Below, one piece after another: positions 1 to 64,000 of a DNA stretch of 64,000 nucleotides. The notes under the pieces were generated by a model. It was not told the DNA's origin. It searched no databases and worked only from the letters and a program-made list of their open reading frames with translations. The stretch's first letter is position 1. Every line of letters starts with the position of its first letter. Source of the stretch: an uncultured Lachnospiraceae bacterium (GTDB lineage Bacteria; Bacillota; Clostridia; Lachnospirales; Lachnospiraceae); contig CAMUAR010000002.1 in NCBI GenBank assembly GCA_947086895.1, forward strand, positions 45,253 through 109,252. The letters run 5' to 3'. The position numbers were made by a program, and so were the translations under genes.

Positions 1-879
1 ACCGATCGCAGTGTAAAAAACGGTCAGCATCATAAACATCGGATAATCCCTGCCGTTGATGGAATTGAGATACAAACTTCCGACGCCTGGAACCGAAAAG
101 ATTTTTTCAATAATAAACGAACCGCCCAAAATTCCGACAAAGTTTCCGAAGATTGCAGGCACGATAACAACCATACAGTTTTTAAACGCATGGCGAATTG
201 TCGCCTGGCGCTTTGTCAGACCTTTTGTTCTTGCCAGAAGCATAAATTCGCTTGTCAGAACCTCCGTAAGCTCCGCGCGCGTCGTCCGCGTAAAGCCGGC
301 GATCGTACCAAAGGACAGAGACATAATTGCAGGAAGCATACTTACAAACATAGCCGGTGAAAAATAATCTGTTCCACCTTTCATTACAAACGGAAAAAGA
401 CCGATTTTAAAAGACAGAAAATACTGAATTAAAAACGCATAGACAAAAGACGGCACGGAAATTACAACCATCGTCAAAGTGGAAATTGTATGGTCGATCC
501 AAGTATTTTTCTTTAACGCGGCAAATACACCGAAAATAATACCGATCGGAATGCTGAAAATAATCGAGTAGAGATTGACAAGCATCGTCGCTAGCAGTTT
601 GCTGACAAAAAGCGGTCCTACAGCCTGCCCAAGATAGAGCTTATCGCTGATGCCCCAATCCCAGCGAGTAAAAATTCCTTTTAAATACAAACCGAACTGC
701 ACAATAATCGGCTTGTTATAACCCAATGCTTCCCTGCGCGCCCGCACAACATCCGCGTGCGGATCTCCTACCGGAAGCTGCGCCGGCGGGAGCAGGCGGA
801 TCAAAGTAAAGCAGATCGCCGTGATAATAAACAGGGTCATCAGCATGAGCAAAAATCTTTTCAATGCATATTTAACCAT
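1..879 (-). CDS. ABC transporter permease, OppB/DppB-like; C-terminal part cut by window edge
   Basis: Absent from the ORF track because it runs off the window. My reverse-complement translation from the ATG at 879..877 gives MVKYALKRFLLMLMTLFIITAICF..., with GGAGG a few nt upstream. The sequence is hydrophobic and permease-like and lies directly downstream of the family-5 SBP gene on the same strand. Confidence 0.75.
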   Translation of the reverse strand, partial: MVKYALKRFLLMLMTLFIITAICFTLIRLLPPAQLPVGDPHADVVRARREALGYNKPIIVQFGLYLKGIFTRWDWGISDKLYLGQAVGPLFVSKLLATMLVNLYSIIFSIPIGIIFGVFAALKKNTWIDHTISTLTMVVISVPSFVYAFLIQYFLSFKIGLFPFVMKGGTDYFSPAMFVSMLPAIMSLSFGTIAGFTRTTRAELTEVLTSEFMLLARTKGLTKRQATIRHAFKNCMVVIVPAIFGNFVGILGGSFIIEKIFSVPGVGSLYLNSINGRDYPMFMMLTVFYTAIG

Positions 880-1075
880 TTTGTCCTCCAGTCCCACAGA
901 GCCGAAGAAAGTTTTTCAAAAAAAGATTCTTCAAAAGAACAAAAAATTTTCGCCAATCATAAAAAATTTTCTTTTGAAAAACCTTCCTTGCGGCACAAAT
1001 ATAATAGTTTAACCGCACAATCCGTGGAAAGGACACTGCCCTCCCACGGATGAACGGCTTTTTATAAAATCAATT

Positions 1076-3703
1076 TTAGTACTTCAGCTCGCCGCCCTGC
1101 GACTTTACATACTCTGCCCATTCAGCATCGTCGTAGTTGTACTTCATATAAGCGATACCGCCGCGACCCATAATTGGGTTGTACTCTTCGATTACATAGT
1201 ATACCTGCTGCGACAGCAGAGACATACTGCCATCCTGAATCATTGGGATATAGTTGTAAGTCATAAGGATCTCACGCTCCAGACGCGCAAGGATCTCAAG
1301 TCTTGTCTCAACATCCGCAACACCGTCGCCAAAGTTGTAGGACTTGCCATCCACAGTAGTCATTGTGCCGTTCAGCGCTTCCGACCACTGCTTTAAGGTC
1401 ATTGTAACTTTTTCCATCTTTGGAGTATTGCCGATTCCTGCCGTATTTACTTCCATCTCCAGCGTAATGCTTGTAGCATCAAACCAGTTTGCATCATAAG
1501 ATCTTGCCGGGTCTGTGTAGTTGACAACAATATGGAACGGATCCAGCAGTCCGCCGCTCCAGCCGCCAAGTACGGTATCGGTAAGACCTGCCTTGATATT
1601 ATCGGACCAGCCCGGATCGCCCAAAGGAGCGGATGCCTGGAACATAATCTTGCCATCAAACGGCGTGTCTTTCGTTACCTCGTTCATTTTCTCATTCAGA
1701 TAATCCAGTGTTTTTGTAAGGAAGGAATTTATCTCACTTGCAGAATACGTAATCACAACTGTCTGATCCGAAATTCCGTCGCCGTCCGCATCCGTGATAA
1801 AGCCGTTCTCAAGAGCCTCGTTAAATGCCTGCGTGTAGAGTTCTTTCGCCGCAACAACATCGTAACCTGTAATCGACTCCACCGCCTCGTCAAGACTTGC
1901 ATACTTGCTGACATCCACGCTGTAGAACTCGCAGAGCGTTCTTTTTGCCTGGTCGGTATCGCGGTATCTTGCGCCGGTTTCTGGATCATAGATATAAGGA
2001 GTACCAATCAAGCCATAGCCGCCGGAACGGGATGGATTCACTGCTGTACAGAATGCTTCCTTATCGTAAGTTACTGCCACCGCCTTGCGGAAAGACTGAA
2101 GCGTCATTGTCTCAAGATCGTACTTTGTCTTATCAAAGTCCTCCGCTGCCTCACGGTCCTTAATCGCTTTCATATAGCCGTTGAAAATAAAGAAGAATGT
2201 TGAAGTAAGCGGTGTTGCGTAGCAGTACTCGCTGTTGCGGTACTCTGCAAAGTCATCTGCCTGCAGACCATATCCCATCAAATGTCCCTTTAAGAACATC
2301 AGTTTTGATGTAGCTGCCTCCGCTACTACCTGGACATCAACTGCGGTTGTCTGGTACATCGGATATGTCTGACCATCGGTTGGATCCTTGTAAACATGTT
2401 TTCCATCGGAGTAGCCATACCAGTTTTCATTTTTCTCGTAGCGCATAGACTTGTCAGACTGGAAGGCTGTGATCTTGTATGGACCGTAGCTCATTGTTGT
2501 CTCAACGCTTGTATTGTAGGTGGTAGACCATGCGTCTGTGCCGGCAATCTGAGACTTGCATGCCTCATAGTACGGCTCATATACAATCCAGTTGCTGGAA
2601 AGTCTGTAGAGCAGATTAAATCCTGCAAGCGCTTTGCTTAAAACAATTGTAAACTCGTATTCACTATCTTTAAAAATACCAACGTTTTCAACTGGGAACT
2701 CAGCCCAAGTACCTGTGATTGTATAAAGGTACTGCTCACCATTTGCTTCATACGCCTGACCCGGACCAAGATAGTTCTCATAGAGGTATTTGCCGGATAC
2801 ATAGTCCTCTGGCTGTCCTTCTTCTACCGCTGGATCTCTTACCATGGTATCGTCGGTAGCTTTGGCATACTTGGAACCATCAGGAGCTGTAACGCCCCAG
2901 AAGCTCATATCCACCCAGATATCATCCTGTGTAGCTCCTGAATCCAGCCACCCCTGAGCAGTTTTTCCGTTGGTGTAGATATTCGAACCCTGATAAAAAT
3001 AATCCTTTGCATTTGCGATCGCAAGACCATCGTCCATATAATCGCTCGCACGGTAGTTTTTCATCTTAGGATCAAACAAAGCTCTCATCGAATACACATA
3101 AGTATCCGCGTTGATCGGTGTGCCGTTCTCCCAGCATGCCGCCTGGTTTAACGCAATTCTGTAAGCGTAGCCGGACGTCGCGTCCTCTGGAATATTAAAC
3201 TCAGGATGAGCTGCCTTTACTTCCTCTGTCACATCGACCGGAAACTCTGCTGCCATCTCCGGGCGGATTACATAGCCCTCATAAGGATCTTTCCCCTCAA
3301 CTGGATTCAGCTCGTCGTTGTAGATAAACTCATAAAGACCGCTCTGAATATAAGCTGCCAGTTCGCCGTCCGTTGACGTCTGATAATCATGCGGATTCCA
3401 GTAGGAAGGCAGAGTGCTGACCGCGCTCTTATAGGTATATTGACCGGACTGCCCAGTCAGTTCAGGAAGCGGTACTTCTGTCGGAGTAGGTTCCGGTGTA
3501 GTAGTATCACCGTCTGGAGTATCGGTTGGCTCTGTTGTATCGCCATCTGGAGTAGGCGTTGGATCTGTTGCACCGCCCTGCTCTGTTGGAGTCGGGGTCG
3601 AATCCGCCGGCTCCGGGTCCTTGCCGCCGCAGGCTGTCATGGACACTGCCATCGCTGTAGCCAAAGAAACTGCAAGGACTCTCTTCGTTGCAAATTTTCT
3701 CAT
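1076..3703 (-). CDS. ABC transporter substrate-binding lipoprotein, peptide/nickel family 5, unusually large (875 aa)
   Basis: Lipoprotein signal peptide MRKFATKRVLAVSLATAMAVSMTAC-GG, then a Thr/Pro/Asp-rich linker, then a long SBP_bac_5-like body. Sits next to the Opp-type permease. Confidence 0.8.
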   Translation of the reverse strand: MRKFATKRVLAVSLATAMAVSMTACGGKDPEPADSTPTPTEQGGATDPTPTPDGDTTEPTDTPDGDTTTPEPTPTEVPLPELTGQSGQYTYKSAVSTLPSYWNPHDYQTSTDGELAAYIQSGLYEFIYNDELNPVEGKDPYEGYVIRPEMAAEFPVDVTEEVKAAHPEFNIPEDATSGYAYRIALNQAACWENGTPINADTYVYSMRALFDPKMKNYRASDYMDDGLAIANAKDYFYQGSNIYTNGKTAQGWLDSGATQDDIWVDMSFWGVTAPDGSKYAKATDDTMVRDPAVEEGQPEDYVSGKYLYENYLGPGQAYEANGEQYLYTITGTWAEFPVENVGIFKDSEYEFTIVLSKALAGFNLLYRLSSNWIVYEPYYEACKSQIAGTDAWSTTYNTSVETTMSYGPYKITAFQSDKSMRYEKNENWYGYSDGKHVYKDPTDGQTYPMYQTTAVDVQVVAEAATSKLMFLKGHLMGYGLQADDFAEYRNSEYCYATPLTSTFFFIFNGYMKAIKDREAAEDFDKTKYDLETMTLQSFRKAVAVTYDKEAFCTAVNPSRSGGYGLIGTPYIYDPETGARYRDTDQAKRTLCEFYSVDVSKYASLDEAVESITGYDVVAAKELYTQAFNEALENGFITDADGDGISDQTVVITYSASEINSFLTKTLDYLNEKMNEVTKDTPFDGKIMFQASAPLGDPGWSDNIKAGLTDTVLGGWSGGLLDPFHIVVNYTDPARSYDANWFDATSITLEMEVNTAGIGNTPKMEKVTMTLKQWSEALNGTMTTVDGKSYNFGDGVADVETRLEILARLEREILMTYNYIPMIQDGSMSLLSQQVYYVIEEYNPIMGRGGIAYMKYNYDDAEWAEYVKSQGGELKY

Positions 3704-4029
3704 AGTTGTCTCCTCCTATCAAATTTCTTGGCATGCTATGATGCTTTGCCTTATTAAACAGATGCTGTTAGCAAAAAAGGAATAAGTAATCACTTACCCA
3801 CCCCTTTCTTCGTAACCCCTGCCATTTTATGCAAATCATGTTGTATGCCAATGAACACGTACAAGGTTACATGATAATTGTCGAATTGTCAAGAGGTTTT
3901 CAGCAATTTCACTAAATTATATCGTTCCTTTTTCTGTACTTATGTCTTTACAGCATCGACAAACTTGCGCGGGATAAAAACATTTATTAAATTTTTTACT
4001 TTTTCTTTACGGATTGTCAAATCCCAAAA

Positions 4030-4057
4030 TTGACTTTTTTTCAGCGGGGCATATACT
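4030..4057 (+). promoter_or_regulatory. Sigma-A type promoter (TTGACT - 16 nt - TATACT) for ORF 4091..4486
   Basis: TTGACT at 4030..4035 and TATACT at 4052..4057. An AAGGGG RBS lies about 10 nt before the ATG at 4091. Confidence 0.5.
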
Positions 4058-4090
4058 ATATCAAACAAAAAAATCAAGGGGATTTTCGCA

Positions 4091-4486
4091 ATGAAATTGT
4101 CCATAACATCGGAAGCGGAATTGTCTGACGATCTCTCCCGTTTTTTGTCCAGCGAAACAGAACTCAATGAGAACAGCAACATCACTGCAATCTATCAAGC
4201 CAAATTTATAAAAGAGAATGATGGTTTGTCCCTCTCATTCCTTTATTACAATATTTCATCATCACTTTACTACGCTGTCAGTTTCCCTTGCTGTAATGAC
4301 AAAATAACATTGTCATCTTTGTACCCTTTAATTGACTCTTTTTTCCATTTCCCCGTTGAAAAAGGCAGCTTGTTGTTACTTGAAGACAGTTCACTGCTTA
4401 TGGATTACAAAGAATATTTTAGCCAAATCATCCCTTATTTATTAAAAATTGCACAAGAAAATTATATACCAGTTTTAGTAAATTAA
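4091..4486 (+). CDS. Hypothetical protein (131 aa), no recognisable family
   Basis: Has an ORF, a near-consensus promoter, an RBS and a shared downstream terminator. I recognised no motif. Confidence 0.5.
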   Translation: MKLSITSEAELSDDLSRFLSSETELNENSNITAIYQAKFIKENDGLSLSFLYYNISSSLYYAVSFPCCNDKITLSSLYPLIDSFFHFPVEKGSLLLLEDSSLLMDYKEYFSQIIPYLLKIAQENYIPVLVN

Positions 4487-4603
4487 AATACATCTATACC
4501 ACCAGACAAAAATGCTTTCCTTTCTGGTTTATTCTTTGCAGTGTGCAATTAGGTTACCTGCACTAGACATGGTACAGTTTTCGATATATATGCATAAAAG
4601 AAC

Positions 4604-4645
4604 ACCAGGACAGCTGTTTTTTACAGTCTGTCCTGGTATTTTTTA
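4604..4645. terminator. Bidirectional rho-independent terminator between ORF 4091..4486 and spoIIIAH
   Basis: Stem ACCAGGACAG (4604..4613) pairs with CTGTCCTGGT (4628..4637). T-runs flank it on both strands. Confidence 0.7.
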
Positions 4646-4650
4646 GAATT

Positions 4651-5526
4651 CTACTCCTCCATCACAACCGTTGTGATTACAATTCCCTCTGCTGAAACTC
4701 CGGTTTTTCTGCTGACAATATCTTCAATCTGAGCAATTTGCTGCTCCGTAACACTTTCCGCATTGACAACAACATCCACCTCAGTATCGGATATGCTGAC
4801 CACTACTCCTTCATATCCTTTTGCCTCCAACAAAATTTCCGCTGCATTCTCATTTTCTGCGCGGGCAGTCAGCGCGATAATCTGGTCGATCGCATCCTGC
4901 TTTAATTCATCCGCAACTGTAGAATCTGACACAACCGCCATCAAAGCTTCCTTGCTCTTTGCGCGCATCTGTTCCCTGCCAAGTTTTGCGTTGGCAAAAT
5001 ATCCGTTCTGCAGCGTTACGCTTGTAAAAACAGCCTCTCCTGGCGTACTTTCATCGGTCTGTGTCGAAGCGTCTTTATCTTTTTCCGGCGCGCCGGTTAC
5101 CTCCGCTTCTGACTGCTTTTGATCCTCCTTTTTGTCTCCCGTTTCCCCATTTGTTTTTTCAGGGTCTGCATTATCTTTATTTTCTGTATTATTCTCTTCG
5201 GCATTGTTCCCGGAAGCCGCAACATTATCTCCATTGTTTTGCGCCGCCATATTTTCTTTTAACACCAAATCACCGTCGTCTGACACCTGGTACACAAAAT
5301 TATAGTCCTCTCCTATATCCTCCGCAGATAAATCAGCAAATTCATCCCCGTCCAAATCATCCTTATCTTGATCTTTGCTGCCCACATTGTTGCTCGCCGC
5401 CGTCAATGCAGACTCTTTGTCCGCTTCGTCCTCCTTATCCTTTGCAAAATTCAGATATCCCACAACCGCGATCATGATGGCTAACGCCGTTATAATAATC
5501 TGATTTTTTTTAAATATGGTCTTCAT
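4651..5526 (-). CDS. spoIIIAH: Stage III sporulation protein AH
   Basis: Last gene of the spoIIIA string. N-terminal TM, and a C-terminal YscJ/FliF-like region (...ILLEAKGYEGVVVSISDTEVDVVVNA...). Contains a long acidic low-complexity insert. Confidence 0.85.
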   Translation of the reverse strand: MKTIFKKNQIIITALAIMIAVVGYLNFAKDKEDEADKESALTAASNNVGSKDQDKDDLDGDEFADLSAEDIGEDYNFVYQVSDDGDLVLKENMAAQNNGDNVAASGNNAEENNTENKDNADPEKTNGETGDKKEDQKQSEAEVTGAPEKDKDASTQTDESTPGEAVFTSVTLQNGYFANAKLGREQMRAKSKEALMAVVSDSTVADELKQDAIDQIIALTARAENENAAEILLEAKGYEGVVVSISDTEVDVVVNAESVTEQQIAQIEDIVSRKTGVSAEGIVITTVVMEE

Positions 5527-5575
5527 TATGTAACTACCCGCCTTTCTTTGTTGTTAATACTTCCTATCGAAAGCT

Positions 5576-6229
5576 CTACTTCATCTCCAATACCACTATC
5601 CTATGCGCTGGTACTCCAAATAGTGCCTCCACTGCGGAAACAATGTCAACCACAACATCTGCGTTTCCTCCGCCCTCGCACACAACCAAGATTCCCGCAA
5701 CTTTCGCCGCAAATTCCTGTGTCACAAACGGGACGCTTCCAGCTTCATAGACTACTTTCTCCTCCTTTCCGGATGTGATGTTGGTCCGCGTACCGCCGTT
5801 GCGATCCGTCTCGTTCAGCGAGTCCGTGCTGCTCTTACTCTCCTTAAGCACTATCTTTTCTCCGTTGTCCGACAAGGTTATCATAACCTCCGCTTTTCCT
5901 ACCCCCTTCACCCCGGACAACAGGGCTGTCAACTTTTCTTCCCACAGCTCCAGTTCCGTTTTCTCCGCTGCTTGCACCGCTGTTCCCGCAGACATAGAGG
6001 ATATTCCCCCATGAGGAGTATCCTCTTCTTTTGCCCGAAATATGCCAGATGCAGAAGAAATCAGTAATAAACCTCCCGCCAAAAGAAGAAGGAAAATATT
6101 TTTCACTCCAATCTTCCTTTTTATCTCCGCCAGTTTTTCCTTTAAGGATATCATGGAACCCCCTTTTCCAAAGGTTCTTCCACATAATGGAAAACCCTTT
6201 TGCAGAACCTTGCGGATCGGCATAATCAC
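5576..6229 (-). CDS. spoIIIAG: Stage III sporulation protein AG
   Basis: Assigned by position in the operon. TM segment IFLLLLAGGLLLISS and a C-terminal beta-rich domain. Start is ambiguous: GTG 6229, ATG 6223, or ATG 6154 with an AAAGGGGG RBS. Confidence 0.8.
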   Translation of the reverse strand: MIMPIRKVLQKGFPLCGRTFGKGGSMISLKEKLAEIKRKIGVKNIFLLLLAGGLLLISSASGIFRAKEEDTPHGGISSMSAGTAVQAAEKTELELWEEKLTALLSGVKGVGKAEVMITLSDNGEKIVLKESKSSTDSLNETDRNGGTRTNITSGKEEKVVYEAGSVPFVTQEFAAKVAGILVVCEGGGNADVVVDIVSAVEALFGVPAHRIVVLEMK

Positions 6230-6906
6230 TGGATGATAACATTTATATGCGCTCCATCCATATTATAGAAGTCCGCAAGCCTTTTCTTTATCGCCATCTC
6301 ATAAACCGATCCCCCGTTTTGGTCAAGATCTTCTTCCTTTTCTTTCTCCAGACGGACAATAATGTCCGTAATGGAAACTTCTCCGATCCCTTTTATTTTT
6401 TCTGTCCCGCTTTCTGTTTGGTCACTGTTATTTTGTTCAGACTGCCATGCTCCTTCTTGCAGTTTTACATAGATCGTAAATCCGCCGATCACCATACTAT
6501 CGTTCTGTTTGTCCGCCGCTTCCGCTTTCTCTAACCAGAGTTCTACCGATGCAACTGCAACGCCAAGTTCCGCAAGCAGTTCTTGGGATTGACGCAAAAT
6601 CAATTCTTCATACTCACGCACTACTCCATCCGTCCATGCGCTCTTGGAGGACGCAGGAATATCCTCGTTGTCCAATATCCTTAAAACCCCTAAAAGTTCT
6701 TGCTCCATCTCGTTTTTCTTCCAGATCGACTCGAAATTTCCATCGGTTAAAATTTCCATCAGCGGCGACGCAAGCATCAGCACCAGACATAATCCAACTG
6801 CGAAACGGGCATACTTTTCATAATCCTTTCCCGTTAAGTTTCGTATCATTCCTACAAACAAAAGAAAGTAGACAATCTGTTTTATCCACTCATAAATCTT
6901 GTCCAT
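6226..6906 (-). CDS. spoIIIAF: Stage III sporulation protein AF
   Basis: N-terminus MDKIYEWIKQIVYFLLFVGMIRNL... with two TM segments, typical of SpoIIIAF. Operon position agrees. Confidence 0.85.
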   Translation of the reverse strand: MDKIYEWIKQIVYFLLFVGMIRNLTGKDYEKYARFAVGLCLVLMLASPLMEILTDGNFESIWKKNEMEQELLGVLRILDNEDIPASSKSAWTDGVVREYEELILRQSQELLAELGVAVASVELWLEKAEAADKQNDSMVIGGFTIYVKLQEGAWQSEQNNSDQTESGTEKIKGIGEVSITDIIVRLEKEKEEDLDQNGGSVYEMAIKKRLADFYNMDGAHINVIIQ

Positions 6907-7006
6907 AGCTGCCCCGCCTCCCCTCTTCCTTCAGACTTTTATCGAATTTTTTTTCTAAAAAACTTCTTGGACAATATCAAATATTACCCACAAGTTTTAT
7001 ACTTGT

Positions 7007-8242
7007 CTACGAAGTTGTGCGCACGAGAATCGCAAGCGTCAGCAAAAACAAAACTGCTCCTGTTGCAAGCGCCTGAAATAACATTGTAATCCCTTCTGCG
7101 GTATCGGACAGGCAACGCACAATCCGCTTGTCCGCCACCGGCTCGACAAGCGCGGCTCCTACCCGGTAACATAAGGAAGAAAGCAAAACTTTTATCAGCG
7201 GCGAAAGGCAGACAAACACAATAACAATGATACCTCCTGTGCCAACCGCATTCTTAATCACATTTCCCGCATTTAAAACAGTTTCTGCAACGCCGGAAAA
7301 CAGATTTCCAAGCCCTGGAATCATCTGCGATATTTTAATTGCCGATTTGCGCCGCGCCTGGTCAAGTACCGGCGTAATCATTCCTTGCAGAATGCTTGTC
7401 CCAGCGACAAGCCCCAAAATTGTTTTAATTCCAAACCGCACTCCTCTGGACAAAAGTTCGATCAATTTGCCAAGTGGCTCTTCCTGTGTTAAATGATTTG
7501 CAAGTACTGCCATCATATATAGATGAATGGCTGGAATCAACACCGAAACAACAAAATAGTCCGCCAGCGCCAAGCCCATCAGCAAAGTTGCTGAAGCCGC
7601 TTGTGAAGTAAGCGCGCCGGTCGAAAAGGCGAGCGTTGCACAAAATACCGGAACAAGCAGCTTCATAAATGTCATCAGCCGTTCCAACGTTGCTGATACT
7701 ATGCCGCTCGCAGAAAGATATCCCGCTGCCAACATGGAAAATAAAAGAAGATATGTAACATAATATCCGCCCTCCGCCACCTGACCATTTCCAAATGCCC
7801 TTGAAAAACTAGTAAAAACTGCGGTTAAAAGAACAATACCAAGCAGTTTTACCAACTCCTCTTTTTTCCCGGAAAGCTGCCCTGGCAATCCAAAAAATAA
7901 TTGTTGTAAAAGACCTGAAAACGACAGTTCCTCCTCCCCGCTTAACACGCGCAGAACATAATCCGTAAAACTAAACTTCTCTTCCGGCAAAAGTTCCTTT
8001 ACTGCTCTGTCAAGCTCTTCATACTCACTGCTCTCCAAAAACTCTGAAAAATACTTTTCTGTTGTTTTATCCTGCGCACCGTAAACTTTATATTCTTCCG
8101 AAAACAGGAATGCTCCAAAAACCGCCCAGAATAAACTTATTTTTATAATAGTCATCCGAACGCTCCCTTTTCGCCCACTTATGGCAAAAACGCTGGGAAT
8201 CCGTATCCACTTGCCAAGCGTCTGCCCGCTTTGCCCGCTCAT
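7007..8242 (-). CDS. spoIIIAE: Stage III sporulation protein AE
   Basis: Polytopic membrane protein at the expected operon position. The likely true start is ATG 8155 (AAAGGGAG RBS, signal-like MTIIKISLFWAVFGAFLFS). Confidence 0.85.
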   Translation of the reverse strand: MSGQSGQTLGKWIRIPSVFAISGRKGSVRMTIIKISLFWAVFGAFLFSEEYKVYGAQDKTTEKYFSEFLESSEYEELDRAVKELLPEEKFSFTDYVLRVLSGEEELSFSGLLQQLFFGLPGQLSGKKEELVKLLGIVLLTAVFTSFSRAFGNGQVAEGGYYVTYLLLFSMLAAGYLSASGIVSATLERLMTFMKLLVPVFCATLAFSTGALTSQAASATLLMGLALADYFVVSVLIPAIHLYMMAVLANHLTQEEPLGKLIELLSRGVRFGIKTILGLVAGTSILQGMITPVLDQARRKSAIKISQMIPGLGNLFSGVAETVLNAGNVIKNAVGTGGIIVIVFVCLSPLIKVLLSSLCYRVGAALVEPVADKRIVRCLSDTAEGITMLFQALATGAVLFLLTLAILVRTTS

Positions 8243-8619
8243 GGCAAAAACCCTTCGATCACCTCGACAAGCGCAAGCAAGATCGGCAGGCTGAGCGCCA
8301 TAATCGTAAGTTTTCCCGCCAGTTCAACTTGTCCTCCGACCGCCGAAAATCCTGCATCCCGGCACAATGCCGAAGCAAATTCCGACAGATAAGTAATCCC
8401 CACAATTTTTAATAAGATCGATAAATACTGCGTATTTTCCCCGAAGTATCCCCGAAGCCGGTCAACGACGGATAAAATTGCCTCCAGTCTTGATATTCCA
8501 AAGAAAAACAAAAGCAGACAGCCCGCCATACTAATATAAGTCGCATATTCACTTCTGCCCTCCTTTACCATCAGGGCGCAAAGGACTGTTACAATTCCGA
8601 CAAGTGCAATTTTCGTCAT
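8239..8619 (-). CDS. spoIIIAD: Stage III sporulation protein AD
   Basis: 126-aa four-TM protein at the expected operon position. Confidence 0.85.
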   Translation of the reverse strand: MTKIALVGIVTVLCALMVKEGRSEYATYISMAGCLLLFFFGISRLEAILSVVDRLRGYFGENTQYLSILLKIVGITYLSEFASALCRDAGFSAVGGQVELAGKLTIMALSLPILLALVEVIEGFLP

Positions 8620-8741
8620 ATAAAACTTTCCCTTTCTGCGTTTATTTTCTCTTATAAGCTATTTGTGCCAAATCTCAGATTTTGCAACCATCAATATAAA
8701 TTGTGACACTAAAAATTTATTTTTTATATTATTTTACTTGT

Positions 8742-8936
8742 TTATAGAGCAAATAATGTTTGTATTGTTTCAAATAACTCCGCAATATACGGCACAATCC
8801 AGAACAGTACAACCAAAAGCCCTGCAAGACTTACAAGGAACGCCTGATCCTCCCGCCCAGAATGCTTTAAGATCTGATTCAAGACGGAAACCAGGATTCC
8901 GACTGCCGCTATTTTAAAGATCAATTGAATTGTCAT
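8742..8936 (-). CDS. spoIIIAC: Stage III sporulation protein AC
   Basis: 64-aa two-TM protein, MTIQLIFKIAAVGILVSVLNQILKHSGRED..., resembling B. subtilis SpoIIIAC. Confidence 0.85.
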   Translation of the reverse strand: MTIQLIFKIAAVGILVSVLNQILKHSGREDQAFLVSLAGLLVVLFWIVPYIAELFETIQTLFAL

Positions 8937-8952
8937 TTGGCTTCCCCCGTTT

Positions 8953-9477
8953 CTAAAGCAAAATTACAAGCAGAAAAATCCCTGCAAGGATGCCAAGGCT
9001 TTTGCTGAGCAGGGCGCGTTTTTTATTTTCCCTGTCAAGGGTATCGGTCAGCCCTTCTAGTTGTTCAAGATACCATTCCAGCGCGTTTAACTGCATATCG
9101 GCGTCCATTTTTCCAAGCATTCCGCCAAGTTTTACAAGCATAGAAATATCCTGTTTTGTCAGCGCCGTATCTTTTAAACAGCCTTTTGAAGCAATCGAAA
9201 ATGCTTCCTCCACGCTCGCTGTGCAAAACCCGCCAAGCTGTCTGGCAACACTTCGAAAAAATTCTGCGAAAGCTCCCGTCCTCGCTGCAGCTGCTGCAAA
9301 TGCTTCCGGCAGGCTGGATCTTAAATATCGAATATCCCCTTTCAATAATAAAATTGCCTCCGAAAGCTCCCGAAGCTGCTTGAGACGCCGCGTCATTTCC
9401 CCTGCACAATAAAAGCCGAACCCGCTGCAGGCAGTGAGCACCGCAATGCTCCCGATCACCTTTGCCACCATAAACAT
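8953..9477 (-). CDS. spoIIIAB: Stage III sporulation protein AB
   Basis: 174 aa with N- and C-terminal TM segments flanking a helical cytoplasmic domain. Operon position agrees. Confidence 0.85.
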   Translation of the reverse strand: MFMVAKVIGSIAVLTACSGFGFYCAGEMTRRLKQLRELSEAILLLKGDIRYLRSSLPEAFAAAAARTGAFAEFFRSVARQLGGFCTASVEEAFSIASKGCLKDTALTKQDISMLVKLGGMLGKMDADMQLNALEWYLEQLEGLTDTLDRENKKRALLSKSLGILAGIFLLVILL

Positions 9478-9486
9478 CCCCCCAGA

Positions 9487-10428
9487 CTAGCAAATTCTCC
9501 CGCTGGCATCATACACTGCTTTGACAAAACATAATCCATTCTTTTTTGCAAGTACAACATACCGCTCAAACATCCCTCTGCCAATCATATCGCACAACAC
9601 CGGCTTTCTTTTCACCTCCTCTAAATCTGTGCCGTGAACCGTTGCAAGAAGCTTACAGCCGCAGTTCAGCGCATACCGCAGCGCATGTAAGTCTTCCTCT
9701 TTTCCAACCTCATCAACAGCAATCACCTGCGGCGTCATCGACCGCAGTAAAAATAAAAGCCCCTCCGCCTTCGGACAACAATCTAATATATCCGTTCGGA
9801 TTCCAACGTCATTTTGCGGTATTCCCTGATAACATGCCGCAATTTCCGCGCGCTCATCTACCACGCCGATTGTCTGTCCCCTGTTTGAGAGCTGTCTTAC
9901 AAGATCGCGCAGCATTGTTGTTTTTCCTGCTCCTGGCGGAGCAATAAAAAGCGTGTGACAGACTTGTCCATCCAATCCAAAAAGTTTTGGAAGCAATTGA
10001 TCTGCACAGCCTTTTACTTCGTGGGCAATTCTGATATTTAAAAAAGATATGTATTTCATACTCCGCACGCTGCCGCCGGACAGTACGGTTCGTCCGCACA
10101 CGCCGACCCGATGCCCTCCCGCAATTGTGATGTAACCCTGCTTTACTTCCTCCTCAAACGCATAGAGAGAATAATTGCTGATATATTCCATTGTTTCATG
10201 CAGTTCCTGTACTCCGACAATATAACCCAAAGCCTGATTTTTTGTAAACTGCCCGTCTTTTGTCAAAAAAGTTTCTCCTCTCGCCAAATTTAAAATCATC
10301 GGCTGACAAGCTCTCAGGCGGATTTCCATCAGATCAGAAAAATCAAACTTCGCCTTTGACAAGACCGTTTTTATTTTGCCTGCCACCACTCTTGTCACCG
10401 CTTCCATAGCTCCTTCTTTTCCTTCCAT
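9487..10428 (-). CDS. spoIIIAA: Stage III sporulation protein AA (secretion-type ATPase)
   Basis: Walker A motif APPGAGKTT. First gene of the eight-gene string. Confidence 0.9.
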   Translation of the reverse strand: MEGKEGAMEAVTRVVAGKIKTVLSKAKFDFSDLMEIRLRACQPMILNLARGETFLTKDGQFTKNQALGYIVGVQELHETMEYISNYSLYAFEEEVKQGYITIAGGHRVGVCGRTVLSGGSVRSMKYISFLNIRIAHEVKGCADQLLPKLFGLDGQVCHTLFIAPPGAGKTTMLRDLVRQLSNRGQTIGVVDERAEIAACYQGIPQNDVGIRTDILDCCPKAEGLLFLLRSMTPQVIAVDEVGKEEDLHALRYALNCGCKLLATVHGTDLEEVKRKPVLCDMIGRGMFERYVVLAKKNGLCFVKAVYDASGRIC

Positions 10429-10661
10429 TCAATCCCCCTTCTTTTCTATACAAACATTCGTCAAATTCGTTACTGCAGCGCACAGATACTTTCTAAACAT
10501 ACAGCTTTCTTCAATATATGCCTGTCCCGCGGGATTATTCATCTTTTCTTCTTTCTTTAGTTATACAGCCGAACCTATTGTTTTCGCTTGCCGTTTTTCG
10601 CACTTTATGATAAACTGATACAAAAAAAGACTGCGTTTCATCGCATTAGAATGGAGTTTTT

Positions 10662-11429
10662 ATGCAGTATGGACTAATCGGGGAAACCCTTGGACACAGT
10701 TACTCAAAACAAATTCACGCTCAGCTTGCAGATTATGTCTATGAGCTGCACCCGCTCTCCCGCGAAGAATTTCCACATTTTATGGAAGCGCGGGATTTTA
10801 CCGCAATCAATGTGACAATCCCCTACAAGCAGGCGGTGATTCCTTATCTTGATTCTATTGACCCGCTGGCAGAGCGCATCGGCGCGGTCAATACAATTGT
10901 AAACCGCCTTGGCAAACTGACCGGTTACAATACCGATTACTTTGGCTTTCTTGGTCTGCTTCGCCAATATCATATTGATGTTCGCAGCAAAAAAATTTTG
11001 GTTCTTGGAAATGGCGGCGCTGCGCAGCCAGTGTTTACCGCATTATCTGAACTTGGCGCCGGTGAAGTTATCACCGTAAAATATAAAGAAGAGCCTGGCG
11101 TTATCACTTATAAAACTGCTGCCATGCTCCATTCGAATGCAGATATTATTATAAATACAAGTCCGGTTGGCATGTATCCAAACACGGACGCTACTCCGAT
11201 TGATTTATCTTTATACCATAATCTATCCGCCGCAGTTGATATTATTGCCAACCCGCTCGAAACCCGCTTTCTGCGCGAGGCGGCAAATCTTGGCGCACGC
11301 ACTGCGGGAGGGCTTTATATGCTTGTCGCACAGGCAAAGTATGCGGTGGAATATTTTCTTGATCAGAAAATCTCCGACGAAAAAATTCTGCCAATCAGTG
11401 AACAGATTGCCGCATTGATGGAACAGTAA
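10662..11429 (+). CDS. aroE: Shikimate dehydrogenase
   Basis: Motifs NVTIPYK, GAVNT, GYNTD and GNGGAA are visible in the translation. Confidence 0.85.
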   Translation: MQYGLIGETLGHSYSKQIHAQLADYVYELHPLSREEFPHFMEARDFTAINVTIPYKQAVIPYLDSIDPLAERIGAVNTIVNRLGKLTGYNTDYFGFLGLLRQYHIDVRSKKILVLGNGGAAQPVFTALSELGAGEVITVKYKEEPGVITYKTAAMLHSNADIIINTSPVGMYPNTDATPIDLSLYHNLSAAVDIIANPLETRFLREAANLGARTAGGLYMLVAQAKYAVEYFLDQKISDEKILPISEQIAALMEQ

Positions 11430-11562
11430 ACAGAACCTTCTCAAAAGTACGGCATCTTTCTTGTATGTTGTGAGAACTTTTCTGGCAGGTTCTGTGCAAT
11501 CAAGCTCCCGCGCCGGACACCCGTCAGCTTCTGCTGACAAATTTCACTCAGGTACCCGTGTG

Positions 11563-11598
11563 AAAAAAAAACAGGGGAATGTGCATTGTACATTCCCC
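11563..11598 (-). terminator. Rho-independent terminator of the PepSY lipoprotein gene
   Basis: Stem GGGGAATGT (11574..11582) pairs with ACATTCCCC (11590..11598), followed on the minus strand by a T9 run (the plus-strand A-run 11563..11571). Confidence 0.75.
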
Positions 11599-11605
11599 CG
11601 CAAAA

Positions 11606-13228
11606 TCAGTCGTCGATCTCTTTCTTTAAAATCTTTCCATTTGACGCGGCGATTTCATACTCATACTCCAAACGCCCCGCCTTAAATTCAATCTGGTAAA
11701 TCCATATTCCATCATCAAAGTCGCGCTCTACTTCAAGTTTTCTTATATCGCTCTCGGCAACGCCCGCGTCCTTTCTTGCAATCTCCAGCGCCTCGTCCTG
11801 CGTAATTTCCCCTGACTGCTCCGGCTCCTGCCAATGATCCAGCAATTTGATATCTTTCTCCAAAACCGCACCGTCCGCCGCGGCAATCTTATAATCATAC
11901 TCTTTTCCCGCCGCATCAAACTCGATATCATACTCCCAGCGACCATCGTCTTTTTCAAGCTTTACAGATAAGTTTGTAATATCTTTCTCAGAAACGCCCG
12001 CGTCTTTTCTTGCCGCTGCCACCGCCGCGTCCTGCGTAATCTTACCGGTTTCTGGTGTTATTATAGTCTGCCAGCTGTCCAGCAAATCGATATCTTTTTC
12101 CAAAATAGTTCCGTTTTCTGCCAGTATTTTATACTCGTACTCTTTTTCACCTGCGTCAAACTCAATATTATACTCCCAGCGACCATCGTCTTTTTCGAGT
12201 TTTACAGATAAATTTGTAATATCTTTCTCGGCAGCACCCGCATCGTTTCTCGCAATTTTTAACGCTTCTTCCTTTGAGATCCCGTTTGTTATTTCTGGAA
12301 GTTCCTGCTTATTGTTTAACATATCGGTATCTTTTTCTATAATTGTGCCGTCGGATGCCAAAATCTTATACTCATACTCTATCTTATCTGTATCAAACTC
12401 AACCTCATACTCCCAACGGCCGTTTTCGAAATCCATCCGCACTTTCAGGTTTATAATCTTATCGTTTGCAACATCAGCATCCTTTTTCGCAATTTCGATC
12501 GCCTGCTCTTTTGTAATTTCCTTGGCTGTCTGAGAACCTGGCGTCGGCGTCGCTTCTATATAATCGTTGTGATCAATCTCTCTTTTTAAAATCGCTCCAT
12601 CGGACACTGCAATCTTATATTCATATTCTTTATCTTCGGTGTCAAATTCCACATCATAAACTTCTATACCATTCTCATAATCCAAATGAACCTTTAAATG
12701 AAGCATACTGTCTGTGGAAACTTTTGCGTCCTTCCTTGCAATTTCCACGGCTTTATCCTTGGTAATCTCATTGTTTGCCTGCGGTTTCTTTGTCGGAACA
12801 TTCTCGTCCTCAGGAGCTTTGGTAATTTCTGGAACCTCTGTCGCCTTCGGCTGTTCTACTGCCTTAATCCCCTTTTCTAAAATCTCTCCGTCCTCTTTTG
12901 CAATCTTATACTCGTAAGCTTTGTTTCCTGCAATAAATACAACCTCATATTCACCGCCGTCCTTGTCTCTTTCCAAACGCACTCTCAAATTTTGTACATC
13001 ATCTTCGGAAACTTTCGCATCGTTCCATGCAATCTCAGTCGCCTGATCCATAGAAATCGAAGCGGCTTTTGGAACCGGAGTATTGGAAGGTGCCAAATCT
13101 CCTACCGCAGCTGCACTGCCAGAGGGATTTGTGTCCATTTCCCGCATATCTTCATCGCGCGATCCACACCCTGCGGACACAGCCATAATCGTGAATGCTA
13201 AAGCAGATAAAAAAATCTTTTTTCTCAT
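11606..13228 (-). CDS. Lipoprotein with six tandem PepSY-like modules
   Basis: Start taken at ATG 13228 (GGGAGG RBS). Lipobox SAGC. Six modules of about 80 aa, each of the form I(T/S)x(D/E)xAxxIAxxDAxV...L.V.L...G.WEY.(I/V)EFD...EYEYKI....G.I(L/I)EK. Confidence 0.8.
   Translation of the reverse strand: MRKKIFLSALAFTIMAVSAGCGSRDEDMREMDTNPSGSAAAVGDLAPSNTPVPKAASISMDQATEIAWNDAKVSEDDVQNLRVRLERDKDGGEYEVVFIAGNKAYEYKIAKEDGEILEKGIKAVEQPKATEVPEITKAPEDENVPTKKPQANNEITKDKAVEIARKDAKVSTDSMLHLKVHLDYENGIEVYDVEFDTEDKEYEYKIAVSDGAILKREIDHNDYIEATPTPGSQTAKEITKEQAIEIAKKDADVANDKIINLKVRMDFENGRWEYEVEFDTDKIEYEYKILASDGTIIEKDTDMLNNKQELPEITNGISKEEALKIARNDAGAAEKDITNLSVKLEKDDGRWEYNIEFDAGEKEYEYKILAENGTILEKDIDLLDSWQTIITPETGKITQDAAVAAARKDAGVSEKDITNLSVKLEKDDGRWEYDIEFDAAGKEYDYKIAAADGAVLEKDIKLLDHWQEPEQSGEITQDEALEIARKDAGVAESDIRKLEVERDFDDGIWIYQIEFKAGRLEYEYEIAASNGKILKKEIDD
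11690..13010 (-). repeat. Intragenic tandem repeat, period about 237-240 bp (PepSY modules). Units around 11850..12330 are nearly identical
   Basis: TACTCCCAGCGACCATCGTCTTTTTC recurs at 11931 and 12171, exactly 240 bp apart. A diverged copy lies near 12408. Outer boundaries are approximate. Confidence 0.7.
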
Positions 13229-13435
13229 AAAATCCTCCCTTCTGAGTTTCATACACAAGTAATACTATTTTGCACTGTGTACAAAATACAAAAAATTTAG
13301 GCTCCTAAATATTTTATGCAAATATCCTGCATTGTACCGCAGCCAATATTTTTAAAATTATTATAAAGTAAACTCGATATAATTTCAAGAAACAAAAAAA
13401 TGAAAATTAAAAATTTCTATCCAGAATTTGTAATA

Positions 13436-14281
13436 TTACACAGTATTTTTATACAGATCATCCTCCGGCGGCAGAACTTTATATGCACAAGCCAAACACT
13501 TTCGGTATTCCATCGGCGTCATGCCAATGACATCTACAAATACACGATTAAAACTTCTTTGGCTGTTAAACCCCGCCTCCGCCCACAAATCTGTAAGAGA
13601 AGAAGTCGTTGTTTTCATCAGTTGTATCACATATTCCAACCGAATACGATTTAAATACTGCCGGAAATTTATTTTTAACCGGTTCGAAAAAATATGCGAA
13701 ATATAATACTTGCTAATATGCAGCTTGCGCGCAAGAATCTCCAGTGTTAAAGGTTCCTGAAAATGCGCCATAATATACTGCAGCAGCCTGCAAACCAATT
13801 CCTCCCCTTCCGACTGGTTTCGCTTTTCTAACATAAGCAGCGGAAAGATTGCCGCAAACAGCACTTGAACCCATGCAGAACAAACCGCAAAATCATTTGG
13901 TTCCAAACGATTACAAGCAAGCTTACACAACCGCTTGATCGCGAGCATCGCGTCTTCTGGAAGATTTTTTGATAAGATAAAAGGGCATGATGGCACATAA
14001 GTTCTTATAGAGTTTAGATAACTTCCCGCGAGGGAATAATCCAAAAGAAACAAGCGCGTCAAATTTTCTTCCATCGATTGGTAACTATGTACCTGCTGCG
14101 GAAAAATCACCACGCAGTCCCCCTCTGTAAGTTCCCATGGTCTTCCCATAATCCTCACAGTCAGTTTTCCTTTGCATACAAATGTAATTTCGATATGGCT
14201 GTGTAAGTGTTCTGGAAATTCCAGATTCTTTGATTCAAAAACATCAAAAATATTGTTTTGGCTTTCATAAAATGGATTCAT
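13436..14281 (-). CDS. AraC family transcriptional regulator (cupin N-domain plus HTH)
   Basis: C-terminal AraC HTH (...LARKLHISKYYISHIFS...GFNSQRSFNRVF...). Divergent from the ThuA/oxidoreductase genes. Confidence 0.85.
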   Translation of the reverse strand: MNPFYESQNNIFDVFESKNLEFPEHLHSHIEITFVCKGKLTVRIMGRPWELTEGDCVVIFPQQVHSYQSMEENLTRLFLLDYSLAGSYLNSIRTYVPSCPFILSKNLPEDAMLAIKRLCKLACNRLEPNDFAVCSAWVQVLFAAIFPLLMLEKRNQSEGEELVCRLLQYIMAHFQEPLTLEILARKLHISKYYISHIFSNRLKINFRQYLNRIRLEYVIQLMKTTTSSLTDLWAEAGFNSQRSFNRVFVDVIGMTPMEYRKCLACAYKVLPPEDDLYKNTV

Positions 14282-14492
14282 ATAAAACCCCTTTTTCTGA
14301 CTTTTCCCACAAAAACCCTGTGTGTTTTCTTCCGCTGATTTATAACAACTTTTGGCTACAAGTTCTTTTCATTTGGCTATCATTATAATGCCGCAGATAT
14401 TATAATGTAAATACCAAGAAGTGAACTATATGGTATTCTTTTCACTTTTGTTTCGGCACGAAACTTATGGTTAAAAAAAATCAGGAGGTATT

Positions 14493-15215
14493 GTGATGAA
14501 GGTATTGATTTTTCAGGGCGGCTGGGATGGACATGAACCGGCACTAGTGGCAAAAAGGTTTGCGAAAATTATGGAAAAACATGGATATTCGTGTGAAATT
14601 CATTCGGATCAGGAAGCGCTTTTGGACCAGGAGTATGTTATGCAGCAAGATTTAATTATCCCTTGCTGGACGATGGGGAGCATCCAGGAAAAAGCCAGAG
14701 AAAATATTGTAAAAGCGGTCGCTTTCGGCTGCGGTCTTGCCGGGTGTCACGGCGGCATGTGCGATGCTTTCCGCAATGATACCGAATGGCAGTTTATGAC
14801 CGGCGGTCAGTGGGTCAGTCATCCGGGCGGCGACGGCGTGCGCTATCAGGTGAATATTTGCCATGGTTCCAGCCCGATTGTGGAAGGTATCGAAGATTTT
14901 GAAGTTTGCAGTGAACAGTACTATCTGCATGTAGACCCAGCTGTGGAGGTATTGGCAACTACCCGTTTTCCTGTTGTTTCCTATTATCATACATCAAACA
15001 AGCAGGTGGATATGCCTGTGGCGTGGACAAAATTTTGGGGCAATGGCAGAGTGTTTTACAACTCTCTCGGTCATCATGACGATGTATTTGAAAAATTCCC
15101 GCAGGCTCAAACTTTGATGGAACGCGGAATGCTCTGGGCAGCGCAGGGCAGACAGTATGCTCTGGAACACAGTCTTACCACAGAGCGATTTGAAAACTCC
15201 GCTAAAATGTATTGA
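14493..15215 (+). CDS. ThuA domain-containing protein (trehalose-utilisation-like)
   Basis: MKVLIFQGGWDGHEP... N-terminus and overall length fit the ThuA family. GGAGG RBS. The ATG at 14496 is the likelier start. Confidence 0.65.
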   Translation: MMKVLIFQGGWDGHEPALVAKRFAKIMEKHGYSCEIHSDQEALLDQEYVMQQDLIIPCWTMGSIQEKARENIVKAVAFGCGLAGCHGGMCDAFRNDTEWQFMTGGQWVSHPGGDGVRYQVNICHGSSPIVEGIEDFEVCSEQYYLHVDPAVEVLATTRFPVVSYYHTSNKQVDMPVAWTKFWGNGRVFYNSLGHHDDVFEKFPQAQTLMERGMLWAAQGRQYALEHSLTTERFENSAKMY

Positions 15216-15310
15216 TTTTTCAAATACAGAAATCTTTTTAAAAAGCAGGTAAAATATACTTTACCAAAAGTTTATTGTAGTGATTGAACGCAAAATGAGA
15301 GGGAACATAA

Positions 15311-16417
15311 ATGAAAAAAGTAAAAATTGGCATATTAGGTTTGGGTGCAATCAGTGGAATTTATCTAAAAAATTTAACAAAACTATTTCGTGATGTAGAA
15401 GTCGCAGGTATTTATGATCTGGTCTCCGAAAAAATTTCAGCGGCAAAATCCGAGTATGGAATCGCAAAAGGTTATTCTTCTATGGAAGAACTTTTGCAGG
15501 ATCCGGAAATTGATATTGTCTTAAACCTCACCAGGCCTTTTGAGCATTATGAAACAACAAAAGCTGCACTTTTCGCTGGAAAGCATGTTTACAGCGAAAA
15601 ACCTCTGGCGGCTTGTCTGGAGGAGGGAAAAGAACTTGTAGCTCTGGCTTTAGAAAAAGGGCTGCTGCTCGGCGGCGCGCCGGACACTTTTCTTGGAGCT
15701 GGAATTCAGACTTGCCGCAAGCTGATTGACGATGGCTTTATCGGACGTCCTATCGGAGCTGCTGCCCGAATGATCTGCCACGGTCACGAGAGCTGGCATC
15801 CGGCGCCGGAATTTTACTATCAGTACGGCGGTGGTCCAATGATGGATATGGGACCTTATTACCTGACTGCGCTTGTAAATCTTTTAGGCCGGGTGGAAGG
15901 TTTAACCGGTATCACTACAAAAAGTTTTGATACCCGCACAATCACAAGCAGCCCGCATTATGGTCAGACAGTAAATGTCGATGTGCCGACCCATATAAAC
16001 GGTATTATGCAGTTTGCCAGTGGAGCGGTTGCCACAATTACAACTACTTTTGATGTTTATTATGACAACTCGGCAACTCTTGAAATCTACGGTACAAAAG
16101 GAACTCTTCGCGTTCCTGACCCAAATTGTTTTGGCGGTCCTGTTATGCTTCTTCGCCCGGAAGACGGGACATTCCGCGAGATCCCTCTTCTTTTCCACTA
16201 CAGCGACAACAGCCGCGGGCTTGGACTGGCGGATATGGCAAAAGCTCTGCAAGATCACAGGGCAATGCGGGCGGGCTGTGAGCAGACGCTCCATGTGCTG
16301 GAGATTATGACAGCCTTTGAAAAGAGCAGCCAGGAAGGTAAATTTATCACTCTAGAAAGCAGCTATGAACGGCAAAACGCTATGTCTAACGACAGCGTTC
16401 CTGGTATTCTCGACTAG
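15311..16417 (+). CDS. Gfo/Idh/MocA family oxidoreductase
   Basis: N-terminal Rossmann motif KIGILGLGAISG and EKP motif (YSEKPLA). Confidence 0.85.
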   Translation: MKKVKIGILGLGAISGIYLKNLTKLFRDVEVAGIYDLVSEKISAAKSEYGIAKGYSSMEELLQDPEIDIVLNLTRPFEHYETTKAALFAGKHVYSEKPLAACLEEGKELVALALEKGLLLGGAPDTFLGAGIQTCRKLIDDGFIGRPIGAAARMICHGHESWHPAPEFYYQYGGGPMMDMGPYYLTALVNLLGRVEGLTGITTKSFDTRTITSSPHYGQTVNVDVPTHINGIMQFASGAVATITTTFDVYYDNSATLEIYGTKGTLRVPDPNCFGGPVMLLRPEDGTFREIPLLFHYSDNSRGLGLADMAKALQDHRAMRAGCEQTLHVLEIMTAFEKSSQEGKFITLESSYERQNAMSNDSVPGILD

Positions 16418-16456
16418 ACTTATATCGTTTTTTATCGTTGTTTGTCCTTAAAACAG

Positions 16457-16485
16457 TTGCAATTTATTATCGCTTCTGATATCAT
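16457..16485 (+). promoter_or_regulatory. Candidate sigma-A promoter (TTGCAA - 17 nt - TATCAT) for the DUF1292 gene
   Basis: Hexamers at 16457..16462 and 16480..16485 with 17-nt spacing. Confidence 0.4.
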
Positions 16486-16548
16486 TGGAGATATCCAATT
16501 ACAAGGGGAGGATGCCTGTGGCATCAATAATAATTAGGAGGCTTTTTT

Positions 16549-16851
16549 ATGAACAACGATTTTGAAAATGAGGAAAATGATACCATTACCATTACCTTGG
16601 AGGACGATACGGAGCTTGTCTGTGATGTTATCACAATCTTTCCATGCCAAGGCAAAAATTATATCGCACTTCTCCCGCAAAATGCCGGCGAAGAAGGCGA
16701 GGTCTTTTTGTATGAATTTATCAACAAAGGCAACGACGATATTGATTTGGTCAATATTGAGGACGACGATGAATTTGACGCCGTTTCGGACGCTTTTGAC
16801 GAATGGCTGGACACTGCCGAATTTGACGATATATTTGACGGCGAAGAATAG
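16549..16851 (+). CDS. DUF1292 domain-containing protein
   Basis: Small acidic protein with the typical ITL.DD.G.E..C.V...F...GK.YIALLP pattern. AGGAGG RBS. Confidence 0.75.
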   Translation: MNNDFENEENDTITITLEDDTELVCDVITIFPCQGKNYIALLPQNAGEEGEVFLYEFINKGNDDIDLVNIEDDDEFDAVSDAFDEWLDTAEFDDIFDGEE

Positions 16852-16904
16852 GCTTTCCAAATTTGTTTTTTCTTTAAATTAAGGAAGCTTCAATGTGCTT
16901 TTCA

Positions 16905-16957
16905 AAATCCATCTTCTTATTCTTTGAACATTCAAAGAAAAGAAGATGGATTTTTTA
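16905..16957 (+). terminator. Rho-independent terminator after the DUF1292 gene
   Basis: Stem AAATCCATCTTCTT pairs with AAGAAGATGGATTT, followed by TTTT. Confidence 0.7.
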
Positions 16958-17092
16958 TTTCACCTGCAAAAAATTCTTTCTTAAATTTTATATTTTGTAT
17001 ATTATTTTCCAATAATTTAAACTTTGCATACAATAGTGTTGTAATTTTAACGAATTTCTTCCTGTTTTGCGTATTAAATTTGTTGAAATTAC

Positions 17093-17121
17093 TTGAATTC
17101 GTCATTTTTCTATGATATCAT
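17093..17121 (+). promoter_or_regulatory. Candidate sigma-A promoter (TTGAAT - 17 nt - TATCAT) for the hydrogenase operon
   Basis: Hexamers at 17093..17098 and 17116..17121. Leaves a leader of about 105 nt before the ATG at 17227. Confidence 0.4.
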
Positions 17122-17226
17122 AATACTGATATTGCCCCGAACGCTGGTTGAGCAATCCGACAAATCACAGGCTGTTTGCGATTTGCGGCACGGGGGACAA
17201 AGATACAAATTTAGAAAGGAGCACCT

Positions 17227-17709
17227 ATGCTGGGACAAGAAGAAAAACAAAAAATCGATCGCATCCTGCAGGCTCATGATTACAACAAATCTCAGGTGAT
17301 CGCAATTATGCAGGAGGTACAAAAAGAGTACCGCTATCTGCCGGAAGAAGTCCTAAGCTATGTCGCGCAAGAACTCGGTATCAGCGAAGCAAAAATTTAT
17401 GGCGTGGCAACCTTCTATGAAAATTTTTCCCTTGAAGCAAAGGGTCGATTTGTAATTAAAGTATGTGATGGAACTGCTTGCCATGTGCGCAAATCCATCC
17501 CGATCCTTGAGGAATTCCGCAAGGTCTTAAATGTCACAGAAAAAAATCCTACAACCGAAGATATGATGTTCACCGTTGAAACGGTTTCCTGTCTCGGCGC
17601 ATGCGGACTCGCACCTGTCTGCACCGTAAACGATGTCGTTCACCCTGCTATGACGCCGGAAAAGGTGGATGTACTGATCAGCGAATTAAAGGAGGGCAAA
17701 GTACATTGA
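17227..17709 (+). CDS. hydC: NuoE-like [2Fe-2S] subunit of an NAD(P)H-dependent [FeFe] hydrogenase (HydC/HndA type)
   Basis: Thioredoxin-like 2Fe-2S cysteine pattern: CDGTACHV ... VSCLGACGLAP. Confidence 0.85.
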   Translation: MLGQEEKQKIDRILQAHDYNKSQVIAIMQEVQKEYRYLPEEVLSYVAQELGISEAKIYGVATFYENFSLEAKGRFVIKVCDGTACHVRKSIPILEEFRKVLNVTEKNPTTEDMMFTVETVSCLGACGLAPVCTVNDVVHPAMTPEKVDVLISELKEGKVH

Positions 17710-19580
17710 GAATCAATACACGGGAAGAATTAGAAAAAATGCGCTCGGACTGCCGGCATGTTCTTGACTGCCAGGCAAAACAGATCCTGGTCTGTGCTGG
17801 AACCGGCTGTGTTGCAGGCGGCTCTCTGCAAATATACGCCCGCCTGAAAGAAATTGTCGAAGAGCGCGGGCTTGTCTGTTCTGTTTCTCTTTTGGAAGAA
17901 CCTCACGATCACTCGATCGGCATAAAGAAAAGCGGCTGCCATGGCTTTTGTGAAATGGGTCCTCTCGTTCGAATCGAGCCGATGGGTTGGCTGTATGTCA
18001 AAGTCCGTATGGAGGACTGTGAGGAAATCGTCAATACAACAATTATCAGCGGTCAGGTGATCGACCGGCTTGTATACAAAGATAAAGAAACCGGAAAGCC
18101 TTATGTAAAACAGGAAGAAATTCCATTCTATGCAAAACAGACGCGCGTTGCTCTGGAATTCTGTGGGCATATCAACGCCGAATCCATTATGGAATACATA
18201 GCTGTCGGCGGCTATTCCGCCGTCGCAAAAGCACTGTTTGATATGACGCAGGAACAGATTGTGGACGAAATCACAAAATCAGATCTGCGCGGGCGCGGGG
18301 GCGGCGGTTTCCCAACCGGGCGGAAGTGGAGTCAGGTACTCCGCCAAAAATCGGATATTAAATATGTTGTCTGCAATGGCGACGAAGGCGACCCAGGCGC
18401 ATTTATGGACCGCTCGATGATGGAGGGCGAACCGCACCGCATGATCGAAGGAATGATGATTGCAGGTATTGCGACAGGCGCCCGCTTCGGCTATATCTAT
18501 GTGCGCGCAGAGTACCCTCTTGCCGTCGCAAGATTACAGTTTGCCATTGAGCAGGCAGAGGAGCTTGGTCTTCTTGGAAAAAATATTATGGGTTCGGGAT
18601 TTGACTTTGAGCTGCATATCAGCCAGGGCGCAGGCGCGTTTGTCTGCGGCGAAGGTTCCGCCCTTACCACATCCATTGAAGGCAACCGCGGTATGCCGAG
18701 AGTAAAACCGCCGCGCACCGTGGAAAAAGGACTTTTTGAGCAGCCGACCGTATTAAACAATGTCGAGACATTCTGCAATGTTCCTTCGATTATTCTAAAC
18801 GGCGCTGAATGGTACTGCACTTATGGTCCTGAGAAAAATCATGGCACAAAAGCGTTTGCATTAACCGGCAACGTCAACAATACCGGTCTGATCGAAGTTC
18901 CGATGGGAACAACGCTGCGCGAGGTAATCTTTGATATCGGAGGAGGCGTTAAAGGCGGTGAATTTAAGGCGGTTCAAATCGGCGGTCCGTCCGGCGGATG
19001 CCTTACAAAAGAACACTTAGACCTTCCTCTCGACTTCGACTCATTAAAAAAAGCTGGCGCGATGATTGGCTCCGGCGGTCTTGTTGTTATGAACGATAAG
19101 AGCTGCATGGTTGAGGTGGCCAGATTCTTTATGAATTTTACACAGAACGAATCGTGCGGAAAATGTGTTCCTTGCCGTGAAGGTACGAAACGTATGCTTG
19201 AACTTTTAACGGATATTGTGGAAGGACGCGGTACTTTAGAACATATTGACCTGCTTGAAGAGCTTGCAAATACAATCTCTGAAACTGCGCTGTGCGGTCT
19301 TGGAAAAACAGCAGCCTCCCCGGTAGTCAGCACATTAAAATATTTCCGCGATGAATATATCGCACATGTTGTAGACAAAAAATGTCCTGCTGGTCAGTGC
19401 AAAGCTTTTATCACGCTGTCCATTGACCCGGCTCTGTGCAAAGGATGTACAAAATGTGCAAGGCTGTGTCCGGTCGGCGCAATTTCCGGCACAATCAAAG
19501 AAGCGCACAAAATTGACCCTGCAAAGTGTATTAAATGCGGCGCATGTAAAGCTGGATGCCCATTCAAAGCGATCTCTTAA
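17706..19580 (+). CDS. hydB: NuoF-like flavoprotein subunit of the [FeFe] hydrogenase (HydB/HndC type)
   Basis: GRGGGGFPTGRKW (FMN/NADH site), ESCGKCVPCREG (N3 cluster) and two C-terminal CxxCxxCxxxCP ferredoxin motifs. Start taken at TTG 17706, which overlaps the hydC stop and has GGAGG 10 nt upstream. The track ORF start at 17601 overlaps hydC. Confidence 0.85.
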   Translation: MRINTREELEKMRSDCRHVLDCQAKQILVCAGTGCVAGGSLQIYARLKEIVEERGLVCSVSLLEEPHDHSIGIKKSGCHGFCEMGPLVRIEPMGWLYVKVRMEDCEEIVNTTIISGQVIDRLVYKDKETGKPYVKQEEIPFYAKQTRVALEFCGHINAESIMEYIAVGGYSAVAKALFDMTQEQIVDEITKSDLRGRGGGGFPTGRKWSQVLRQKSDIKYVVCNGDEGDPGAFMDRSMMEGEPHRMIEGMMIAGIATGARFGYIYVRAEYPLAVARLQFAIEQAEELGLLGKNIMGSGFDFELHISQGAGAFVCGEGSALTTSIEGNRGMPRVKPPRTVEKGLFEQPTVLNNVETFCNVPSIILNGAEWYCTYGPEKNHGTKAFALTGNVNNTGLIEVPMGTTLREVIFDIGGGVKGGEFKAVQIGGPSGGCLTKEHLDLPLDFDSLKKAGAMIGSGGLVVMNDKSCMVEVARFFMNFTQNESCGKCVPCREGTKRMLELLTDIVEGRGTLEHIDLLEELANTISETALCGLGKTAASPVVSTLKYFRDEYIAHVVDKKCPAGQCKAFITLSIDPALCKGCTKCARLCPVGAISGTIKEAHKIDPAKCIKCGACKAGCPFKAIS

Positions 19581-19610
19581 CGTACCAATATCACAGAAAG
19601 GAAAAAAACG

Positions 19611-21308
19611 ATGTCAAAATATATGGTAATTGACGGCGAGCAAGTTGAATTTGACAGCGAGCCGAACATCTTGGCAGTGGTAAGGAAAGCCGGAATTGAG
19701 CTGCCTACCTTCTGTTATTACCCGGAACTTTCCATCTACGGTGCATGCAGGATGTGTGTGGTGGAGGATGAGCGCGGTGGAATCATCGCTTCCTGCTCCA
19801 CTCCGCCCAAAGATGGAATGGTGATTCGGACAAACACTGCAAAGCTCCATCATCACAGAAAAATGATATTGGAACTTCTGCTCGCCTCCCACTGCAGGGA
19901 TTGTACTACCTGCGATAAAAGCGGAAAATGCCGCCTGCAGGAATTTGCCGCCCGCTTTGGCGTAGACCGGGTGCGTTTTAAAGGCAGCCTGTCGGAAGCT
20001 CCTTTGGACACTTCCTCCAAAGCGATTGTGCGCGATCCGTCCAAATGTATTTTGTGCGGCGACTGCGTCCGTATGTGCAGTGAAGTTCAGAATGTCGGCG
20101 CGATTGATTTCGCCCATCGCGGCTCCAAAATGATCGTCAGCCCTGCATTTGGAAAACCGATTGCCGAGACAAACTGTGTGAACTGCGGGCAGTGCGCGGC
20201 GGTTTGTCCAACCGGCGCAATCACGATAAAAAGCGATACAGAAGCTGTTTTTGCAGCGATTCACGATCTGAAAAAACGTGTTGTCGTACAAGTTGCGCCT
20301 GCTGTGCGCGTAGCGATCGGGGAAGAGTTCGGGCTTGCCGGAAGCAAAGATGAAATAGGAAAAATTTTCTCCGCTCTGCATCAGCTTGGTTTTGACGCTG
20401 CATTTGATACTTCGCTAAGCGCAGATTTAACAATTATGGAAGAAGCTGCGGAACTTCTTCACAAGCTTTCTTCGGGGGACAATAAATATCCGCTGTTCAC
20501 CTCCTGCTGCCCTGGATGGATTCGCTACGCGGAAACAAAACATCCTGAATTGATGTCTTACATTTCAACGTGCAAATCCCCAATGCAGATGTTTGCAGCA
20601 GTTTTGCGCGAGCACTTTGCTCCGATGGATGCTGAGGACGGCAGACAGACGATCTCTGTCGCTATTATGCCTTGTACCGCAAAGAAATTTGAAGCGTCCC
20701 GTGAAGAATTTATCACAGACGGCAGACCGGACGTCGATTTTGTTCTTACAACCACGGAACTTGCACGTATGATCCGGGAAGTCGGCATTCGCTTTGACAA
20801 GCTCTCCCCTGCACTTCCAGACGAGCCGTTTTCCACCTATTCTGGAGCCGGTGTAATCTTTGGCGTAACCGGAGGCGTCACGGAAGCCGCCGTCCGCCGT
20901 GTTGTGGACGACAAAGGCGAGAAATCTCTTGAAACAATCGAGTATCTTGGACTTCGCGGTTTGTCCGGCACGAAAGTCTGCGAGCTTCCTTATGGAGAAA
21001 AAACGCTTCGCATCGCTGTTGTAAATGGTCTTGGCAACGCAGAACAGCTGATTCAAAAAATTGAGTCCGGCGAAGAACACTTTGATTTTGTCGAGGTGAT
21101 GGCCTGCCCTGGCGGATGTATTGCCGGCGGCGGACAGCCGTACAGTCTATGCCCGGATAAAGCCGGACGCGCACAGGGTATTGCGGATGCTGACCATACT
21201 GCACCAATCAAACATTGTGAGAAAAATCCTGTGATTGCTTCTCTGTACGAAGGTATGTTAAAAGACCGCGCGCACGAACTGCTTCATGTACATTATCACG
21301 CAGAGTAA
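19611..21308 (+). CDS. hydA: [FeFe] hydrogenase catalytic subunit (group A, multimeric/bifurcating type)
   Basis: H-cluster motifs TSCCPGW, MPCTAKKFE and EVMACPGGCIAGGGQP. N-terminal 2Fe-2S and 4Fe-4S cysteine clusters. Confidence 0.9.
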   Translation: MSKYMVIDGEQVEFDSEPNILAVVRKAGIELPTFCYYPELSIYGACRMCVVEDERGGIIASCSTPPKDGMVIRTNTAKLHHHRKMILELLLASHCRDCTTCDKSGKCRLQEFAARFGVDRVRFKGSLSEAPLDTSSKAIVRDPSKCILCGDCVRMCSEVQNVGAIDFAHRGSKMIVSPAFGKPIAETNCVNCGQCAAVCPTGAITIKSDTEAVFAAIHDLKKRVVVQVAPAVRVAIGEEFGLAGSKDEIGKIFSALHQLGFDAAFDTSLSADLTIMEEAAELLHKLSSGDNKYPLFTSCCPGWIRYAETKHPELMSYISTCKSPMQMFAAVLREHFAPMDAEDGRQTISVAIMPCTAKKFEASREEFITDGRPDVDFVLTTTELARMIREVGIRFDKLSPALPDEPFSTYSGAGVIFGVTGGVTEAAVRRVVDDKGEKSLETIEYLGLRGLSGTKVCELPYGEKTLRIAVVNGLGNAEQLIQKIESGEEHFDFVEVMACPGGCIAGGGQPYSLCPDKAGRAQGIADADHTAPIKHCEKNPVIASLYEGMLKDRAHELLHVHYHAE

Positions 21309-21393
21309 ATTTCTAGTGGATTCAAAACCTTGAAATTTAAGATTTTCGAGGGACAGAGAGTCAAAATATCCTTATTTAAAAAGAATAATAAAA

Positions 21394-21441
21394 CAAGGAG
21401 ACGGAAAATCAACCTTAAAAAATTGATTTCCCGTCTCCTTG
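21394..21441. terminator. Bidirectional terminator between hydA and the FtsX permease gene
   Basis: Long hairpin: CAAGGAGACGG (21394..21404) pairs with CCGTCTCCTTG (21431..21441), with an inner GAAAATCAA/TTGATTTC stem. Confidence 0.65.
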
Positions 21442-21499
21442 TCTATTTAAATCCAAACCAAGAAAGTGGGACTTACACATTAAAAATGCCGCCCGCAAT

Positions 21500-22843
21500 T
21501 TAACCTTCATTCTTCATCGCTTCGATCGCACTGATTTTTGTCGCGCGTCTTGCCGGAATATAACCGGAAACCACCCCGACAATTACAGCCACAACAAGAG
21601 CGATAAACGGAAGCCAGAACGGTATCATACAATACGCCGCTCCTTCCTGCGCGCTCCCGCCAATCAGAGAAGTCAAAGAACCTAAAAACGCTCCGCCGTA
21701 CTTGTTAAGCAGATGAGCCAGCAGATAGCTTAACCCGACTCCAACAAGACCGCCGATAAATCCGATAATACCAGCCTCAAACAAAAAGAGCTTTTTAATA
21801 TCCCTGATATAGCAGCCAAGCACCTTCATAATACCGATTTCCTTCGTCCGCTCATAGATGGACATAATCATTGTATTTGCAATATTGATCGCTGCCACAA
21901 CAAACGCTACCGCGCCGATCGCGAGAAATACTTTCTGAAGCATTGCGGATGTATCCAACATCGGCTGTATGTACTCCATGGAACTTTCTGTCCGGTAACC
22001 AAGCTCTTTAATCTCCTCCTGCACTTTGGTAACATTCTTCATATTATCAACATTGATCTGAATGCTGCTGTAACTTTCCAGAGACTGCAATGCTTTTTTG
22101 CGGTTTGCCGCACCAAGAGTATAAGCATACTCTTTGTATAAGGATTTGTAAAACTCAAGATCCATATAACAATAATAGCCAAACTGCCAGTCATCACACT
22201 CTGCAAATTTCCCATAATCGCGGATCACATAATTAAACGCCTTCTTGCCGGAAGTGCTCTCCTCATAATAGTCGTCAAAAGAAAACGTAATTCGATCCCT
22301 TGTCAGATCAATTGTTTTTGTTTTTCTCTGTCTGCCTGACCAGTAGGAAAAATCCTGCAAAGCACTAAATCCATAGATAATAACCTCATTGTTTTCCGGG
22401 GTTGGATAACTGCCTGTCTCCAGCGCCGGGAACCCAAAGTCCTCCCATGTAGAACAATCCATAATCCTCATCTGCGACCATGAATAGTACTTTCCACATT
22501 TCAGCTGAATGCTTTTTTCAATTACCGGAGATACTGCGCGCACATGCTTGATATCACGAATCTGCTGAATCAGCCCGTCATCCAGCTTCTGCGTATATTG
22601 CTGGTACTCTCCATTCTCATCCGGCGCCCATGAATTTGTGTAGATATTGATAATTGTCATACTGCCGTTTTCCATAATCTGCTGCTCGAAATTATAATTT
22701 AACCCCTGTCCGATCGCGACCATAAGCATAATCGAGATGGTTCCAATAATAACGCCGATTACGGTAAGTGCAGTTCTCGCTTTGCGTCTGCCAAGATTGC
22801 GCAGACCCATTTTGATCAAGTCACTAATCCTCATACGAATCAA
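21500..22843 (-). CDS. ABC transporter permease, FtsX/MacB type
   Basis: N-terminal TM after RNLGRRKARTALT, a large extracytoplasmic domain of about 250 aa, and three C-terminal TMs ending ...PARRATKISAIEAMK, a typical FtsX-family end. Confidence 0.85.
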   Translation of the reverse strand: MIRMRISDLIKMGLRNLGRRKARTALTVIGVIIGTISIMLMVAIGQGLNYNFEQQIMENGSMTIINIYTNSWAPDENGEYQQYTQKLDDGLIQQIRDIKHVRAVSPVIEKSIQLKCGKYYSWSQMRIMDCSTWEDFGFPALETGSYPTPENNEVIIYGFSALQDFSYWSGRQRKTKTIDLTRDRITFSFDDYYEESTSGKKAFNYVIRDYGKFAECDDWQFGYYCYMDLEFYKSLYKEYAYTLGAANRKKALQSLESYSSIQINVDNMKNVTKVQEEIKELGYRTESSMEYIQPMLDTSAMLQKVFLAIGAVAFVVAAINIANTMIMSIYERTKEIGIMKVLGCYIRDIKKLFLFEAGIIGFIGGLVGVGLSYLLAHLLNKYGGAFLGSLTSLIGGSAQEGAAYCMIPFWLPFIALVVAVIVGVVSGYIPARRATKISAIEAMKNEG

Positions 22844-23117
22844 ATCCTTTTTTAATTCTCTTCTTGCCGAGAAGGACGCCTAATACAATTCCTACAACAA
22901 GCATCGCAGATATTGTACCCGCAACAAAAGGAACACTGGATAATATCGGGTCTTTTGAGCCGGTTTCCGTCCCGGTCTCCCCCATACCATCCTCTCCTCC
23001 TATCATCCCAAAGCTATTGTCAAAAGTCATAACTTTTTCATTTATAATCTGACTGTCAACCGCTGAAAAAATAAAATCATTTCCCTGCATCTTTCCTCCC
23101 ATTCTGCCAAATGGCAC
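22824..23117 (-). CDS. Small membrane protein with a C-terminal TM, unknown function
   Basis: ORF lies between the 965-aa gene and the FtsX gene. The likelier start is ATG 23090 (GGGAGGAAAG RBS). Single TM VPFVAGTISAMLVVGIVLGVLLG followed by KKRIKK. Confidence 0.55.
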   Translation of the reverse strand: MPFGRMGGKMQGNDFIFSAVDSQIINEKVMTFDNSFGMIGGEDGMGETGTETGSKDPILSSVPFVAGTISAMLVVGIVLGVLLGKKRIKKGFDSYED

Positions 23118-23182
23118 TCTGCTTTGGCTTTCGGCTGCTGCAAAATTTTACAGCAGCCAAAAATTACTGTTTCCCGATCTAT

Positions 23183-26080
23183 TTAAAACTCTTCTGATCC
23201 CCTGTGTTTTTTCTTATATACTGCAATTATAATACCGCGTGTTACAAGCATACCGACAACAAGCGCGGCTGCAAGGCAGGCAATGTATGCCCAGACAGGC
23301 ATCAATGGCTCTTTTACCACATCATCCCCGCCGACCGGCATATCTCCGCCCATATTTGGGTCGTCAATTCCCGGATTCCAGTCAAAGTTCTGTTCTCCCT
23401 GCACATAAGTTTCTGGAAGTTCAAATTCCTTTGTCACCTCATCACCGTTGCTGTCCTCAAAATGAACGATCAGTTTTCCTTTTGCAGTTCCCTCCACGGT
23501 CGGGATAATTGAAATTTCCTGATAATTGCTGCTGCCTGCGCTGACGGAACCGATAATCTGCGATGTTCCGGTCTCCATCTTAAAATCCCCCTCAAGCGTC
23601 ACATAAACATTGTTGAGCGCTGATTTGCCCATATTGTAAAAGTCAAACATCAAGGTGGTCGCCTGATTGATTGTCGCGGTATCCCATCCATAACCAATCG
23701 CAAGATTCTGTACAGCCGGACGTGAATTCTCAACCGCCTGCAATTTAATTGGAAGCTCTTCTGTCGCGCCGCCCGCCTGCAAATCTGCCTGCGACATATC
23801 ATCGTACTCGTAGCCGACTTTAATCTTTAAATCGTAAGCTCCCGTCGCGGTATCGGATTTTACTTTTAATTTGATGGTATGTTCCATCGTCGCGCCCGGT
23901 TCAATCGCATCGACATAAAAGCTGTTGCTTCCTGTCGTCGCAGAAAATATATCCTGCTCTTGAAGTACAGTAACTGTAATATTTTTTGCTGTTTTGGAAG
24001 CATGAGTATTTTTTAATACAAATGTAAACTCAAAACTTTCACCTGCACGAAGCTCGTCAGCACTTGTGGAAAAACTATCCACAATCAGCTTTGGCTTTCC
24101 GCTTGTAGCGGCAGCTTTGCTTTTTACATTTAAAATATACATTGCAGTTTCCTCGGTCTGAATATCGCCGTTTCCATCCTTATAGCTAAGCTCTAACTTC
24201 AGCATATTAAAGCCTTCTGCAATCTCCTCGCCGACCTTAAACGTCATAGAAACTTTTTTTGACGCACCCGGCGCAATCGTTCCGACTTTTGTGTATACTT
24301 CCGAATTGACCGGCTCAAAATTATTGCTGGCAAGATTTAAACCGCGGAACTTTACTTCTGTAATCTCCTTTGTACCATTGTTGGTAACGGTAAACGAAAC
24401 GGTAACATTCTCCCCGCCGATTGGAGAGGACGGACTCTGAGAAATCCCACTGATTGCAACACTGTTTTTAATCTGCTCTTCGGTCACTTTCTTAACATTT
24501 AAAATATAAACGGTTGTGCTTTCCTTCTGCTGCGCATCGTTCGCGTCCACGTAGGAAGCAGCAAGGTGCAGTTCGTTCATTCCTTCTGGAATACTGCTGC
24601 CAAGCCGGAACTTCATTGTCACCTCTTTCGCTTCACCCTTTTTCAGCACGCCGATTTTATTTCTTACATCCGCGCTTAACGGCTCAAAGCCATTGCTTGA
24701 AAGCTCTTCTCCATAAATCTGCAAATCCGAAATATCATTGCTGCCGTTGTTTGTGACTGTGAACTTTACAGTTACAACATCCCCCGCCATCAACTGCTCT
24801 GGAGACTGCGTAACATTGCTGATTACAACCGCGTTCTTCACTTCTGGCTTCGGCTTTTCCTCCGCCTGTTTTACTGTGATATAGGCTTTTGCCACCGTCA
24901 TTAGCTTATTGCCTGCACTGTCCTCATAATTTACCAAAATATCCAGCTCACGCAGTCCCGCGGAAGCAGATTTTGTGATGGAAAGCGGAATGGAAACCTT
25001 CGCCTTATCGCCGGCATTCACATACTCGACCGGCACACCCTCAGCACCGTACTCAGGAAGGATTCCCGCCTCAGCGCCAATGCCTTTCTGCACAAGAACA
25101 AAAATATTTTCCGCTGTTCTCTTGCCGACATTCTCAAGTTCGATCTCAAGATTCAGCGTGTTGTTTACATCCACTTCAACATTTAATTTATCGGATGTCG
25201 CGGTCAGTTTCGCATCGTTCGTCTCGGCTGTGTTTACAGCTACCACGTTAATATACTGCTCAACGGTCGCCAACGGCTTTTTTTCACCATTTTCGTCCTG
25301 GTATTCATAAGTAACCTTAATTGTTTTTAGTCCGACAGTTGCCGTTGGAAGCACGCGCAGCGAAAGCTCATGATGCATATTTGTTCCGGCGCGGACATCG
25401 CCAAGCTTCATTGTCGGCACGCTGTAATCAGCCACAATGCCGCTCTCGCCGTAATCCACAGTCATAAATGTATTATAAGCTGTAATCTCACCTGCATTTT
25501 TTGTGTCAAACTCAAGTTTGAACCTGGAGCCGATTGCAGAAGCATTCTCATCGTACTTAAAGTTCTGCACGGTCATCTGCGCCGGCGCTTTCTGTCCAAC
25601 TACGCGGATCTGAAATGGAAGTGTAGCTCCATTCACTTGCTGCATTTCACCGCCAAAAACCTCAAATTTCATTCCAGTAAAACTAAATTTAATTTCTGCA
25701 TTGTATGTACCAATCAGCACGCTGTCCTTTAATGTAAGGTCAAACTCCACATAAGTTTCCGCCTGCGTGCTGTCCGATGTAATGCGTTTTACCTCCTGTC
25801 CATTGCAGGTCAGTTTTGCATCGGTTGTATCAAAAATCTTATCATCCGTTGTAACTGTCGCAAAAACATCCGAACTGATGGTTAAATTCTCTACTGCCTT
25901 AATCGGTATTCTAAAATGTGACGTGCCGCCCGCAGCCATTGGATAAAGCGTTTTTGTCCCTGGTATCATATAGATATCGCCGCTCGCAGCGTCCGCCGCC
26001 TTTGCGGTCACCAAGCCTCCAAAACCGGATACAATCATTGCACAGATCAAAAACAGTGCAAAAAATTTCCTTCTTTTCAT
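23183..26080 (-). CDS. Large cell-surface protein with seven CARDB / COG1361-like beta-sandwich modules, a signal peptide and a C-terminal TM anchor
   Basis: Signal peptide MKRRKFFALFLICAMIVSGFGGLVTAKA. About seven modules of 105-125 aa, for example ...ISNVTQSP..GDVVTVKFTVTNNG...YILNVK. C-terminal TM WAYIACLAAALVVGMLV plus a basic tail. Confidence 0.7.
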   Translation of the reverse strand: MKRRKFFALFLICAMIVSGFGGLVTAKAADAASGDIYMIPGTKTLYPMAAGGTSHFRIPIKAVENLTISSDVFATVTTDDKIFDTTDAKLTCNGQEVKRITSDSTQAETYVEFDLTLKDSVLIGTYNAEIKFSFTGMKFEVFGGEMQQVNGATLPFQIRVVGQKAPAQMTVQNFKYDENASAIGSRFKLEFDTKNAGEITAYNTFMTVDYGESGIVADYSVPTMKLGDVRAGTNMHHELSLRVLPTATVGLKTIKVTYEYQDENGEKKPLATVEQYINVVAVNTAETNDAKLTATSDKLNVEVDVNNTLNLEIELENVGKRTAENIFVLVQKGIGAEAGILPEYGAEGVPVEYVNAGDKAKVSIPLSITKSASAGLRELDILVNYEDSAGNKLMTVAKAYITVKQAEEKPKPEVKNAVVISNVTQSPEQLMAGDVVTVKFTVTNNGSNDISDLQIYGEELSSNGFEPLSADVRNKIGVLKKGEAKEVTMKFRLGSSIPEGMNELHLAASYVDANDAQQKESTTVYILNVKKVTEEQIKNSVAISGISQSPSSPIGGENVTVSFTVTNNGTKEITEVKFRGLNLASNNFEPVNSEVYTKVGTIAPGASKKVSMTFKVGEEIAEGFNMLKLELSYKDGNGDIQTEETAMYILNVKSKAAATSGKPKLIVDSFSTSADELRAGESFEFTFVLKNTHASKTAKNITVTVLQEQDIFSATTGSNSFYVDAIEPGATMEHTIKLKVKSDTATGAYDLKIKVGYEYDDMSQADLQAGGATEELPIKLQAVENSRPAVQNLAIGYGWDTATINQATTLMFDFYNMGKSALNNVYVTLEGDFKMETGTSQIIGSVSAGSSNYQEISIIPTVEGTAKGKLIVHFEDSNGDEVTKEFELPETYVQGEQNFDWNPGIDDPNMGGDMPVGGDDVVKEPLMPVWAYIACLAAALVVGMLVTRGIIIAVYKKKHRGSEEF

Positions 26081-27099
26081 AAAGATGATTCCTCCTTCTT
26101 CCCCTTCCTTCGACCAGCTTTCTTATTTGGCTCATTATTTTTTGCCGTCTCTGGTCTATTTCCTTCTGGTGTTTTTTGTTTATCATTCTCTTCTTCTTTT
26201 GTTTCATTTTCAACTGCTGTTTTATTTTCCAAAATTGGTATACCAGAATTTTCTGTGTTTTCCTGTACTGAATTTTTTGTATCTGGCATGGTTAAGTTTT
26301 CCTGTTTTTCTTTTGTCGCCGCAGATTCCTGACTTTCTTTTTCCGACTCAAACTCATCAATTGGATGCTCGATCAGCTCCACGCTCTGAATCTTTCCGTC
26401 AAGGATATGTATAATCTTATCTGCAAAATCTGCCAAGCGCGGATCGTGTGTAACCATCACAATGGTCTGGTTGTTATCTCTGGCAATCTGTTTGATCAGT
26501 TTCATAACTTCCATTGTCGTTCTTGTATCAAGGTTTCCCGTCGGCTCATCCGCAAACACAATCTCCGGCTTTGCAACAAACGCCCTGGCAATACCGACGC
26601 GCTGCTGCTGCCCGCCGCTCATCTGCTTTGGACGATGGTTGATTCTTGTGCCAAGCCCTACTTTTATCAGCATATCCTTCGCCATTTTCCGGCGCTTTCT
26701 TGATGGGATCCGCTTAAATACAAGCGGAAATTCCACATTTTCCAACGCTGTCATAGAATTTAACAGGTTATATGACTGAAATACAAATCCAAGGTAGCGT
26801 TGTCTGAATTTTGCAAGCTGCTTCTCCGACATCTTGCGGATATTCTTTCCCTTAATTAATATCGCTCCGCCGGACGCTTTCTCAATCCCAGCCATCAAAT
26901 TCAGCAATGTTGATTTTCCTGAACCCGAAGTACCAAGCAGACAGCAAAACTCACCTTTTTCAATATCGAAACTGACATCATCAACTGCGTTGATTCGCTC
27001 GCTTCCCATACGGTAAACCTTTTTCACATTTTTTATCTCAATCACAGGCGGCTTCTTTTTTTCTGCCCCTGCCGTTTTTTGATCTGACACTTTCTCCAA
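26077..27099 (-). CDS. ABC transporter ATP-binding protein (MacB/LolD type) with a Lys/Glu/Asn-rich C-terminal tail of about 110 aa
   Basis: Walker A GTSGSGKST, signature MSGGQQQRV, Walker B VFADEPTGNLD. TTG start with a GAGGGTG RBS. The 3' end overlaps the next gene by 4 nt. Confidence 0.9.
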   Translation of the reverse strand: MEKVSDQKTAGAEKKKPPVIEIKNVKKVYRMGSERINAVDDVSFDIEKGEFCCLLGTSGSGKSTLLNLMAGIEKASGGAILIKGKNIRKMSEKQLAKFRQRYLGFVFQSYNLLNSMTALENVEFPLVFKRIPSRKRRKMAKDMLIKVGLGTRINHRPKQMSGGQQQRVGIARAFVAKPEIVFADEPTGNLDTRTTMEVMKLIKQIARDNNQTIVMVTHDPRLADFADKIIHILDGKIQSVELIEHPIDEFESEKESQESAATKEKQENLTMPDTKNSVQENTENSGIPILENKTAVENETKEEENDKQKTPEGNRPETAKNNEPNKKAGRRKGKKEESSL

Positions 27100-27481
27100 T
27101 ATTTCACCCTCTTTCCGTGTTCCACTAGAAGCAATCCTTTATCAAAACTTCCTCTCATAAAATACTATATAAATATTAAAAATCCAATCTTTATTTCTTA
27201 AGTTTCTCTTAAAATTGTGTTACTAAATGTTACGTGGCATTTTTTTGTACTTATTGCCAAAGATACGGATGTATTTTTTCTTCCTTTATTTGGAGAAGAA
27301 CACAGTCCGCTCAGGAAAATGCTCTTCCTTTCGGTCAAACATGAATCAGCATATTATAATAAGCGGCTGCTGCAAGACAGCATTCTCTACAAAATACGGC
27401 ATTTAACCATACATTGCAGAAATTCTGCATTTTGCAACAGCCATTATATTTTAATATATAAATTTTTCTTTTACTGCAATA

Positions 27482-28711
27482 TTATATTGAATCGACAAAT
27501 TCTGCCTCTTCATCAGTTTCATCTACCACAGAATGTTTTTTTGCCCGCCCCAATTTTTTCGCGTCTTTTCTGCGATCGACAAACCTGTTAAAGACTTTCT
27601 GGAAATAAGCTCCGATTGGAACTGCAAGCAGCATTCCCAAAACTCCGCCGATCGCGCTTCCAAAAATCAGCAGAATAACGACAAGCAGCGGATGAATTCT
27701 TACACTTTTTCCTAAAAGTTTTGCCTCGATAATATTTCCGTCCAATGTCTGGATAATAAACAGCGCGATCAAAGATGCAACCATCACATCATATTTTCCC
27801 TCCACAACAGAGATAATAATAATGCTTCCATATCCGACAAACGGTCCTAAATACGGCACTAAATTTGCCAGTCCTGTAAGCAGTCCAATAATCGGCGCCA
27901 AACTGATTCCGGTTAAAAGCATCGCTGTTCCGGTGGCAAAAATCATAAAAGTAACATCGAGCAGCTGCCCGCGGATATAGCCGGAAAATACCTCGTCCAA
28001 ATCCCTTAAAACAGAGCGCACTTTGGAGTTTGTCTTATCCGAGAACACGGCGTCCGTCACCCCGGCAAAATAGGCGGTAATCGAATTGCCGTCAATCATA
28101 AAATATATCCCGATAATCAGCCCAAACATCACGGTTGTAACATAACCGGAAATATTTGTGACCGACCCAATCACCCCGTCCGCGACCGACTGGATAAATC
28201 CCATCACGCTGGAGGAAAGACCGTTTATAAAGTTTGTGATCTGTTCGGAATGAATATCCAGATCTTTGAGCTTTTCCATCATCACGCCATAAAAATCGGT
28301 TACGCTCTTTGTCAAAGCCGAGATCGCCCCAAACAATTCATCCAGATTTGCCACCTGCAGCTGATTTGTCACACTGTACACAATTGCAGACACAATCGCA
28401 GTTATAATCAATAAAAGCAGCAAAATTACTGTAATAACACTCAGCACGCGCCCCGATTTTCTCAGAGCGCGCACTTTCATATATTTTTCTGTAAAAAAGT
28501 CATTGAGCGGTTTTAAAATATATGCCATAACAAATCCAAAAATTATCGGCTTTGCCACACCGACGATCCAGTTTACTGCCTGCATCACCGATGAAAAAAT
28601 CTGCGGCGCATGGTCGGTCAACTGGTCAATCACCTTTATTACAAGCACAGCCACAGCCAAAAAAGCTGTCATTCGGACGTACCTTTTGTTAATCTTGCCT
28701 TTCCAACTCAT
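27482..28711 (-). CDS. AI-2E family transporter (PerM-like)
   Basis: Polytopic membrane protein with the family-typical ...LANLVPYLGPFVGY... segment. Confidence 0.8.
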   Translation of the reverse strand: MSWKGKINKRYVRMTAFLAVAVLVIKVIDQLTDHAPQIFSSVMQAVNWIVGVAKPIIFGFVMAYILKPLNDFFTEKYMKVRALRKSGRVLSVITVILLLLLIITAIVSAIVYSVTNQLQVANLDELFGAISALTKSVTDFYGVMMEKLKDLDIHSEQITNFINGLSSSVMGFIQSVADGVIGSVTNISGYVTTVMFGLIIGIYFMIDGNSITAYFAGVTDAVFSDKTNSKVRSVLRDLDEVFSGYIRGQLLDVTFMIFATGTAMLLTGISLAPIIGLLTGLANLVPYLGPFVGYGSIIIISVVEGKYDVMVASLIALFIIQTLDGNIIEAKLLGKSVRIHPLLVVILLIFGSAIGGVLGMLLAVPIGAYFQKVFNRFVDRRKDAKKLGRAKKHSVVDETDEEAEFVDSI

Positions 28712-29331
28712 TTATTAGCCTTTCCGCCCTCGATAAATTGCTGGATTACCTCGACTGTATGATCGATTCCCGCATAGCTGCTGTTGACGGATAAGTGATA
28801 GTTCTCCGCCCTGCCCCACTTTTCGCTTGCATGATAATTGTAATAATTTGCACGGCGCTTATCAATCTTTAAAATATTTTCTTCCGCCTTGTTCTCCGCA
28901 AGACCGTCAACGCGGATCGCGCGCTCAATGCGGAACTTAATATCTGCCCACACAAAAATATTTACAACATTCTCCATATCCTTTAAAATATAGTCCGCAC
29001 AGCGCCCTACAATAATACATGGACCTTCTGCTGCTACCTTGCGGATCACATCCGACTGTGCCAGATAAATTCTGTCGTCAAGCGAGAGATGGGAAAACCC
29101 AAGTTCCTGATTGCCGTAAGAATTCATTCCCATTGCAATCGAGTACAAAAGACTGTTCGATGCCTTTTTTTCTGCATTTTCAAACGCAGCCTCCGCAAAA
29201 CCACTCTCCTTGGCCGCTCTTGTAATCAGCTCATTGTCATAAAATGGTATGCCCAATTTCTCCGCTAACTTCTTTCCAATCTCGCGCCCGCCGCTTCCAT
29301 ACTGCCTGCTTATCGTAATCACTTTATTCAT
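28708..29331 (-). CDS. Cytidylate kinase-like family protein
   Basis: N-terminus MNKVITISRQYGSGGREIGKKLAEKLGIPFYD is typical of the cytidylate-kinase-like (Cytidylate_kin2) family. Confidence 0.75.
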   Translation of the reverse strand: MNKVITISRQYGSGGREIGKKLAEKLGIPFYDNELITRAAKESGFAEAAFENAEKKASNSLLYSIAMGMNSYGNQELGFSHLSLDDRIYLAQSDVIRKVAAEGPCIIVGRCADYILKDMENVVNIFVWADIKFRIERAIRVDGLAENKAEENILKIDKRRANYYNYHASEKWGRAENYHLSVNSSYAGIDHTVEVIQQFIEGGKANK

Positions 29332-29407
29332 AACAAACCTCCGTTCCTATCCGGTATCAACCTTCTTTTTTTAATTTTACCATAAAATTCTGAAAAATAA
29401 AACCATT

Positions 29408-32104
29408 TTAGCATATTTTCCAAAATTCCAAATAAATTCGACGCAGTAAATGATACTGTGCGTATAATCTTTGTTTCATTCTCTGATAATATGTGACCAG
29501 CAATATAAGATCTTCCTCCAAAACAGCATCTTGTCCGAACGCTGCGCGCAGTGCGACTTCCTGACACTGTCCAAAATTTTTATCTGCAATTGCACTGTCT
29601 TTTGCAACTCTATCCGCAAACGTCTCATAATCCTCGGATCTATCTTTTATAAATTGTTTTGAACTGCCTTTTTCATGCAAAAGCAGCCGCTCCATCCGGC
29701 GGTAAAGTTCCACTGCCTGACCGCGCCGCGTACTCTTTCTTTTGCGGAAATACCAGACAACCCTATACCGCGCGAAAGCAAAAAAGAGAAACAAAAAAAA
29801 CATTACCCCGAAAGAAAATACAATACGGGCAGTTTTTGACAAATCGCGCCACCATCCACGAAAACCATCGCCTTTTATTTTCAGAGTCGTTCCGGTTAAT
29901 TCCGACGTCTTTACCGGAGTCGCCTCGGTCGGCTTTGGATCCAAATCTGGAAACTGCACAATCTCGGTCGGAGTTGGAACTTCCGGTTCCGGCACACTTG
30001 TCGAAGTTGGAAACGGCGTTGGTACTTGTTGTTCTTCTTCCACCCGCTCCACTTCCTCCATAATTTCATCTGGAAGCTGCGAAACGCCATCTTTGGTAAA
30101 ACCGACGGTCATCTCAACCGGCGCCCATCCGATTTTATCAAAATAGACCTCAACCCATGCATGAGCATTGTAATCTTTTATTTCGATTTTTTTTCTTGTA
30201 ACGGTATCGTTGTACCATCCTGCGGACGTATCCCACGTCGAAAAATCATCATCAAAAACTTCTGCTGTGCGGAAAAACAGGTTGGTTACTCCTGCTTTTT
30301 GCGCATTTTTTATATCACCCTCCGTAATCAGATAGCCCTCCGCATAGCGCGCTGGCACACCAAGACTGCGCAGCAAAAGAACTGCCGCGGAAGCAAAATG
30401 CACGCAGTAGCCTTTTTTGTTCTCAAACAAAAAATAATCGACGAAATCGGCTTTCTCCGGCATTGCTCCCGGTGCAAGCGAGTATTCATACCCTGATAAA
30501 TACTCCTGTACCGCCTCAATTTTCTCCCATGCCGTGGCGTCTTCATCCGCCGAAAGTCCAAGCAGCTCTGCCTTATTCGAACCATTTGGAAGAACCGTAT
30601 AAACTCTGTATACAAACTCCCGGTATTTATTCTCAAATTCTGTATATGTCTTATTTTCAAACAGCTTATCCATATTTTCAGCAAGAATTTCCGTCTGTTC
30701 TTTATTTAGATTATCCCACATACAAAATTCGAAAGTATAATTCTTCTGCGATCTCTTCGGCACAATATAAGAATCTCCGATGTAGTTGATCTCATTTTTG
30801 TTTTTAAACTGGCTTGTTTGATAGCTGTATGGTCCATAAATATAGCGCGTGCTTGCCTTGTTATAATGAACTTCCATTGTCCCCCGACACACCGTAAGAG
30901 AACCAAGCTTTAAAAGAGAAGAAAAAATTCCTTTCTCCTCCTCAAACAGCTGATTCATTACATGATAAATCTGCTCATGCGCCAAATGTCCAAATTGTGA
31001 ATACAATAATTCCTTATACGTATTTTCATCCTGCGAATCAAGATTTTCCCAGCCGGATGCGGTATACACGGCGCCGTTGTAACCTTTTAAGTAAACAGGA
31101 GCTTTTACCTCCGGCATTGTCACAGTCAGCGCGGTCTCATTTTCAAATGTAATCCGGTCGGCGCGGCTGAAATGACCGCTGTTCAGTCCTCCAATAAAAT
31201 CTGCTTTTTTGGAAGCAGTATTGTCTTTTTCTTTTTTCCCAAGCGACTCTACAAAATCTGTAAGATTACTCCACACAGGGCTGTTCGCAACTTCCTTTAT
31301 TGTCTGCGCCAGTTTTGCCTTTCTTTCTGGTTTACGAATGTTGTTTAAATAAAATTCTGTATTTATTATAAATGATACCACCAAGCACAATACTGTAAAC
31401 AAAGCAGCTGCCATAACGGTGTTTCTCGCTCTGCCTGCAAGATATTCTTTTGCTCCCTCCCGGTCATAAAAACCAGAATGCTGGATTGCAAGCACTGCCA
31501 TCATACATGCAATTTGCCCAAGAAACACATAATCCTGTGGCACCACGCCCACAAAAAGCCCGCAAAAAGCAGCACTTCCCATAATAAGCAGCGTGACCAG
31601 CCGCAGTCTGCCCGCAAATAATGTTTCCGCATACACAGCAAGGAGCAGCTGAACAATAACAGCAAAAAACAATGTAACAGTCTCTGCCTGCTCATACTCC
31701 GTGATATAATAGCGAACCGACATATCATAATAACGATTTATCAATGTAATCGCAGCATTTTCAATATAGATAAATCCATAACCGACCTGCTCGAGCCTTC
31801 TCCACAAAAATATACACAGCCATCCCAGATAAACCGGCAGCAAAGCAAGTTTTCCTACATTTGAAAGAAGATGAAGCGCCGACCATACTACAGCGCCAAT
31901 CAAAGAAGCAAGAAATAAATTCCATCCCTTTATTTCTACGTCAAGAATTGTCACAAGACACTGCACAGTCAAAAGAGAAGAGAAAATCAGCAGTACGACA
32001 AGCGGCAATACAAAAAAGCGAGATTGTCTTTTTGCCTGATCTTCATATTCAAAACCTTCCTGCTCTATAGAAATGCCATCCCGCTGTCCTATTCTTTTTC
32101 CCAT
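29408..32104 (-). CDS. Transglutaminase-domain membrane protein (YebA-like)
   Basis: N-terminal polytopic region. Transglutaminase core GYCVHFASAAVLLLRSLGVPARYAEGY ... HAWVEVY. P/T-rich linker and a C-terminal TM. Confidence 0.85.
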   Translation of the reverse strand: MGKRIGQRDGISIEQEGFEYEDQAKRQSRFFVLPLVVLLIFSSLLTVQCLVTILDVEIKGWNLFLASLIGAVVWSALHLLSNVGKLALLPVYLGWLCIFLWRRLEQVGYGFIYIENAAITLINRYYDMSVRYYITEYEQAETVTLFFAVIVQLLLAVYAETLFAGRLRLVTLLIMGSAAFCGLFVGVVPQDYVFLGQIACMMAVLAIQHSGFYDREGAKEYLAGRARNTVMAAALFTVLCLVVSFIINTEFYLNNIRKPERKAKLAQTIKEVANSPVWSNLTDFVESLGKKEKDNTASKKADFIGGLNSGHFSRADRITFENETALTVTMPEVKAPVYLKGYNGAVYTASGWENLDSQDENTYKELLYSQFGHLAHEQIYHVMNQLFEEEKGIFSSLLKLGSLTVCRGTMEVHYNKASTRYIYGPYSYQTSQFKNKNEINYIGDSYIVPKRSQKNYTFEFCMWDNLNKEQTEILAENMDKLFENKTYTEFENKYREFVYRVYTVLPNGSNKAELLGLSADEDATAWEKIEAVQEYLSGYEYSLAPGAMPEKADFVDYFLFENKKGYCVHFASAAVLLLRSLGVPARYAEGYLITEGDIKNAQKAGVTNLFFRTAEVFDDDFSTWDTSAGWYNDTVTRKKIEIKDYNAHAWVEVYFDKIGWAPVEMTVGFTKDGVSQLPDEIMEEVERVEEEQQVPTPFPTSTSVPEPEVPTPTEIVQFPDLDPKPTEATPVKTSELTGTTLKIKGDGFRGWWRDLSKTARIVFSFGVMFFLFLFFAFARYRVVWYFRKRKSTRRGQAVELYRRMERLLLHEKGSSKQFIKDRSEDYETFADRVAKDSAIADKNFGQCQEVALRAAFGQDAVLEEDLILLVTYYQRMKQRLYAQYHLLRRIYLEFWKIC

Positions 32105-33357
32105 GCCGTACCTCCCTCTGGATACCCCATCATAGCAAGGCCTTGGTCAAGCTCTCCTAAAGTCAAATCGTTTTTAAAAACCCCTTCCACAGGCAGACCA
32201 AGCTCCTCCTCCGACGGATGCCCGCACAAAAAAACCAGCCTTAACCATGCAGATTTCCGGCATTCTATCAAATAGCGCGAAACTTCTTCGGGATGTTTTT
32301 TGGCAGTTATATAAAAAATATTTGTATACTGTTCCCTCCAAAATTCTGAAAAATACAGATAGGCAGTTTCTGCTTCGGGCTTTTTGTGACTCTTCTTTTT
32401 CCATGCTCCGCCGCTTTTTAACAAACAACCCGCCATCTCATAAAATTCTTCGATATCAGAAACACGATATCTCACATTTGCACCTGTAACAGCGTCGCGC
32501 CATGCAAACAAGTGCGTCTGCTGCTCCTGCACCATCCGAAAAGAAAGCGAAAGCGCTGTCTCCCTGACAGCGTCCTGAAACTCCAGACTTTTTGATTGGC
32601 TATCAACCGAAAAATCTGCCAAAATCAATACAGAACAATCAATCGGCAAGCCAAATTCCTTCACCATAAACCGATCCATCTTCGCGCTTAATTTCCAATG
32701 GATGCGATTCAGCCGATCTCCCAGCATATATTCCCGAATATCAAACAATTCTGCCGGGTCATCTCCCGCTTTTGCGCCAGAGTACAATTCACTTTCAACC
32801 AGAACATAAGGATTTGGCCGCACAAGGGATTGTTCCATTTCATGCAGCTGCGGCAAAACAATCAATTCTTCGGATCTCGTGTTCTCAACCCGGCGAAAAA
32901 AACTTTGTCTTATCTTTTTTACAGAAAAAACACCAAAAATATCCTGGATTTTTGCACTGCGAATACGAAATTCCAGACAAGCGCTGTAATCCGAACCCAT
33001 AGTAAACATATATTTTCGCGTTCCCTGACAAAGCGGAAATTCAATCTTTTTCTTTTTGTAACCCGGCATACACATATTTCGATATAACAAAACCACCTTC
33101 AGCCTTCCGACAGGCAGATGGTTTAAATTCTTCACAGCAATGCCGACGTCAAACAGCTCTTTCTTTTCCACAATGCGCTCTGGCAAAATAAATTCTATGT
33201 GTACCTTTCTTGTCTGTATTTTCAACAGACACCACAGCGGCAGCGGCAGAAATAAAAATGTGTAAAATATAATTGCTGTAACTCGAAAGCTGTACATGGT
33301 CATCATGATCCAGAGCAAAAAAAGTATCAGAAGATACGCCAGCTTTTTTACAAACAT
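32089..33357 (-). CDS. DUF58 domain-containing protein (YeaD-like)
   Basis: Two N-terminal TMs. DUF58 signature region ...FDIREYMLGDRLNRIHWKLSAK... Sits between the MoxR and transglutaminase genes. Confidence 0.8.
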   Translation of the reverse strand: MFVKKLAYLLILFLLWIMMTMYSFRVTAIIFYTFLFLPLPLWCLLKIQTRKVHIEFILPERIVEKKELFDVGIAVKNLNHLPVGRLKVVLLYRNMCMPGYKKKKIEFPLCQGTRKYMFTMGSDYSACLEFRIRSAKIQDIFGVFSVKKIRQSFFRRVENTRSEELIVLPQLHEMEQSLVRPNPYVLVESELYSGAKAGDDPAELFDIREYMLGDRLNRIHWKLSAKMDRFMVKEFGLPIDCSVLILADFSVDSQSKSLEFQDAVRETALSLSFRMVQEQQTHLFAWRDAVTGANVRYRVSDIEEFYEMAGCLLKSGGAWKKKSHKKPEAETAYLYFSEFWREQYTNIFYITAKKHPEEVSRYLIECRKSAWLRLVFLCGHPSEEELGLPVEGVFKNDLTLGELDQGLAMMGYPEGGTAWEKE

Positions 33358-33373
33358 GGGCTTCCTCGCTTTC

Positions 33374-34354
33374 TCAACTCCGAAATACCAACCGCGGCGC
33401 CGTCACAGAAGACAGCACTTGCGCTGCCAACTCTTGTATTGTAATGCGGTTTACTCTCGCCTTCGGGCTTAGCACCATCCGGTGAGCTGCCACAGTTTCA
33501 AAAACCGAACTTACATCATCCGGGATCACATAGCCTCTGTTTTTCCAGTATGCAACTGCTTTCGCCATCTTTGAGAGCGCGATTGTCCCGCGCGGGCTGA
33601 CCCCAAGCAAAATCATTTGGTTTTCTCTTGTTTTCTGTATAAGATGTGCGATATATTCATACACTGCATCATGAATGAACACTCTCTCCACCTCCTGCTG
33701 CAAAGCGACCAGCTCGCGTCTTGTTATCACTTGCTGTACCTGCGCAAGCGGATTTCCCTCATCTCTTCCCTTTAACATCTCAATTTCACTTGAAATATCC
33801 GGGTATCCCATCGAGAGCCGCACCATAAAACGATCCATCTGAGATTCCGGCAGCAGCTGCGTGCCAACCGAGCCAACGGGATTCTGCGTTGCAATCACAA
33901 TAAATGGCTTGGGCAGTTCTCTTGTCACACCATCCACAGTAACCCTGCCTTCCTCCATAACTTCCAAAAGTGCCGACTGAGTTTTTGAGGAAGTTCTATT
34001 GATCTCATCTGCCAGAAATAAATTACATAATACACTTCCCGGATGATATTGACTTTCGCCCTCTCTTGTATAGATATGAAAACCAACGACATCCCCAGGC
34101 AGTACATCGGGCGTAAACTGCATTCTGCGGTAGTCCAATTGCAAAGCTTTCGACAGAGCTAAAGCCAATGTCGTTTTTCCGACTCCTGGAATATCCTCAA
34201 TTAAAATATGTCCCTTCGCAAGAATCGCCATAATCACCTGCTCAATCACTTTATCTTTTCCGACGATTACTTTTTTTATCTCCTGCTTGATTTGCTCAAG
34301 CCTTACATTCTGTCCTTCCATATCCCATCCAGCTCGCTTTCTGCCACTTTGCAT
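33374..34354 (-). CDS. MoxR family AAA+ ATPase (YeaC-like)
   Basis: Walker A DIPGVGKTTLA and Walker B LADEINR. Length is typical of MoxR. An alternative start is ATG 34321. Confidence 0.9.
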   Translation of the reverse strand: MQSGRKRAGWDMEGQNVRLEQIKQEIKKVIVGKDKVIEQVIMAILAKGHILIEDIPGVGKTTLALALSKALQLDYRRMQFTPDVLPGDVVGFHIYTREGESQYHPGSVLCNLFLADEINRTSSKTQSALLEVMEEGRVTVDGVTRELPKPFIVIATQNPVGSVGTQLLPESQMDRFMVRLSMGYPDISSEIEMLKGRDEGNPLAQVQQVITRRELVALQQEVERVFIHDAVYEYIAHLIQKTRENQMILLGVSPRGTIALSKMAKAVAYWKNRGYVIPDDVSSVFETVAAHRMVLSPKARVNRITIQELAAQVLSSVTAPRLVFRS

Positions 34355-34380
34355 TTTCTTTTTTCACAATTATTAAAATA

Positions 34381-36045
34381 CTATGACATAAATTTTTCTG
34401 TTTTTTGCACGACATACTTAAGGTCAAAACGAATTCCAGCTGCTGTCTTGTCCGGCAGCAAACTGCTTTGCCGCTCCAAAATCTCCTCGATCTTTTCTTT
34501 CTGCCGCGCTGAAATCCTCCCATAAACATACCTGTTGTTTATCCCCGAAAGAATAGAAATCTGTTCTGTTTCGGAAAATTCTTTTCTTCCATATAATAAA
34601 AGTAAGTATGGAAGTCTTTCCCATGATGGTTCGCACAACAATAAATTTAATAAATACTCTTTATAGACCGTTTCGCAATATTCCAAAAGTGTTTTATAAA
34701 GATAAAACGCCCCGTAATGAATATGATATTTGCGGATACATTGATATGCAAAACGTGAAATTTCCAGGCGTCTGTCAAACAAAAACTTCCAGTAAACAGT
34801 TTCTCCTGATTCCATCGCAAGCTTTGCATAGGAAAAAAGCGCCGTTTTGCAAAGTTTGGCGTTCTTTGATTCTAAAAACGGCACAATATCCTTCAGATCT
34901 GTTTTGCTGCCCTGCTCTGCTATGCCGATCAGAGCAATCTCCAACACTTCCTTTTTTAATTGTTCTTTGTAAAAATTTAAAAGATCCATCTCAGTATGTC
35001 TTTTTAAAATATAACCTGCATACTCGCGAATCCGTTTTGATTTATCAAGCAGCATAGCTAAAATCCCTGCCCATGCTTTGTGTTCTTTCTTATATCGATA
35101 CTGTAGTGCATAATACCGCACCGCCGTATTTTTGCATAAAAGATACCATTCTATTTTTTCTTCAGTATAGCCATAATAATCGAAAATTCCTGAAAGAAGT
35201 GTTACTTTTCCGTATCCTGTTTTTTCTCTGGAAAAAAGAAATTCCATATATTCTTGTTTTAATACTTTATTTTTACTTACAAAACGATAGATTGCATTTT
35301 TAATATTGACTTCACAGGTTGATATTTTACGAAGCTCCTGTTCTGAAATAACAACAAATTTTTCTGCAAATACCTTCCCTGACAGCTCCTCCAAACGTTC
35401 CAGCTGGCTAATGTCCCGCCTTCCCAAATTTCTGATCTCTTCAAGCGCCGGCAGAGCGAGAAAAAATTCTTGAATACCGCACTCTTTCATACGCTTGCAA
35501 GCACAGCGAAACGCGATTTCACGAATCTTAGCCACCCAGTCATTCATCCGCAGAATAAGAAAAAAAAGCGCGTTATCCTGCCCGTCCAAAGCCTCAATAC
35601 ACCGCTCGCGGTAATACCCGTTTCCCATCCATGTTCCAAACTTTAACATCGCGCCATACTGGACATCCGACAAACCAGAAAAATGGCTTCGGTCAACCAC
35701 AGCGCGCTCCCATCTCTCATCTTCACATTCTGTAAAATACCTGCCGTCAAAAAAATCTTTTCGAAACTCTTTCGACAGCCGAATCAATTTTTTTACAGAA
35801 ATAGAATCCATCCATCCGCGGTAAGCGTTTGCAACCATGGCCTGAACCCCGCTCTCTTCTGGATATAGGAATACTTTGTGCAGTACTTTTCCATAATCCA
35901 AATTTCCTTTTCGAAATTCCGGCAGCGCAGTATTGCAAATATACGCCAAAAATTCATTTTTATTTCTGAAATACCCCAAAATTTTTGTCCCCCTTATCTT
36001 ACTTTTGATTGTAAAACTCAAAAATTTCGAGATTTCGAATTTCAC
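34381..36045 (-). CDS. Hypothetical protein, all-alpha / helical-repeat-like (554 aa)
   Basis: Long ORF ending 26 bp upstream of moxR on the same strand. I recognised no catalytic motif. Composition suggests helical (HEAT/ARM-like) repeats. Confidence 0.6.
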   Translation of the reverse strand: MKFEISKFLSFTIKSKIRGTKILGYFRNKNEFLAYICNTALPEFRKGNLDYGKVLHKVFLYPEESGVQAMVANAYRGWMDSISVKKLIRLSKEFRKDFFDGRYFTECEDERWERAVVDRSHFSGLSDVQYGAMLKFGTWMGNGYYRERCIEALDGQDNALFFLILRMNDWVAKIREIAFRCACKRMKECGIQEFFLALPALEEIRNLGRRDISQLERLEELSGKVFAEKFVVISEQELRKISTCEVNIKNAIYRFVSKNKVLKQEYMEFLFSREKTGYGKVTLLSGIFDYYGYTEEKIEWYLLCKNTAVRYYALQYRYKKEHKAWAGILAMLLDKSKRIREYAGYILKRHTEMDLLNFYKEQLKKEVLEIALIGIAEQGSKTDLKDIVPFLESKNAKLCKTALFSYAKLAMESGETVYWKFLFDRRLEISRFAYQCIRKYHIHYGAFYLYKTLLEYCETVYKEYLLNLLLCEPSWERLPYLLLLYGRKEFSETEQISILSGINNRYVYGRISARQKEKIEEILERQSSLLPDKTAAGIRFDLKYVVQKTEKFMS

Positions 36046-36088
36046 ATTTTGTTATCTTTTATTCTTTTATCGCTTTTGATTTTTTTCA

Positions 36089-37138
36089 TTATATTTTAGC
36101 TTTTTCCATAAAACATTCTAAATTTTTATGTTCGGAAAGATACTTATTCAGCATAATAAGCTCATCTTCCCAAATACAGTACTGCGTATCTTTTGCTCTC
36201 ACCTTGGATAAACATTCCGGCAAATCCTGCCAGAGCACAGATTCCACTTCGGAAACTTGAAGTTTTAATGCAGAAACATCCACTGGATTCGCATAGAGAT
36301 AAACCATTGCCAACTCGTTGTTTCGAAACGGTTTTCCGTAAAATTCGCTTTCAAACCACCCGCGATGCAGCCCGATTTCCAACAGTTCCTGCGGTTTTGC
36401 CAAAATTCCAAGTTCTTCAAATAATTCTCTTAAAGCAGACTCTCTGTATTCCTGCCCGGCCAGAACATGCCCGGCAGATGAAATATCATAACAGCCCGGA
36501 AACGCATCTTTCTCCACGCTTCGTTTCTGGAGCAAGACCTGCCAGACTTGCTGTTTCCTGCGCACAATCCACACATGCGCAGTGCGGTGCAGATCTCCCT
36601 CCAAATGTACCATACTGCGCTCTTTTACCATCCCTGTTGGATTGCCCTGCTTATCCAAAAGATCAAACAGTTCCATCGGCTTGCCATCCATAATTGCCTG
36701 CATTAAAACATCATCTTTGTATATAAATTTTAAAGAAAAAAATTCCTCTTTTGTGCGCAGCAAGTCAAAAAACAATCGATCGCCGCGCCAGATTGGAAGA
36801 TCATACACCTTTTCTTTCGGTATCCATGCCAGCTCTCCTTCATCGCATGGCAAAAGCTCCCCTGAAAATTTATCTGCCGTATATAAAAACATATATTCTG
36901 CATTGCATTCATCAAGCAGAAATGTAATAATTCCTCTTATTTTATATGAGGTCAAACACAGCCCACACTCCTCTTTTACCTCACGAAGCACACACTCATC
37001 CGGGCTTTCACCCACTTCCATATGCCCGCCAAGTCCAATCCATTTTCCTTTATTAATATCCTGTTCTTTTTTTATGCGATGCAGCATTAAATAACCGTTG
37101 TCTTTTTCAATATAACACAATGTTGTTAAATTTCCCAT
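36089..37138 (-). CDS. Tandem Nudix hydrolase (MutT-like N-domain plus a second Nudix domain)
   Basis: Box 1 is GGHMEVGESPDECVLREVKEECGL. Box 2 is AGHVLAGQEYRESALRELFEELGI. Start taken at ATG 37138 (AAGGTGG RBS). Confidence 0.8.
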   Translation of the reverse strand: MGNLTTLCYIEKDNGYLMLHRIKKEQDINKGKWIGLGGHMEVGESPDECVLREVKEECGLCLTSYKIRGIITFLLDECNAEYMFLYTADKFSGELLPCDEGELAWIPKEKVYDLPIWRGDRLFFDLLRTKEEFFSLKFIYKDDVLMQAIMDGKPMELFDLLDKQGNPTGMVKERSMVHLEGDLHRTAHVWIVRRKQQVWQVLLQKRSVEKDAFPGCYDISSAGHVLAGQEYRESALRELFEELGILAKPQELLEIGLHRGWFESEFYGKPFRNNELAMVYLYANPVDVSALKLQVSEVESVLWQDLPECLSKVRAKDTQYCIWEDELIMLNKYLSEHKNLECFMEKAKI

Positions 37139-37173
37139 GCGGTTTTCCACCTTGATATTTCATCTTGTTTTCT

Positions 37174-37854
37174 TTACTCTGTATGTTCTTTTTGATGCCT
37201 TCCGCACGATTTTTTTTCTGTACATTTTCCAATCACATCACACTTTGGCATAAAAAGATTGTCCACAATCCAAGCCCATTCTTCCGAATAGTGTCTTAAA
37301 ACATCACAGATATCGCCAAACAGCGCGCGATATTCCCAGTATGCCCGCGCGCACATTCTCTGACGGCTCATATCAACCAGATTGCGCAGATTCCGCTTGT
37401 CCACAATTTTTGTCGCCATGCCAAGAGGAAGAAGCATCGCGGAATCCTCGCGCGCAACACCGAGTTCCTCCAGCTTTTTCAGCGATTCCTGAATGTTTTT
37501 TATCGCCTTGGTATACTCCTCCAATGCCGCGGTATTGCCTTTCATACCATGCGGTATAATATAATCAAATCCATCCTGGTAATTGATGTACCGCGTACTC
37601 GACTGAAGCCTTGTCGGCGCGCCTCCAATATGCGTATACCATTCGCGGATCACTCTTGCACTGTAACCGTCCAACACCATCTCAACATTAACATACTCCA
37701 TTGTACGCCCATGATTTGCCACAATGCAATCCATCCCGCGCTTGCAGTTTTTTTCCTGATCTTGTATATCCCCGCCCCAGCAGACACCAGCCCTCATACC
37801 AATCAACGTAATCGGATTTTTTGTTGTTTCCGGCAAAACGATAACCTTTCCCAT
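37174..37854 (-). CDS. thyX: FAD-dependent thymidylate synthase
   Basis: ThyX-like sequence (...SARVIREWYTHIGGAPTRLQSSTRY...). Start taken at ATG 37854 (GGAGG RBS). Confidence 0.75.
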   Translation of the reverse strand: MGKVIVLPETTKNPITLIGMRAGVCWGGDIQDQEKNCKRGMDCIVANHGRTMEYVNVEMVLDGYSARVIREWYTHIGGAPTRLQSSTRYINYQDGFDYIIPHGMKGNTAALEEYTKAIKNIQESLKKLEELGVAREDSAMLLPLGMATKIVDKRNLRNLVDMSRQRMCARAYWEYRALFGDICDVLRHYSEEWAWIVDNLFMPKCDVIGKCTEKKSCGRHQKEHTE

Positions 37855-38120
37855 TCTGTCCTCCATCCTGCTGCCTTTTGTTATAATGCCTGCCAAAAAA
37901 GCAGCATGCTTATTATAAAAGGTTTTGATATATTATGTACTTTATACTCAAAATTAATAATTTAACTATACTACAAAAAAGTCAGAAATTCAAGGTTCGT
38001 TTTCCGCAAAAATCAAAGAGCAATATACAATGTGTTTTCTGCTGCTTGTCTTTGCTGACAATCCATCTCCTTGATATGTTTGTATCTTGGTACACGCTTT
38101 TTGTTTTTCGACAATGCACA

Positions 38121-38173
38121 TAAAAATACCTTCTAAACAGACTTTTGGCTTTTACCCCATCCGCTTAGAAGGT
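38121..38173 (-). terminator. Candidate terminator downstream of nrdD
   Basis: Stem ACCTTCTAA (38128..38136) pairs with TTAGAAGGT (38165..38173), followed by a T-run on the minus strand. The loop is large. Confidence 0.4.
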
Positions 38174-38205
38174 AACTGATCTATTTCTGTTGTCGTTTGA
38201 TAAAA

Positions 38206-40809
38206 TCAAACTCGTTCTACATAAGCTCTGATACTGGAAGCGTTTGCATACAACTGCGTATGTCCTTCGGATATCACGGCAAGCGTCGGCGCCTGCTGAA
38301 TATCAAGCCCTCTTGCAAGTTCTGGATTTTCCTGCGCGTCAACAACAATATAATCCATCCCTTCCAGATAACTTTTCGCCTGCCGACAGTTCGGGCAAGT
38401 CTTTGTTGTAAACAGATAAGTCCCATCTGGAAGCCCGCAATCATTCTTTAAATCCAGTTTGAATAAATCCGCTCTCTTGTTTTGATCCAGCAGACGGGAT
38501 AATTCCGACATCTCTTTTGGTTCCAACAAACTGGACAAATCCGGCATCTCAGATATCCCTTTTGATTCCAGCAGACGGGATAATTCCGACATCTCTTTTG
38601 GTTCCAGCAAACTGGACAAATCCGGCATCTCGGATATCCCTTTTGATTCCAGCAGACGGGATAGTTTCAACATCTCTTTTGATTCTGACTGTTCTGTCAT
38701 CTTTTGTTCTTTTATAGTTTCCCATGACATTTTGCGGGATTCCTCAAGATTATAAGTTTTTCGGTTTTTATATTCCTGCGTTTTTCCAGCGTTCCAGTTT
38801 TGCACCGGGCGGTAATATCCGGTAATTCTGCTGTAAACTTCCGTTTTTTCCCCGCATTCAGGGCATTGATATACTTCCCCGCTCAAATAGCCATGATTCC
38901 TGCATACCGAGTATGTCGGAGACATAGTATAATACGGAAGCTTGTAGTTTGAAGCGATCGTGCGAACCAGCTTTGCTGCTGCCTGCCAGTCCACAAGCTT
39001 CTCGCCAAGAAATGCATGAAACACCGTTCCAGACGTGTACAAAGTCTGAAGTTCATCCTGAACATCCAACGCCTCAAAAATATCCGCTGTAAAATCCACC
39101 GGAAGGTGAGAACTGTTTGTATAATACGGCGTATCGCCCTTGTTTCCCGCCGTTTTAATATCCGGCCACCGGTCTCTGTCATGCTTTGCAAGGCGGTAGC
39201 TTGTGGATTCTGCCGGGGTCGCTTCAAGGTTGTACAGATCGCCATACTGCTCCTGATAATCGCTTAGGCGTTCTCTCATATGGTTTAATACCTTAACCGA
39301 AAACCGCTGTGTCGCTGGCTCTTCCATTCCTTTTCCAAGCCACTTCGCATTCAATCCAACCTCATTCATCCCGACAATCCCGATTGTTGAAAAATGATTG
39401 TCAAACGTTCCAAGATAGCGTTTTGTATATGGGTATAATCCCTCTTTTAAAAGTTTTGTAATCACCGTGCGCTTTACTTTTAAGGAGCGCGCTGCAACAT
39501 CCATTGTATGGTCAAGCCGGTTGAAAAAATCGCTCTCGTTCGCCGCAAGGTATGCAATACGCGGCATATTGATTGTAACAACGCCTACAGAACCCGTACT
39601 TTCGCCGCTTCCAAAAAAACCGCCTGTCTTTTTGCGCAGTTCCCGCAGGTCAAGGCGCAGCCTGCAGCACATAGAGCGCACGTCGCTCGGCTTCATATCA
39701 CTGTTGATATAATTGGAAAAGTAAGGAGTTCCATACTTGGCGGTCATCTCGAAAAGAAGCCTGTTATTTTCTGTGTCAGACCAGTCAAAATCTCTTGTGA
39801 TGGAATAAGTTGGAATCGGATATTGAAAGCCGCGACCATTCGCATCGCCTTCAATCATAATTTCAATAAACGCTTTGTTTACCATATCCATCTCAGCTTT
39901 GCAATCTTTATATTGAAAATCGACCTCTCTGCCCCCGACAATACAATTCAGCTCTGCCAAATCATCAGGAACTGTCCAGTCAAGAGTAATATTGGAAAAC
40001 GGAGCCTGTGTTCCCCAGCGGCTCGGCGTATTTACACCGTAGACAAAACATTGGATGCATTGCTTTACTTCGTCATAATTCAGCTTGTCCACTTTGACAA
40101 AAGGCGCTAAGTAAGTGTCAAACGATGAAAAAGCCTGTGCGCCTGCCCACTCGTTCTGCATAATGCCAAGAAAATTTACCATCTGATTGCAGAGCGTGGA
40201 AAGATGTTTTGCCGGGGCGGATGTAATCTTTCCCGGAATGCCGCCAAGCCCTTCTTTGATCAGTTGTTTTAACGACCAGCCCGCACAGTATCCTGTCAGC
40301 ATCGACAAATCATGAATATGAATATCTGCATTTCGGTGCGCATTCGCAACCTCTTCATCATAAATTTCAGAAAGCCAGTAATTTGCTGTAACAGACCCTG
40401 AATTGTGCAGAATTAAGCCCCCAACGGAATAAGTGACGGTCGAATTCTCCTTGACCCGCCAGTCCTCCTCGCGCACGTAACTGTCAACAATCTCCTTGTA
40501 ATCGAGTATCGTAGATTTCATATTGCGGATTTTCTCACGGTTTTTGCGGCACAAAATATAAGCTTTGGCAACATCCGTATATCCCGATTGTTCCAACGTA
40601 TGTTCCACACTGTCCTGAACATCCTCCACGCTGACCGACTTGTCTTTTATCTTCCCCTGAAAATCTGCGGTTACCCGCAGCGCCAAAAGATCGATCATCT
40701 CCTCATCATAAAACTTTTTTGCTGCCTGAAATGCCTTTTTGATGGCGGCGCTGATTTTTGAAAGATGAAATTCTGCAATCTCGCCATCCCGCTTAATTAC
40801 CTGGATCAT
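38206..40809 (-). CDS. nrdD: Anaerobic ribonucleoside-triphosphate reductase (class III) fused through a repeat linker to a C-terminal thioredoxin/glutaredoxin-fold CxxC domain
   Basis: ATP-cone start MIQVIKRDGEIAEF... at ATG 40809 (GAAGGGAAGGGA RBS). Zn-ribbon CPECG. Glycyl-radical end SRITGYYRPVQNWNAGK. Then about 2.6 copies of a 27-aa repeat and the domain ...YLFTTKTCPNCRQAKSYL... Confidence 0.9.
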   Translation of the reverse strand: MIQVIKRDGEIAEFHLSKISAAIKKAFQAAKKFYDEEMIDLLALRVTADFQGKIKDKSVSVEDVQDSVEHTLEQSGYTDVAKAYILCRKNREKIRNMKSTILDYKEIVDSYVREEDWRVKENSTVTYSVGGLILHNSGSVTANYWLSEIYDEEVANAHRNADIHIHDLSMLTGYCAGWSLKQLIKEGLGGIPGKITSAPAKHLSTLCNQMVNFLGIMQNEWAGAQAFSSFDTYLAPFVKVDKLNYDEVKQCIQCFVYGVNTPSRWGTQAPFSNITLDWTVPDDLAELNCIVGGREVDFQYKDCKAEMDMVNKAFIEIMIEGDANGRGFQYPIPTYSITRDFDWSDTENNRLLFEMTAKYGTPYFSNYINSDMKPSDVRSMCCRLRLDLRELRKKTGGFFGSGESTGSVGVVTINMPRIAYLAANESDFFNRLDHTMDVAARSLKVKRTVITKLLKEGLYPYTKRYLGTFDNHFSTIGIVGMNEVGLNAKWLGKGMEEPATQRFSVKVLNHMRERLSDYQEQYGDLYNLEATPAESTSYRLAKHDRDRWPDIKTAGNKGDTPYYTNSSHLPVDFTADIFEALDVQDELQTLYTSGTVFHAFLGEKLVDWQAAAKLVRTIASNYKLPYYTMSPTYSVCRNHGYLSGEVYQCPECGEKTEVYSRITGYYRPVQNWNAGKTQEYKNRKTYNLEESRKMSWETIKEQKMTEQSESKEMLKLSRLLESKGISEMPDLSSLLEPKEMSELSRLLESKGISEMPDLSSLLEPKEMSELSRLLDQNKRADLFKLDLKNDCGLPDGTYLFTTKTCPNCRQAKSYLEGMDYIVVDAQENPELARGLDIQQAPTLAVISEGHTQLYANASSIRAYVERV
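38480..38686 (-). repeat. 81-bp (27-aa) tandem repeat, about 2.6 copies, inside the nrdD 3' region
   Basis: CAGACGGGAT recurs at 38491, 38572 and 38653, a period of 81 bp. Units are nearly identical and encode LSRLLESKGISEMPDLSSLLEPKEMSE. Confidence 0.9.
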
Positions 40810-40938
40810 AGCATCCCTTCCCTTCTTTTCCTTACACGGCGCTATAGCGCGGTATTCTGCGCCTACAGCACTCCCCCTATCTTTTGCACTAACACCATTT
40901 TTATGGCAGGGTAGTGCGGTCGATATCCGTGCAACAAG

Positions 40939-40967
40939 ATTGTAGCAGATAATGCAAGTCCAGTCAA
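40939..40967 (-). promoter_or_regulatory. nrdD promoter (TTGACT - 17 nt - TACAAT)
   Basis: On the minus strand, TTGACT is at 40967..40962 and TACAAT at 40944..40939. The leader is about 130 nt. Confidence 0.55.
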
Positions 40968-40975
40968 GAAAAACT

Positions 40976-41020
40976 ACAACATATATTTGTTGTTTCAGAA
41001 TCGTATACAATATATTGTGT
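40976..41020 (-). promoter_or_regulatory. Two NrdR-box-like palindromes upstream of the nrdD promoter
   Basis: ACAACATATATTTGTTGT (40976..40993) and ATACAATATATTGTGT (41005..41020) resemble the NrdR box consensus acaCwAtATaTwGtgt. Confidence 0.55.
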
Positions 41021-41152
41021 TTTTTAGTCGGATTTTCATACATTCAAAATGAGTACACAACAAAATAAAAACGTAAATATTTTATAAATATATCACTTGT
41101 ATAATAATCCTTTCCAATCCGTGTATTACAACAATTTTATCTAATCAAAAAT

Positions 41153-42397
41153 TTATATTGAATAAAAAATTTCCTTTGGCACATAAGCTTTTATATGGAT
41201 TCCATCCTCCTGGTAATCCTCACAAATCAGCTGTCCAAATTTGTGTATCTTCTGGATTTTTCCGGCTTCCTGATAACCAATCACCTTTTCCACCAGGACA
41301 CGGCGGCTTGCAAGCTGTTCACGAATTGCCGAAAACAGACCTTCCAGCCCCTCCCCTGTCTTTGCCGACAGCTTAACAGACTGGTCGGCCTTTAAATCTT
41401 TGATTGTTCGTCCAGCTTCCGGCAAATCTTGCTTATTAAACACTGTAATCACCGGCTTATCCTTAATCCCTAACTGATACAATGTCTCGTAAACCACATG
41501 CATCTGTGTTTCCGCCTCATCATTTGCAGCGTCCACCACATGCAAGATCACATCCGAGTATTTTGCCTCCTCCAAAGTTGAGCGGAATGCGTCAACTAGA
41601 TGATGCGGCAGTTTGCGGATAAAACCGACCGTATCCGTAAGCAAAATCTCCTCCCCATTTTCAAGTTTTAAGTTTCTTGTCGTTGGATCCAGAGTCGCAA
41701 ACAGCTTGTCCTCAGACAAAACTTTGGCGTTGGTCAGACAGTTGAGCAGCGTTGATTTCCCCGCGTTGGTGTAACCCACAATCGCAAAAATCGGAATGGG
41801 ACTGCCAGAGCGCAGAGAGCGCGCCACTTCACGGTTTTTTTTCACCTCGGCAAGCTCTTTGTTCAGCTGAGAAATGCGCGTGCGAATCACTCTTCGATCT
41901 ACCTCAAGTTTTTTCTCGCCCGGTCCTCTCGTGCCAATTCCGCCGCCAAGTCTTGACAAATCGCTGTGCATTCCAACAAGTCTTGTCTGACGATATTTTA
42001 ACTGTGCTAACTCCACCTGTATTTTTCCTTCTTTTGTGACTGCATGCTGCGCAAAAATATCAAGAATCAGCATCGTTCGATCCATCACTTTGCAATCCAG
42101 ATAATTTTCCAGATTCTTCATCTGTGCCGGAGAAAGCTCGTCATCACAGATAATGCCAGTCGCTTTGGTCTCTCGAATTTGCTCTGCAACTTCCTCCATT
42201 TTCCCTTTTCCAATATACGTGCCTGGATGCGCGCTCTCGCGGTTTTGAATCACAATGCCGACGGTTACTGCTCCAGCTGTTTTTACAAGCTCCTGCAGTT
42301 CTCTGATCGACTCTTTGGTATCATCGTCCTCCGACACCTGCACGCCAACCAATAAAACCCGTTCTTCATCTTTTTTAATTTCATATAATTCCGGCAT
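41153..42397 (-). CDS. hflX: GTPase HflX
   Basis: G1 GYTNAGKST, G3 DTVGF, G4 NKQD, and an HflX-type N-terminal domain. Confidence 0.9.
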   Translation of the reverse strand: MPELYEIKKDEERVLLVGVQVSEDDDTKESIRELQELVKTAGAVTVGIVIQNRESAHPGTYIGKGKMEEVAEQIRETKATGIICDDELSPAQMKNLENYLDCKVMDRTMLILDIFAQHAVTKEGKIQVELAQLKYRQTRLVGMHSDLSRLGGGIGTRGPGEKKLEVDRRVIRTRISQLNKELAEVKKNREVARSLRSGSPIPIFAIVGYTNAGKSTLLNCLTNAKVLSEDKLFATLDPTTRNLKLENGEEILLTDTVGFIRKLPHHLVDAFRSTLEEAKYSDVILHVVDAANDEAETQMHVVYETLYQLGIKDKPVITVFNKQDLPEAGRTIKDLKADQSVKLSAKTGEGLEGLFSAIREQLASRRVLVEKVIGYQEAGKIQKIHKFGQLICEDYQEDGIHIKAYVPKEIFYSI

Positions 42398-42448
42398 AAT
42401 TTCTCGCTTTCTGCTTCTTTTATAAAATTTATTTTCTTATAGTATTTC

Positions 42449-43660
42449 TTACTTTTTTATAATTCGTTCTAAAAAAAGATATTCTTTTCTCGCTTCTTCA
42501 TACTCTTTATCTTCCTGCGTAATATAATCCTGCATATATTTTTTCATATAAAAGTATGCTTCCTCCCACATTCCCTGTTTTTCTAAAAGAACAATATACA
42601 GTTTGTCCTGCCCGCGCTGCCATGCTGCATCATTGACGGCAGCCAGCTTTTCATAATATTCCTTTGCTTCTTTTACCCGGTCAAGCCGAATATTTACAGC
42701 CGCCAGTTGGTAATACAGCTCTGCATTCTGTAAATCTGCATCGACAAGTTCCATCAAATAACCTTCCGCCGCCAAATCATCCCCTTTTTCGATACAAATT
42801 TGCGCCAGATAATAGCTTGTCTCCTGAAAGCCTTTTTCATGCAGCTCCAAAAATGTTTTTTCCGCTTTGTTGTAATCGCCGGAAGAAAATTCCACGATTG
42901 CTTTAGACAAAGTTTCCTGATCGTTTGTTGGAGTTATTTTTGACAATTCTGCAATTACTTCTTCTGCCTCCGTTGTCCTTCCAAGTTTCCTAAGCGCAAG
43001 CAGTTTGCCCAAGTGCGTTCCCATTCTATAATCGCCAGCCTGAATCGCCAGTTCAAACTCTTTTAGCGCCTCCTCGTACTGCTCTTGTTCTATATAGATG
43101 TCCGCCCGCATCCGGTATAAATCCATGGATTCTCCAAACTCAGCAAGCAATTGTTCGCAGAGCAAAAGCGCTTTGGAAAGCTCCCCGCTTTTCTGATAAT
43201 CCGAAAGCATTTTTGTATTTGCCTGTATTATGTAAGCTCGGATATCATCGTTATATTCCGCCAGCAAATCAATATTCAGCGCAGCGTAAAAACAGGACAG
43301 CGCCCGCTCCGCATTCCCCGCAAGATAGTATGCGATACCAGCTCCGCGGTATGCTTTTTTGTTGTTTTCCTGAACATTCTGAAATTCTTTGTCCAAAATA
43401 ACGCACTCAAAATTCTGCGCTGCTTCATCGTACCTTCCAAGTTCAATCAGCGAAAAACCATAATATAAATAATACTCTGCTTTATCCCCATTATTTTCCA
43501 TCGCCTCATAAAAATCCTTTGCCGCCTGCCGGTAATCCCCAGAATTATACGCCTCAATACCACGCTCATAATGTTCCTGTCCTGGGTCGAGAGAACAAGC
43601 GTTGAGAAAGACCAGTATTATGATTAAAAAACGGAGTATGTACCTGCTGTTCCATTTCAT
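42449..43660 (-). CDS. Tetratricopeptide-repeat lipoprotein
   Basis: Signal/lipobox ...ILVFLNAC, then multiple TPR-like helices (AxxxYxxA patterns). Confidence 0.75.
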   Translation of the reverse strand: MKWNSRYILRFLIIILVFLNACSLDPGQEHYERGIEAYNSGDYRQAAKDFYEAMENNGDKAEYYLYYGFSLIELGRYDEAAQNFECVILDKEFQNVQENNKKAYRGAGIAYYLAGNAERALSCFYAALNIDLLAEYNDDIRAYIIQANTKMLSDYQKSGELSKALLLCEQLLAEFGESMDLYRMRADIYIEQEQYEEALKEFELAIQAGDYRMGTHLGKLLALRKLGRTTEAEEVIAELSKITPTNDQETLSKAIVEFSSGDYNKAEKTFLELHEKGFQETSYYLAQICIEKGDDLAAEGYLMELVDADLQNAELYYQLAAVNIRLDRVKEAKEYYEKLAAVNDAAWQRGQDKLYIVLLEKQGMWEEAYFYMKKYMQDYITQEDKEYEEARKEYLFLERIIKK

Positions 43661-43795
43661 CTGCTGTCACCTCATAAGATACAATTTTATTCTACTGTGA
43701 TATTGTTTTTAATATCCCCTAAAACAATTTCCAGAGCTTCTGAAAAATTGGAGTGAAATCCATCTGTTTTTGCCCTTGTTAAACGGATACAACTT

Positions 43796-46312
43796 TTAAT
43801 TTTCGGGCATACTCTCAACCTCCAGCAGCCGGATTTTTGCCGCTTCTATCAGCGCTGTTTCCTCCACAGCCTTTTTATACTCTTTTCCAGACAGCCTGCG
43901 CAGTTTTCCAAACAACGCTGCTTTCTCGTTGTTATCCATCGGAAGCTTTGTAAGAGTTTTTCTTACGATTTCCGCTCTTTTTTCTTTCTGTTCCTGATTA
44001 TAATGCACAACAATCTCGTACACAACGCCCGGCATCGTATGGTCAATCACAACACTTACGCGCCCATTGTCGTCAACCTTAGCCGGGTATGGCGCGCCAT
44101 CCGCAAAAACCTCAACTTCCGCGGACAAAATATTGCAGAACCACAACTTATACTGCCGGGAACGAAGTTCGGATCGATTGTTCTGCTCTGCATTTTGTCC
44201 AAGCACTTTCTTTTCCTGATTGTCCGAATTCCCGTGAACTTTGTTTATTTCGTCTTTCTGATCGTTTGGAGCTGTTTCCTGCGGTAAAATCTCACTTGAA
44301 AATGTCACCCGCTGAATTCCTTTTTCCGACAATGATACAAATTTTGTTCTGTACCAGTTTTCTTCTTTATCCTGTTCAAAAAGTGAGTACTCCCCGTTTC
44401 CGCTCGCTGTATACACTTTCAGGCAATCTGGAACTTCCACATTGTTTGTATATTTTCTATCGTCCAGCACAAAAAAGCCGCCTTCTCTTAAAAATACCGG
44501 CATCTCTTCCATCCAGCGCATTATCTTAAACTCGGAACCTCCCTCATACTCCATACCAGTAAAGAGATCCGTCCATTTGCCTTCCGGCAGCCAGATTTTT
44601 AAAACTGTCATTCCCTGTTCTTTGCTTTTTTGCGTAACTGGCGCCACAAGCAGCTGCCCGCCAAACAAGTACTCGTTTCTGTACTGGTACGCTTCTTTAT
44701 TTTCCGCCCACTCATAGTACAGCGGCTCAATCAGCGCAAGCCCCTCCTTATTTGCCCGGCAGGACGCAGAAAATAAAAATGGAATCATCTTATGCCGCAG
44801 CCGCAGATACTGCGCCGCAATCAGCCCGCTGCCGTTGCTGTACGCCCAAGGTTCCTTTGTAAATGTCTCGGAATCTGTACTGTGCAGACGGTTGATCGGG
44901 CTAAATACTCCAAATTGCACAAACCGCACATAAAGCTCATCGTCCTTGCTTCCATACATATGTCCGCCAATATCGTGGCTCCACCAGCTATAACCTGCAT
45001 TGGATGCTGTCGCTGTAAAATAAGGCAGATAGTCAAGACTCTCCCATGTTACAAATGTATCACCAGAAAATCCAAGCGGATATCGATGCGAGCCGATTCC
45101 ACAGTACCTAGATAAAATCAGAGGAGAATGTTCCAGCCCATTGTCCAGGTAATGGTAATGATTTAACGCCCACAGAGGATCCAGCCCCGCAAGCCGTGAA
45201 TTACTGCCCTGCTGCCAGTCAATCCACCAAAAATCTACGCCGTCATGTTCCAACGGTTTATGAAGAATGCGGAAGTACGCATTGATAAAACGAGAATCCG
45301 CAATATCAAATGGAATCTGCTGTTCTGTCGCCGGATCAACCCCCATCGCTTCCGCCATTTCTGAATATTTGTCCTCAAAATACCGCACGCCGAGCGCCGG
45401 GTGCAAATTTAATGTCACATGCAAATTTTTCTCGTGCAGTTTTCTCAAAAAGCGCCGATAATCTGGAAACAGGCGCGTATTCCAGCTATATCCCGTCCAG
45501 CCGTCGTTTCCTCCGTGAAATTCATTATTTTTTCCCTGTTCTGTAATATTTTTTTCCTGATCCAATGTTTTTGACCAGTGCCAGTCCATATCTACAGTAG
45601 CTACGGTCAGCGGAATTTCCTGCTCTTCAAAATCGTTCATCACATGCAGATATTCTTTTTCTGTATAAGCGTGATATCTGCTCCACCAGTTGCCAAGCGC
45701 AAACCTTGGAATCAAAGGTGTCTGACCGCTGATTTGAAACAATGCTTTTACAGCTTCGCGGTAGTTATGCCCGTAAGCAAATACATAAATATCCTGCTCC
45801 GAAAAGTTTCTTATATTTAACGTCCCGCTTTCCTCAAGCACCAAAGATAAACGATCATCCAGCACTGCAACGCCGTTTTCTGATACTACCCCATTCTCTA
45901 AAACAATACGCTTTTTCTGACCTTCACAAATCCACCATTCCCCATCGCAGCAGTCCAACGTCCGGTATGTACCCTTTAAGTTTTTCGCATTATCAAGCGG
46001 TATCGAACACCCCTCCAAAATAACAAAGCTTTCTTCTATCGTCTCTTTTAAAACAAGTTTTGCCTCGCCTGTATCCACCGTCAAGCAATCTTGCTCTTTT
46101 TTTACGGTAAACGGTACTTTATCAAACTTTCGATACCAGACAGACTGTGTTGCTTGATCGCAAAAACGTCCTTTTTCTTCCTTCTCAATCCGAAATAATC
46201 TGTTTTTTAACACAGTAACTCGAAATTTTCCCCATACTACAATATTTTCCTCCAAAGCTTTTGGTTTTGTCGCCACAATAAAATGCTGATCTAACAAATA
46301 CTGCTCCGCCAT
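43796..46312 (-). CDS. Glycoside hydrolase family 31 protein
   Basis: GH31-like segments TVDMDWH and DGVDFWWIDWQQG. Start taken at ATG 46312 (GGAGGG RBS). Confidence 0.7.
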   Translation of the reverse strand: MAEQYLLDQHFIVATKPKALEENIVVWGKFRVTVLKNRLFRIEKEEKGRFCDQATQSVWYRKFDKVPFTVKKEQDCLTVDTGEAKLVLKETIEESFVILEGCSIPLDNAKNLKGTYRTLDCCDGEWWICEGQKKRIVLENGVVSENGVAVLDDRLSLVLEESGTLNIRNFSEQDIYVFAYGHNYREAVKALFQISGQTPLIPRFALGNWWSRYHAYTEKEYLHVMNDFEEQEIPLTVATVDMDWHWSKTLDQEKNITEQGKNNEFHGGNDGWTGYSWNTRLFPDYRRFLRKLHEKNLHVTLNLHPALGVRYFEDKYSEMAEAMGVDPATEQQIPFDIADSRFINAYFRILHKPLEHDGVDFWWIDWQQGSNSRLAGLDPLWALNHYHYLDNGLEHSPLILSRYCGIGSHRYPLGFSGDTFVTWESLDYLPYFTATASNAGYSWWSHDIGGHMYGSKDDELYVRFVQFGVFSPINRLHSTDSETFTKEPWAYSNGSGLIAAQYLRLRHKMIPFLFSASCRANKEGLALIEPLYYEWAENKEAYQYRNEYLFGGQLLVAPVTQKSKEQGMTVLKIWLPEGKWTDLFTGMEYEGGSEFKIMRWMEEMPVFLREGGFFVLDDRKYTNNVEVPDCLKVYTASGNGEYSLFEQDKEENWYRTKFVSLSEKGIQRVTFSSEILPQETAPNDQKDEINKVHGNSDNQEKKVLGQNAEQNNRSELRSRQYKLWFCNILSAEVEVFADGAPYPAKVDDNGRVSVVIDHTMPGVVYEIVVHYNQEQKEKRAEIVRKTLTKLPMDNNEKAALFGKLRRLSGKEYKKAVEETALIEAAKIRLLEVESMPEN

Positions 46313-46460
46313 AAAATCCCTCCATTCCGAGAACGTTTCCATATCCCCTTATTTCTATCTTCTTATTCTTCCTTATTATATCCAGATCACAGCAATCCCG
46401 CAAGCGAAAAAATTTTAACTTTTCCTTTTTCCTTTGACGCTGCTGGTGTGCGGTCTTTTT

Positions 46461-46556
46461 TGCACGGGTCTGGGCAATCGAGTAGAGAAGATTCCTCTTC
46501 TTCCTACTCGCGCGCCAGCGGCATAATTCCACTGCACGGGTCTGCGCATAAAAAAA
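46461..46556. repeat. Structured intergenic repeat element, copy at locus 1
   Basis: TGCACGGGTCTG (46461), a CGAGTAG...CTACTCG hairpin (46479..46510), then GCGCCAGCGGCATAATTCCACTGCACGGGTCTGCGCATAAAAA. The same module occurs twice at 53241..53422. Confidence 0.8.
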
Positions 46557-46584
46557 CGGTGCGGAATCCTGCAATTCCGCACCG
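46550..46584 (-). terminator. Rho-independent terminator of the htrA-like gene
   Basis: Stem CGGTGCGGAAT (46557..46567) pairs with ATTCCGCACCG (46574..46584), followed on the minus strand by T7. Confidence 0.8.
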
Positions 46585-46603
46585 CAAATAAAACTTAAAA
46601 TTT

Positions 46604-48016
46604 TTATCTTCCAGGGAATCCAAACAAATCATCAAACCAATTTCCATAGCCATTTGAATCGGATTCCTGCTGCTGGTTATTGCCTAAATTGTTGTCAGTT
46701 TCTTCTTCCTCCGGGCGTTCTCCAAGTGTCACATCAAGAATTACTTCTTCATAATTGCCGTTTGTAAGACGCTTTACTGTGATTTTTACGGTCTCACCCT
46801 TGCGGTAATACTGTAAATTACTCTTTAACTGTGTCATACCGGACACCGGCAGACCATCAAACGCTGTGATAATATCTCCTGCTAACATCCCGGCCTTCTC
46901 TGAGCCGGAGCCTTCTTCCACACTGCGAACATGCACGCCGACCGGCATATTGTAAGAACTTGCACTGGAAGCGGTAACATCCGAACCTGTGATTCCCAAA
47001 AATCCCTGATCCTCCTCGTCAACCAATTCCCTTGGCTCGCGCTCTGCAAGATTATTTAAAATAGACATTGCCTTGCTGATCGGAATTGCAAAACCCATAC
47101 CTTCCACATTGCTGGAAGCAAACTTTACAGAATTGATGCCAATCACTTCACCGTACATATTGAACAATGCGCCGCCGCTGTTTCCAGGATTGATTGCTGC
47201 ATCGGTCTGAATCAATGTATAAGTTACATTGTCCACTGTCACAACGCGATCCAGAGCGCTGATATAACCGGAAGTTAAAGACTGACCATATCCAAGAGCG
47301 TTTCCAATCGCCACAACCTGCTCGCCAATCGCGCATTCATCGGAGTTGCCAAGCACTGCGACAGCCAGCGAATCCAACACATTTTTTGGAATATCCGCAA
47401 TCTTTACACCCACAACAGCAAGGTCGTTGGAAGGGTCTGTTCCCTTAATATACGCAGAATATATCTGCTCTTCGTTGTCGTTTAGACATACGGTCAATTC
47501 GCTTGTCCCCTCCACTACATGGTTGTTTGTCGCAATGATAAGTTCTTTCTCTGTCTTTGCAACAATAATACCAGAACCCGCACCGCTGTTTTCATACTGC
47601 TGTTTACCGACAAATGGATTGTAGGATTCCACAATAGATTTTGATGTAATCGCAACAATCGACGACAAATACTTTTCCGCAATCTGCTTTGGCGTGTACA
47701 GCATCTTCCCGGAATTCTGATTATTTACAGAAAGAAGATTTCCCATCGCCTGCACTTCCGGCGTCTTAATATTGTTTTCATTTTCCTTTGACGGCAAATC
47801 CTGATCGCTGTTCTCGGCTAAAGCTGGCTTTGCTGTATAGTTTCCTACTGCAAAACCGCCTCCTGCCAACAGTGCCGCACATAAAACCACCGCGGCAGCT
47901 TTCGCAAATTTCTTTTTTTGACCTCGTTTTTTCTTGTGATCCTGCGGCTCAACTACCTTACACTCCGTAAAAACTTCCGCCTGCTCTTCCCTTACAAATC
48001 CATTTTCATCGTACAT
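46604..48016 (-). CDS. S1C (HtrA/DegP-like) serine protease with a PDZ domain
   Basis: Catalytic His (NNHVV), Asp (DLAVV) and Ser (GNSGGAL). N-terminal TM and a C-terminal PDZ-like region. Confidence 0.9.
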   Translation of the reverse strand: MYDENGFVREEQAEVFTECKVVEPQDHKKKRGQKKKFAKAAAVVLCAALLAGGGFAVGNYTAKPALAENSDQDLPSKENENNIKTPEVQAMGNLLSVNNQNSGKMLYTPKQIAEKYLSSIVAITSKSIVESYNPFVGKQQYENSGAGSGIIVAKTEKELIIATNNHVVEGTSELTVCLNDNEEQIYSAYIKGTDPSNDLAVVGVKIADIPKNVLDSLAVAVLGNSDECAIGEQVVAIGNALGYGQSLTSGYISALDRVVTVDNVTYTLIQTDAAINPGNSGGALFNMYGEVIGINSVKFASSNVEGMGFAIPISKAMSILNNLAEREPRELVDEEDQGFLGITGSDVTASSASSYNMPVGVHVRSVEEGSGSEKAGMLAGDIITAFDGLPVSGMTQLKSNLQYYRKGETVKITVKRLTNGNYEEVILDVTLGERPEEEETDNNLGNNQQQESDSNGYGNWFDDLFGFPGR

Positions 48017-48372
48017 ACATATAACCTCCGTTCCATTTTTTTATCCAGTATCTGCAAAATTCCTGACTTCACTCAGACTTTTTCTCTGTTTTTGCCACCT
48101 TGACTGCCTTTCCTCTTAACCACTTTCATTTACGGATTTTGCTTTTTCATTCCTTTTACTGTTTTTCTTTTTGTTGTCTTAGTTTTCCTGTCGGCTCTCT
48201 AAATATCCGCCGCTCTGTTTGTTTTCTATGGCTCTATCATAACTATAAATTGTGAAGGATGCGTGATGGGATTTTGTATTTTTTGTGAAATACTCTGATT
48301 TTCCAGATTTTCTAAAATTATATTAAAATGGAATCAAAAAATTGCTGTAAAACGATCGCTTAGAAAGCAACA

Positions 48373-48398
48373 AAGAATCCTGCTTTGCAGGATTCTTT
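48373..48398 (-). terminator. Candidate terminator hairpin after the EAL-domain gene
   Basis: AAAGAATCCTGC pairs with GCAGGATTCTTT. The T-run is only partial. Confidence 0.4.
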
Positions 48399-48452
48399 AT
48401 ATCAAAACATATATTGTATTTTTATAATAAATACTTGATAAAACAACTGAAT

Positions 48453-50207
48453 CTATACGGTACTGTTTTTTTGCTGCATTACTAACAAATCAAAAAACTC
48501 ATCCGCTGGCATCGGTTTTGCATAATAATATCCCTGAACTTGGTCACAGCCCATACTTTGCAGCATCTGCGCCTGCTCCTTCGTCTCTACGCCCTCCGCC
48601 AAAAGCTCAAGATCCAGCTTATTTGCCATAGCAACAATCTGTTCAAGAATCAGCCGCCCTTTGTCAGATATCATCATATTTTCCATAAATCTGCGATCCA
48701 GCTTAATCACATCGAACGGAGTTTCCAAAAGAATATTCAAAGAGGAATACCCGCTTCCAAAATCATCCATCAAAAGCGTAAATCCCTCATCCTTCAGCTG
48801 CAGTGCTTTCAAACTAATCTGCTGATCTGCCGCTGTTTCCGTAATTTCAAGTTCCAGCAGCTGCTTTGGAACAGAATTGCATTTCACCATATCCGAAAGC
48901 ACCCCGATACAATCACTGTCTCTAAGATGAATCCGCGAAACATTGACGGAAATCGGACATAGAGTAATCCCAGCAAGTTCACATTTATGAATAAAGCGGC
49001 ACGCTTCCTCCCAGATATAGTAATCCACTCTTTTGATAAAACCATTTTCCTCAATAATCGGAATAAACTGGTCTGGATAGATAATACCGCGCTTTGGATG
49101 ACACCAGCGCACAAGCGCCTCCGCTCCGATAATCTCATTTTTTACAATACTGTATTTCGGCTGAAGATACATTACAAATTGGTGTTCCAAAATTGCCGCC
49201 TGCATATTCTCCTCAATAAACTTTCGATTATACAGCGACTCCTTAAACTGTTCGCGGTAGAATAAAATATTGGTCAGCATGCTGTTTTTTGCCGCCTTGC
49301 GCGCCATCGCAGCCCGATCTTCCATCTGGCGCAGATCCATTCCGCGATCTTCCACAGTATAGACGCCATAAGACATATGAAGTCTCACGCCTTTCAAACT
49401 TCCAATTCTCGCATCAAGCCGATAAATAAACTTAATCAGCTCTTCTTCCCGGTCGTATTCGGTCACTACCATAAATACATCACTGCGCAAATTAATATAA
49501 AATTGACCATTACTGCAGCAGCTTTTCAACTGGCGGTTAATAAACTCTAAAACCTCGTCTCCGAATTTTTCTCCATATAAATCATTGACAATTTTAAACG
49601 TTCGAACATCAAACTGTATAAACCCGATACTTTTTTTTGAAGAATACAAAAGGTTGTTGACATTCCTGTAAAAACGGCTGCGTCTGCGGATCCCCTCAAG
49701 CACGCGATGCATCTCGTTTTCTGGAATATCCTCCAAATGAAACGTGCTTTCTTTAAAATTTTTTGTGTAGTCCTTCAGCATCTTTTCTAAAATCTCAATA
49801 CTGATCTCCAGCGCTTTCGGGCATTTTTTTAGAATCAATCCTTCTTTTCGAATCTGAGCCAGATCCTCCGGCTTTGAAATATCTTTTCCCAAAATATCTC
49901 TGCAATAGATTTTTCCATCCATGCGCTCGGAAAAAAGCCTTATAAATTCTTCTGTCTTTTTATTTCCATACACTTCACGCTCTCTGTCCTGCGCATCATA
50001 AAATCCAAACGCCATTCCCAGTACAAGCAAAGATGCTGTAATACATCCGCAGGTTCCTCCCTGCCGCATCCCCCCGCCAAAACATGTACTGATCCGAAAT
50101 GCTGTTTTTAAATCCAGGCCAAAATCTTTCGCAAATGCCCCAAACAGCGCTTGTGAACAATGATACTGCTGATGCAAAAGCTGTTCCGCCTTTTCCTTAT
50201 GTGTCAT
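48453..50207 (-). CDS. C_GCAxxG_C_C-family domain fused to a degenerate GGDEF domain and an EAL phosphodiesterase domain
   Basis: N-terminus HCSQALFGAF...GGTCGCITASLL. The GGDEF position reads RSDVF. EAL motifs present: EALVRW, ELEITE, DDFGSGYSSL, EGVET. Start taken at ATG 50207 (GAGGTG RBS). Confidence 0.8.
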   Translation of the reverse strand: MTHKEKAEQLLHQQYHCSQALFGAFAKDFGLDLKTAFRISTCFGGGMRQGGTCGCITASLLVLGMAFGFYDAQDREREVYGNKKTEEFIRLFSERMDGKIYCRDILGKDISKPEDLAQIRKEGLILKKCPKALEISIEILEKMLKDYTKNFKESTFHLEDIPENEMHRVLEGIRRRSRFYRNVNNLLYSSKKSIGFIQFDVRTFKIVNDLYGEKFGDEVLEFINRQLKSCCSNGQFYINLRSDVFMVVTEYDREEELIKFIYRLDARIGSLKGVRLHMSYGVYTVEDRGMDLRQMEDRAAMARKAAKNSMLTNILFYREQFKESLYNRKFIEENMQAAILEHQFVMYLQPKYSIVKNEIIGAEALVRWCHPKRGIIYPDQFIPIIEENGFIKRVDYYIWEEACRFIHKCELAGITLCPISVNVSRIHLRDSDCIGVLSDMVKCNSVPKQLLELEITETAADQQISLKALQLKDEGFTLLMDDFGSGYSSLNILLETPFDVIKLDRRFMENMMISDKGRLILEQIVAMANKLDLELLAEGVETKEQAQMLQSMGCDQVQGYYYAKPMPADEFFDLLVMQQKNSTV

Positions 50208-50333
50208 ACTGCACCTCATTTCTGCAATTATTTCTGCTTTTTCATTTCCGACCAGTGCTGTGTTGTCATAAAACCTTCCTTATAGTAATATTTTAACAGA
50301 AAAAGGAGATTTTGTGAAGCATTACTTTTCATC

Positions 50334-51425
50334 TTATCTTTCCTGCATACTTTTAAAACCTTCCGACAGCATTTTCATTACCATAGATTGCAAAGCCTTT
50401 TTGGATGCTTTATCCAAATGATCATAAGTCTTTAACATCGCGCGCACCGCGCGAAAACCGTCCATACGAATATCGGTCAATGTGCGGTTTTTATCCGCCG
50501 CAAGCACCGAGAACAAGGATTCGGTAAATTGTCTGCGCTGTTCATCACTCATATCGCTCAATATCTTTCGTATTGTCATATCTGCGATTCTGCTCTCTTT
50601 TGTCACACTTTCAAGATGAATAAACTGTGTTCCGCACACTTCCCAGCTAAACCCATCATGCTGCATCGCCCCTTTTTCCAGGCTCTGCACAACAGTATAA
50701 TTTTCATCGTGTTCCAACAGCATCCCTACAATCGACGACTGCGGCACTGTTGTATTAATTCGCCTGCGAACCACCTCATACTCTTTTGTCTGTACAATGG
50801 ATTCTTTAAACCCTGGACCATCGTGATTAAACACTCCAAGAATTTGCTTTTGTTTCGCTTCCCCTGCGTTTGTAGCAGCATAGACCGCAAGGTTTCCTCC
50901 TTTCGAATGCCCTCCGATATACCACTTACAATTTGAATGCGTCTCCATCACCCATTTTAGATAGCGAACTGCCGCCGCCTGAGACGGCACGGTATCCATC
51001 ACACTCATCAGAAAATCTTCCTTCCATCCAAGCAGCGTATCGTCGGTTCCCCGGTAAGCAAGATAGCACAAATCCTTGTTTAACTGGAAAGTAACGGCGG
51101 AAAATTGCATATTTTTATCGGTATCCACTTCCTGCACATAATTCGAAAGAAGGATATTGGAAAATCTTTCGCTGTCCGCCATCAGTTTCAGCATTGAAAA
51201 ATAATCTGGTTTCTGCAAATCTCCTGTATTTTTTTGTTTGTCGCGCTCCTCGGCAAAATATTGCCCCGCCGCCTTATCCAGCGAAACTCCTTCGGAATTC
51301 TGCGCGATGCTCTCAAAATTTAAATAGGATAATTCCGCCAAAATAAGGCTGTCAACTTCATTCAGAGAACTCTTATCAAAAGTAAGATCGCCTCTCCACC
51401 GGATATAATCAAGTATATTTGCCAT
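50334..51425 (-). CDS. DUF2974 (Mbeg1-like) alpha/beta-hydrolase-fold protein
   Basis: MANILDYIRWRGDLTF N-terminus and a lipase-like GHSKGG nucleophile elbow. Start taken at ATG 51425. Confidence 0.75.
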   Translation of the reverse strand: MANILDYIRWRGDLTFDKSSLNEVDSLILAELSYLNFESIAQNSEGVSLDKAAGQYFAEERDKQKNTGDLQKPDYFSMLKLMADSERFSNILLSNYVQEVDTDKNMQFSAVTFQLNKDLCYLAYRGTDDTLLGWKEDFLMSVMDTVPSQAAAVRYLKWVMETHSNCKWYIGGHSKGGNLAVYAATNAGEAKQKQILGVFNHDGPGFKESIVQTKEYEVVRRRINTTVPQSSIVGMLLEHDENYTVVQSLEKGAMQHDGFSWEVCGTQFIHLESVTKESRIADMTIRKILSDMSDEQRRQFTESLFSVLAADKNRTLTDIRMDGFRAVRAMLKTYDHLDKASKKALQSMVMKMLSEGFKSMQER

Positions 51426-51731
51426 AATATACCCCTTTTTGTCCATCGCAGTTTCATGTTCTGCTGCTCTGCTTTTATTGTATTCTTATCAAGATAAAAA
51501 ATCAATGTTGGAAGTATTGATTTTTTGATAAAATGCAGTAAAATGATAGTTGCTGTATCTGTCCATGCTGCTTTTTGTGCCTAATCTGCTGTTTTGACTC
51601 TTATTATTACATACACAAAAATTTTTAAGCATATCCCAATAAATTGCCGGACAAATTTTTTAACAGCAAAAAATTTAATAAAAAAACAAATGTGAAAAAA
51701 CTTCACAATTACAGGAATGGAGGATTTTTTT

Positions 51732-52595
51732 ATGGAGGAGAAAAAACCGCTGAAAGCAATATTCCTTGATTATGTTATGATTACCATTGCCGCTCTTTTG
51801 CTTGATATCGGGGTATATCTTTTTAAATTCCCAAACAATTTTTCTTTTGGCGGTGTAACGGGTATTTCTGTGGTTTTAGCTTCCAAATTATCGCTGTCTG
51901 CAAGTACCTTAAACTTTATTATCAATATGCTGCTGCTTGTCGTAGGGCTTATTTTTCTTGGAAAAGGTTTTGCTATGCGCACAATCTATGCCAGTGTTGT
52001 TATCTCTGTACTGTTAAGCGCAATGGAAAAGTTATTTCCGATGTCCGCCCCTCTTACAAACCAGCCTGTACTTGAACTGATCTTTGCGATTATTCTGCCC
52101 GCGGCAAGTTCTGCTATCCTATTTAATATAGGTTCCAGCGGAGGCGGCACAGATATTATCGCAATGATACTGAAAAAATACACAAGCATCCATATCGGAA
52201 CTGCTCTTCTTTTTGTTGACCTTTTTATTGTGATCGCTTCATGTTTTACCTTCAATATTGAAACTGGTCTGTTTTCCCTCTGCGGACTGTTGGCAAAATC
52301 GCTCGTTATTGATGACGTTATCGAAAATTTAAACCTCTGCAAGTATTTTACGATTGTCTGTGACTCCCCAGATCCAATCTGTGACTTTATACAGACCAAA
52401 CTAAACCGAAGCGCCACAAAGTTTGAAGGAGAAGGAGTACACGAACACCATCGAAAATATATTATCCTCACGGTAATGAAGCGCAGCCAAGCGATCCAGT
52501 TAAGAAATTTTATTCATGAAACACAGCCGGGTGCTTTTATTATGATCACAAACAGCAGCGAGATTATCGGAAAGGGATTCCGGGGACTGAATTGA
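51732..52595 (+). CDS. YitT family membrane protein (with a C-terminal DUF2179-like domain)
   Basis: Polytopic N-terminal part with GGVTGIS / GGGTDII motifs and a soluble C-terminal domain. Start at ATG 51732 (GGAGG RBS). Confidence 0.75.
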   Translation: MEEKKPLKAIFLDYVMITIAALLLDIGVYLFKFPNNFSFGGVTGISVVLASKLSLSASTLNFIINMLLLVVGLIFLGKGFAMRTIYASVVISVLLSAMEKLFPMSAPLTNQPVLELIFAIILPAASSAILFNIGSSGGGTDIIAMILKKYTSIHIGTALLFVDLFIVIASCFTFNIETGLFSLCGLLAKSLVIDDVIENLNLCKYFTIVCDSPDPICDFIQTKLNRSATKFEGEGVHEHHRKYIILTVMKRSQAIQLRNFIHETQPGAFIMITNSSEIIGKGFRGLN

Positions 52596-52681
52596 TGGAA
52601 AGACCCGCATCCCTACTGTTTTTTGTATCATACCTATTTTTCGTATCCCTATATACAACCTAAAAAAGTTGACAATCCTAG

Positions 52682-52710
52682 TTGACGATTGGACTAGTTT
52701 AAGATATATT
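52682..52710 (+). promoter_or_regulatory. Candidate promoter (TTGACG - 17 nt - TATATT) of the DtxR/MntR-family gene, with direct AGTTGAC repeats
   Basis: Hexamers at 52682..52687 and 52705..52710. AGTTGAC occurs at 52668..52674 and 52681..52687. Confidence 0.35.
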
Positions 52711-52835
52711 TTAATTCAGTAGATGTTTCTGAAAACTACAGTTACGGCTTATCCACAAACTATTTTTTTCAATTTCTGAAAGGAGAACGGCGCTTACCGC
52801 GAAACAACAGCGGTGCTTTGTGCCTGTAAAAATTT

Positions 52836-53204
52836 ATGAATACAAACGAATCTGCTGAAAATTATCTTGAAACAATTCTAGTCTTAAGCCAACGTCTCCC
52901 TGTTGTACGCTCCGTTGACATTGCCAACGAACTGGGCTTTAAAAAATCAAGCGTAAGCATAGCAATGAAAAATTTGCGCGAAAAACAGCAGATTACGGTA
53001 ACAGACGCGGGCTTTATCTACCTGACTGAAAGCGGAAAAGCAATTGCCGACATGATTTATGAACGCCATCAGCTTCTTTCGGTATGGCTTACCAAACTTG
53101 GCGTCCCGGAAAAAATTGCAACCGAAGACGCCTGCCGCATTGAACATGTAATCAGCTCAGAAAGTTTTGAAGCAATCAAAAAACATGTAACCACATCCAA
53201 TTAG
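52836..53204 (+). CDS. Metal-dependent transcriptional regulator, DtxR/MntR family (short, 122 aa)
   Basis: SAENYLETILVL... N-terminus and an HTH (RSVDIANELGFKKSSVSIAMKNL) typical of DtxR/MntR. No clear RBS. Confidence 0.75.
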   Translation: MNTNESAENYLETILVLSQRLPVVRSVDIANELGFKKSSVSIAMKNLREKQQITVTDAGFIYLTESGKAIADMIYERHQLLSVWLTKLGVPEKIATEDACRIEHVISSESFEAIKKHVTTSN

Positions 53205-53240
53205 CATTCTAAAAGCCGTGCGTTAAGTGTTTTTTTCTTT

Positions 53241-53422
53241 GGACGCCCGCATGCAATCGAGTAGGGAAGGTTTGTCTTCCCTACTCGCTGCGCCAGCAGC
53301 ATAATTCCACTGCACGGGTCTGCCTTCTCAAATCGAGCAGGAATGCTTTTTCTCCTGCTCGCCGCGCGACCCGTGCGCTGCGCCAGCAGCATAATTCCAC
53401 TGCACGGGTCTGCGCATAAAAA
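53241..53422. repeat. Structured intergenic repeat element, two tandem units at locus 2
   Basis: Hairpins CGAGTAGGGAAG...CTTCCCTACTCG (53258..53287) and CGAGCAGGA...TCCTGCTCG (53334..53361). Each is followed by GCGCCAGCAGCATAATTCCACTGCACGGGTCTG, at 53290 and 53379. Confidence 0.8.
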
Positions 53423-53467
53423 CAGGTTGTCTGGTGTTTTCATCCTGGACAACCTGTCTTTTTTGCC
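53422..53467. terminator. Bidirectional terminator between the DtxR-family gene and the CarD-like gene
   Basis: CAGGTTGTC pairs with GACAACCTG, flanked by AAAAA upstream and CTTTTTTG downstream. Confidence 0.65.
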
Positions 53468-53471
53468 GCGC

Positions 53472-53984
53472 TTACAATAGTTCCAGCGCAAGCCTCTCCA
53501 ACAACAATTCTTCCATTTTTGCCTTCTCACTGCGAAGCGATACCGCCAACTCTCCACAGAGCTTGTCCTGCGCTGTTTTCAGATATCTTTCCTGAAGCGC
53601 TGTCATTTTCTTTCCCTGCCCAAGCCGCCGGTCACGTTCACGGCAGATCGTTTTGATTGCTCGAACCCATTCTGTACACTCGCCAGACAAAACTGCCAGC
53701 TTGCACTTATCATCCAGTTCCTTTGCATTTGACGCCGCCAGCTGCTCCACCTTTGGAATACACTCCAGCAGCTCTCTCGCCTGAGCCTCCGTCATAATTC
53801 TGCGGCATTTTAAAACCGCTCCTGTCTCAACTGGACTATAGACCGTGGCACTCTTGTCATATACCGGCTTTAAAATATAATACTCTTTTTTCTCACCGGT
53901 TCCCGGCACATCCATCCAAGTAACCCCCGCGACCCTGCATACCCCGTTTGAACCATGCGAAATGTAATCACCTTCTGCAAACAT
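53472..53984 (-). CDS. CarD/CdnL-family transcriptional regulator-like protein
   Basis: N-terminal FAEGDYISHGSNGVCRVAGV...YYILKPVY is the CarD_CdnL_TRCF (RNAP-interacting) signature. Confidence 0.75.
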   Translation of the reverse strand: MFAEGDYISHGSNGVCRVAGVTWMDVPGTGEKKEYYILKPVYDKSATVYSPVETGAVLKCRRIMTEAQARELLECIPKVEQLAASNAKELDDKCKLAVLSGECTEWVRAIKTICRERDRRLGQGKKMTALQERYLKTAQDKLCGELAVSLRSEKAKMEELLLERLALELL

Positions 53985-54244
53985 ACCTCACGCTCCTTTG
54001 GCCATAAACCAAATACAACAGCTTTATCAAAAACTGCTGTTATTCCAAACTGTAATATGCTACATTCCTATTTTACCAGAAATTCTCTGATTTTGTAAGG
54101 ATAAATTTCAAAAATAAAAAGATTTTAGCATATTGAACGAGAGCAAACCGACAAATCTTGTGCAATTTTACCATGGGAATATCCATAATAATATTGCTTG
54201 CAATCTCAACTGGCGGAGAAATCTTTCACTTTCTCTATTTACAA

Positions 54245-54607
54245 TCACAAAAGCATTTTCCCCGGTTCGTAGCCAGAATGATAAATTATCTGCCTAAGCC
54301 AAGATTCCTCCGGCTTTTGTTTGGTATAAATTTTTGCAATTCCTTTTTTCAAATCTACAACGGCATACATTCCTTTTTGCCGGTTAAAGGCATTTTCCAC
54401 TTTTCTTTTACATTCTCTGCAAGTCATTCCCTGTACTTGAAGCGAAACACAATATAAATAATTTGACAAATCAGTATCCGCCGCTTTTACTTTTTCAACT
54501 TTATCTCTGCCGCCTCCGCAGCATCCATGCAGCATTCGTTTTACCGTACTTTTCAATCCGATATAACAAAAAATTACCAGCGCGCCGACAACGATTGCAG
54601 TACCCAT
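54245..54607 (-). CDS. FeoB-associated Cys-rich membrane segment fused to a heavy-metal-associated (HMA) domain
   Basis: Start at ATG 54607 (GGAGG RBS 4 nt upstream). MGTAIVVGALVIFCYIGL TM, then HGCCGGG, then an HMA fold with GMTCRECK. Confidence 0.7.
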   Translation of the reverse strand: MGTAIVVGALVIFCYIGLKSTVKRMLHGCCGGGRDKVEKVKAADTDLSNYLYCVSLQVQGMTCRECKRKVENAFNRQKGMYAVVDLKKGIAKIYTKQKPEESWLRQIIYHSGYEPGKMLL

Positions 54608-54709
54608 AGAACCTCCATTTCTGCAATAAACTCTTGAAATCTCTTTTTGTTTTCTTTTATTCTTTTCTCTGTTCCACAATACTTCTGTATCATACGCCAA
54701 TAATATTTG

Positions 54710-54877
54710 CTATCCCTTCGTTTCTTCCTTTACCGGCGAGGACCCGCAATGCCCGCCGCAATAACTGCAATTTCCACCGCACACCGGTGATTTTCCATTT
54801 TTTTTGTCACGTACCATTCCCCGGATTACAAAACCAACAATCAAAAGCAAGATCAGCCCGACGCCGACTGTTCCCAT
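54710..54877 (-). CDS. FeoB-associated Cys-rich membrane protein (55 aa; not in the ORF track)
   Basis: My translation: MGTVGVGLILLLIVGFVIRGMVRDKKNGKSPVCGGNCSYCGGHCGSSPVKEETKG, with stop TAG at 54712..54710. GGTGG RBS. Lies immediately downstream of feoB. Confidence 0.7.
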   Translation of the reverse strand: MGTVGVGLILLLIVGFVIRGMVRDKKNGKSPVCGGNCSYCGGHCGSSPVKEETKG

Positions 54878-54913
54878 AAAACCACCAAATCCTTTCCAAA
54901 AATTATATTATCT

Positions 54914-57340
54914 TCACTCTCTGCTAAATATAGAAAATTCTCTTATACCGCAGTGTTTTCCCTCCTTGTACGGGCGGACAAGCAGATAAATAAAACCTGC
55001 AGTACAAAGAAACGCGACCGCCGTCCAAATCCCAAACACTCCTTCAAAAAACAGCATCCCAAACTGATAAATACAAAGCGATACAATATAAGCCAAACCG
55101 CACTGATATCCAATTGCAAACCAGAACCATCCCGCATTGTTCATCTCTCTTTTGATCGCACCCATCGCTGCAAAACATGGCGCACACAAAAGATTAAAGG
55201 CAAGGAAGGAATACGCCGCGGTCTTTGTCATTACTGTAAAATCAAGCACGCCGAACACGCCGACAACCTCCTCTTTTGCAACAAGTCCCATAATTGTCGC
55301 AATCACCGCCTCTGTTCTGTGAAATCCAAGCGGCGCGAAAATCCATTTTATCGCATTTCCAATTCCCCCAAGAACACTGTTCTTCAATTCCATCTCGGCG
55401 TCAAATATAAATTTTCCATCCACCATTCCCAAACGGGAGCCTGCCCAAATTACGATGGAAGAAAGCAAAATAATCGTGCCTGCTTTTTTTATAAACGATG
55501 AACCGCGCTCCCATACACTGCGCAAAATATTGCCGACGGTCGGCCAGTGGTATGCTGGAAGTTCCATAACAAACGGCGCTGGTTCACCTGCAAACATCTC
55601 TGTTTTTTTTAAGATAATACCAGAAGAAACAATCGCAGCAATTCCAATAAAATACGCGCTTGGTGCAACCCACCACGCATTTTTAAACAAAGCTGCTGAA
55701 ATCAGCGCAATAATCGGAAGCTTTGCACCGCAGGGAATAAATGTTGTTGTTATAATGGTCATCTTCCGGTCGCGGTCATTCTCGATTGTTCTTGAGGCCA
55801 TAATCCCCGGCACACCGCATCCGCTGCCAATCAACATTGGAATAAACGATTTCCCCGAAAGTCCAAACTTGCGGAAAATACGATCCATAATAAAAGCGAC
55901 GCGCGCCATATAACCGCATGCTTCCAAAAACGCAAGAAATAAAAACAGCACAAGCATCTGAGGCACAAATCCAAGCACCGCCCCAACACCACCGACAATA
56001 CCCTCCACAATAAGACCTGTCAGCCAATCTGCACAGTGCAGTGTTTCAAGCAGGTTTTCAAAAATCACCGGAATGCCAGGAACCCACACGCCATACTTGG
56101 ATGTATCTGGAACATTTTCTGCCGAAAGCGCAGCATCCACAACTTCAGAAATATTATATCCGGCTTCTGACAATGCATCTGCATAAGAACCATAAGCTTC
56201 CTCAAATGCTCCGAAGTCTTCCTCTTTCATCGCATTTAAAATATCATCCGCTCCAACTACACCGGCTGTGGCTGCCGCTTCTACATTCGCTGCCACTGCA
56301 TCGGTCCATACATTCTCTTTCGCATAAGCCTCCAGATCCGCATTGTATGCGGAAGAACCAATTCCAAACAAATGCCATCCGTCCCCAAATAATCCGTCGT
56401 TTGTCCAATCGGTTGCCCATGTTCCAACGGTTGTAACAGAAATATAATAGACAAGAATCATCACCACAGCAAAAATTGGCAGGGCAAGAAAACGATTTGT
56501 CACAATTTTATCAATTTTATCAGAAACCGTCAATTTTTCTTTTCTATTTTTCTTTGTAATACAACGGTCAATTATATTTGAAATATAAACATACCGTTCA
56601 TTTGTAATAATACTTTCTGTATCATCGTCAAACTCTTCCTCCAACTGTTTTATCTCAGCGTTCACGTCTGGAACATCCTTTATTACACCCGCAATTTTAT
56701 CATCCTTTTCCAACAATTTAACCGCAAAAAAACGCTTTTGTTCTTCCGGGACAATTCCCGATAATTTATCTTCCACATTCTGAATGATCTGTTCGGCTTT
56801 GGAAGAAAATTTGTGTACCAGCGTCAGCTTTTTTTTCGTGTTCGCTGTCTCAACTGCTTTTTGCACTACTTTGTCAATTCCCGTTCCCTTCAATGCAGAA
56901 ATCTCTACTACCTCGCAGCCAAATCCCCCTGCAAGCTTATCTGTATGTATTTTATCTCCGCTTTTTTCCAGCAGATCCACCATATTAACCGCCATTACAA
57001 CAGGAATGCCAAGCTCCATCAACTGCGTAGATAAATATAAATTTCTTTCCATATTTGTTCCGTCAACAATATTGACAATAACATCTGGTCGTTCCCGGAC
57101 AAGATAATTTCTTGCAACAACCTCCTCCAATGTATAAGGCGACAGGGAATATATTCCCGGAAGATCTATAATCACGATATCATCTTGTTTTACACCAAAT
57201 GACTTTTTTAATTTTCCTTCCTTTTTCTCAACGGTCACACCAGGCCAGTTGCCGACAAACTGACTTGAGCCGGTCAATGCGTTAAATAATGTCGTCTTAC
57301 CACAATTTGGATTTCCTGCCAAAGCAATTTTTACTGACAT
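54914..57340 (-). CDS. feoB: Ferrous iron transport protein B
   Basis: N-terminal G-domain with GNPNCGKTTLFN and DLPGIYS, followed by a large polytopic permease domain. Confidence 0.95.
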   Translation of the reverse strand: MSVKIALAGNPNCGKTTLFNALTGSSQFVGNWPGVTVEKKEGKLKKSFGVKQDDIVIIDLPGIYSLSPYTLEEVVARNYLVRERPDVIVNIVDGTNMERNLYLSTQLMELGIPVVMAVNMVDLLEKSGDKIHTDKLAGGFGCEVVEISALKGTGIDKVVQKAVETANTKKKLTLVHKFSSKAEQIIQNVEDKLSGIVPEEQKRFFAVKLLEKDDKIAGVIKDVPDVNAEIKQLEEEFDDDTESIITNERYVYISNIIDRCITKKNRKEKLTVSDKIDKIVTNRFLALPIFAVVMILVYYISVTTVGTWATDWTNDGLFGDGWHLFGIGSSAYNADLEAYAKENVWTDAVAANVEAAATAGVVGADDILNAMKEEDFGAFEEAYGSYADALSEAGYNISEVVDAALSAENVPDTSKYGVWVPGIPVIFENLLETLHCADWLTGLIVEGIVGGVGAVLGFVPQMLVLFLFLAFLEACGYMARVAFIMDRIFRKFGLSGKSFIPMLIGSGCGVPGIMASRTIENDRDRKMTIITTTFIPCGAKLPIIALISAALFKNAWWVAPSAYFIGIAAIVSSGIILKKTEMFAGEPAPFVMELPAYHWPTVGNILRSVWERGSSFIKKAGTIILLSSIVIWAGSRLGMVDGKFIFDAEMELKNSVLGGIGNAIKWIFAPLGFHRTEAVIATIMGLVAKEEVVGVFGVLDFTVMTKTAAYSFLAFNLLCAPCFAAMGAIKREMNNAGWFWFAIGYQCGLAYIVSLCIYQFGMLFFEGVFGIWTAVAFLCTAGFIYLLVRPYKEGKHCGIREFSIFSRE

Positions 57341-57615
57341 TATGGATACTCCTTTTCTTAGATTATTATTTTTTTCTTACTTTTGTTTTTTAGAATCCAC
57401 AAAATTTCATCTACAATAATTTTTATTTTTTCTCTTATTCTGCTGTGCAAACCGTATCCTAATTTACAAGAATTTCTATTTCAAAATTGAAAATTACAAT
57501 TTTTAGTCTTGATCTTTCTTAATAAAAAAATTTTTATTTCACGTTCCTAACATCAATCCATAAATCGCTTTTTATCATCCAAAACGATTTTTATTTCATT
57601 TTAAAAACATCTTTT

Positions 57616-57652
57616 ATTATACAATGCTATCTTCTGTTAGTTAGAGCTAACT
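57616..57652 (-). promoter_or_regulatory. Extended -10 promoter element (TGTATAAT) with an upstream palindrome AGTTAG-CT-CTAACT, inside the feoA-feoB spacer
   Basis: On the minus strand, TGTATAAT is at 57623..57616. The palindrome is at 57639..57652 (plus-strand reading AGTTAGAGCTAACT). Confidence 0.4.
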
Positions 57653-57681
57653 CAAGCGTAAAAAAAATTGAACTAAATTTT

Positions 57682-57900
57682 TTACTCTACTTCAATCATT
57701 CCAGCGTCCACTTTTCGCAGCGACAGCTCGTAACCTCTTACTGTAATCTCCATTGGATCACCAAGCGGTGCCACTTTCCGCACAAAAATATCAACTCCCT
57801 TTGTAATTCCCATATCCATAATTCTGCGCTTTACTGGTCCGTCTCCAGCTAACTTTTTTACTCTGGCAGTTTCCCCAACAGCAACCTCTTTTAATGTCAT
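57682..57900 (-). CDS. feoA: FeoA family protein
   Basis: 72-aa SH3-like FeoA: L.E...G....V.KL.G.G..RRI.DMGI.KG..I.V. Confidence 0.9.
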   Translation of the reverse strand: MTLKEVAVGETARVKKLAGDGPVKRRIMDMGITKGVDIFVRKVAPLGDPMEITVRGYELSLRKVDAGMIEVE

Positions 57901-58060
57901 GCTCTATCCTCCTGAACTTCTTTTTAATTTCACATCTCTGCAATGTCAGCTTTCTTGATAATCTGCTCTGCTTGCCTATTTTCGATATGGGCAAATATAG
58001 CTAACTATCCTATCGGTATGCTTTACTTGAATATTCTTCCAAATTTTTCACAGCTTTGTC

Positions 58061-58270
58061 TCAAACAATAATCTTATTTGCCATATCTTTTCCGATTGCA
58101 ACTCTCGAATCTTTAATATTTACAATAATATTTCCGCCGATTGCAGAAATTACAGTTACTACCCCTCCTGCAACAAAACCAAGACTTTCAAGAAACTTTC
58201 GCGTCTCCTCTTTCCCACCTACTTTTTTAATTATATTTGATGCTCCTGTACCTACCATTGATAACGGCAT
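58061..58270 (-). CDS. feoA: FeoA family protein (second copy)
   Basis: Start at ATG 58270 (GGGAGG RBS). MPLSMVGTGASNIIKKVGGKEETRKFLESLGFVAGGVVTVIS... Confidence 0.85.
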   Translation of the reverse strand: MPLSMVGTGASNIIKKVGGKEETRKFLESLGFVAGGVVTVISAIGGNIIVNIKDSRVAIGKDMANKIIV

Positions 58271-58352
58271 ATGATTTTCCTCCCTGAAAATTCCACTGAT
58301 GTCAAAAATATACAATCATTCGGAATCTGTACCATTTTTCTCTTGATTTTGG

Positions 58353-58385
58353 AGTTAGTATAAACTAATTTAGATTTGTTGTCAA
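58353..58385 (-). promoter_or_regulatory. Consensus-like sigma-A promoter (TTGACA - 17 nt - TATACT) of the feo locus, with a palindrome overlapping the -10
   Basis: On the minus strand, TTGACA is at 58385..58380 and TATACT at 58362..58357. The palindrome TTAGT-N4-ACTAA (58355..58368) spans the -10. Confidence 0.6.
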
Positions 58386-58454
58386 GAACTTTTTTGAAAA
58401 TTTCTTTATAAATTCTTCAAAAAGAAATTTTACTTTTTTCTTTATAAATTTCAA

Positions 58455-58503
58455 TAAAAACAATCTGTCCAACAGCATCCTCTCTTTTGCTGTTGGACAG
58501 ATT
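58455..58503 (-). terminator. Rho-independent terminator ending the glycan gene cluster
   Basis: AATCTGTCCAACAGCA pairs with TGCTGTTGGACAGATT, followed by a T-run on the minus strand. Confidence 0.75.
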
Positions 58504-58608
58504 AGGCGATATGAAGAATCCTATTCGCTTTTCTATATCCTCTTCTTTTATTTCTTAACAATACTTTTTCTTTTCATTCTTTTAGTAGCATTTTAATAAA
58601 ATTACGTT

Positions 58609-60189
58609 CTACAATATTTTTATATGTTTTACCTTTGTCAAAAATTCAATTTCAATTTCTCTGCTGAATTCCGTAAGAACTTCTGTCATTCCCTGATTTA
58701 TTGCATCCATAACTGCTCTCTGCGCATGAACATTCATCCCAGGATCTGCATAATTTTCTTCTGGATCTGGAGAATAGCCATCCAACCCCGCAAGAGAAAT
58801 CTTTTTCACACCTATATTAATTAAAAATTTAATCAGCATCATCCCTGCATTGTCACACACCGCTTCATTTGCATTCAGCAGCTCTTTGTACTTGGTCTGA
58901 AGATAAACATCCAAAGCTGGAATATTGGACGTCACAATACATTTTTCACGTTTTTTTGCATCCAACTCCCGATACCTGCGCAGATTACTTAAAAAAATAA
59001 AATCTGTTATATTTTCATCGTACTCATAATTTACACTAAAAGTAATAATATTTTTCTGTAAAGAATACTGTACAATCTTTTCTCTTTCCGCGGCAGAACT
59101 TTTCCCTGGAGCAATCAACAGCACTTCTCTGTCCAACAGCTTGTCCTTCAGCTCTGCAAGTCTTTCCTCCTGCACGCGGTCTTTTTCCATATATTTTAAA
59201 TATAGTTCTTCAATATACTCTTTATCATAAGCCGCTTTTTTTCCTTCGTCCATCATATCAAAAATTTCATTCATTCCCTCGATCGTCAAAGTTTTACGAT
59301 TGTCCAAATATCCCGCATAATTTGGGTGAGCATTATGCGCTGCAGAAATATAATTTGGAAGAGAATATCCCCATGAATTCCCTTGATAAAAATCATTTAA
59401 TACCTCGTCGATAATATTTAAAAGCGGCGGAAGCTGATATTTTGTCTCAATATTTTCATTTAGATATCCCACAAATAATTCTGTATTTAAATTTCCTGCA
59501 CCGCGCCCCATCCCATACACAGATGAATCCATAATAAGACTTCTGTTTGTCGGAAGAGCTACCAACGCCTGCGCATTTGCATACGCCAGCTGCATATTGT
59601 TATGAGAATGAAACCCAATTAAAATTCCAGGATTTAAATTATGCTCTACCATATAAAAAAAACGTGTCAAATCCTTTTCTTTCATCACTCCAAAACTGTC
59701 CACAATATAAAAAGCATAAGGATTTAACTGATTTGTTCTTTTAATTAAATCAAGGAACTCCTCATCTGTATAACTTAAAGAAACCATTGGCTGCAAAAAT
59801 ACTTTGTATCCCTTTTTTTGAATCTGCCCGCATACCTTAAACGCTTCCAAAAGGTCTTTTTTGTGAAATGCCACGCGAATTCCATCCAATGGACTTTCTT
59901 TGCATTCTGGAAGTTTTAAAATATCATACTCCCCATAATTGATCATTGCCACAAAAAGACTATTATTTTGTTTTTTTGGAATTACTTCTACAATTTGTTC
60001 CACTTTTGTAAATCGCGTAGAATCCGGGATGTACGGTACTTGATCTGTGAGAAATCCGCACTCAATAACATCCATCCTGGCTTCCACTAAACCTGCTATA
60101 ATTTTTTTAATATTTTCACACCCAAATTTCCAGTAGTTACAATAACCGCCATCACGCAGAGTACAATCCAGGACATGGATTCGATTCAT
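58609..60189 (-). CDS. HMGL-like (DRE-TIM) aldolase-domain protein with a C-terminal extension of about 190 aa (possibly DUF115/MptE-like)
   Basis: N-terminus MNRIHVLDCTLRDGGY is the pyruvate-carboxyltransferase/HMGL-like signature. The C-terminal part (...LLIAPGKSS...DNAGMMLIKFLINIGVKKISLAGLDGYS) is only tentatively assigned. Confidence 0.65.
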   Translation of the reverse strand: MNRIHVLDCTLRDGGYCNYWKFGCENIKKIIAGLVEARMDVIECGFLTDQVPYIPDSTRFTKVEQIVEVIPKKQNNSLFVAMINYGEYDILKLPECKESPLDGIRVAFHKKDLLEAFKVCGQIQKKGYKVFLQPMVSLSYTDEEFLDLIKRTNQLNPYAFYIVDSFGVMKEKDLTRFFYMVEHNLNPGILIGFHSHNNMQLAYANAQALVALPTNRSLIMDSSVYGMGRGAGNLNTELFVGYLNENIETKYQLPPLLNIIDEVLNDFYQGNSWGYSLPNYISAAHNAHPNYAGYLDNRKTLTIEGMNEIFDMMDEGKKAAYDKEYIEELYLKYMEKDRVQEERLAELKDKLLDREVLLIAPGKSSAAEREKIVQYSLQKNIITFSVNYEYDENITDFIFLSNLRRYRELDAKKREKCIVTSNIPALDVYLQTKYKELLNANEAVCDNAGMMLIKFLINIGVKKISLAGLDGYSPDPEENYADPGMNVHAQRAVMDAINQGMTEVLTEFSREIEIEFLTKVKHIKIL

Positions 60190-60227
60190 TTTATGTTCTC
60201 CTTTATTCTTAAAAATCTATAAAATAC

Positions 60228-60881
60228 TTATTTATTTTTATAATAGTTATATATAGCATCTGCTAAAATAAAATCTTCTTCCTCGTCAATATCTATCCCT
60301 TCAATCCCTCCAACTTCCACAAGAAATGGCTTATCTCCTATCCGCCTTCCAAGCTCTGTCACAACACTTTGTCTATAAATATAAAATCCGCTGGTCTCTT
60401 CATAAATTACTGGTAAATCTTGTGTACGCGGAATATTATTAATATCATAATTTATTGGTTCTTCATTTGCCCACAAAAAATCTTGTATTTTCTTCGCCGA
60501 AAAAGAAGAATCATATTCACCATCACAAACTGCTTTAATTCCTTTACGAATCGAATTTGTAGAAATAAATGGTGCTGTCGCATGTGCCAATACATAAACG
60601 TCTGCAAAAATTTCTTGCGCAAATTGGCGTAATACTTCACTAATGGAAGTTTCATCTCTATCTAACCATGGATCACGCTTTAAATATTTTATCTTCTTTG
60701 GAAGAAATGATTGAATTTCATGCGAACTGCAATAAACATAAATTTCATCAATTTCTTCTATTTTAGAAAGAGTTGATAAAATATAATCACATAACGGTTT
60801 TCCACCAGTAAAAGATTTTATATTTTTACCTGGTAAACGACGATTGGTTAATTTCATTGGTACAAACGCAACAATCTTCAT
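60228..60881 (-). CDS. Acylneuraminate-type cytidylyltransferase family protein (CMP-sugar synthetase-like)
   Basis: Start at ATG 60881 (GGGAGGA RBS). MKIVAFVPMKLTNRRLPGKNIK matches the CTP_transf_3 N-terminal motif. Confidence 0.75.
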   Translation of the reverse strand: MKIVAFVPMKLTNRRLPGKNIKSFTGGKPLCDYILSTLSKIEEIDEIYVYCSSHEIQSFLPKKIKYLKRDPWLDRDETSISEVLRQFAQEIFADVYVLAHATAPFISTNSIRKGIKAVCDGEYDSSFSAKKIQDFLWANEEPINYDINNIPRTQDLPVIYEETSGFYIYRQSVVTELGRRIGDKPFLVEVGGIEGIDIDEEEDFILADAIYNYYKNK

Positions 60882-60933
60882 AAATCCTCCCATTCTGCTT
60901 CCCAAGACAATTTTATATCTCAAAACATATAAA

Positions 60934-61352
60934 TTATTTTTCTAAATTTTCGGATGCTATTTTAACAAAATCATCATAACTTCGAATATACTCCTCTGGA
61001 TCATAACATTCGCTTGCCAAAACCAAAAGTACAGAATCAGAGCTAAAATCATACATTTCTTTCCATACCATAGCTGGCAAATATAAACCCATATACGGAC
61101 GATCTAAACAAAAAACTTTCTCCCCCCCCCGCACATTTTTACTCTTACTTTACTTGTACCTATTACATTAATTAATAAAAATTGTGTTTTTCGATTAGCA
61201 TGCTGTCCGCGCACTACATCTGAATTTGAGCCATATATGTAAAATATCCTTTTCGTTTCAAAAGGTATGTCCTTTTCATTTTCCACTACTACAAGATGAC
61301 CATATTCATCACCATATTGTTCGAACTTATTAATCATTGCGGAACTTTTCAT
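60934..61352 (-). pseudogene. FdtA/QdtA/WxcM-type sugar 3,4-ketoisomerase, frameshifted at a G9 tract (candidate phase-OFF allele)
   Basis: ORFs 61104..61352 and 60934..61134 overlap at the C9 run 61122..61130. The joined product has the cupin pattern ...RGQHANRKT...VRVKMCGG(G)EKVFCLDRPYMGLYLPAMVWKEMYDFSSDSVLLVLAS..YD..EYI. Confidence 0.7.
61122..61130 (-). repeat. Homopolymer G9 on the coding strand, C9 on the plus strand
   Basis: Counted directly: t61121, then C at 61122..61130, then g61131. Confidence 0.95.
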
Positions 61353-61353
61353 A

Positions 61354-62478
61354 TTAGTTCTCCCACTTATTTATTTTTTCAATTACATAATCTGTCTGCT
61401 CTGTTGTCAATAACGGACTCATTGGCAAACTTAATTCTGTTGCATGTATTTCTTCACTAATTAAATAGCTTTTTTTATTCCACTCTCGATATGCCATCTG
61501 TTTATGCGGCGGTATTGGATAGTGAATCAATGTCTGTATCCCTTGCGTTTGCAAATATTTCTGTAAACAGTTTCGCGTCTTACATCGCACGGGAAAAATA
61601 TGAAAAACATGATTCCCATTCTGAGGTATCTCTGGCACAATAATTTGTGGATGTTTTATTCCATCGATATAGCGCAGCGCGATAGAAACACGTTTTTCAT
61701 TATCCTCGTCCAAATAAGCCAGTTTTACATTAAGCACTGCTGCTTGAATCTCATCCAATCTGCTGTTGCATCCTTTATATTCAAATACATACTTTTTTCC
61801 AGAGCCATAATTAGCAAGCTTTCTTATAACCTCTGCCAAATCATCATGATCTGTTGTAACTGCACCTCCATCCCCCAATGCTCCAAGATTCTTTCCGGGA
61901 TAAAAACTATGCCCTGCTACATCTCCAATACTTCCTGTTCTTCTATTTCCAAACCTGCATCCATGAGCCTGTGCATTATCTTCAATCAATTTTAAGTGAT
62001 ATTTTTCGCATAATTCTTTTATCTTTTCTGTATAAGCGCATTTTCCATACAAGTGAACAATCATAATAGCACGAGTGCGCTCTGTTATTGTTGCTTCTAT
62101 TTTAGAATCATCAATCTCCATTGTGTTTTGATTCGGTTCTACCAGAACAGGAACAAATCCATTTTCAGAAATTGCCAAAATTGATGCAATATAAGTATTG
62201 GCTGGAACAATAACCTCATCGCCTTCTTTCATAACTCCCAATTCTTTATATGCTCTGAGAATCAAGGTTAATGCATCCAGACCGTTCGCCACTCCGATAC
62301 AATGTTTTGTCCCAATATAATTTGCATAATTTTCTTCAAAACGTTTTACTGTCTCGCCAAGAAGATACCATCCACTATCAATTACTTCTAAAACAGCATT
62401 CTGAATTTCATCACGATACTTTTCTGTTATACTCTTTAAATCTAGAAAAGGAACTCGAATAAAAGGTTCTCTTGTCAT
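61354..62478 (-). CDS. DegT/DnrJ/EryC1/StrS family sugar aminotransferase (FdtB/QdtB-like)
   Basis: PLP-lysine motif [15 protein letters not shown], and NAQAHG. Lies immediately upstream of, and tightly coupled to, the FdtA-like gene. Confidence 0.85.
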
Positions 62479-62620
62479 TTTTTCTTTCTCCTTTCGTTTT
62501 TCTTAACAAATCAAGCAATTGTAAAACCATAAAATCTGCCCAAATATAAAATTATTCGTTTCTTTCATTTAAATCTTATAATTCTTTTCACCTAAATTCT
62601 GCTTTTTTATTTCATGCACA

Positions 62621-63613
62621 TCAAAAAGGTTCTAAAAATGATAAGATTATTTTGGCAATAACTTTCATATCATCTTCTGTATATCTTTGATCAATTGGCA
62701 GCGGCAGCAAGTATTTAGATAGTTTTTGTTCTGTTTTATTACACTCTTTTATATCCAAACATTTTTTCCACCACTGTGGTATATAAATTTTATTTGTTAT
62801 CAAATAACTTCTTAGTTCCGAATTTGACACTAAAAACGGATAGACCATTGGAACCATATCTTTTTTATAATAAAAAGAAAATTCATTTTTATCGCCAAGC
62901 AAAAAATGCAGCATTTCAAAATTCTTTCTTCTTTTCTGTACCACCTCTTTATAACCTATCGCCGATAAAATCGACTGTGTCAATTTTGACATTCCTGCTG
63001 GGACAGATTTTGAAATAATTTCTTCGCTTTCCAAATAATCTGGATAAGCTTCATTTGTTCCTTTATCTAAAGATTTTAACAAATAAAGAGAATGTAAGTA
63101 AGAACATTCTGGTTCAAGTAATATGGTAGCAGCATTTTTCCCTATCAAATAAGCGCCATCAGAAACTCCAAAAAACTTTCTGCAAGAATAAACATTATAA
63201 GCATCTGTAATCGGCTCTGTAAAAAAACTCTGTGTATTATCAATTATCAAATTTTTATATTCTGAACAATATCTTAAAAACTCTTCTTGTGGAATTAAAC
63301 CAAAATAATTTGTCATTAAAAAACATGCTTTTTCATCTGCAAGTTCTGAACTCATAAAATTACTTATAATTGGTCGTAATTTTGAGTCGATATGATAAGA
63401 AAATATTTGTATTCCTTCATCTTCACAGGCTTTATATACGGATGGACACATATAATAAGGTAAAAAGATTTCCCTGCACTGCATTTCTCTAATTGCAAGT
63501 TTAATTGCATTTCTCGCACTATTTAATTCACATCGGTTTACAATCTTATCAAAATACCCCCCCCCGTTACATTTTTTTATTTCAAGTGGAAAATATCCTC
63601 CATACTCATTCAT
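62621..63613 (-). CDS. Hypothetical glycan-biosynthesis protein, possibly DegT-like PLP-fold, with a 5'-proximal G9 tract
   Basis: Start at ATG 63613 (GGGAGGAAAA RBS). The segment YSCRKFFGVSDGAYL resembles the S..K...(D/G)GG PLP region of DegT-type enzymes. This assignment is weak. Confidence 0.55.
   Translation of the reverse strand: MNEYGGYFPLEIKKCNGGGYFDKIVNRCELNSARNAIKLAIREMQCREIFLPYYMCPSVYKACEDEGIQIFSYHIDSKLRPIISNFMSSELADEKACFLMTNYFGLIPQEEFLRYCSEYKNLIIDNTQSFFTEPITDAYNVYSCRKFFGVSDGAYLIGKNAATILLEPECSYLHSLYLLKSLDKGTNEAYPDYLESEEIISKSVPAGMSKLTQSILSAIGYKEVVQKRRKNFEMLHFLLGDKNEFSFYYKKDMVPMVYPFLVSNSELRSYLITNKIYIPQWWKKCLDIKECNKTEQKLSKYLLPLPIDQRYTEDDMKVIAKIILSFLEPF
63557..63565 (-). repeat. Homopolymer G9 on the coding strand, in frame, encoding GGG at codons 17-19
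   Basis: Counted directly: C at 63557..63565. Coding strand reads ...AAA AAA TGT AAC GGG GGG GGG TAT... Confidence 0.95.
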
Positions 63614-63687
63614 TTTTCCTCCCATTCCGCCGCATAGGACACAAACAATTAATACATATCATTACGCTCTAATCTCTTAAAATTTCT

Positions 63688-64000
63688 TTATGCTTTTACC
63701 TTTTTCTTCTTCAGTCTTGGAATTAAAAATTTTTTTGCTTCCTGGAAAAGTTTTGTTCGATGTAAAAGAAGAATCCATAAAATATTTGGTATTATCACAC
63801 ATAAAACTAATTTAACTGCCAAGTTTCTCCACCCGGAACTTCCTGTTGTTATGGGAATATTTGCAAAAAGAGGAGCAGAACTTATCACAGTAACCACCAT
63901 TACTCCAAAAAACAACATAAGTTGTGTTATATACTCTCTAAGACCTTTTCTAAAATACTCTTTAAATACTATCCACGTCGCCCATGGAGTTAAAATAAAT
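63688..64000 (-). CDS. Polytopic membrane protein, probably the C-terminus of a Wzx-type oligosaccharide flippase; N-terminus lies beyond the window
   Basis: Hydrophobic C-terminal segment ending in a basic tail (...IPRLKKKKVKA). The frame stays open to the window edge. Sits in a glycan-cluster context. Confidence 0.5.
   Translation of the reverse strand, partial: FILTPWATWIVFKEYFRKGLREYITQLMLFFGVMVVTVISSAPLFANIPITTGSSGWRNLAVKLVLCVIIPNILWILLLHRTKLFQEAKKFLIPRLKKKKVKA

Follow-up and report, generated by a model that had tools for sequence, protein, structure and literature searches.

The question raised by this locus is what a small thioredoxin-like domain does at the end of an anaerobic ribonucleotide reductase (RNR). 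The window, that is, the whole stretch of 64,000 nucleotides analysed, belongs to contig CAMUAR010000002.1 of an uncultured Lachnospiraceae bacterium (assembly GCA_947086895.1, positions 45,253 to 109,252), and the first-pass annotation read one of its genes as a class III RNR (NrdD) covalently joined to a CxxC thioredoxin-fold domain. The ORF itself, together with the Pfam, AlphaFold and Foldseek results, bears this out.

Architecture of the fused protein

The nrdD-redoxin fusion is a single unbroken frame of 867 aa on the minus strand, running from an ATG at 40809 to a stop codon at 38206-38208, with a ribosome-binding site, GGAAGGGA, located 6 nt 5′ of the start. A longer frame of 945 aa, reaching up to 41043, was rejected as the start and is taken as leader read-through, because the homologues share the start MIQVIKRDG. 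Four parts make up the layout, namely an ATP-cone, the NrdD body, a linker of 109 aa and a CPNC-bearing thioredoxin-fold domain of 70 aa (Table 1). The long extension reported past the glycyl-radical end was confirmed, with RITGYY at residues 661-666 and about 200 residues after it, and the frame between the RNR body and the redoxin domain was checked for a hidden stop or frameshift and found to be uninterrupted.

Table 1. Features of the fusion gene and its upstream region, in window coordinates (residue numbers are those of the 867-aa protein).
Feature	Position	Strand	Evidence and remarks
nrdD-redoxin fusion ORF	38206..40809	-	867 aa; Pfam and NCBIfam matches
ATP-cone, residues 2-92	40534..40806	-	Pfam PF03477, 77 bits
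NrdD catalytic body including glycyl-radical domain, residues 121-686	38752..40449	-	Pfam PF13597, NF006126; alignment to PDB 4COI/4U3E and 8P23
Beta-A Cys175, bottom-face cysteine	40285..40287	-	Aligns with T. maritima Cys125; GYCAGW invariant in 20 fused relatives
Finger-loop M380-C381-C382-R383, double-Cys type	39661..39672	-	Aligns with T. maritima S328-C-C-R331; invariant in relatives
Glu529	39223..39225	-	Aligns with T. maritima Glu495; NLEATPAE invariant in relatives
Zn-ribbon ligands C636-x2-H639 ... C649-x2-C652	38854..38904	-	Alignment to T. maritima C-terminal domain
Glycyl-radical motif RITGYY (Gly664), residues 661-666	38812..38829	-	Alignment to T. maritima and P. copri NrdD
Leu/Glu/Ser/Lys-rich linker, 109 aa, residues 689-797	38419..38745	-	Low confidence in AlphaFold model, three short helices
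81-bp tandem repeat	38480..38685		2.6 copies, 94% matches; encodes 27-aa linker units
Short thioredoxin-fold domain, residues 798-867	38209..38418	-	Pfam Glutaredoxin, AF2, Foldseek and profile matches
Redox motif C805-P-N-C808	38386..38397	-	Invariant or near-invariant in 72 homologues and 20 fused relatives
A840-P841-T-L, cis-proline loop	38281..38292	-	A and P invariant in 72-sequence alignment; start of strand 3 in model
Promoter-like TTGACT-17-TACAAT, upstream of nrdD	40939..40967	-	10/12 matches, TG extension
Two NrdR-box-like AT-rich palindromes adjoining the promoter	40976..41020		Sequence; pattern match at 41005-41020

The profile matches of the NrdD part lie well above their cut-offs: PF13597 (NRDD) scored 639 bits against 26.2, TIGR02487 519 bits against 326, and NCBIfam NF006126, which spans residues 1-688, 1135 bits against 548. 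An NRDD barrel and an RxxGY glycyl-radical motif located after a Cys-rich Zn site, the marks of a class III RNR, were both found. The full-length AlphaFold model has a pLDDT of 71.9; its finger loop (379-403) and linker are modelled with low confidence, and it carries no docking information.

The thioredoxin fold expected of the C-terminal domain was recovered upon structure prediction. The AF2 model of residues 775-867 has a pLDDT of about 95 over model residues 21-93, and a beta-alpha-beta-alpha-beta-beta-alpha topology was observed (E22-27, H32-40, E47-50, H55-60, E68-73, E76-81 and H83-92, in the numbering of the 93-residue query, to which 774 is added for the protein), with CPNC at the junction of strand 1 and helix 1 and with APTL where strand 3 begins, as a thioredoxin fold has them. 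The top PDB matches obtained by Foldseek with this model were all thioredoxins, with a probability of 1.00, and the profile search matched the domain to 1J08, 1A8L and 1FO5, the nearest solved relatives being the Pyrococcus glutaredoxin-like disulfide oxidoreductase and the short thioredoxin of M. jannaschii. The Pfam Glutaredoxin match (PF00462, residues 799-835) is marginal, with 24.1 bits for the whole protein and 28.1 bits for the domain alone against a cut-off of 22.9, and of the 120 closest homologues no more than about a quarter have a precomputed redoxin Pfam match.

Classical glutathione-dependent glutaredoxins are marked by a site of CPYC type, a cis-Pro loop reading TVP and the motif GG-x-DD, which binds glutathione. 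The domain has instead CPNC, a Q-A-P-T-L loop of which the PTL is thioredoxin-like, and no GGxDD after strand 4, and was not assigned to this class. An NrdH redoxin was likewise rejected, as no NrdH model of NCBIfam matched and neither C(V/M)QC nor WSGFRP is present in the sequence; PDB NrdH chains match the domain weakly (E 5e-5 to 1e-4), and TIGR02196 (YruB family) reached 18-21 bits on it against a cut-off of 88.55.

Substantial variation was observed in the linker, whose length ranges from 28 to 109 aa among 20 fused relatives and is longer still in P0003, the overall range being 28 to about 150 aa, and the copy number of the 81-bp repeat varies among homologues that are 93-98% identical. 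The conservation of CPNC and the cis-Pro loop, together with a linker that varies freely in length and sequence, fits a catalytic module on a tether.

Active-site type, activase and genomic setting

The alignment to characterised NrdD enzymes that the first-pass annotation had proposed revealed the thiol-type residues, namely the Cys pair, the extra finger-loop Cys and Glu529, all of which are invariant across 20 fused relatives. Of the double-Cys NrdDs, the Thermotoga maritima enzyme (PDB 4COI, 4U3E) is the one best known in structure. At low overall identity (E 2e-40), Cys175, MCCR and Glu529 fall on its Cys125, SCCR and Glu495, respectively; unlike the window enzyme, it lacks a Met in the motif and a fused redoxin, and no ATP-cone was matched in the part that aligns. 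Position 495 is that of the proposed proton donor of thiol-dependent NrdD (PMC9669993). Both of the sequence features given for NrdD2 by Wei et al. 2014, as summarised in PMC4493059, were found, that is, a third Cys beside the thiyl Cys (xCCR) and a Glu at the T. maritima Glu495 position.

The assignment to the thiol type holds for the double Cys and Glu529, but the Met of the formate-type motif is kept as well (Met380, giving MCCR in the finger loop). Owing to Met380, the fused NrdD falls into the MCCR+Glu class of Burnim et al. 2022, whose members 'could use either reductant' and form the 83% majority (PMC9669993), and is excluded from the 'thioredoxin-only' double-Cys subclade of the same authors, which has the Glu and no Met. 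With MCCR and Glu529, it is neither an NrdD1, for which a single-Cys MGCR without Glu is needed, nor an NrdD3, which needs QCCR/A without Met and Glu.

As had been noticed from the letters, nrdG does not adjoin this nrdD. No radical-SAM gene was found in the window, and no NrdG or NrdG2 model match was obtained within its contig range; among ORFs of ≥120 aa only two CxxxCxxC strings occur, both in antisense junk frames. The 3′ flank, described earlier as without an ORF, has in 37897-38205 spurious ORFs of ≤62 aa only, and the next gene after the fusion is, by Pfam, thyX and not nrdG. The missing nrdG is nevertheless no oddity. An NrdG2-type activase candidate carrying CNFRCPFC was located on another contig (C4:42469-43041; TIGR02495, 189.7 bits against 131 (131.15)) and is 40-52% identical to the activases encoded beside fused nrdD in relatives, so the radical-SAM activase that belongs to a class III RNR is present, unlinked, in the genome. 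Across 301 Lachnospiraceae genomes, 141 contain both the fused NrdD and NrdG2, eight the fused NrdD alone, ten NrdG2 alone and 142 neither. Within the family the two genes are mostly unlinked: nrdG2 is found directly upstream of the fused gene in 22 of the 141 genomes, and downstream in unfused sister enzymes only.

A second NrdD, of the single-Cys MGCR (NrdD1) type, is encoded on contig C36 with its own NrdG (TIGR02491) directly after it. This NrdG was rejected as the activase of the fused enzyme because it adjoins the MGCR NrdD, and it is NrdG2 whose presence follows that of the fused NrdD from genome to genome. No RNR other than these two class III enzymes was found in the source genome, which also holds a gene for a TrxB-like CAVC protein (C5:36002-36889) and a PFL, so that formate is made. 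nrdR was found too, and expression of the fusion gene is probably controlled by NrdR. No match was obtained in an Rfam scan of 37800-41200, and terminator prediction for the minus strand placed no intrinsic terminator between nrdD and thyX.

Distribution and listed relatives

The novelty claimed for the fusion largely fails, as hundreds of public genomes carry the architecture and a grx::nrdD of Lachnospiraceae bacterium TWA4 (WP_082039398.1, subclass NrdDd) was listed by Rozman Grinberg et al. 2018 in J Biol Chem (PMC6187632, text and Table S1). The fusion is a common, already listed kind of NrdD, and the window protein is one ordinary member of the clade; in one ORF it combines, as that listing requires, NrdD with a Grx domain that exceeds the Pfam gathering score. 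The TWA4 protein comes from the same bacterial family, likewise combines NrdD and a Pfam Glutaredoxin domain in one polypeptide and, compared by the table description alone, almost certainly belongs to the same protein family. It is a table entry for a single RefSeq protein, given without domain order, active-site typing, distribution, activase or assay (PMC6187632). A literature search for a biochemical study of a fused NrdD found none, though Wei et al. 2014 or RNRdb might mention fused forms.

The fused frame was detected in at least 149 of the 301 Lachnospiraceae genomes and in 148 of 300 sampled genera of the family (about half). Of 400 Clostridia genomes sampled, about 69 have it, and a pattern scan puts the number of species at 594 or more, with complete genomes from cultured strains among them. 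It is retained across at least 25 families, between which the identity is 73-85%, perhaps through horizontal transfer, and its carriers include Hungatella, Enterocloster, C. symbiosum and L. phytofermentans. Such retention over genera and Clostridia genomes argues for selection and not accident. The 50% cluster representatives, mostly short proteins matched at the C-terminal end and probably gene fragments, were kept out of these counts because the lengths of such fragments say nothing on fused versus free domains.

Unfused sister enzymes and three unfused members within the fused clade have active-site motifs identical to those of the fused proteins, so that the redoxin domain is not indispensable to the chemistry. 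The tree from which these relations were read (MAFFT and FastTree, without support values) is indicative only. At one unfused sister locus, a separate 76-aa CHYC redoxin gene lies directly upstream of nrdD-nrdG2 and forms a split counterpart of the fusion.

Proposed role of the fused domain

From the observed architecture, motifs, predicted fold, distribution, NrdG2 co-occurrence and gene orders we infer all of the electron-transfer steps that follow. The reading we favour, with a probability of about two in three, is that the fused domain is a tethered, in-cis disulfide reductant of the class III RNR and is recharged by a TrxB-like reductase. The enzyme would be an anaerobic class III glycyl-radical ribonucleoside-triphosphate reductase of the 'MCCR + Glu' type with its last electron carrier built in, the radical on Gly664 being installed by the NrdG2-type radical-SAM activase from C4:42469-43041. 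In reducing the NTP, the enzyme would form a disulfide between Cys175 (beta-A) and a finger-loop cysteine, Cys381 or Cys382, with Glu529 as the putative proton donor by analogy with the proposal for the thioredoxin-dependent Neisseria bacilliformis enzyme, and the CPNC dithiol, on a tether (109 aa here) starting just after the glycyl-radical domain, would re-reduce this disulfide in its own subunit or in the dimer partner. The oxidised domain would be recharged by a soluble flavoprotein disulfide reductase, for which the TrxB-like CAVC protein is the candidate; glutathione is not expected as its electron donor. The earlier description of the enzyme as self-contained for reducing equivalents is too strong, since even a redoxin on a tether depends on a reductase upstream of it, and the TrxB-like gene lies elsewhere in the genome. 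A bolder claim stands in our estimation at even odds: in a large clade of class III RNRs from gut and rumen Clostridia, overlooked so far, the CPNC domain would be the obligatory reductant for turnover and would act on the disulfide directly, without a C-terminal cysteine shuttle.

Several known systems resemble parts of this scheme. N. bacilliformis has a class III RNR of the NrdD2 type that depends on thioredoxin (Wei et al. 2014 PNAS, cited through PMC9669993 and PMC4493059). Going by these citing accounts, it shares with the window enzyme a beta-A Cys, the extra finger-loop Cys and an active-site Glu, and its disulfide is re-reduced by a thioredoxin-fold protein, the role proposed here for the window redoxin; it differs in using a free thioredoxin and in having SCCR, with no Met, in place of a tethered redoxin and MCCR. 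The fused Grx domain of the class I Facklamia ignava Grx::ATP-cone::NrdB is the physiological reductant of its RNR and a precedent for the in-cis role proposed here (PMC6187632). In that protein the fusion is N-terminal to the radical-generating subunit, the domain is of GrxC type with a glutathione-dependent CxxC, and electrons pass via the C-terminal cysteine pair of NrdA, whereas the window enzyme is of class III, bears its redoxin, a short CPNC module resembling thioredoxins, at the C-terminal end of the catalytic subunit and is without a C-terminal shuttle cysteine pair. Among class III reductants, thioredoxin is recorded for NrdD2 and an NrdH-like redoxin for NrdD3, the latter tabulated as glutaredoxin-like NrdH (PMC9176816). 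The NrdD3 system is like that of the window in pairing a dedicated small Grx-like redoxin, by genetic linkage, with a double-Cys NrdD, and unlike it in having QCCR, no Glu and the redoxin as a separate gene, where the window enzyme has Glu529 and a fused redoxin. This reductant was reportedly demonstrated for Methanosarcina barkeri, with a ferredoxin:disulfide reductase, by Wei et al. in 2015.

The alternative that survives best, though we consider it unlikely, is a formate-dependent enzyme working via a thiosulfuranyl route (Met380, Cys175), to which the redoxin would be an accessory that repairs adventitious disulfides or redox-gates activity and supplies no turnover electrons. The fused NrdD may, judging from its sequence, be capable of formate chemistry, as Met380 is kept and a PFL is present; the Met of the MGCR/MCCR motif is conserved, MCCR+Glu enzymes are credited with either reductant by Burnim et al. 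2022 (PMC9669993), and the three unfused members of the clade point the same way, as does, for the little it weighs, the '(formate)' in the automated JGI name of one fused homologue. For formate chemistry, however, this genome already has the NrdD1 on contig C36, a separate enzyme of the single-Cys MGCR type with an NrdG of its own. The residues linked to thiol-dependent turnover are the extra finger-loop Cys and Glu529, and the long retention of a CxxC domain on a free tether in at least 25 families is better explained by a stoichiometric partner than by occasional repair. Suggested targets of such repair are the finger-loop or Zn-site cysteines following transient oxygen exposure.

It is far less probable that the redoxin serves activation, by feeding electrons to, or recruiting, NrdG2 or its reductant and so offsetting the lost linkage of nrdD and nrdG. 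Radical-SAM clusters require a low-potential one-electron donor, e.g., flavodoxin or ferredoxin, for which a dithiol is unsuited, and we know of no precedent for a redoxin acting in NrdG activation. The occurrence of the fusion only in the lineage where nrdG2 ceased to follow nrdD, and the position of the redoxin domain directly after the glycyl-radical domain, are in its favour, but many fused genes retain nrdG2 directly upstream. An artefact (assembly, frameshift or missed stop) or a decaying remnant can practically be dismissed, since the identical, continuous frame recurs in so many genomes of the family and in so many species with CPNC and APTL invariant, and no support for artefact or decay was found.

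With the tethered disulfide reductant as the preferred reading, the fusion bears on two questions about class III RNRs, namely which reductant is used by the abundant 'MCCR + Glu' enzymes and by what route a redoxin reaches the buried NrdD disulfide under the glycyl-radical domain, NrdD being without C-terminal shuttle cysteines; the latter question stands even for the characterised enzyme. The fused clade, cultivable species included, offers a handle on both. Annotation pipelines label the fused proteins plain NrdD, sometimes with '(formate)', and mostly miss the redoxin domain because its score lies near the Pfam threshold. If the domain is truly the obligatory reductant, the fusion would be a natural 'Rosetta stone', indicating that the majority MCCR+Glu class III enzymes are thiol- rather than formate-dependent, and would provide a trapped stoichiometric complex from which the access of a redoxin to the buried NrdD active site could be learned. 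As this genome yielded no RNRs besides the two of class III, the choice of reductant bears on how DNA synthesis is coupled to redox state in gut anaerobes.

Architecture and active site of the fused reductase

The first-pass annotation had described an NrdD with an extension made up of a repeat linker and a CxxC domain, and this was borne out by a single 867-aa ORF and by the domain models listed in the table. The longest nrdD frame extends to 41043, and homologues share the start MIQVIKRDG at the ATG at 40809, with a ribosome-binding site (GGAAGGGA) 5' of it. The NCBIfam equivalog model NF006126 spans residues 1-688 (1135 bits), so a typical member ends where the extension starts. No stop or sequencing error, for which the first-pass annotation had allowed, interrupts the frame between reductase body and domain, and the same architecture was found in many genomes, which excludes an artefact.

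Features of the fused nrdD locus and of related loci on other contigs (C) of the same genome (G000)
Feature	Position	Strand	Remarks
nrdD-redoxin ORF	38206-40809	minus	uninterrupted 867-aa frame
ATP-cone	residues 2-92		Pfam
NRDD barrel	residues 121-686		Pfam, 639 bits
Glycyl-radical motif RITGYY	residues 661-666
Leu/Glu/Ser/Lys-rich linker	after glycyl-radical motif		109 residues
Tandem repeat, 81-bp	38480-38685		2.6 copies, 94% matches; encodes part of linker
C-terminal domain	after linker		70 residues; CPNC and APTL motifs
Glutaredoxin domain	residues 799-835		Pfam, 24.1 bits (cut-off 22.9)
Promoter-like TTGACT-17-TACAAT and two adjoining AT-rich palindromes resembling NrdR boxes	40939-41020		upstream of nrdD
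thyX (240 aa) and two-domain NUDIX protein (353 aa)	36089-37896	minus	after nrdD, same strand
NrdR gene	C5:85309-85746		191.8 bits
NrdD (710 aa, single-Cys MGCR), then directly NrdG (178 aa, TIGR02491)	G000:C36:25531-30312		fetched locus L013
Orphan NrdG2	C4:42469-43041		TIGR02495, 189.7 bits (cut-off 131); CNFRCPFC motif

The linker ranges from 28 to about 150 aa among fused homologues, and its repeat copy number differs even between proteins 93-98% identical, so that tether length varies from strain to strain. One homologue (P0003, 98% identical) carries about two extra 27-aa units, and another (P0004, 93% identical) carries fewer than the window's protein.

The structure of the C-terminal domain was predicted from a 72-sequence alignment. 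The AlphaFold-type model (pLDDT about 95 over the folded part) has a beta-alpha-beta-alpha-beta-beta-alpha topology, and its top Foldseek matches in the PDB were all thioredoxins or thioredoxin-fold proteins (probability 1.00 each), which supports the predicted thioredoxin fold proposed at first pass. The nearest solved relatives by domain profile were the Pyrococcus 'glutaredoxin-like' protein disulfide oxidoreductases 1J08 and 1A8L and the short M. jannaschii thioredoxin 1FO5. A classical glutaredoxin was rejected on the CPNC site, the thioredoxin-like APTL cis-Pro loop and the absence of the GGxDD glutathione-binding motif, and NrdH was rejected as no NCBIfam NrdH model matched; TIGR02196 (YruB family) scored 18-21 bits against a cut-off of 88.55.

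In alignment with T. maritima NrdD (4COI/4U3E; active-site residue numbers as named in PMC9669993), Cys175 corresponds to Cys125, M380-C-C-R383 to S328-C-C-R331 and Glu529 to Glu495. The third Cys and Glu529 give the NrdD2 pattern, which the scheme of Wei et al. (outlined in PMC4493059) defines as the thiol-dependent type, and the formate-type Met380 is retained too. On these residues, the enzyme belongs to the MCCR + Glu class that could use either reductant (PMC9669993). These motifs were identical in 20/20 fetched fused relatives and in 12 unfused ones; the fusion is therefore a redoxin added to an unaltered catalytic core.

Distribution and origin of the fusion

The fusion proved widespread: of 300 other genera in the family, 148 carry the domain inside an NrdD-length frame, as do about 69 of the 400 Clostridia genomes sampled (at least 25 families). 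An FTTKTCPN pattern scan yielded at least 594 confirmed species, including Hungatella, Enterocloster, Lacrimispora, Herbinix, Anaerocolumna, Acetatifactor, Eisenbergiella and [Clostridium] symbiosum ATCC 14940. The best 120 database homologues were all 750-984 aa in length and named plain 'ribonucleoside triphosphate reductase', the sole '(formate)' case among them being the fused P0183, with the automated JGI name 'ribonucleoside-triphosphate reductase (formate)'. About a quarter of these 120 carry a precomputed Pfam redoxin match, because the domain scores near threshold, and the missing redoxin annotation on most is a systematic gap. The sole mention of the fusion in the searched literature was by Rozman Grinberg et al. 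(PMC6187632), and it is not discussed in the searched reviews and surveys of class III reductants and RNR extensions, a coverage outside which Wei et al. 2014 falls. The locus is thus a further member of a large fused clade, noticed once and without characterisation in that literature.

When the core alone was searched against 401 Clostridia genomes, the result was sharply bimodal: cores sharing at least 73% identity with the one in the window lie in 784-868-aa frames and are fused, and cores 48-56% identical lie in 692-745-aa frames and are unfused. The unfused sister group has nrdG2 directly after nrdD in 12/12 loci, and it is upstream in three unfused members of the close clade (L148-L150). 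A FastTree built from the cores (support values not printed) groups the fused proteins with these three in a single clade, with the unfused group as its sister. On the simplest reading, the redoxin was acquired in a lineage in which nrdG2 already lay upstream or had moved there, the linkage was later lost in many Lachnospiraceae, and the domain was possibly lost again in a few members. A free 76-aa CHYC glutaredoxin/NrdH-like gene directly upstream of an unfused nrdD-nrdG2 (L138:6856-7098, genome G405; one of 15 unfused loci) is a split counterpart of the fusion.

In the complete genome G608, besides the full fused nrdD, a second frame of 409 aa (G608:C1:531081-532277) lies 16 kb away and has just the C-terminal half of the core (74% identical) and the redoxin domain, a partial duplicate or remnant. 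Six Clostridia genomes (G331, G398, G480, G533, G558 and G610) contain thioredoxin-like frames of 76-93 aa that fit the domain profile only when one in-frame TGA is read through; these are candidate selenocysteine redoxins.

Activase and gene neighbourhood

As claimed at first pass, no activase lies beside nrdD: there were no NrdG or NrdG2 model matches within the window and no genuine CxxxCxxC protein among its ORFs. The gene is preceded by hflX and followed by thyX and then the double-NUDIX gene, an order conserved in a same-genus genome (L027); more distant Lachnospiraceae keep only the hflX-nrdD part. The suggested genome search for nrdG (138 contigs, 96% complete) revealed two class III systems, with NrdG2 on C4 and a TIGR02491 NrdG on C36 beside the MGCR NrdD, and this assembly yielded neither a class I nor a class II RNR.

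In a family-wide set of 301 genomes, each from a different genus, 149 had the fused domain and 151 had NrdG2 (both, 141; fusion alone, 8; NrdG2 alone, 10; neither, 142), a pattern rather than a formal test, since related genomes are not independent samples. Of the 141 genomes that have both, 22 carry nrdG2 no more than about 4 kb from the fused gene, mostly directly upstream; in the remainder it is far off or on a separate contig. The order nrdG2-nrdD was seen in nine fetched loci (L037-L044 and L046); L027-L036 show hflX-nrdD without a neighbouring activase, the same arrangement as in the window. With both orders observed and the genes mostly unlinked, an unlinked nrdG2 is therefore normal for the fused clade. 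The NrdG2 on C4 shares 40-52% identity with the linked activases, and we assign it with good confidence as the cognate activase.

In the nrdG2 leader (L014:7060-7190, on C4), an element of approximately 30 nt (…AATCAGAATGCTGTTTGTA…) occurs twice in direct orientation just upstream of the likely NrdG2 start (MIIHGINK). The gene for a 784-aa protein whose C-terminal domain is a MafB19/dCMP-type deaminase lies 35-170 nt upstream of this nrdG2.

Role of the tethered redoxin

The best model, with a probability of roughly 0.68, is that the tethered redoxin serves a thiol-dependent NrdD as disulfide reductant and is recharged by a TrxB-like reductase. The domain would reduce the NrdD disulfide in cis or across the dimer, and the reductase would then recharge the oxidised domain. 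This parallels the class I Grx::NrdB, in which the fused redoxin is the demonstrated reductant, and NrdD2, in which the thioredoxin is free. Invariant CPNC and cis-Pro motifs, a linker of variable length and the retention of the fusion across wide taxa favour a catalytic module held by a passive tether. The main rival, of clearly lower probability, is turnover through formate and Met380, with the domain confined to repair or regulation; in its favour are the retained Met380, the presence of PFL in the genome and the unfused members of the clade. A part for the domain in the activation of NrdD is unlikely.

The electron donor to the redoxin is likely a thioredoxin-reductase-type flavoprotein, by analogy with the domain's nearest relatives, and a TrxB-like gene with a CAVC motif lies at C5:36002-36889 (330.8 bits, slightly below the equivalog cut-off). 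The first-pass observation stands and its interpretation is supported in part: a tethered reductant is the best-supported model, but 'self-contained for reducing equivalents' is too strong, because the domain is just the final carrier of the chain. The fused clade as a whole would lend itself well to experiments on how class III enzymes are re-reduced.

Follow-up and report, generated by a model that had tools for sequence, protein, structure and literature searches.

Slipped-strand phase variation is a classic mechanism and is well known in Campylobacter. In the AT-rich genome of C. jejuni, capsule, LOS and flagellin-glycosylation genes contain intragenic runs of about 8–11 G with modal lengths of G9/G10, several of them per glycan locus, and frameshift ON/OFF switching at these runs generates combinatorial surface glycan variants. 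Pairs of FdtA-family paralogues (WlaRA/WlaRB) and MptE-like/Maf proteins are further components of the C. jejuni glycan loci. Across bacteria, phase variation through simple sequence repeats has mostly been documented in host-adapted pathogens. In Neisseria, length changes of poly-G tracts inside the lgt glycan genes modify the surface glycan (PMC2192423). Among gut anaerobes, C. difficile and Bacteroides use invertible promoters to turn surface or glycan genes ON and OFF stochastically (PMC11868660). For C. difficile, this 2025 review names nothing but invertible promoters, and it asks whether multi-locus phase variation is truly restricted to pathogens or whether the pattern reflects database bias. 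The literature that we searched in full text contained no report of slipped-strand poly-G switching in Lachnospiraceae or Clostridia. Together with the review, this fits the statement, made in the original prediction for this DNA, that homopolymeric switching is not an established mechanism in Clostridia.

Here we describe two intragenic G tracts in a glycan locus of an uncultured Lachnospiraceae bacterium that is known only from metagenomes; its taxonomic placement in this analysis is based on NrdD homologues. We analysed a stretch of 64,000 nucleotides (the window) and propose, with a probability of about 0.85, that a G9 run in it is a hypermutable simple-sequence-repeat contingency tract that switches an FdtA-family gene ON and OFF by strand slippage. 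The locus resembles the C. jejuni poly-G loci in its intragenic G tracts, their number per glycan locus, their modal lengths of G9/G10 and its FdtA-family paralogues and MptE-like gene, and it resembles Neisseria lgt in carrying poly-G tracts inside glycan biosynthesis genes. Unlike C. jejuni, the host is a Gram-positive-type anaerobe and not an epsilonproteobacterial pathogen, and the switched genes encode a cupin of the ketoisomerase family and a DegT-like enzyme that has no Pfam match. Whereas lgt encodes glycosyltransferases of Gram-negative LOS, the genes here would encode enzymes that tailor nucleotide sugars for a Wzx/Wzy-type polymer. Compared with Clostridioides difficile and Bacteroides, where a recombinase acts on inverted repeats, the outcome would be alike but the means would be replication slippage in a coding homopolymer. 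The mechanism itself is already known; the host and the target genes are new.

Results

A G9 Tract Splits an FdtA-Family Gene

The gene and its tract occupy the following positions:
60934..61352, minus strand: FdtA/QdtA-family cupin gene, putative dTDP-4-keto-6-deoxyhexose 3,4-ketoisomerase, 139 aa in frame, split in the window
61122..61130, minus strand: tract 1, a G9 homopolymer at codons 75–77 of the FdtA-family gene, out of frame (OFF)

Tract 1 appears as nine C on the plus strand and as G9 on the coding (minus) strand. It is spanned by the overlap of two ORFs in differing frames, an upstream half (61104..61352, minus strand) of 82 aa that ends in ...KMCGGGRKFFV before its stop, and a downstream half (60934..61134, minus strand) of 66 aa that begins with MRGGEKVFCLDRPY... 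The original prediction held that the run splits an FdtA-type gene whose two ORFs spell one cupin protein, and both the sequence and the ORFs agree: the joined product is a full-length PF05523 protein of 139 aa. It also held that G10 or G7 would restore the frame, to which our frame table adds G13. According to this table, G7, G10 and G13 give full-length products of 138, 139 and 140 aa; shorter products of 81 to 83 aa result from G6, G9 and G12, and of 100 to 102 aa from G8, G11 and G14. The window, with G9, carries the OFF allele.

What does the joined frame encode? The G10 product matched the Pfam FdtA family (PF05523) over positions 5–129 of 131 (E=5.2e-42) and aligned end to end with the structures of QdtA (4o9e, E=7e-33) and FdtA (2pa7, E=5e-29), so the alignment that had been suggested as a check places both halves in one family. 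Among its structure matches are also WlaRA and WlaRB of C. jejuni (FdtA family; PDB 5tpv and 5tpu). Like FdtA of Aneurinibacillus thermoaerophilus and QdtA of Thermoanaerobacterium thermosaccharolyticum, the protein is a full-length PF05523 cupin that retains the first catalytic His, and its gene adjoins a DegT aminotransferase gene, as with FdtB/QdtB. The retained residue, H51, lines up with the leading His of the HxH motif and matches His49 (FdtA numbering), the catalytic base of FdtA (PMC2943079). However, the second conserved His (FdtA His51) is replaced by Asn53 (motif RGQHANRK), and Lys98 (VWKEM) occupies the position of His95 in FdtA, an inverting enzyme, and of an Arg in QdtA, a retaining one. 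Both Asn53 and Lys98 are invariant in 21 subfamily members, giving a subfamily signature RGQHAN...VWK, and where the tract-1 protein has HAN, its paralogue from this locus reads HAH. Thus, the label "FdtA-type" holds at the family level but fails for the second catalytic His and for the stereochemistry residue. Since the stereochemistry-setting position is a Lys, neither His nor Arg, the C-4' stereochemistry of the product is not predictable, and because an Asn stands in place of the second catalytic His, enzymatic function is not certain. On sequence grounds, we consider the product a putative 3,4-ketoisomerase of a dTDP-sugar.

In a structure model, the Gly residues encoded by tract 1 sit in a beta-hairpin loop (residues 73–77) at which QdtA is one residue shorter. 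Because extra Gly would fall in this loop, GGG and GGGG are both plausible, and the model suggests that the protein could plausibly tolerate the additional glycines of a longer tract.

A Second G9 Tract Lies in the Same Glycan Locus

Within the window, tract 1 is surrounded by these features:
63688..64000, minus strand: 3' end of a Wzx-type flippase gene (Polysacc_synt), truncated where the window ends
62621..63613, minus strand: DegT-like aminotransferase-fold gene, 330 aa (334 aa from an ATG at 63625), with tract 2 near its 5' end
63557..63565, minus strand: tract 2, a second G9 homopolymer, codons 17–19 of the DegT-like gene, in frame (ON) in the window
61354..62478, minus strand: DegT/DnrJ/EryC1-family sugar aminotransferase gene, 374 aa (PF01041, E=3e-104)
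60228..60881, minus strand: cytidylyltransferase gene (CTP_transf_3, weakly PseF-like), 217 aa, directly downstream of the FdtA-family gene
58609..60189, minus strand: gene for an HMGL-like aldolase-domain protein, 526 aa, with which the glycan locus ends before feoA-feoA-feoB

The 374-aa DegT gene stops 1 nt ahead of the FdtA-family start, so its product is the likely partner enzyme, like FdtB/QdtB; its NCBIfam matches all fall under the equivalog cut-offs. Beyond the window, collinear contigs (L001, L110) carry MptE-like and FemAB-like genes, a second and intact FdtA paralogue and a 495-aa gene with no Pfam match, followed further out by Wzy_C, GT2 and HAD-like genes. The intact paralogue could make the OFF state of the tract-1 gene phenotypically silent. 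We found neither an FdtC/QdtC-type N-acetyltransferase nor RmlA/RmlB in the 21-kb locus of this lineage; these genes are present in the sister locus (L115). The glycan made by this locus is probably surface-exposed.

Tract 2, which the original prediction overlooked, is located 2.4 kb upstream of tract 1, and the frame table gives its ON lengths as G6, G9 and G12. The gene that contains it had no sequence match in Pfam (PF01041 included), NCBIfam or the PDB. It has 5,532 homologues, a few of them annotated as DegT or dTDP-4-amino-4,6-dideoxygalactose transaminase, and its family, with more than 5,000 members, is divergent and has no name. Its AlphaFold model (pLDDT 90.4) gave as best Foldseek matches the sugar aminotransferases 7n63, ArnB, WlaRG, QdtB and PseC (E ~1e-12, TM 0.57–0.67). 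As modelled, the protein would thus adopt a type-I PLP fold like that of the solved sugar aminotransferases.

Could such runs arise by chance? The glycan region (58600..64000, 5.4 kb) is AT-rich, with 31–36% GC per kb, and an analytical calculation under iid and first-order Markov models predicts 0.003–0.005 G/C runs of at least 9 nt there, where two are observed. The run lengths in this region jump from 5 to 9 with no intermediates, and in the other 58 kb of the window G/C runs do not exceed 6. When the 64-kb window was shuffled as a whole, the mean was 0.24 runs and 7 of 100 shuffles contained two or more, a much less decisive test because the remainder of the window is richer in C. The earlier claim that a G9 run is very unlikely by chance is therefore borne out for the AT-rich glycan region (about 0.004 expected against two), and the whole-window shuffle does not decide it.

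Tract Length Varies within Nearly Identical Haplotypes

We compared the locus across 32 independent Illumina metagenome assemblies, mostly at least 99.5% identical (lineage A), with six sister-lineage contigs (lineage B) at about 97–98%; each allele is the consensus of a different sample, one per assembly. A poly-G artefact at the end of one contig (L014) points to two-colour Illumina chemistry for at least part of the samples; artefacts of this kind affect read ends and not internal runs. A JGI metagenome scan with the tract-1 flanks returned no match.

Comparison with related genomes, which the original prediction had recommended, showed that tract 1 ranges from G9 to G13 in lineage A: 11 samples had G9, 11 had G10, one had G11, two had G12 and one had G13, that is, 12 ON and 14 OFF. 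Over both lineages, tract 2 was G8 in seven samples, G9 in 12, G10 in two, G11 in one and an interrupted G7AG in one. All four ON/OFF combinations of the two tracts were found (in 10, 6, 4 and 3 samples), and the two tracts vary independently. The full 139-aa protein read from G10 (P0001) was found with 100% identity on 23 contigs, and the OFF halves were found on 19. ON and OFF alleles of tract 1 are thus about equal in number, these frequencies being approximate because sampling was partly driven by the ON or OFF protein as query. In lineage B, a 7-nt insertion just after tract 1 makes G9 the ON length.

Variation at the tracts stood out against the rest of the locus. In 23 pairwise BLAST comparisons at 99.5% identity or more (151,672 aligned nt), the indels consisted of the two G tracts and one 7-bp deletion, and none of 20 A/T runs of at least 7 nt changed length. 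Nine samples that form haplotype 1, with at most one SNP over up to 10.2 kb, had lengths of 9, 10 and 12 at tract 1 and 8 and 9 at tract 2; the 10 samples of haplotype 2 had 9, 10, 11 and 13 at tract 1 and 8, 9 and 11 at tract 2. No lineage A allele of the FdtA-family gene carried any other stop, indel or substitution. Contigs that are identical over 10 kb could still derive from strains whose genomes differ at other sites.

Tract 1 shows several of the features by which contingency loci are recognised: (i) the repeat, longer than the usual minimum of about 7, lies inside an ORF and its length toggles between full-length and truncated products; (ii) its polymorphism is far above background indels, with three to four lengths within haplotypes of at most one SNP; and (iii) ON and OFF alleles are both frequent without decay, the tract is over-represented and its position is conserved in a relative. 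Length polymorphism in near-identical DNA and coexisting ON and OFF alleles thus support the proposal, made originally from the window sequence, of a slipped-strand phase-OFF allele.

G Tracts Recur in Diverged Relatives

An orthologue with 76% identity keeps G9 at the same codon (KICGGGWD), and its locus, at the same feoAB-adjacent site, contains four G9 tracts in 20 kb. As the codon is kept although the proteins have diverged by 24% and the flanks have changed, tract 1 appears to have been maintained over evolutionary time. Two further species (L098, L099) have orthologous G9/G10 tracts in acyltransferase genes, and two other contigs (L034, L102) provide two more tract pairs. A scan of species-representative genomes yielded, among the 80 loci kept, relatives of at most 69% identity only; the species of the window was absent from them, possibly because a match in two pieces receives a low score. 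These 80 FdtA-containing loci of other species held six G runs against 6.2 expected; in those below 45% GC, six were observed against 2.1 expected, a weak enrichment, and we do not claim a general G-run excess because the 80-locus test is weak.

Two contigs, P0126 (L119) and P0127 (L118), switch identity exactly at the tract and could be either chimeras or genuine rearrangements. As a side possibility, the tracts may also act as recombination or deletion junctions between glycan genes (L119).

Discussion

How would the switch operate? We propose that replication strand slippage adds or removes G's in the tract. At 7, 10 or 13 G, tract 1 would yield the full FdtA/QdtA-family enzyme (ON); at other lengths, translation would end after 81 to 102 aa and the C-terminal half of the cupin barrel would be lost (OFF). 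Tract 2 in the DegT-like gene would work likewise and independently, being ON at G9. With both tracts, a single clone could make as many as four forms of a Wzx/Wzy-type surface polysaccharide, distinguished by one or two of their amino-deoxy-sugar building blocks. Such variation would presumably help the cell to evade phage, antibodies or other selection that acts on its surface. Switching is probably fast and reversible within a lineage.

Alternatively, the tracts could be mutable but not adaptive, that is, slippage-prone runs that give rise to slow strain-level polymorphism without rapid reversible switching or selection for it. The evidence consists of consensus differences between samples, as such polymorphism would also produce, and the weak enrichment of G runs in FdtA loci of other low-GC Clostridia points the same way. 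We nevertheless consider this reading improbable: the G9 tracts, two to four in number, are grouped in a single glycan island, whereas the other 58 kb of the window have none, every tract lies on the coding strand inside an ORF, and the position of tract 1 has survived 24% protein divergence despite changing flanks. Moreover, the same lengths recur inside haplotypes of at most one SNP, and tract 2 has an interrupted, "locked" variant (G7AG).

Could the variation instead reflect homopolymer sequencing or assembly error, the true sequence being G10, the gene intact and the frameshift in the window artefactual? Homopolymer runs are error-prone, many of the related contigs have only 3–7x coverage, and the window carries an A at 63567, beside tract 2, where every other assembly has T, a hint of local consensus trouble near G runs. 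However, two assemblies of the window's haplotype (L111, at 18.9x, and L114, a Logan assembly) differ from it at tract 2, an indirect hint of mixed tract lengths within a population, but are likewise G9 at tract 1; over 12,647 bp, L111 departs from the window at two positions only, each of them at tract 2. G9, G10 and G13 were all found on contigs of 17–29x coverage. In particular, L011 (G9, 20x) and L021 (G13, 17x) have no mismatch over 10.2 kb apart from tract 1, and a 4-base difference in otherwise identical DNA is too large for a plus-or-minus-1 error; A/T runs are constant throughout the 151,672 nt compared. An artefact is thus very unlikely.

Long homopolymers can also make RNA polymerase slip, so that some leaky full-length product could arise from the G9 allele; transcriptional slippage is best documented on A/T runs. 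Recoding of this kind, or programmed ribosomal frameshifting, would let G9 yield the full-length protein, but a programmed site would be expected to hold one length, and here the length varies. As about half of the alleles are in frame and need no recoding, we regard it as a very unlikely main explanation. Least probable of all is a plain pseudogene, in which a single frameshift abolished function and decay has set in around an incidental G run: the window allele is out of frame and the second FdtA paralogue could make the tract-1 copy dispensable, but alleles in frame match those out of frame in number, each of the three main haplotypes includes the OFF allele and two of them also the ON allele, no further lesion exists in the gene within lineage A, and the tract stands at the same codon in the 76%-identical intact orthologue.

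Slipped-strand switching of the FdtA-family gene is therefore the reading that we retain. The data, drawn entirely from public metagenome assemblies, give an uncultured Lachnospiraceae the population signature of a switch at two genes of a surface-polysaccharide island, and at four in a sister strain. One practical consequence is that a "frameshifted" glycan gene should not be dismissed as a pseudogene or assembly error when it turns up in a MAG.

How far might this extend? The two tracts here, the four in the sister locus, the acyltransferase tracts of two further species and the two additional tract pairs lead us to suggest, tentatively and at slightly less than even odds, that commensal Lachnospiraceae, and perhaps other low-GC Clostridia, possess multi-tract poly-G "phasomes" in their surface-glycan islands, and that slipped-strand switching is, besides DNA inversion, a general way in which gut Firmicutes vary their coats. 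Coat variation in these abundant bacteria may thus use a mechanism that inversion-finding tools miss, and the tracts offer a concrete, PCR-sized target for studying phage or IgA selection on commensal glycans.

A G9 Tract Splits an FdtA-Family Gene

Two minus-strand ORFs in different frames meet at a run of nine G residues, and a second such run lies in another gene of the same locus:

61130..61122, minus (coding) strand: G9, tract 1 (C9 at 61122..61130 on the plus strand)
61104..61352, minus strand: 5′ ORF of the split gene, 82 aa, C-terminus KMCGGGRKFFV
60934..61134, minus strand: 3′ ORF of the split gene, 66 aa, N-terminus MRGGEKVFCLDRPYMGLY
63557..63565, minus (coding) strand: G9, tract 2 (C9 on the plus strand), codons 17–19 of a 330-aa ORF, 62621..63613(−)

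At tract 1, the coding strand reads ...AAA ATG TGC GGG GGG GGG AGA AAG TTT TTT GTT TAG. When tract length was varied in silico, G7, G10 and G13 gave full-length products (138, 139 and 140 aa) and the remaining lengths gave truncated ones of 81 to 102 aa. The joined G10 protein covered the whole Pfam FdtA profile (PF05523, E = 5.2e-42) and aligned end to end with the solved ketoisomerases QdtA (E = 7e-33) and FdtA (E = 5e-29). The original prediction held that the two ORFs spell one cupin-type ketoisomerase-family protein, split by the G9 tract and restored at G7 or G10; frames, tract and family were all confirmed, and thus all its factual elements are correct.

Its claim that a G9 run is very unlikely by chance in this AT-rich locus also stood. 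The glycan region (58600..64000) has a GC content of 31–36% per kb, and its own composition predicts 0.003–0.005 G/C runs of at least 9, versus 2 observed; G/C runs of 6 to 8 were absent from this region, as were runs above 6 from the rest of the window. Shuffling the whole 64-kb window gave a mean of 0.24, with two runs reached in 7 of 100 shuffles, a less telling test because C is more frequent in the remainder of the window.

Tract 2, near the 5′ end of its gene, had been overlooked in the original prediction. The window carries it in frame (AAA TGT AAC GGG GGG GGG TAT TTT), and other assemblies carry G8, G10, G11 or G7AG. The encoded protein had no match in Pfam, NCBIfam or PDB sequences and belongs to a large unnamed family (5,532 matches). 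Its AlphaFold model (pLDDT 90.4) was closest to DegT-type nucleotide-sugar aminotransferases (7n63, ArnB, WlaRG, QdtB and PseC; E about 1e-12, TM about 0.6). Two bases before the tract, at 63567, the window has a coding-strand A (AAC, Asn). The 20+ other assemblies all carry T (ATC, Ile), even two that otherwise match the window over 6.7–12.6 kb; the A is a genuine variant or else a consensus error beside the G run.

Tract Lengths Vary in Otherwise Identical DNA

When the hypothetical G10 protein was used as query, an identical 139-aa protein, P0001, was recovered; its 90% cluster takes in both halves from the window, forms of 140, 141 and 142 aa, and several further truncated products. At the DNA level we compared 34 contigs, which represent 32 distinct samples and come from Illumina data assembled either with SPAdes (ENA) or by Logan. 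Tract lengths are assembly-level alleles from different samples; their frequencies are biased by query choice, and some samples may be related, several accession numbers running consecutively. In lineage A (at least 99.5% identical to contig L001), tract 1 was G9 in 11 samples, G10 in 11, G11 in one, G12 in two and G13 in one. Across lineage A and its sister, lineage B, tract 2 was G8 in seven samples, G9 in 12, G10 in two, G11 in one and an interrupted G7AG in one. All four ON/OFF combinations of the two tracts were present (counts of 10, 6, 4 and 3).

Could the frameshift in the window be an assembly error? This is unlikely. The G9 at tract 1 was reproduced in independent assemblies of the window haplotype; over 12,647 bp, the only differences between the window and L111 (18.9x) were two positions at tract 2. 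Several contigs had no mismatch to L001 over 2–10 kb yet differed in tract length, and L011 (20x) and L021 (17x) were identical over 10.2 kb apart from G9 versus G13. Across 23 pairwise alignments with L001 (151,672 aligned nt), indels were confined to the two G tracts and one 7-bp deletion, and none of 20 A/T runs of at least 7 nt changed length. The 7-bp deletion, in L005, truncates feoA. In lineage B, the low-coverage contig L025 (3.7x) has an A7 to A6 change at about 7050 (L001 coordinate 7112) that breaks the HMGL-like gene into two parts of 330 and 193 aa. Contig L014 terminates in G20 and G27 runs (8664..8715); terminal poly-G runs of this kind typically result from dark cycles in two-colour Illumina chemistry, and they point to such a platform for some or all of the cohort.

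SNP profiles grouped the contigs into three main haplotypes. Tract 1 was 9, 10 or 12 in haplotype 1 (nine samples, at most one SNP), 9, 10, 11 or 13 in haplotype 2 (10 samples), and 9 in all three members of haplotype 3 (the window and two other assemblies), where tract 2 was 8, 8 and 9. Equal lengths occur on different haplotypes and therefore arose repeatedly on different backgrounds. This recurrent homoplasy, the clustering of the tracts in the glycan island and their position on the coding strand inside ORFs make a slow, non-adaptive tract polymorphism unlikely. Recoding at G9 to yield a full-length protein is neither needed nor supported. A fixed pseudogene is excluded: in-frame alleles are as abundant as OFF alleles, the gene has no other lesion and the tract position is conserved. 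Slipped-strand mispairing at both tracts is the best explanation of the alleles, and the proposed phase-OFF state of the window is favoured by lengths that vary in otherwise identical DNA and recur across haplotypes, with in-frame alleles equally abundant.

The Tract Position Is Conserved in Relatives

Lineage B (about 97–98% identical) carries a 7-nt insertion directly after tract 1 (AGAGAAGAGAAAG); its in-frame length is G9, with a 141-aa product (P0123), and an OFF half of the G8 type was also found (P0129). P0002, an orthologue with 76% identity, is encoded next to feoAB, at this same site, within another glycan cassette, and has a G9 at the identical alignment column (KICGGGWD). Its 20-kb locus, seen in a sister strain (L115), contains four G9 tracts:

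L115 10229..10237: G9
L115 10958..10966: G9
L115 12759..12767: G9
L115 13582..13590: G9

They are hosted, one each, by the FdtA-family gene (same codon), a GNAT acetyltransferase gene and two cytidylyltransferase (CTP_transf_3) genes. Gain or loss of one G at any of them truncates the corresponding product, and the GNAT tract is G8 in another contig. TATTT directly follows three of the four, as it does window tract 2. Two further contigs (L119 654..662 and L118 6223..6231) match the FdtA 5′ half up to G9 and then continue into unrelated sequence, which in L119 (GGGGGGGGGtatttcc...) resembles the 3′ end of the cytidylyltransferase tract context and is followed by SDR genes; these junctions are either assembly chimeras or products of recombination or deletion between G tracts.

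More distant homologues have DG(E/K)GNE at the tract 1 site. The model places the tract-encoded Gly75–77 in a loop (73–77) between strands 67–72 and 78–83 that has one residue fewer in QdtA, so the protein should accommodate extra glycines.

Locus and Enzyme Identity

The locus runs HAD-like, GT2, Wzy_C, a Pfam-less 495-aa gene, an intact FdtA paralogue, FemAB-like, MptE-like, Wzx flippase, DegT-like (tract 2), DegT (374 aa), FdtA-family (tract 1), cytidylyltransferase and HMGL-like, then feoA-feoA-feoB, and it extends past the window edge. Judged by these families, it would direct a Wzx/Wzy-dependent surface heteropolysaccharide. The tract-free paralogue lies beyond the edge:

L110 4936..5346: second FdtA paralogue, 136 aa, 39% identical

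The two paralogues are reminiscent of the FdtA-family pair WlaRA/WlaRB of C. jejuni, which serve separate 3-amino-3,6-dideoxyhexose branches; by analogy, they plausibly feed two different branches of this kind. The paralogue retains the canonical HAH motif together with an Arg of the QdtA type. The tract-1 cupin retains the catalytic base (His49 of FdtA), with Asn replacing the second His and Lys at the position of FdtA His95/QdtA Arg, which has been associated with whether the C-4′ configuration is inverted or retained (PMC2943079). Neither substitution varies among 21 members of the large subfamily to which this cupin belongs; where characterised FdtA/QdtA have HxH and His/Arg, the subfamily has invariant RGQHAN and VWK (residues 50–53 and 97–98). 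The label FdtA-type is thus right at the family level (PF05523) and not as a product assignment, and the sequence suggests that the activity may differ from that of textbook isomerases.

A Known Mechanism, Probably in a New Host

The window contains no rRNA or tRNA genes. The nearest named relatives of its anaerobic ribonucleotide reductase NrdD (38206..41043, minus strand) are Lachnospiraceae MAGs (76–80% identity), Anaerocolumna, Lachnoclostridium phytofermentans and Mobilisporobacter (about 85% over the core); the FdtA homologues agree on Lachnospiraceae. The source is accordingly taken to be an uncultured bacterium of this family. This NrdD has 945 aa versus about 790–800 in most homologues and appears to carry an extra C-terminal region: the family profile spans residues 79–766 only, and 984-aa relatives exist.

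Slipped-strand switching at repeats is a textbook mechanism in Campylobacter, Neisseria and Haemophilus, and the mechanism proposed here is the same. The original supposition that it is not established in Clostridia fits the papers searched in full text, none of which reported that glycan genes of Lachnospiraceae or other Clostridia phase-vary through repeats; a 2025 review represents C. difficile solely by invertible promoters (PMC11868660). The same review considers it an open question whether multi-locus phase variation is restricted to pathogens (PMC11868660).

Other Lachnospiraceae/Clostridia glycan loci also carry G9/G10 tracts on the coding strand:

L098 6386..6395
L099 6432..6440
L034 2521..2529 and 11653..11661
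L102 7341..7349 and 8180..8188

One orthologous pair (G10 versus G9 in two species) lies at the 5′ end of an acyltransferase-like gene adjoining FdtA, and the excess of G runs in low-GC loci is weak (6 observed versus 2.1 expected). A general occurrence of poly-G phasomes in the glycan loci of Lachnospiraceae is only suggested. In the locus studied here, slipped-strand mispairing at the two coding tracts would change their length and switch two predicted sugar-tailoring enzymes ON and OFF independently, which could give up to four glycan variants per clone.

Follow-up and report, generated by a model that had tools for sequence, protein, structure and literature searches.

Does a run of nine guanines near the 5' end of a glycan gene act as a switch in an uncultured gut commensal? 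The question is raised by a 64,000-nt stretch of DNA from a Lachnospiraceae bacterium, hereafter the window, in which a 330-codon gene (the target gene) carries a G9 tract, T1, and a second G9 tract, T2, is located 2.4 kb downstream of it. Our results make it likely that T1 is a hypermutable homopolymer that phase-switches a functional DegT-like glycan gene and, together with the independent tract T2, generates glycan variants.

A pair of rare poly-G tracts in a putative surface-glycan cluster

The features of the locus are collected in Table 1. The window and longer related contigs, with Pfam matches for L001 and L016, together give the gene order. In the direction of transcription, the cluster comprises an epimerase/dehydratase, a hydrolase-like protein, a GT2 glycosyltransferase, Wzy_C and a 495-aa protein without assignment, followed by FdtA#1, a FemAB-like and an MptE-like protein, the Wzx flippase, the target gene, DegT and FdtA#2 (with T2), and then by the CTP_transf_3 cytidylyltransferase, the HMGL-like protein, two feoA genes and feoB. 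The Wzy_C, GT2, FdtA#1, FemAB-like and MptE-like genes lie beyond the window end, and the two FdtA proteins are 42% identical. Judged from its predicted products, the cluster is a Wzx/Wzy-type surface-glycan locus with two pairs of isomerase and aminotransferase-like genes. A promoter/terminator scan of positions 60800-64000 gave nothing above shuffles, and the operon structure is therefore read from shared strand and short gaps only. Among the GTDB species representatives found, none has a FeoB protein more than 77% identical to that of the window, the closest matches (75-77%) being uncultured mouse-gut Lachnospiraceae and Acetatifactor-like MAGs; a scan of genome contigs with the target protein found no relative.

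Table 1. Coordinates of genes and sequence features at the T1/T2 locus, counted from the first nucleotide of the window
Feature	Position	Strand	Remarks
HMGL-like aldolase-type protein	58609..60189	-	distal cluster gene
CTP_transf_3 cytidylyltransferase	60228..60881	-	distal cluster gene
FdtA/WxcM-like sugar 3,4-ketoisomerase gene (FdtA#2)	60934..61352	-	T2 divides it into ORFs of 82 and 66 aa
T2, G9	61122..61130	-	mid-gene in the FdtA-type 3,4-ketoisomerase gene; out of frame, OFF in the window
Canonical DegT/DnrJ/EryC1 aminotransferase, 374 aa	61354..62478	-	PF01041, E = 3e-104; between the two putatively switchable genes
Target gene, 330 aa	62621..63613	-	putative sugar aminotransferase, assigned by fold as divergent DegT-like (fold-type I PLP)
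T1, G9	63565..63557	-	C9 on the + strand; codons 17-19 (N-G-G-G-Y), in frame, target gene ON in the window
A7 run	63572..63578	-	6 nt upstream of T1
Shine-Dalgarno GGAGG	63618..63622	-	5 nt upstream of ATG 63613
Wzx-type flippase gene (Polysacc_synt), 3' end	63688..64000	-	upstream of the target gene

T1 and T2 are the only G/C runs of at least seven nucleotides in the 64 kb; each is exactly nine long, and both fall in the last 3 kb. Shorter runs number 119 (length four), 24 (five) and two (six), with none of seven or eight. Under a first-order Markov model, the whole window is expected to contain 0.19 runs of at least nine, and its last 6 kb 0.0054; two or more such runs appeared in 1.3% of simulated windows. 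C8 is expected 0.83 times, and its observed count was reached in three of 100 dinucleotide shuffles, a weaker test because it uses the whole-window composition on the C-rich + strand. The GC content of the last 6 kb is 31-34%, versus 42% for the window, and GGG makes up 17-28% of the glycine codons here. The feoB neighbourhoods of 80 related Clostridia, 1.30 Mb in total, contain one run of at least nine (~0.8 per Mb) and three runs of eight. We conclude that the pair of G9 tracts is not a chance feature. The initial annotation had taken the pair for a signature of contingency loci rather than for common, randomly placed repeats, and the DNA examined, with two such runs in the window at this density in relatives, agrees with that view. 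In a strain whose FeoB protein is identical, another glycan cassette occupies this chromosomal site and contains a G10 tract, so that three poly-G tracts have been seen in all, two in one cassette and one in the alternative cassette.

The target gene encodes a putative DegT-like enzyme

The target protein returned zero Pfam or NCBIfam matches at E <= 0.01 and no match among PDB sequences. Its family is large (4892 homologue matches, mostly unnamed and from Lachnospiraceae-type organisms), and a few members carry automatic annotations, as dTDP-4-amino-4,6-dideoxygalactose transaminase or as DegT family. An AlphaFold2 model computed from 78 homologues reached a pLDDT of 92.9 and a pTM of 0.91, and the best 50 PDB matches of this model in Foldseek were all sugar aminotransferases (probability 1.0, TM 0.57-0.68, identity 10-17%), including HCAN_0200, ArnB, WbpE, PglE, PseC, WecE, DesV and WlaRG. 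K146 and D125, candidates for the Schiff-base lysine and the PLP-binding aspartate, are invariant in all 78 homologues, and N126 and Q128 are kept in at least 90% of them. A weak hhalign alignment of the target with the neighbouring DegT protein (E = 0.014, probability 3%) sets DNTQAFF of the former over DNAQAHG of the latter. The AlphaFold2 and Foldseek results thus place the predicted product in the fold-type I PLP fold, with sugar aminotransferases as nearest structures, and its sequence does not match the PF01041 (DegT/DnrJ/EryC1/StrS) model. We class the target by its modelled fold as a divergent DegT-like PLP enzyme and do not count it within PF01041 at the sequence level; this assignment comes from structure comparison only, sequence searches having given none. 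The dN/dS ratio of the gene is 0.19 at dS 0.48, versus 0.05-0.14 for neighbour genes, indicating that it is maintained by purifying selection, though less constrained than its neighbours. Its first description as a glycan gene is therefore upheld by the predicted DegT-like fold and by a cluster that holds Wzx/Wzy, FdtA, DegT and cytidylyltransferase genes.

T1 lies in the coding sequence, downstream of the start codon

The target gene begins with the codons ATG(63613) AAT GAG TAT GGA GGA TAT TTT CCA CTT GAA ATA AAA AAA TGT AAC GGG GGG GGG TAT, and the frame opened by this ATG runs uninterrupted through 330 codons to the stop at 62621. Sequence and ORF checks thus confirm what had been noted of T1, an in-frame G9 at codons 17-19 preceded by an A7 run, and the reading of T2 as OFF in the same cluster likewise stands, with the FdtA-type gene broken into its 82-aa and 66-aa ORFs. 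In silico, tracts of G7, G8, G10 or G11 at T1 are predicted to truncate the product at 20-25 aa. The tract occupies a loop that is variable and tolerant of indels in the family, tract-bearing lineages having two extra residues at this stretch, and residues 11-20 are the least confident part of the model (mean pLDDT 72).

These effects presuppose that translation starts upstream of the tract. If the true start were downstream, for example at M44, T1 would belong to a leader or regulatory region. There is indeed an in-frame ATG at codon 44, and gene callers pick it when T1 is out of frame, giving 287-aa calls. However, an M-x-EYGGYLPLE motif upstream of T1 is nearly invariant in the 78 homologues (E3, G5, G6), and N31 and R34, which also precede M44, are conserved across the same set. 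Residues 27-44 are moreover modelled as a core strand and helix with pLDDT >95, and the Shine-Dalgarno sequence precedes ATG 63613, unchanged in every related locus and in a lineage of 86% identity. On N-terminal conservation, GGAGG and the modelled core residues, we rejected a start at M44, which we regard as exceedingly improbable, and retain the start upstream of T1, as originally proposed.

Tract lengths differ between otherwise identical loci

The DNA of 24 near-identical contigs (L001 to L024) from independent ENA and Logan metagenome assemblies was read across the locus. We excluded L008 from the tract counts, since its contig begins with many errors and T1 cannot be read in it. Among the window and the 23 readable contigs, T1 is G8 in six (L010-L015), G9 in 12 (the window, L001-L004 and L016-L022), G10 in five (L005, L006, L007, L009 and L024) and G11 in one (L023). 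T2 is G9, G10 or G11 in the related contigs. Two DNA-pattern scans of JGI metagenomes across T1, with a variable gap, gave no match.

The variation is confined to the tracts. Among pairs of loci without a single substitution over at least 2 kb, tract length differs in 23 of 34. L012 and L016, for instance, differ at none of 12,992 aligned positions other than T1 (G8/G9) and T2 (G9/G10); as a rough estimate, two tract changes without a substitution in 13 kb would mean that each tract mutates at least 3-4 orders of magnitude faster than an average site. Sixty-nine variable sites define three SNP haplotypes, each of which occurs with G8, G9 and G10 at T1, and one also with G11, showing that T1 changes are recurrent. 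The only main-lineage indels outside the G tracts are a T-run deletion in L021 and those in the error-prone start of L008. Runs of A7-A8 and T7-T8 are constant within the main lineage, and the A7 run next to T1 has zero indels across related loci. In a lineage with 86% identity at the nucleotide level and 81% at the protein level, the tract is kept uninterrupted and also varies (G9 in L105, G10 in L106). A lack of length polymorphism had been named beforehand as grounds for refutation, and both tracts are polymorphic on identical backgrounds, T1 with G8-G11 and T2 with G9-G11.

The 90% protein cluster of the target contains 330-aa forms together with N-truncated calls of 316, 317, 287 and 276 aa on long contigs, which agree with the in-silico predictions for out-of-frame alleles: the 316-aa forms start with MYRGGYFDK (ATG TAT CGG GGG GGG TAT) and correspond to the G8 allele, the 317-aa forms start with MYRGGGYFDK and correspond to the G11 allele, and the 287-aa and 276-aa forms start at M44 or M55. 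In the cluster of the neighbouring DegT protein, truncated forms occur on very short contigs only. About 34 contigs in the target cluster are in frame versus 16 out of frame, i.e. ~2/3 ON, an approximate figure with retrieval bias, since related contigs were retrieved through protein variants and allele frequencies are biased for that reason. Length drift would give about one third in frame.

T1 and T2 occur in all four ON/OFF combinations

The full PF05523 domain is matched by FdtA#2 across its two ORFs, on which profile positions 5-70 and 75-129 fall, which makes the gene a member of this family. In the main lineage, G10 at T2 restores an intact 139-aa FdtA (L014, L016 and L018), and G9 or G11 splits it. 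In two diverged lineages an AGAGAA-type purine repeat adds 6 or 9 nt directly after T2, which resets the ON length to G9 in L024 and to G10 in L001.

Both tracts are readable in 12 loci. T1 and T2 are both ON in L001, L016 and L018; T1 is ON and T2 OFF in the window and L017; the reverse holds in L014 and L024; and both are OFF in L010, L011, L012, L013 and L023. OFF/OFF is thus the commonest combination (5/12), which would also fit relaxed selection. Since all four combinations occur, the independent switching claimed for the pair is borne out at the population level. The (T1, T2) lengths seen are (9,10), (9,9), (8,9), (8,10), (8,11) and (11,9). L010, L012 and L013 are one base shorter than L016 at both tracts, as a systematic one-base undercount of G runs would produce, but this explanation was rejected on the discordant pairs (8,10), (8,11), (11,9) and (9,9).

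A model for switching and its alternatives

T1 combines a G/C repeat of hypermutable length (about 7-8 or more) within an ORF, length changes that shift the frame, and variation on constant flanks, three of the features by which contingency loci are recognized, and our data support its interpretation as a putative simple-sequence-repeat contingency locus. In the model that we propose, slipped-strand mispairing during replication would add or remove G at T1. G9 (or G6, G12) keeps the frame and would yield the 330-aa enzyme, and G8, G10 or G11 would stop translation after 20-25 residues, leaving no enzyme. T2 varies independently in the FdtA gene, which in the main lineage is ON at G10, and the two tracts would give four expression states of the Wzx/Wzy-type surface-glycan cluster, which probably makes sugars of the 3-amino-3,6-dideoxyhexose type. 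It is tempting to read the layout as one in which each tract would control one isomerase/aminotransferase-like pair, T1 through the aminotransferase-like member and T2 through the isomerase. Glycan variants would then coexist in a clonal population, where they could plausibly hedge against selection directed at the surface, whether by phage, antibody or another agent. That switching within one clone is reversible and frequent is our inference from these sequences, and a changed glycan structure upon switching is suggested by the enzyme fold and the gene neighbourhood. The recurrent T1 changes and the assembly breaks at T2 are indirect hints of high-frequency switching.

T1 might instead be a non-adaptive mutational hotspot that drifted from three glycine codons, its frameshifts reflecting decay in a dispensable, strain-variable cluster. 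Such drift into a 9G run is listed among tract origins (PMC6321876), and keeping three GGG codons across dS 0.48 has a ~27% neutral chance, so that the persistence of these codons is not by itself proof that the repeat is under selection. The frequency of OFF/OFF loci points the same way, as does the replaceability of the glycan locus, L109 carrying a different cassette beside the same feoB. This account is nevertheless unlikely: the dN/dS ratio indicates a maintained gene, ON alleles are twice as frequent as drift would predict, and the presence of G8, G9 and G10 in each of the three haplotypes speaks for repeated change and not for one-way loss. Two 9-nt tracts within 6 kb, where relatives have ~0.8 per Mb, and a third in the alternative cassette are also hard to reconcile with it, as is the low share of GGG among glycine codons. 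Alternatively, phase variation could be incomplete, out-of-frame alleles being read through transcriptional slippage, ribosomal frameshifting on A7...G9, or re-initiation. Long homopolymers are known sites of RNA polymerase slippage, and a candidate start exists in an alternative ATG within AAAAAAATGTATC; in the ATC allele it is in frame with a G8 or G11 tract, and gene callers report the 316/317-aa ORFs (MYRGG(G)YFDK) from it in G8/G11 alleles. This ATG, however, has no Shine-Dalgarno sequence (upstream context GAAATAAAAAA), its product would lack the nearly invariant E3, G5 and G6, and in the window allele (AAC) it is directly followed by TAA, which leaves leaky expression decidedly improbable.

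A technical origin of the length differences, through Illumina homopolymer miscalls, assembler errors or two-colour dark-cycle poly-G artefacts, has also to be weighed. A break exactly at T2, or an artificial G14/G25 tail at the end, is seen in many contigs (L002, L003, L005 and L019-L022), several of the variant calls (G10 and G11) come from contigs at 3-8x coverage, and the contig ends of L008 and L021 are visibly error-prone. Against this, G8/G9 at T1 and G9/G10 at T2 are found at internal positions of contigs with 10-29x coverage (L010 18.9x, L016 29x, L017 20x, L018 10x), the A and T runs of seven to eight do not vary within the main lineage, and the two tracts do not shift in step, (8,10), (8,11), (11,9), (9,9) and (9,10) all being present. 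The same alternative lengths also recur across studies and assemblers (SPAdes-style ENA, Logan), and we consider an artefact very improbable. Taken together, these considerations favour phase switching by tract length as the explanation of the T1 polymorphism.

Significance and comparison with known systems

The broader proposal, that an uncultured gut Lachnospiraceae runs a multi-locus poly-G 'phasome' on a surface-glycan locus, with switching visible in public metagenomes, is in our judgement evenly balanced. If true, contingency loci of the Campylobacter or Neisseria style would not be confined to pathogens, and simple-sequence-repeat (SSR) switching, beside DNA inversion, would shape glycan heterogeneity in dominant gut Firmicutes. 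The T1/T2 locus is a concrete example from commensal Clostridia with population data, G8-G11 occurring on one strain background across hosts and samples, and a putative contingency locus in an unusual host, in a DegT-like nucleotide-sugar gene family outside Pfam coverage. Studies of how phage, IgA and glycans interact in Lachnospiraceae gain a target in it. The locus is also a caution for practice: in MAG annotations, genes of this kind will be labelled as frameshifted, truncated or pseudogenes, and the tracts cause breaks in assemblies. In the full texts searched, no precedent turned up for phase variation by SSRs in Lachnospiraceae or among commensal Clostridia, an absence that is not proof.

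The FdtA/FdtB and QdtA/QdtB pathways lead to the dTDP-3-acetamido-3,6-dideoxyhexoses of Firmicutes S-layer glycans and O-antigens. As in these pathways, an FdtA-type 3,4-ketoisomerase (PF05523) here adjoins a DegT-family aminotransferase, whose fold the target is predicted to share; unlike their aminotransferases, the target matches no DegT Pfam model and has 10-17% identity to solved members. We know of no report of switchable tracts in genes of the FdtA/FdtB or QdtA/QdtB type.

Bacteroides capsule promoters vary in phase by DNA inversion, and to our knowledge nearly all phase-variable surface glycans described in gut commensals are switched by invertible promoters (Bacteroides, Akkermansia, C. 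difficile). Whereas inversion systems use site-specific recombinases and inverted repeats, the T1/T2 locus would use homopolymer length, with no dedicated enzyme. The outcome, clonal heterogeneity in surface polysaccharide or in components of the cell wall, would nonetheless be common to our locus and to Akkermansia cps1 (PMC13343947) and the Clostridioides difficile cwpV and flagellar switches (PMC2784873).

The Neisseria genes lgtA/lgtC/lgtD and pgtA resemble the locus more directly, with independent poly-G tracts in glycan coding sequences (PMC2192423, PMC2193922), and in that genus such tracts combine to produce alternative surface-glycan structures (PMC2192423, PMC2193922). Neisseria is Gram-negative, and its genes encode glycosyltransferases for LOS or the pilin glycan, whereas those described here would encode biosynthetic enzymes of a Wzx/Wzy-type polymer in Clostridia.

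As in Campylobacter jejuni, several independent tracts are found per cluster, frameshifts would switch sugar-modifying enzymes ON and OFF, and tract length differs between otherwise identical genomes. C. jejuni is not known to have MutS/MutL mismatch repair and has 20-30 tracts per genome, unlike the three tracts seen here so far. The host also differs, being an uncultured Gram-positive-type Lachnospiraceae gut commensal and not an epsilonproteobacterial pathogen, and the putatively switched genes belong to nucleotide-sugar biosynthesis (aminotransferase-like, ketoisomerase), whereas those of C. jejuni are mostly transferases. In both, the tracts are intragenic and lie in low-GC glycan clusters, those of the C. 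jejuni capsule, LOS and flagellin-glycosylation loci being, like those here, poly-G runs of 8-11 with a peak at 9-10 (PhasomeIt, PMC6321876; Cj1295, PMC3068675); among phase-variable tracts of Campylobacter, 53% are G9 and 26% G10 (PMC6321876).

Alleles of the in-frame tract T1

Two bases upstream of T1, the G9 tract at codons 17-19 of the DegT-like gene, codon 16 (position 63567, minus strand) reads AAC (Asn) in the window, whereas almost all related contigs carry ATC (Ile). In the ATC alleles, a tract of G8 or G11 puts an alternative ATG (AAAAAAATGTATC) in frame with the gene body, and this is where gene callers begin the N-truncated calls of 316 and 317 aa. In the AAC allele of the window, a TAA directly follows this alternative ATG. 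One further allele, seen as the protein sequence P0128 (ENA contig of 11,184 nt), has IGGEYFD in place of IGGGYFD. This interrupts the tract, whose sequence is presumably GGG GGG GAG; such an allele would be a stabilized, locked-ON variant.

Length and assembly behavior of T2

T2, the G9 tract in the FdtA-type 3,4-ketoisomerase gene, is directly followed on its 3' side by a purine repeat that is longer in the two diverged lineages, by 9 nt in L001 and 6 nt in L024. Because of these differences, the in-frame length of T2 is shifted, G10 being ON in L001 and G9 in L024. Contigs end exactly at T2 in many independent assemblies (the ends of L002, L003, L005, L019, L020, L021 and L022, and the start of L108). 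Some of those breaking there terminate in artificial G14 or G25 tails, L019 bears a chimeric junction following the G9 of T2, and in sample ERZ13657790 one contig stops at T2 while another starts about 20 nt past it. These breaks are compatible with length heterogeneity within samples or with poor read quality across the run.

Outside the G tracts, and excepting the error-prone start of L008, the only indel in the main lineage is the loss of one base from a short run of T (T5 to T4, L021:2575), found in one low-coverage contig. It divides the FemAB-like gene into 36 and 299 aa, and could reflect either ordinary mutation or an error.

G runs at related feoB loci

The Logan contig L109 (DRR585794) encodes a FeoB protein identical to that of the window, with the same feoAB and HMGL-like flank, but its glycan cassette differs, comprising a DegT protein, an RmlC-like isomerase, Wzx and two cytidylyltransferases. 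Its G10 tract lies about 10 nt upstream of the stop codon of the first cytidylyltransferase gene, where a length change would alter the C-terminal tail of that enzyme and nothing else. Across 1.3 Mb of related Clostridia loci, the G12 run of L090 is the sole G/C run of at least 9.

Positions of the additional G runs and of the purine repeat adjoining T2
Feature	Position	Strand	Context
G10 tract	L109:5913-5922		alternative glycan cassette; TCC-G10-TATTT
G12 run	L090:10268-10279		Candidatus Fimimorpha faecalis MAG; ~640 nt downstream of feoB
AGAGAA-type purine repeat	window, about 61110-61121	-	directly 3' of T2
AGAGAA-type purine repeat	L001:12399-12413		directly 3' of T2
AGAGAA-type purine repeat	corresponding L024 region		directly 3' of T2

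Putative substrate and product of the glycan cluster

The 965-aa protein encoded at 23183-26080 (minus strand), which shows a weak, below-cut-off match to the NCBIfam 'putative S-layer protein' model (E = 3e-19), may be a substrate of the cluster. Within the cluster, the stretch 58609-60881 encodes a CTP_transf_3 cytidylyltransferase and, next to it, a 526-aa HMGL-like aldolase-type protein whose long C-terminal half is uncharacterised, and an MptE-like protein (Maf-type domain) is encoded upstream (L016:3522-4355, on a near-identical metagenome contig). Taken together, this set suggests a CMP-activated keto-acid sugar, made without a NeuB-type synthase.
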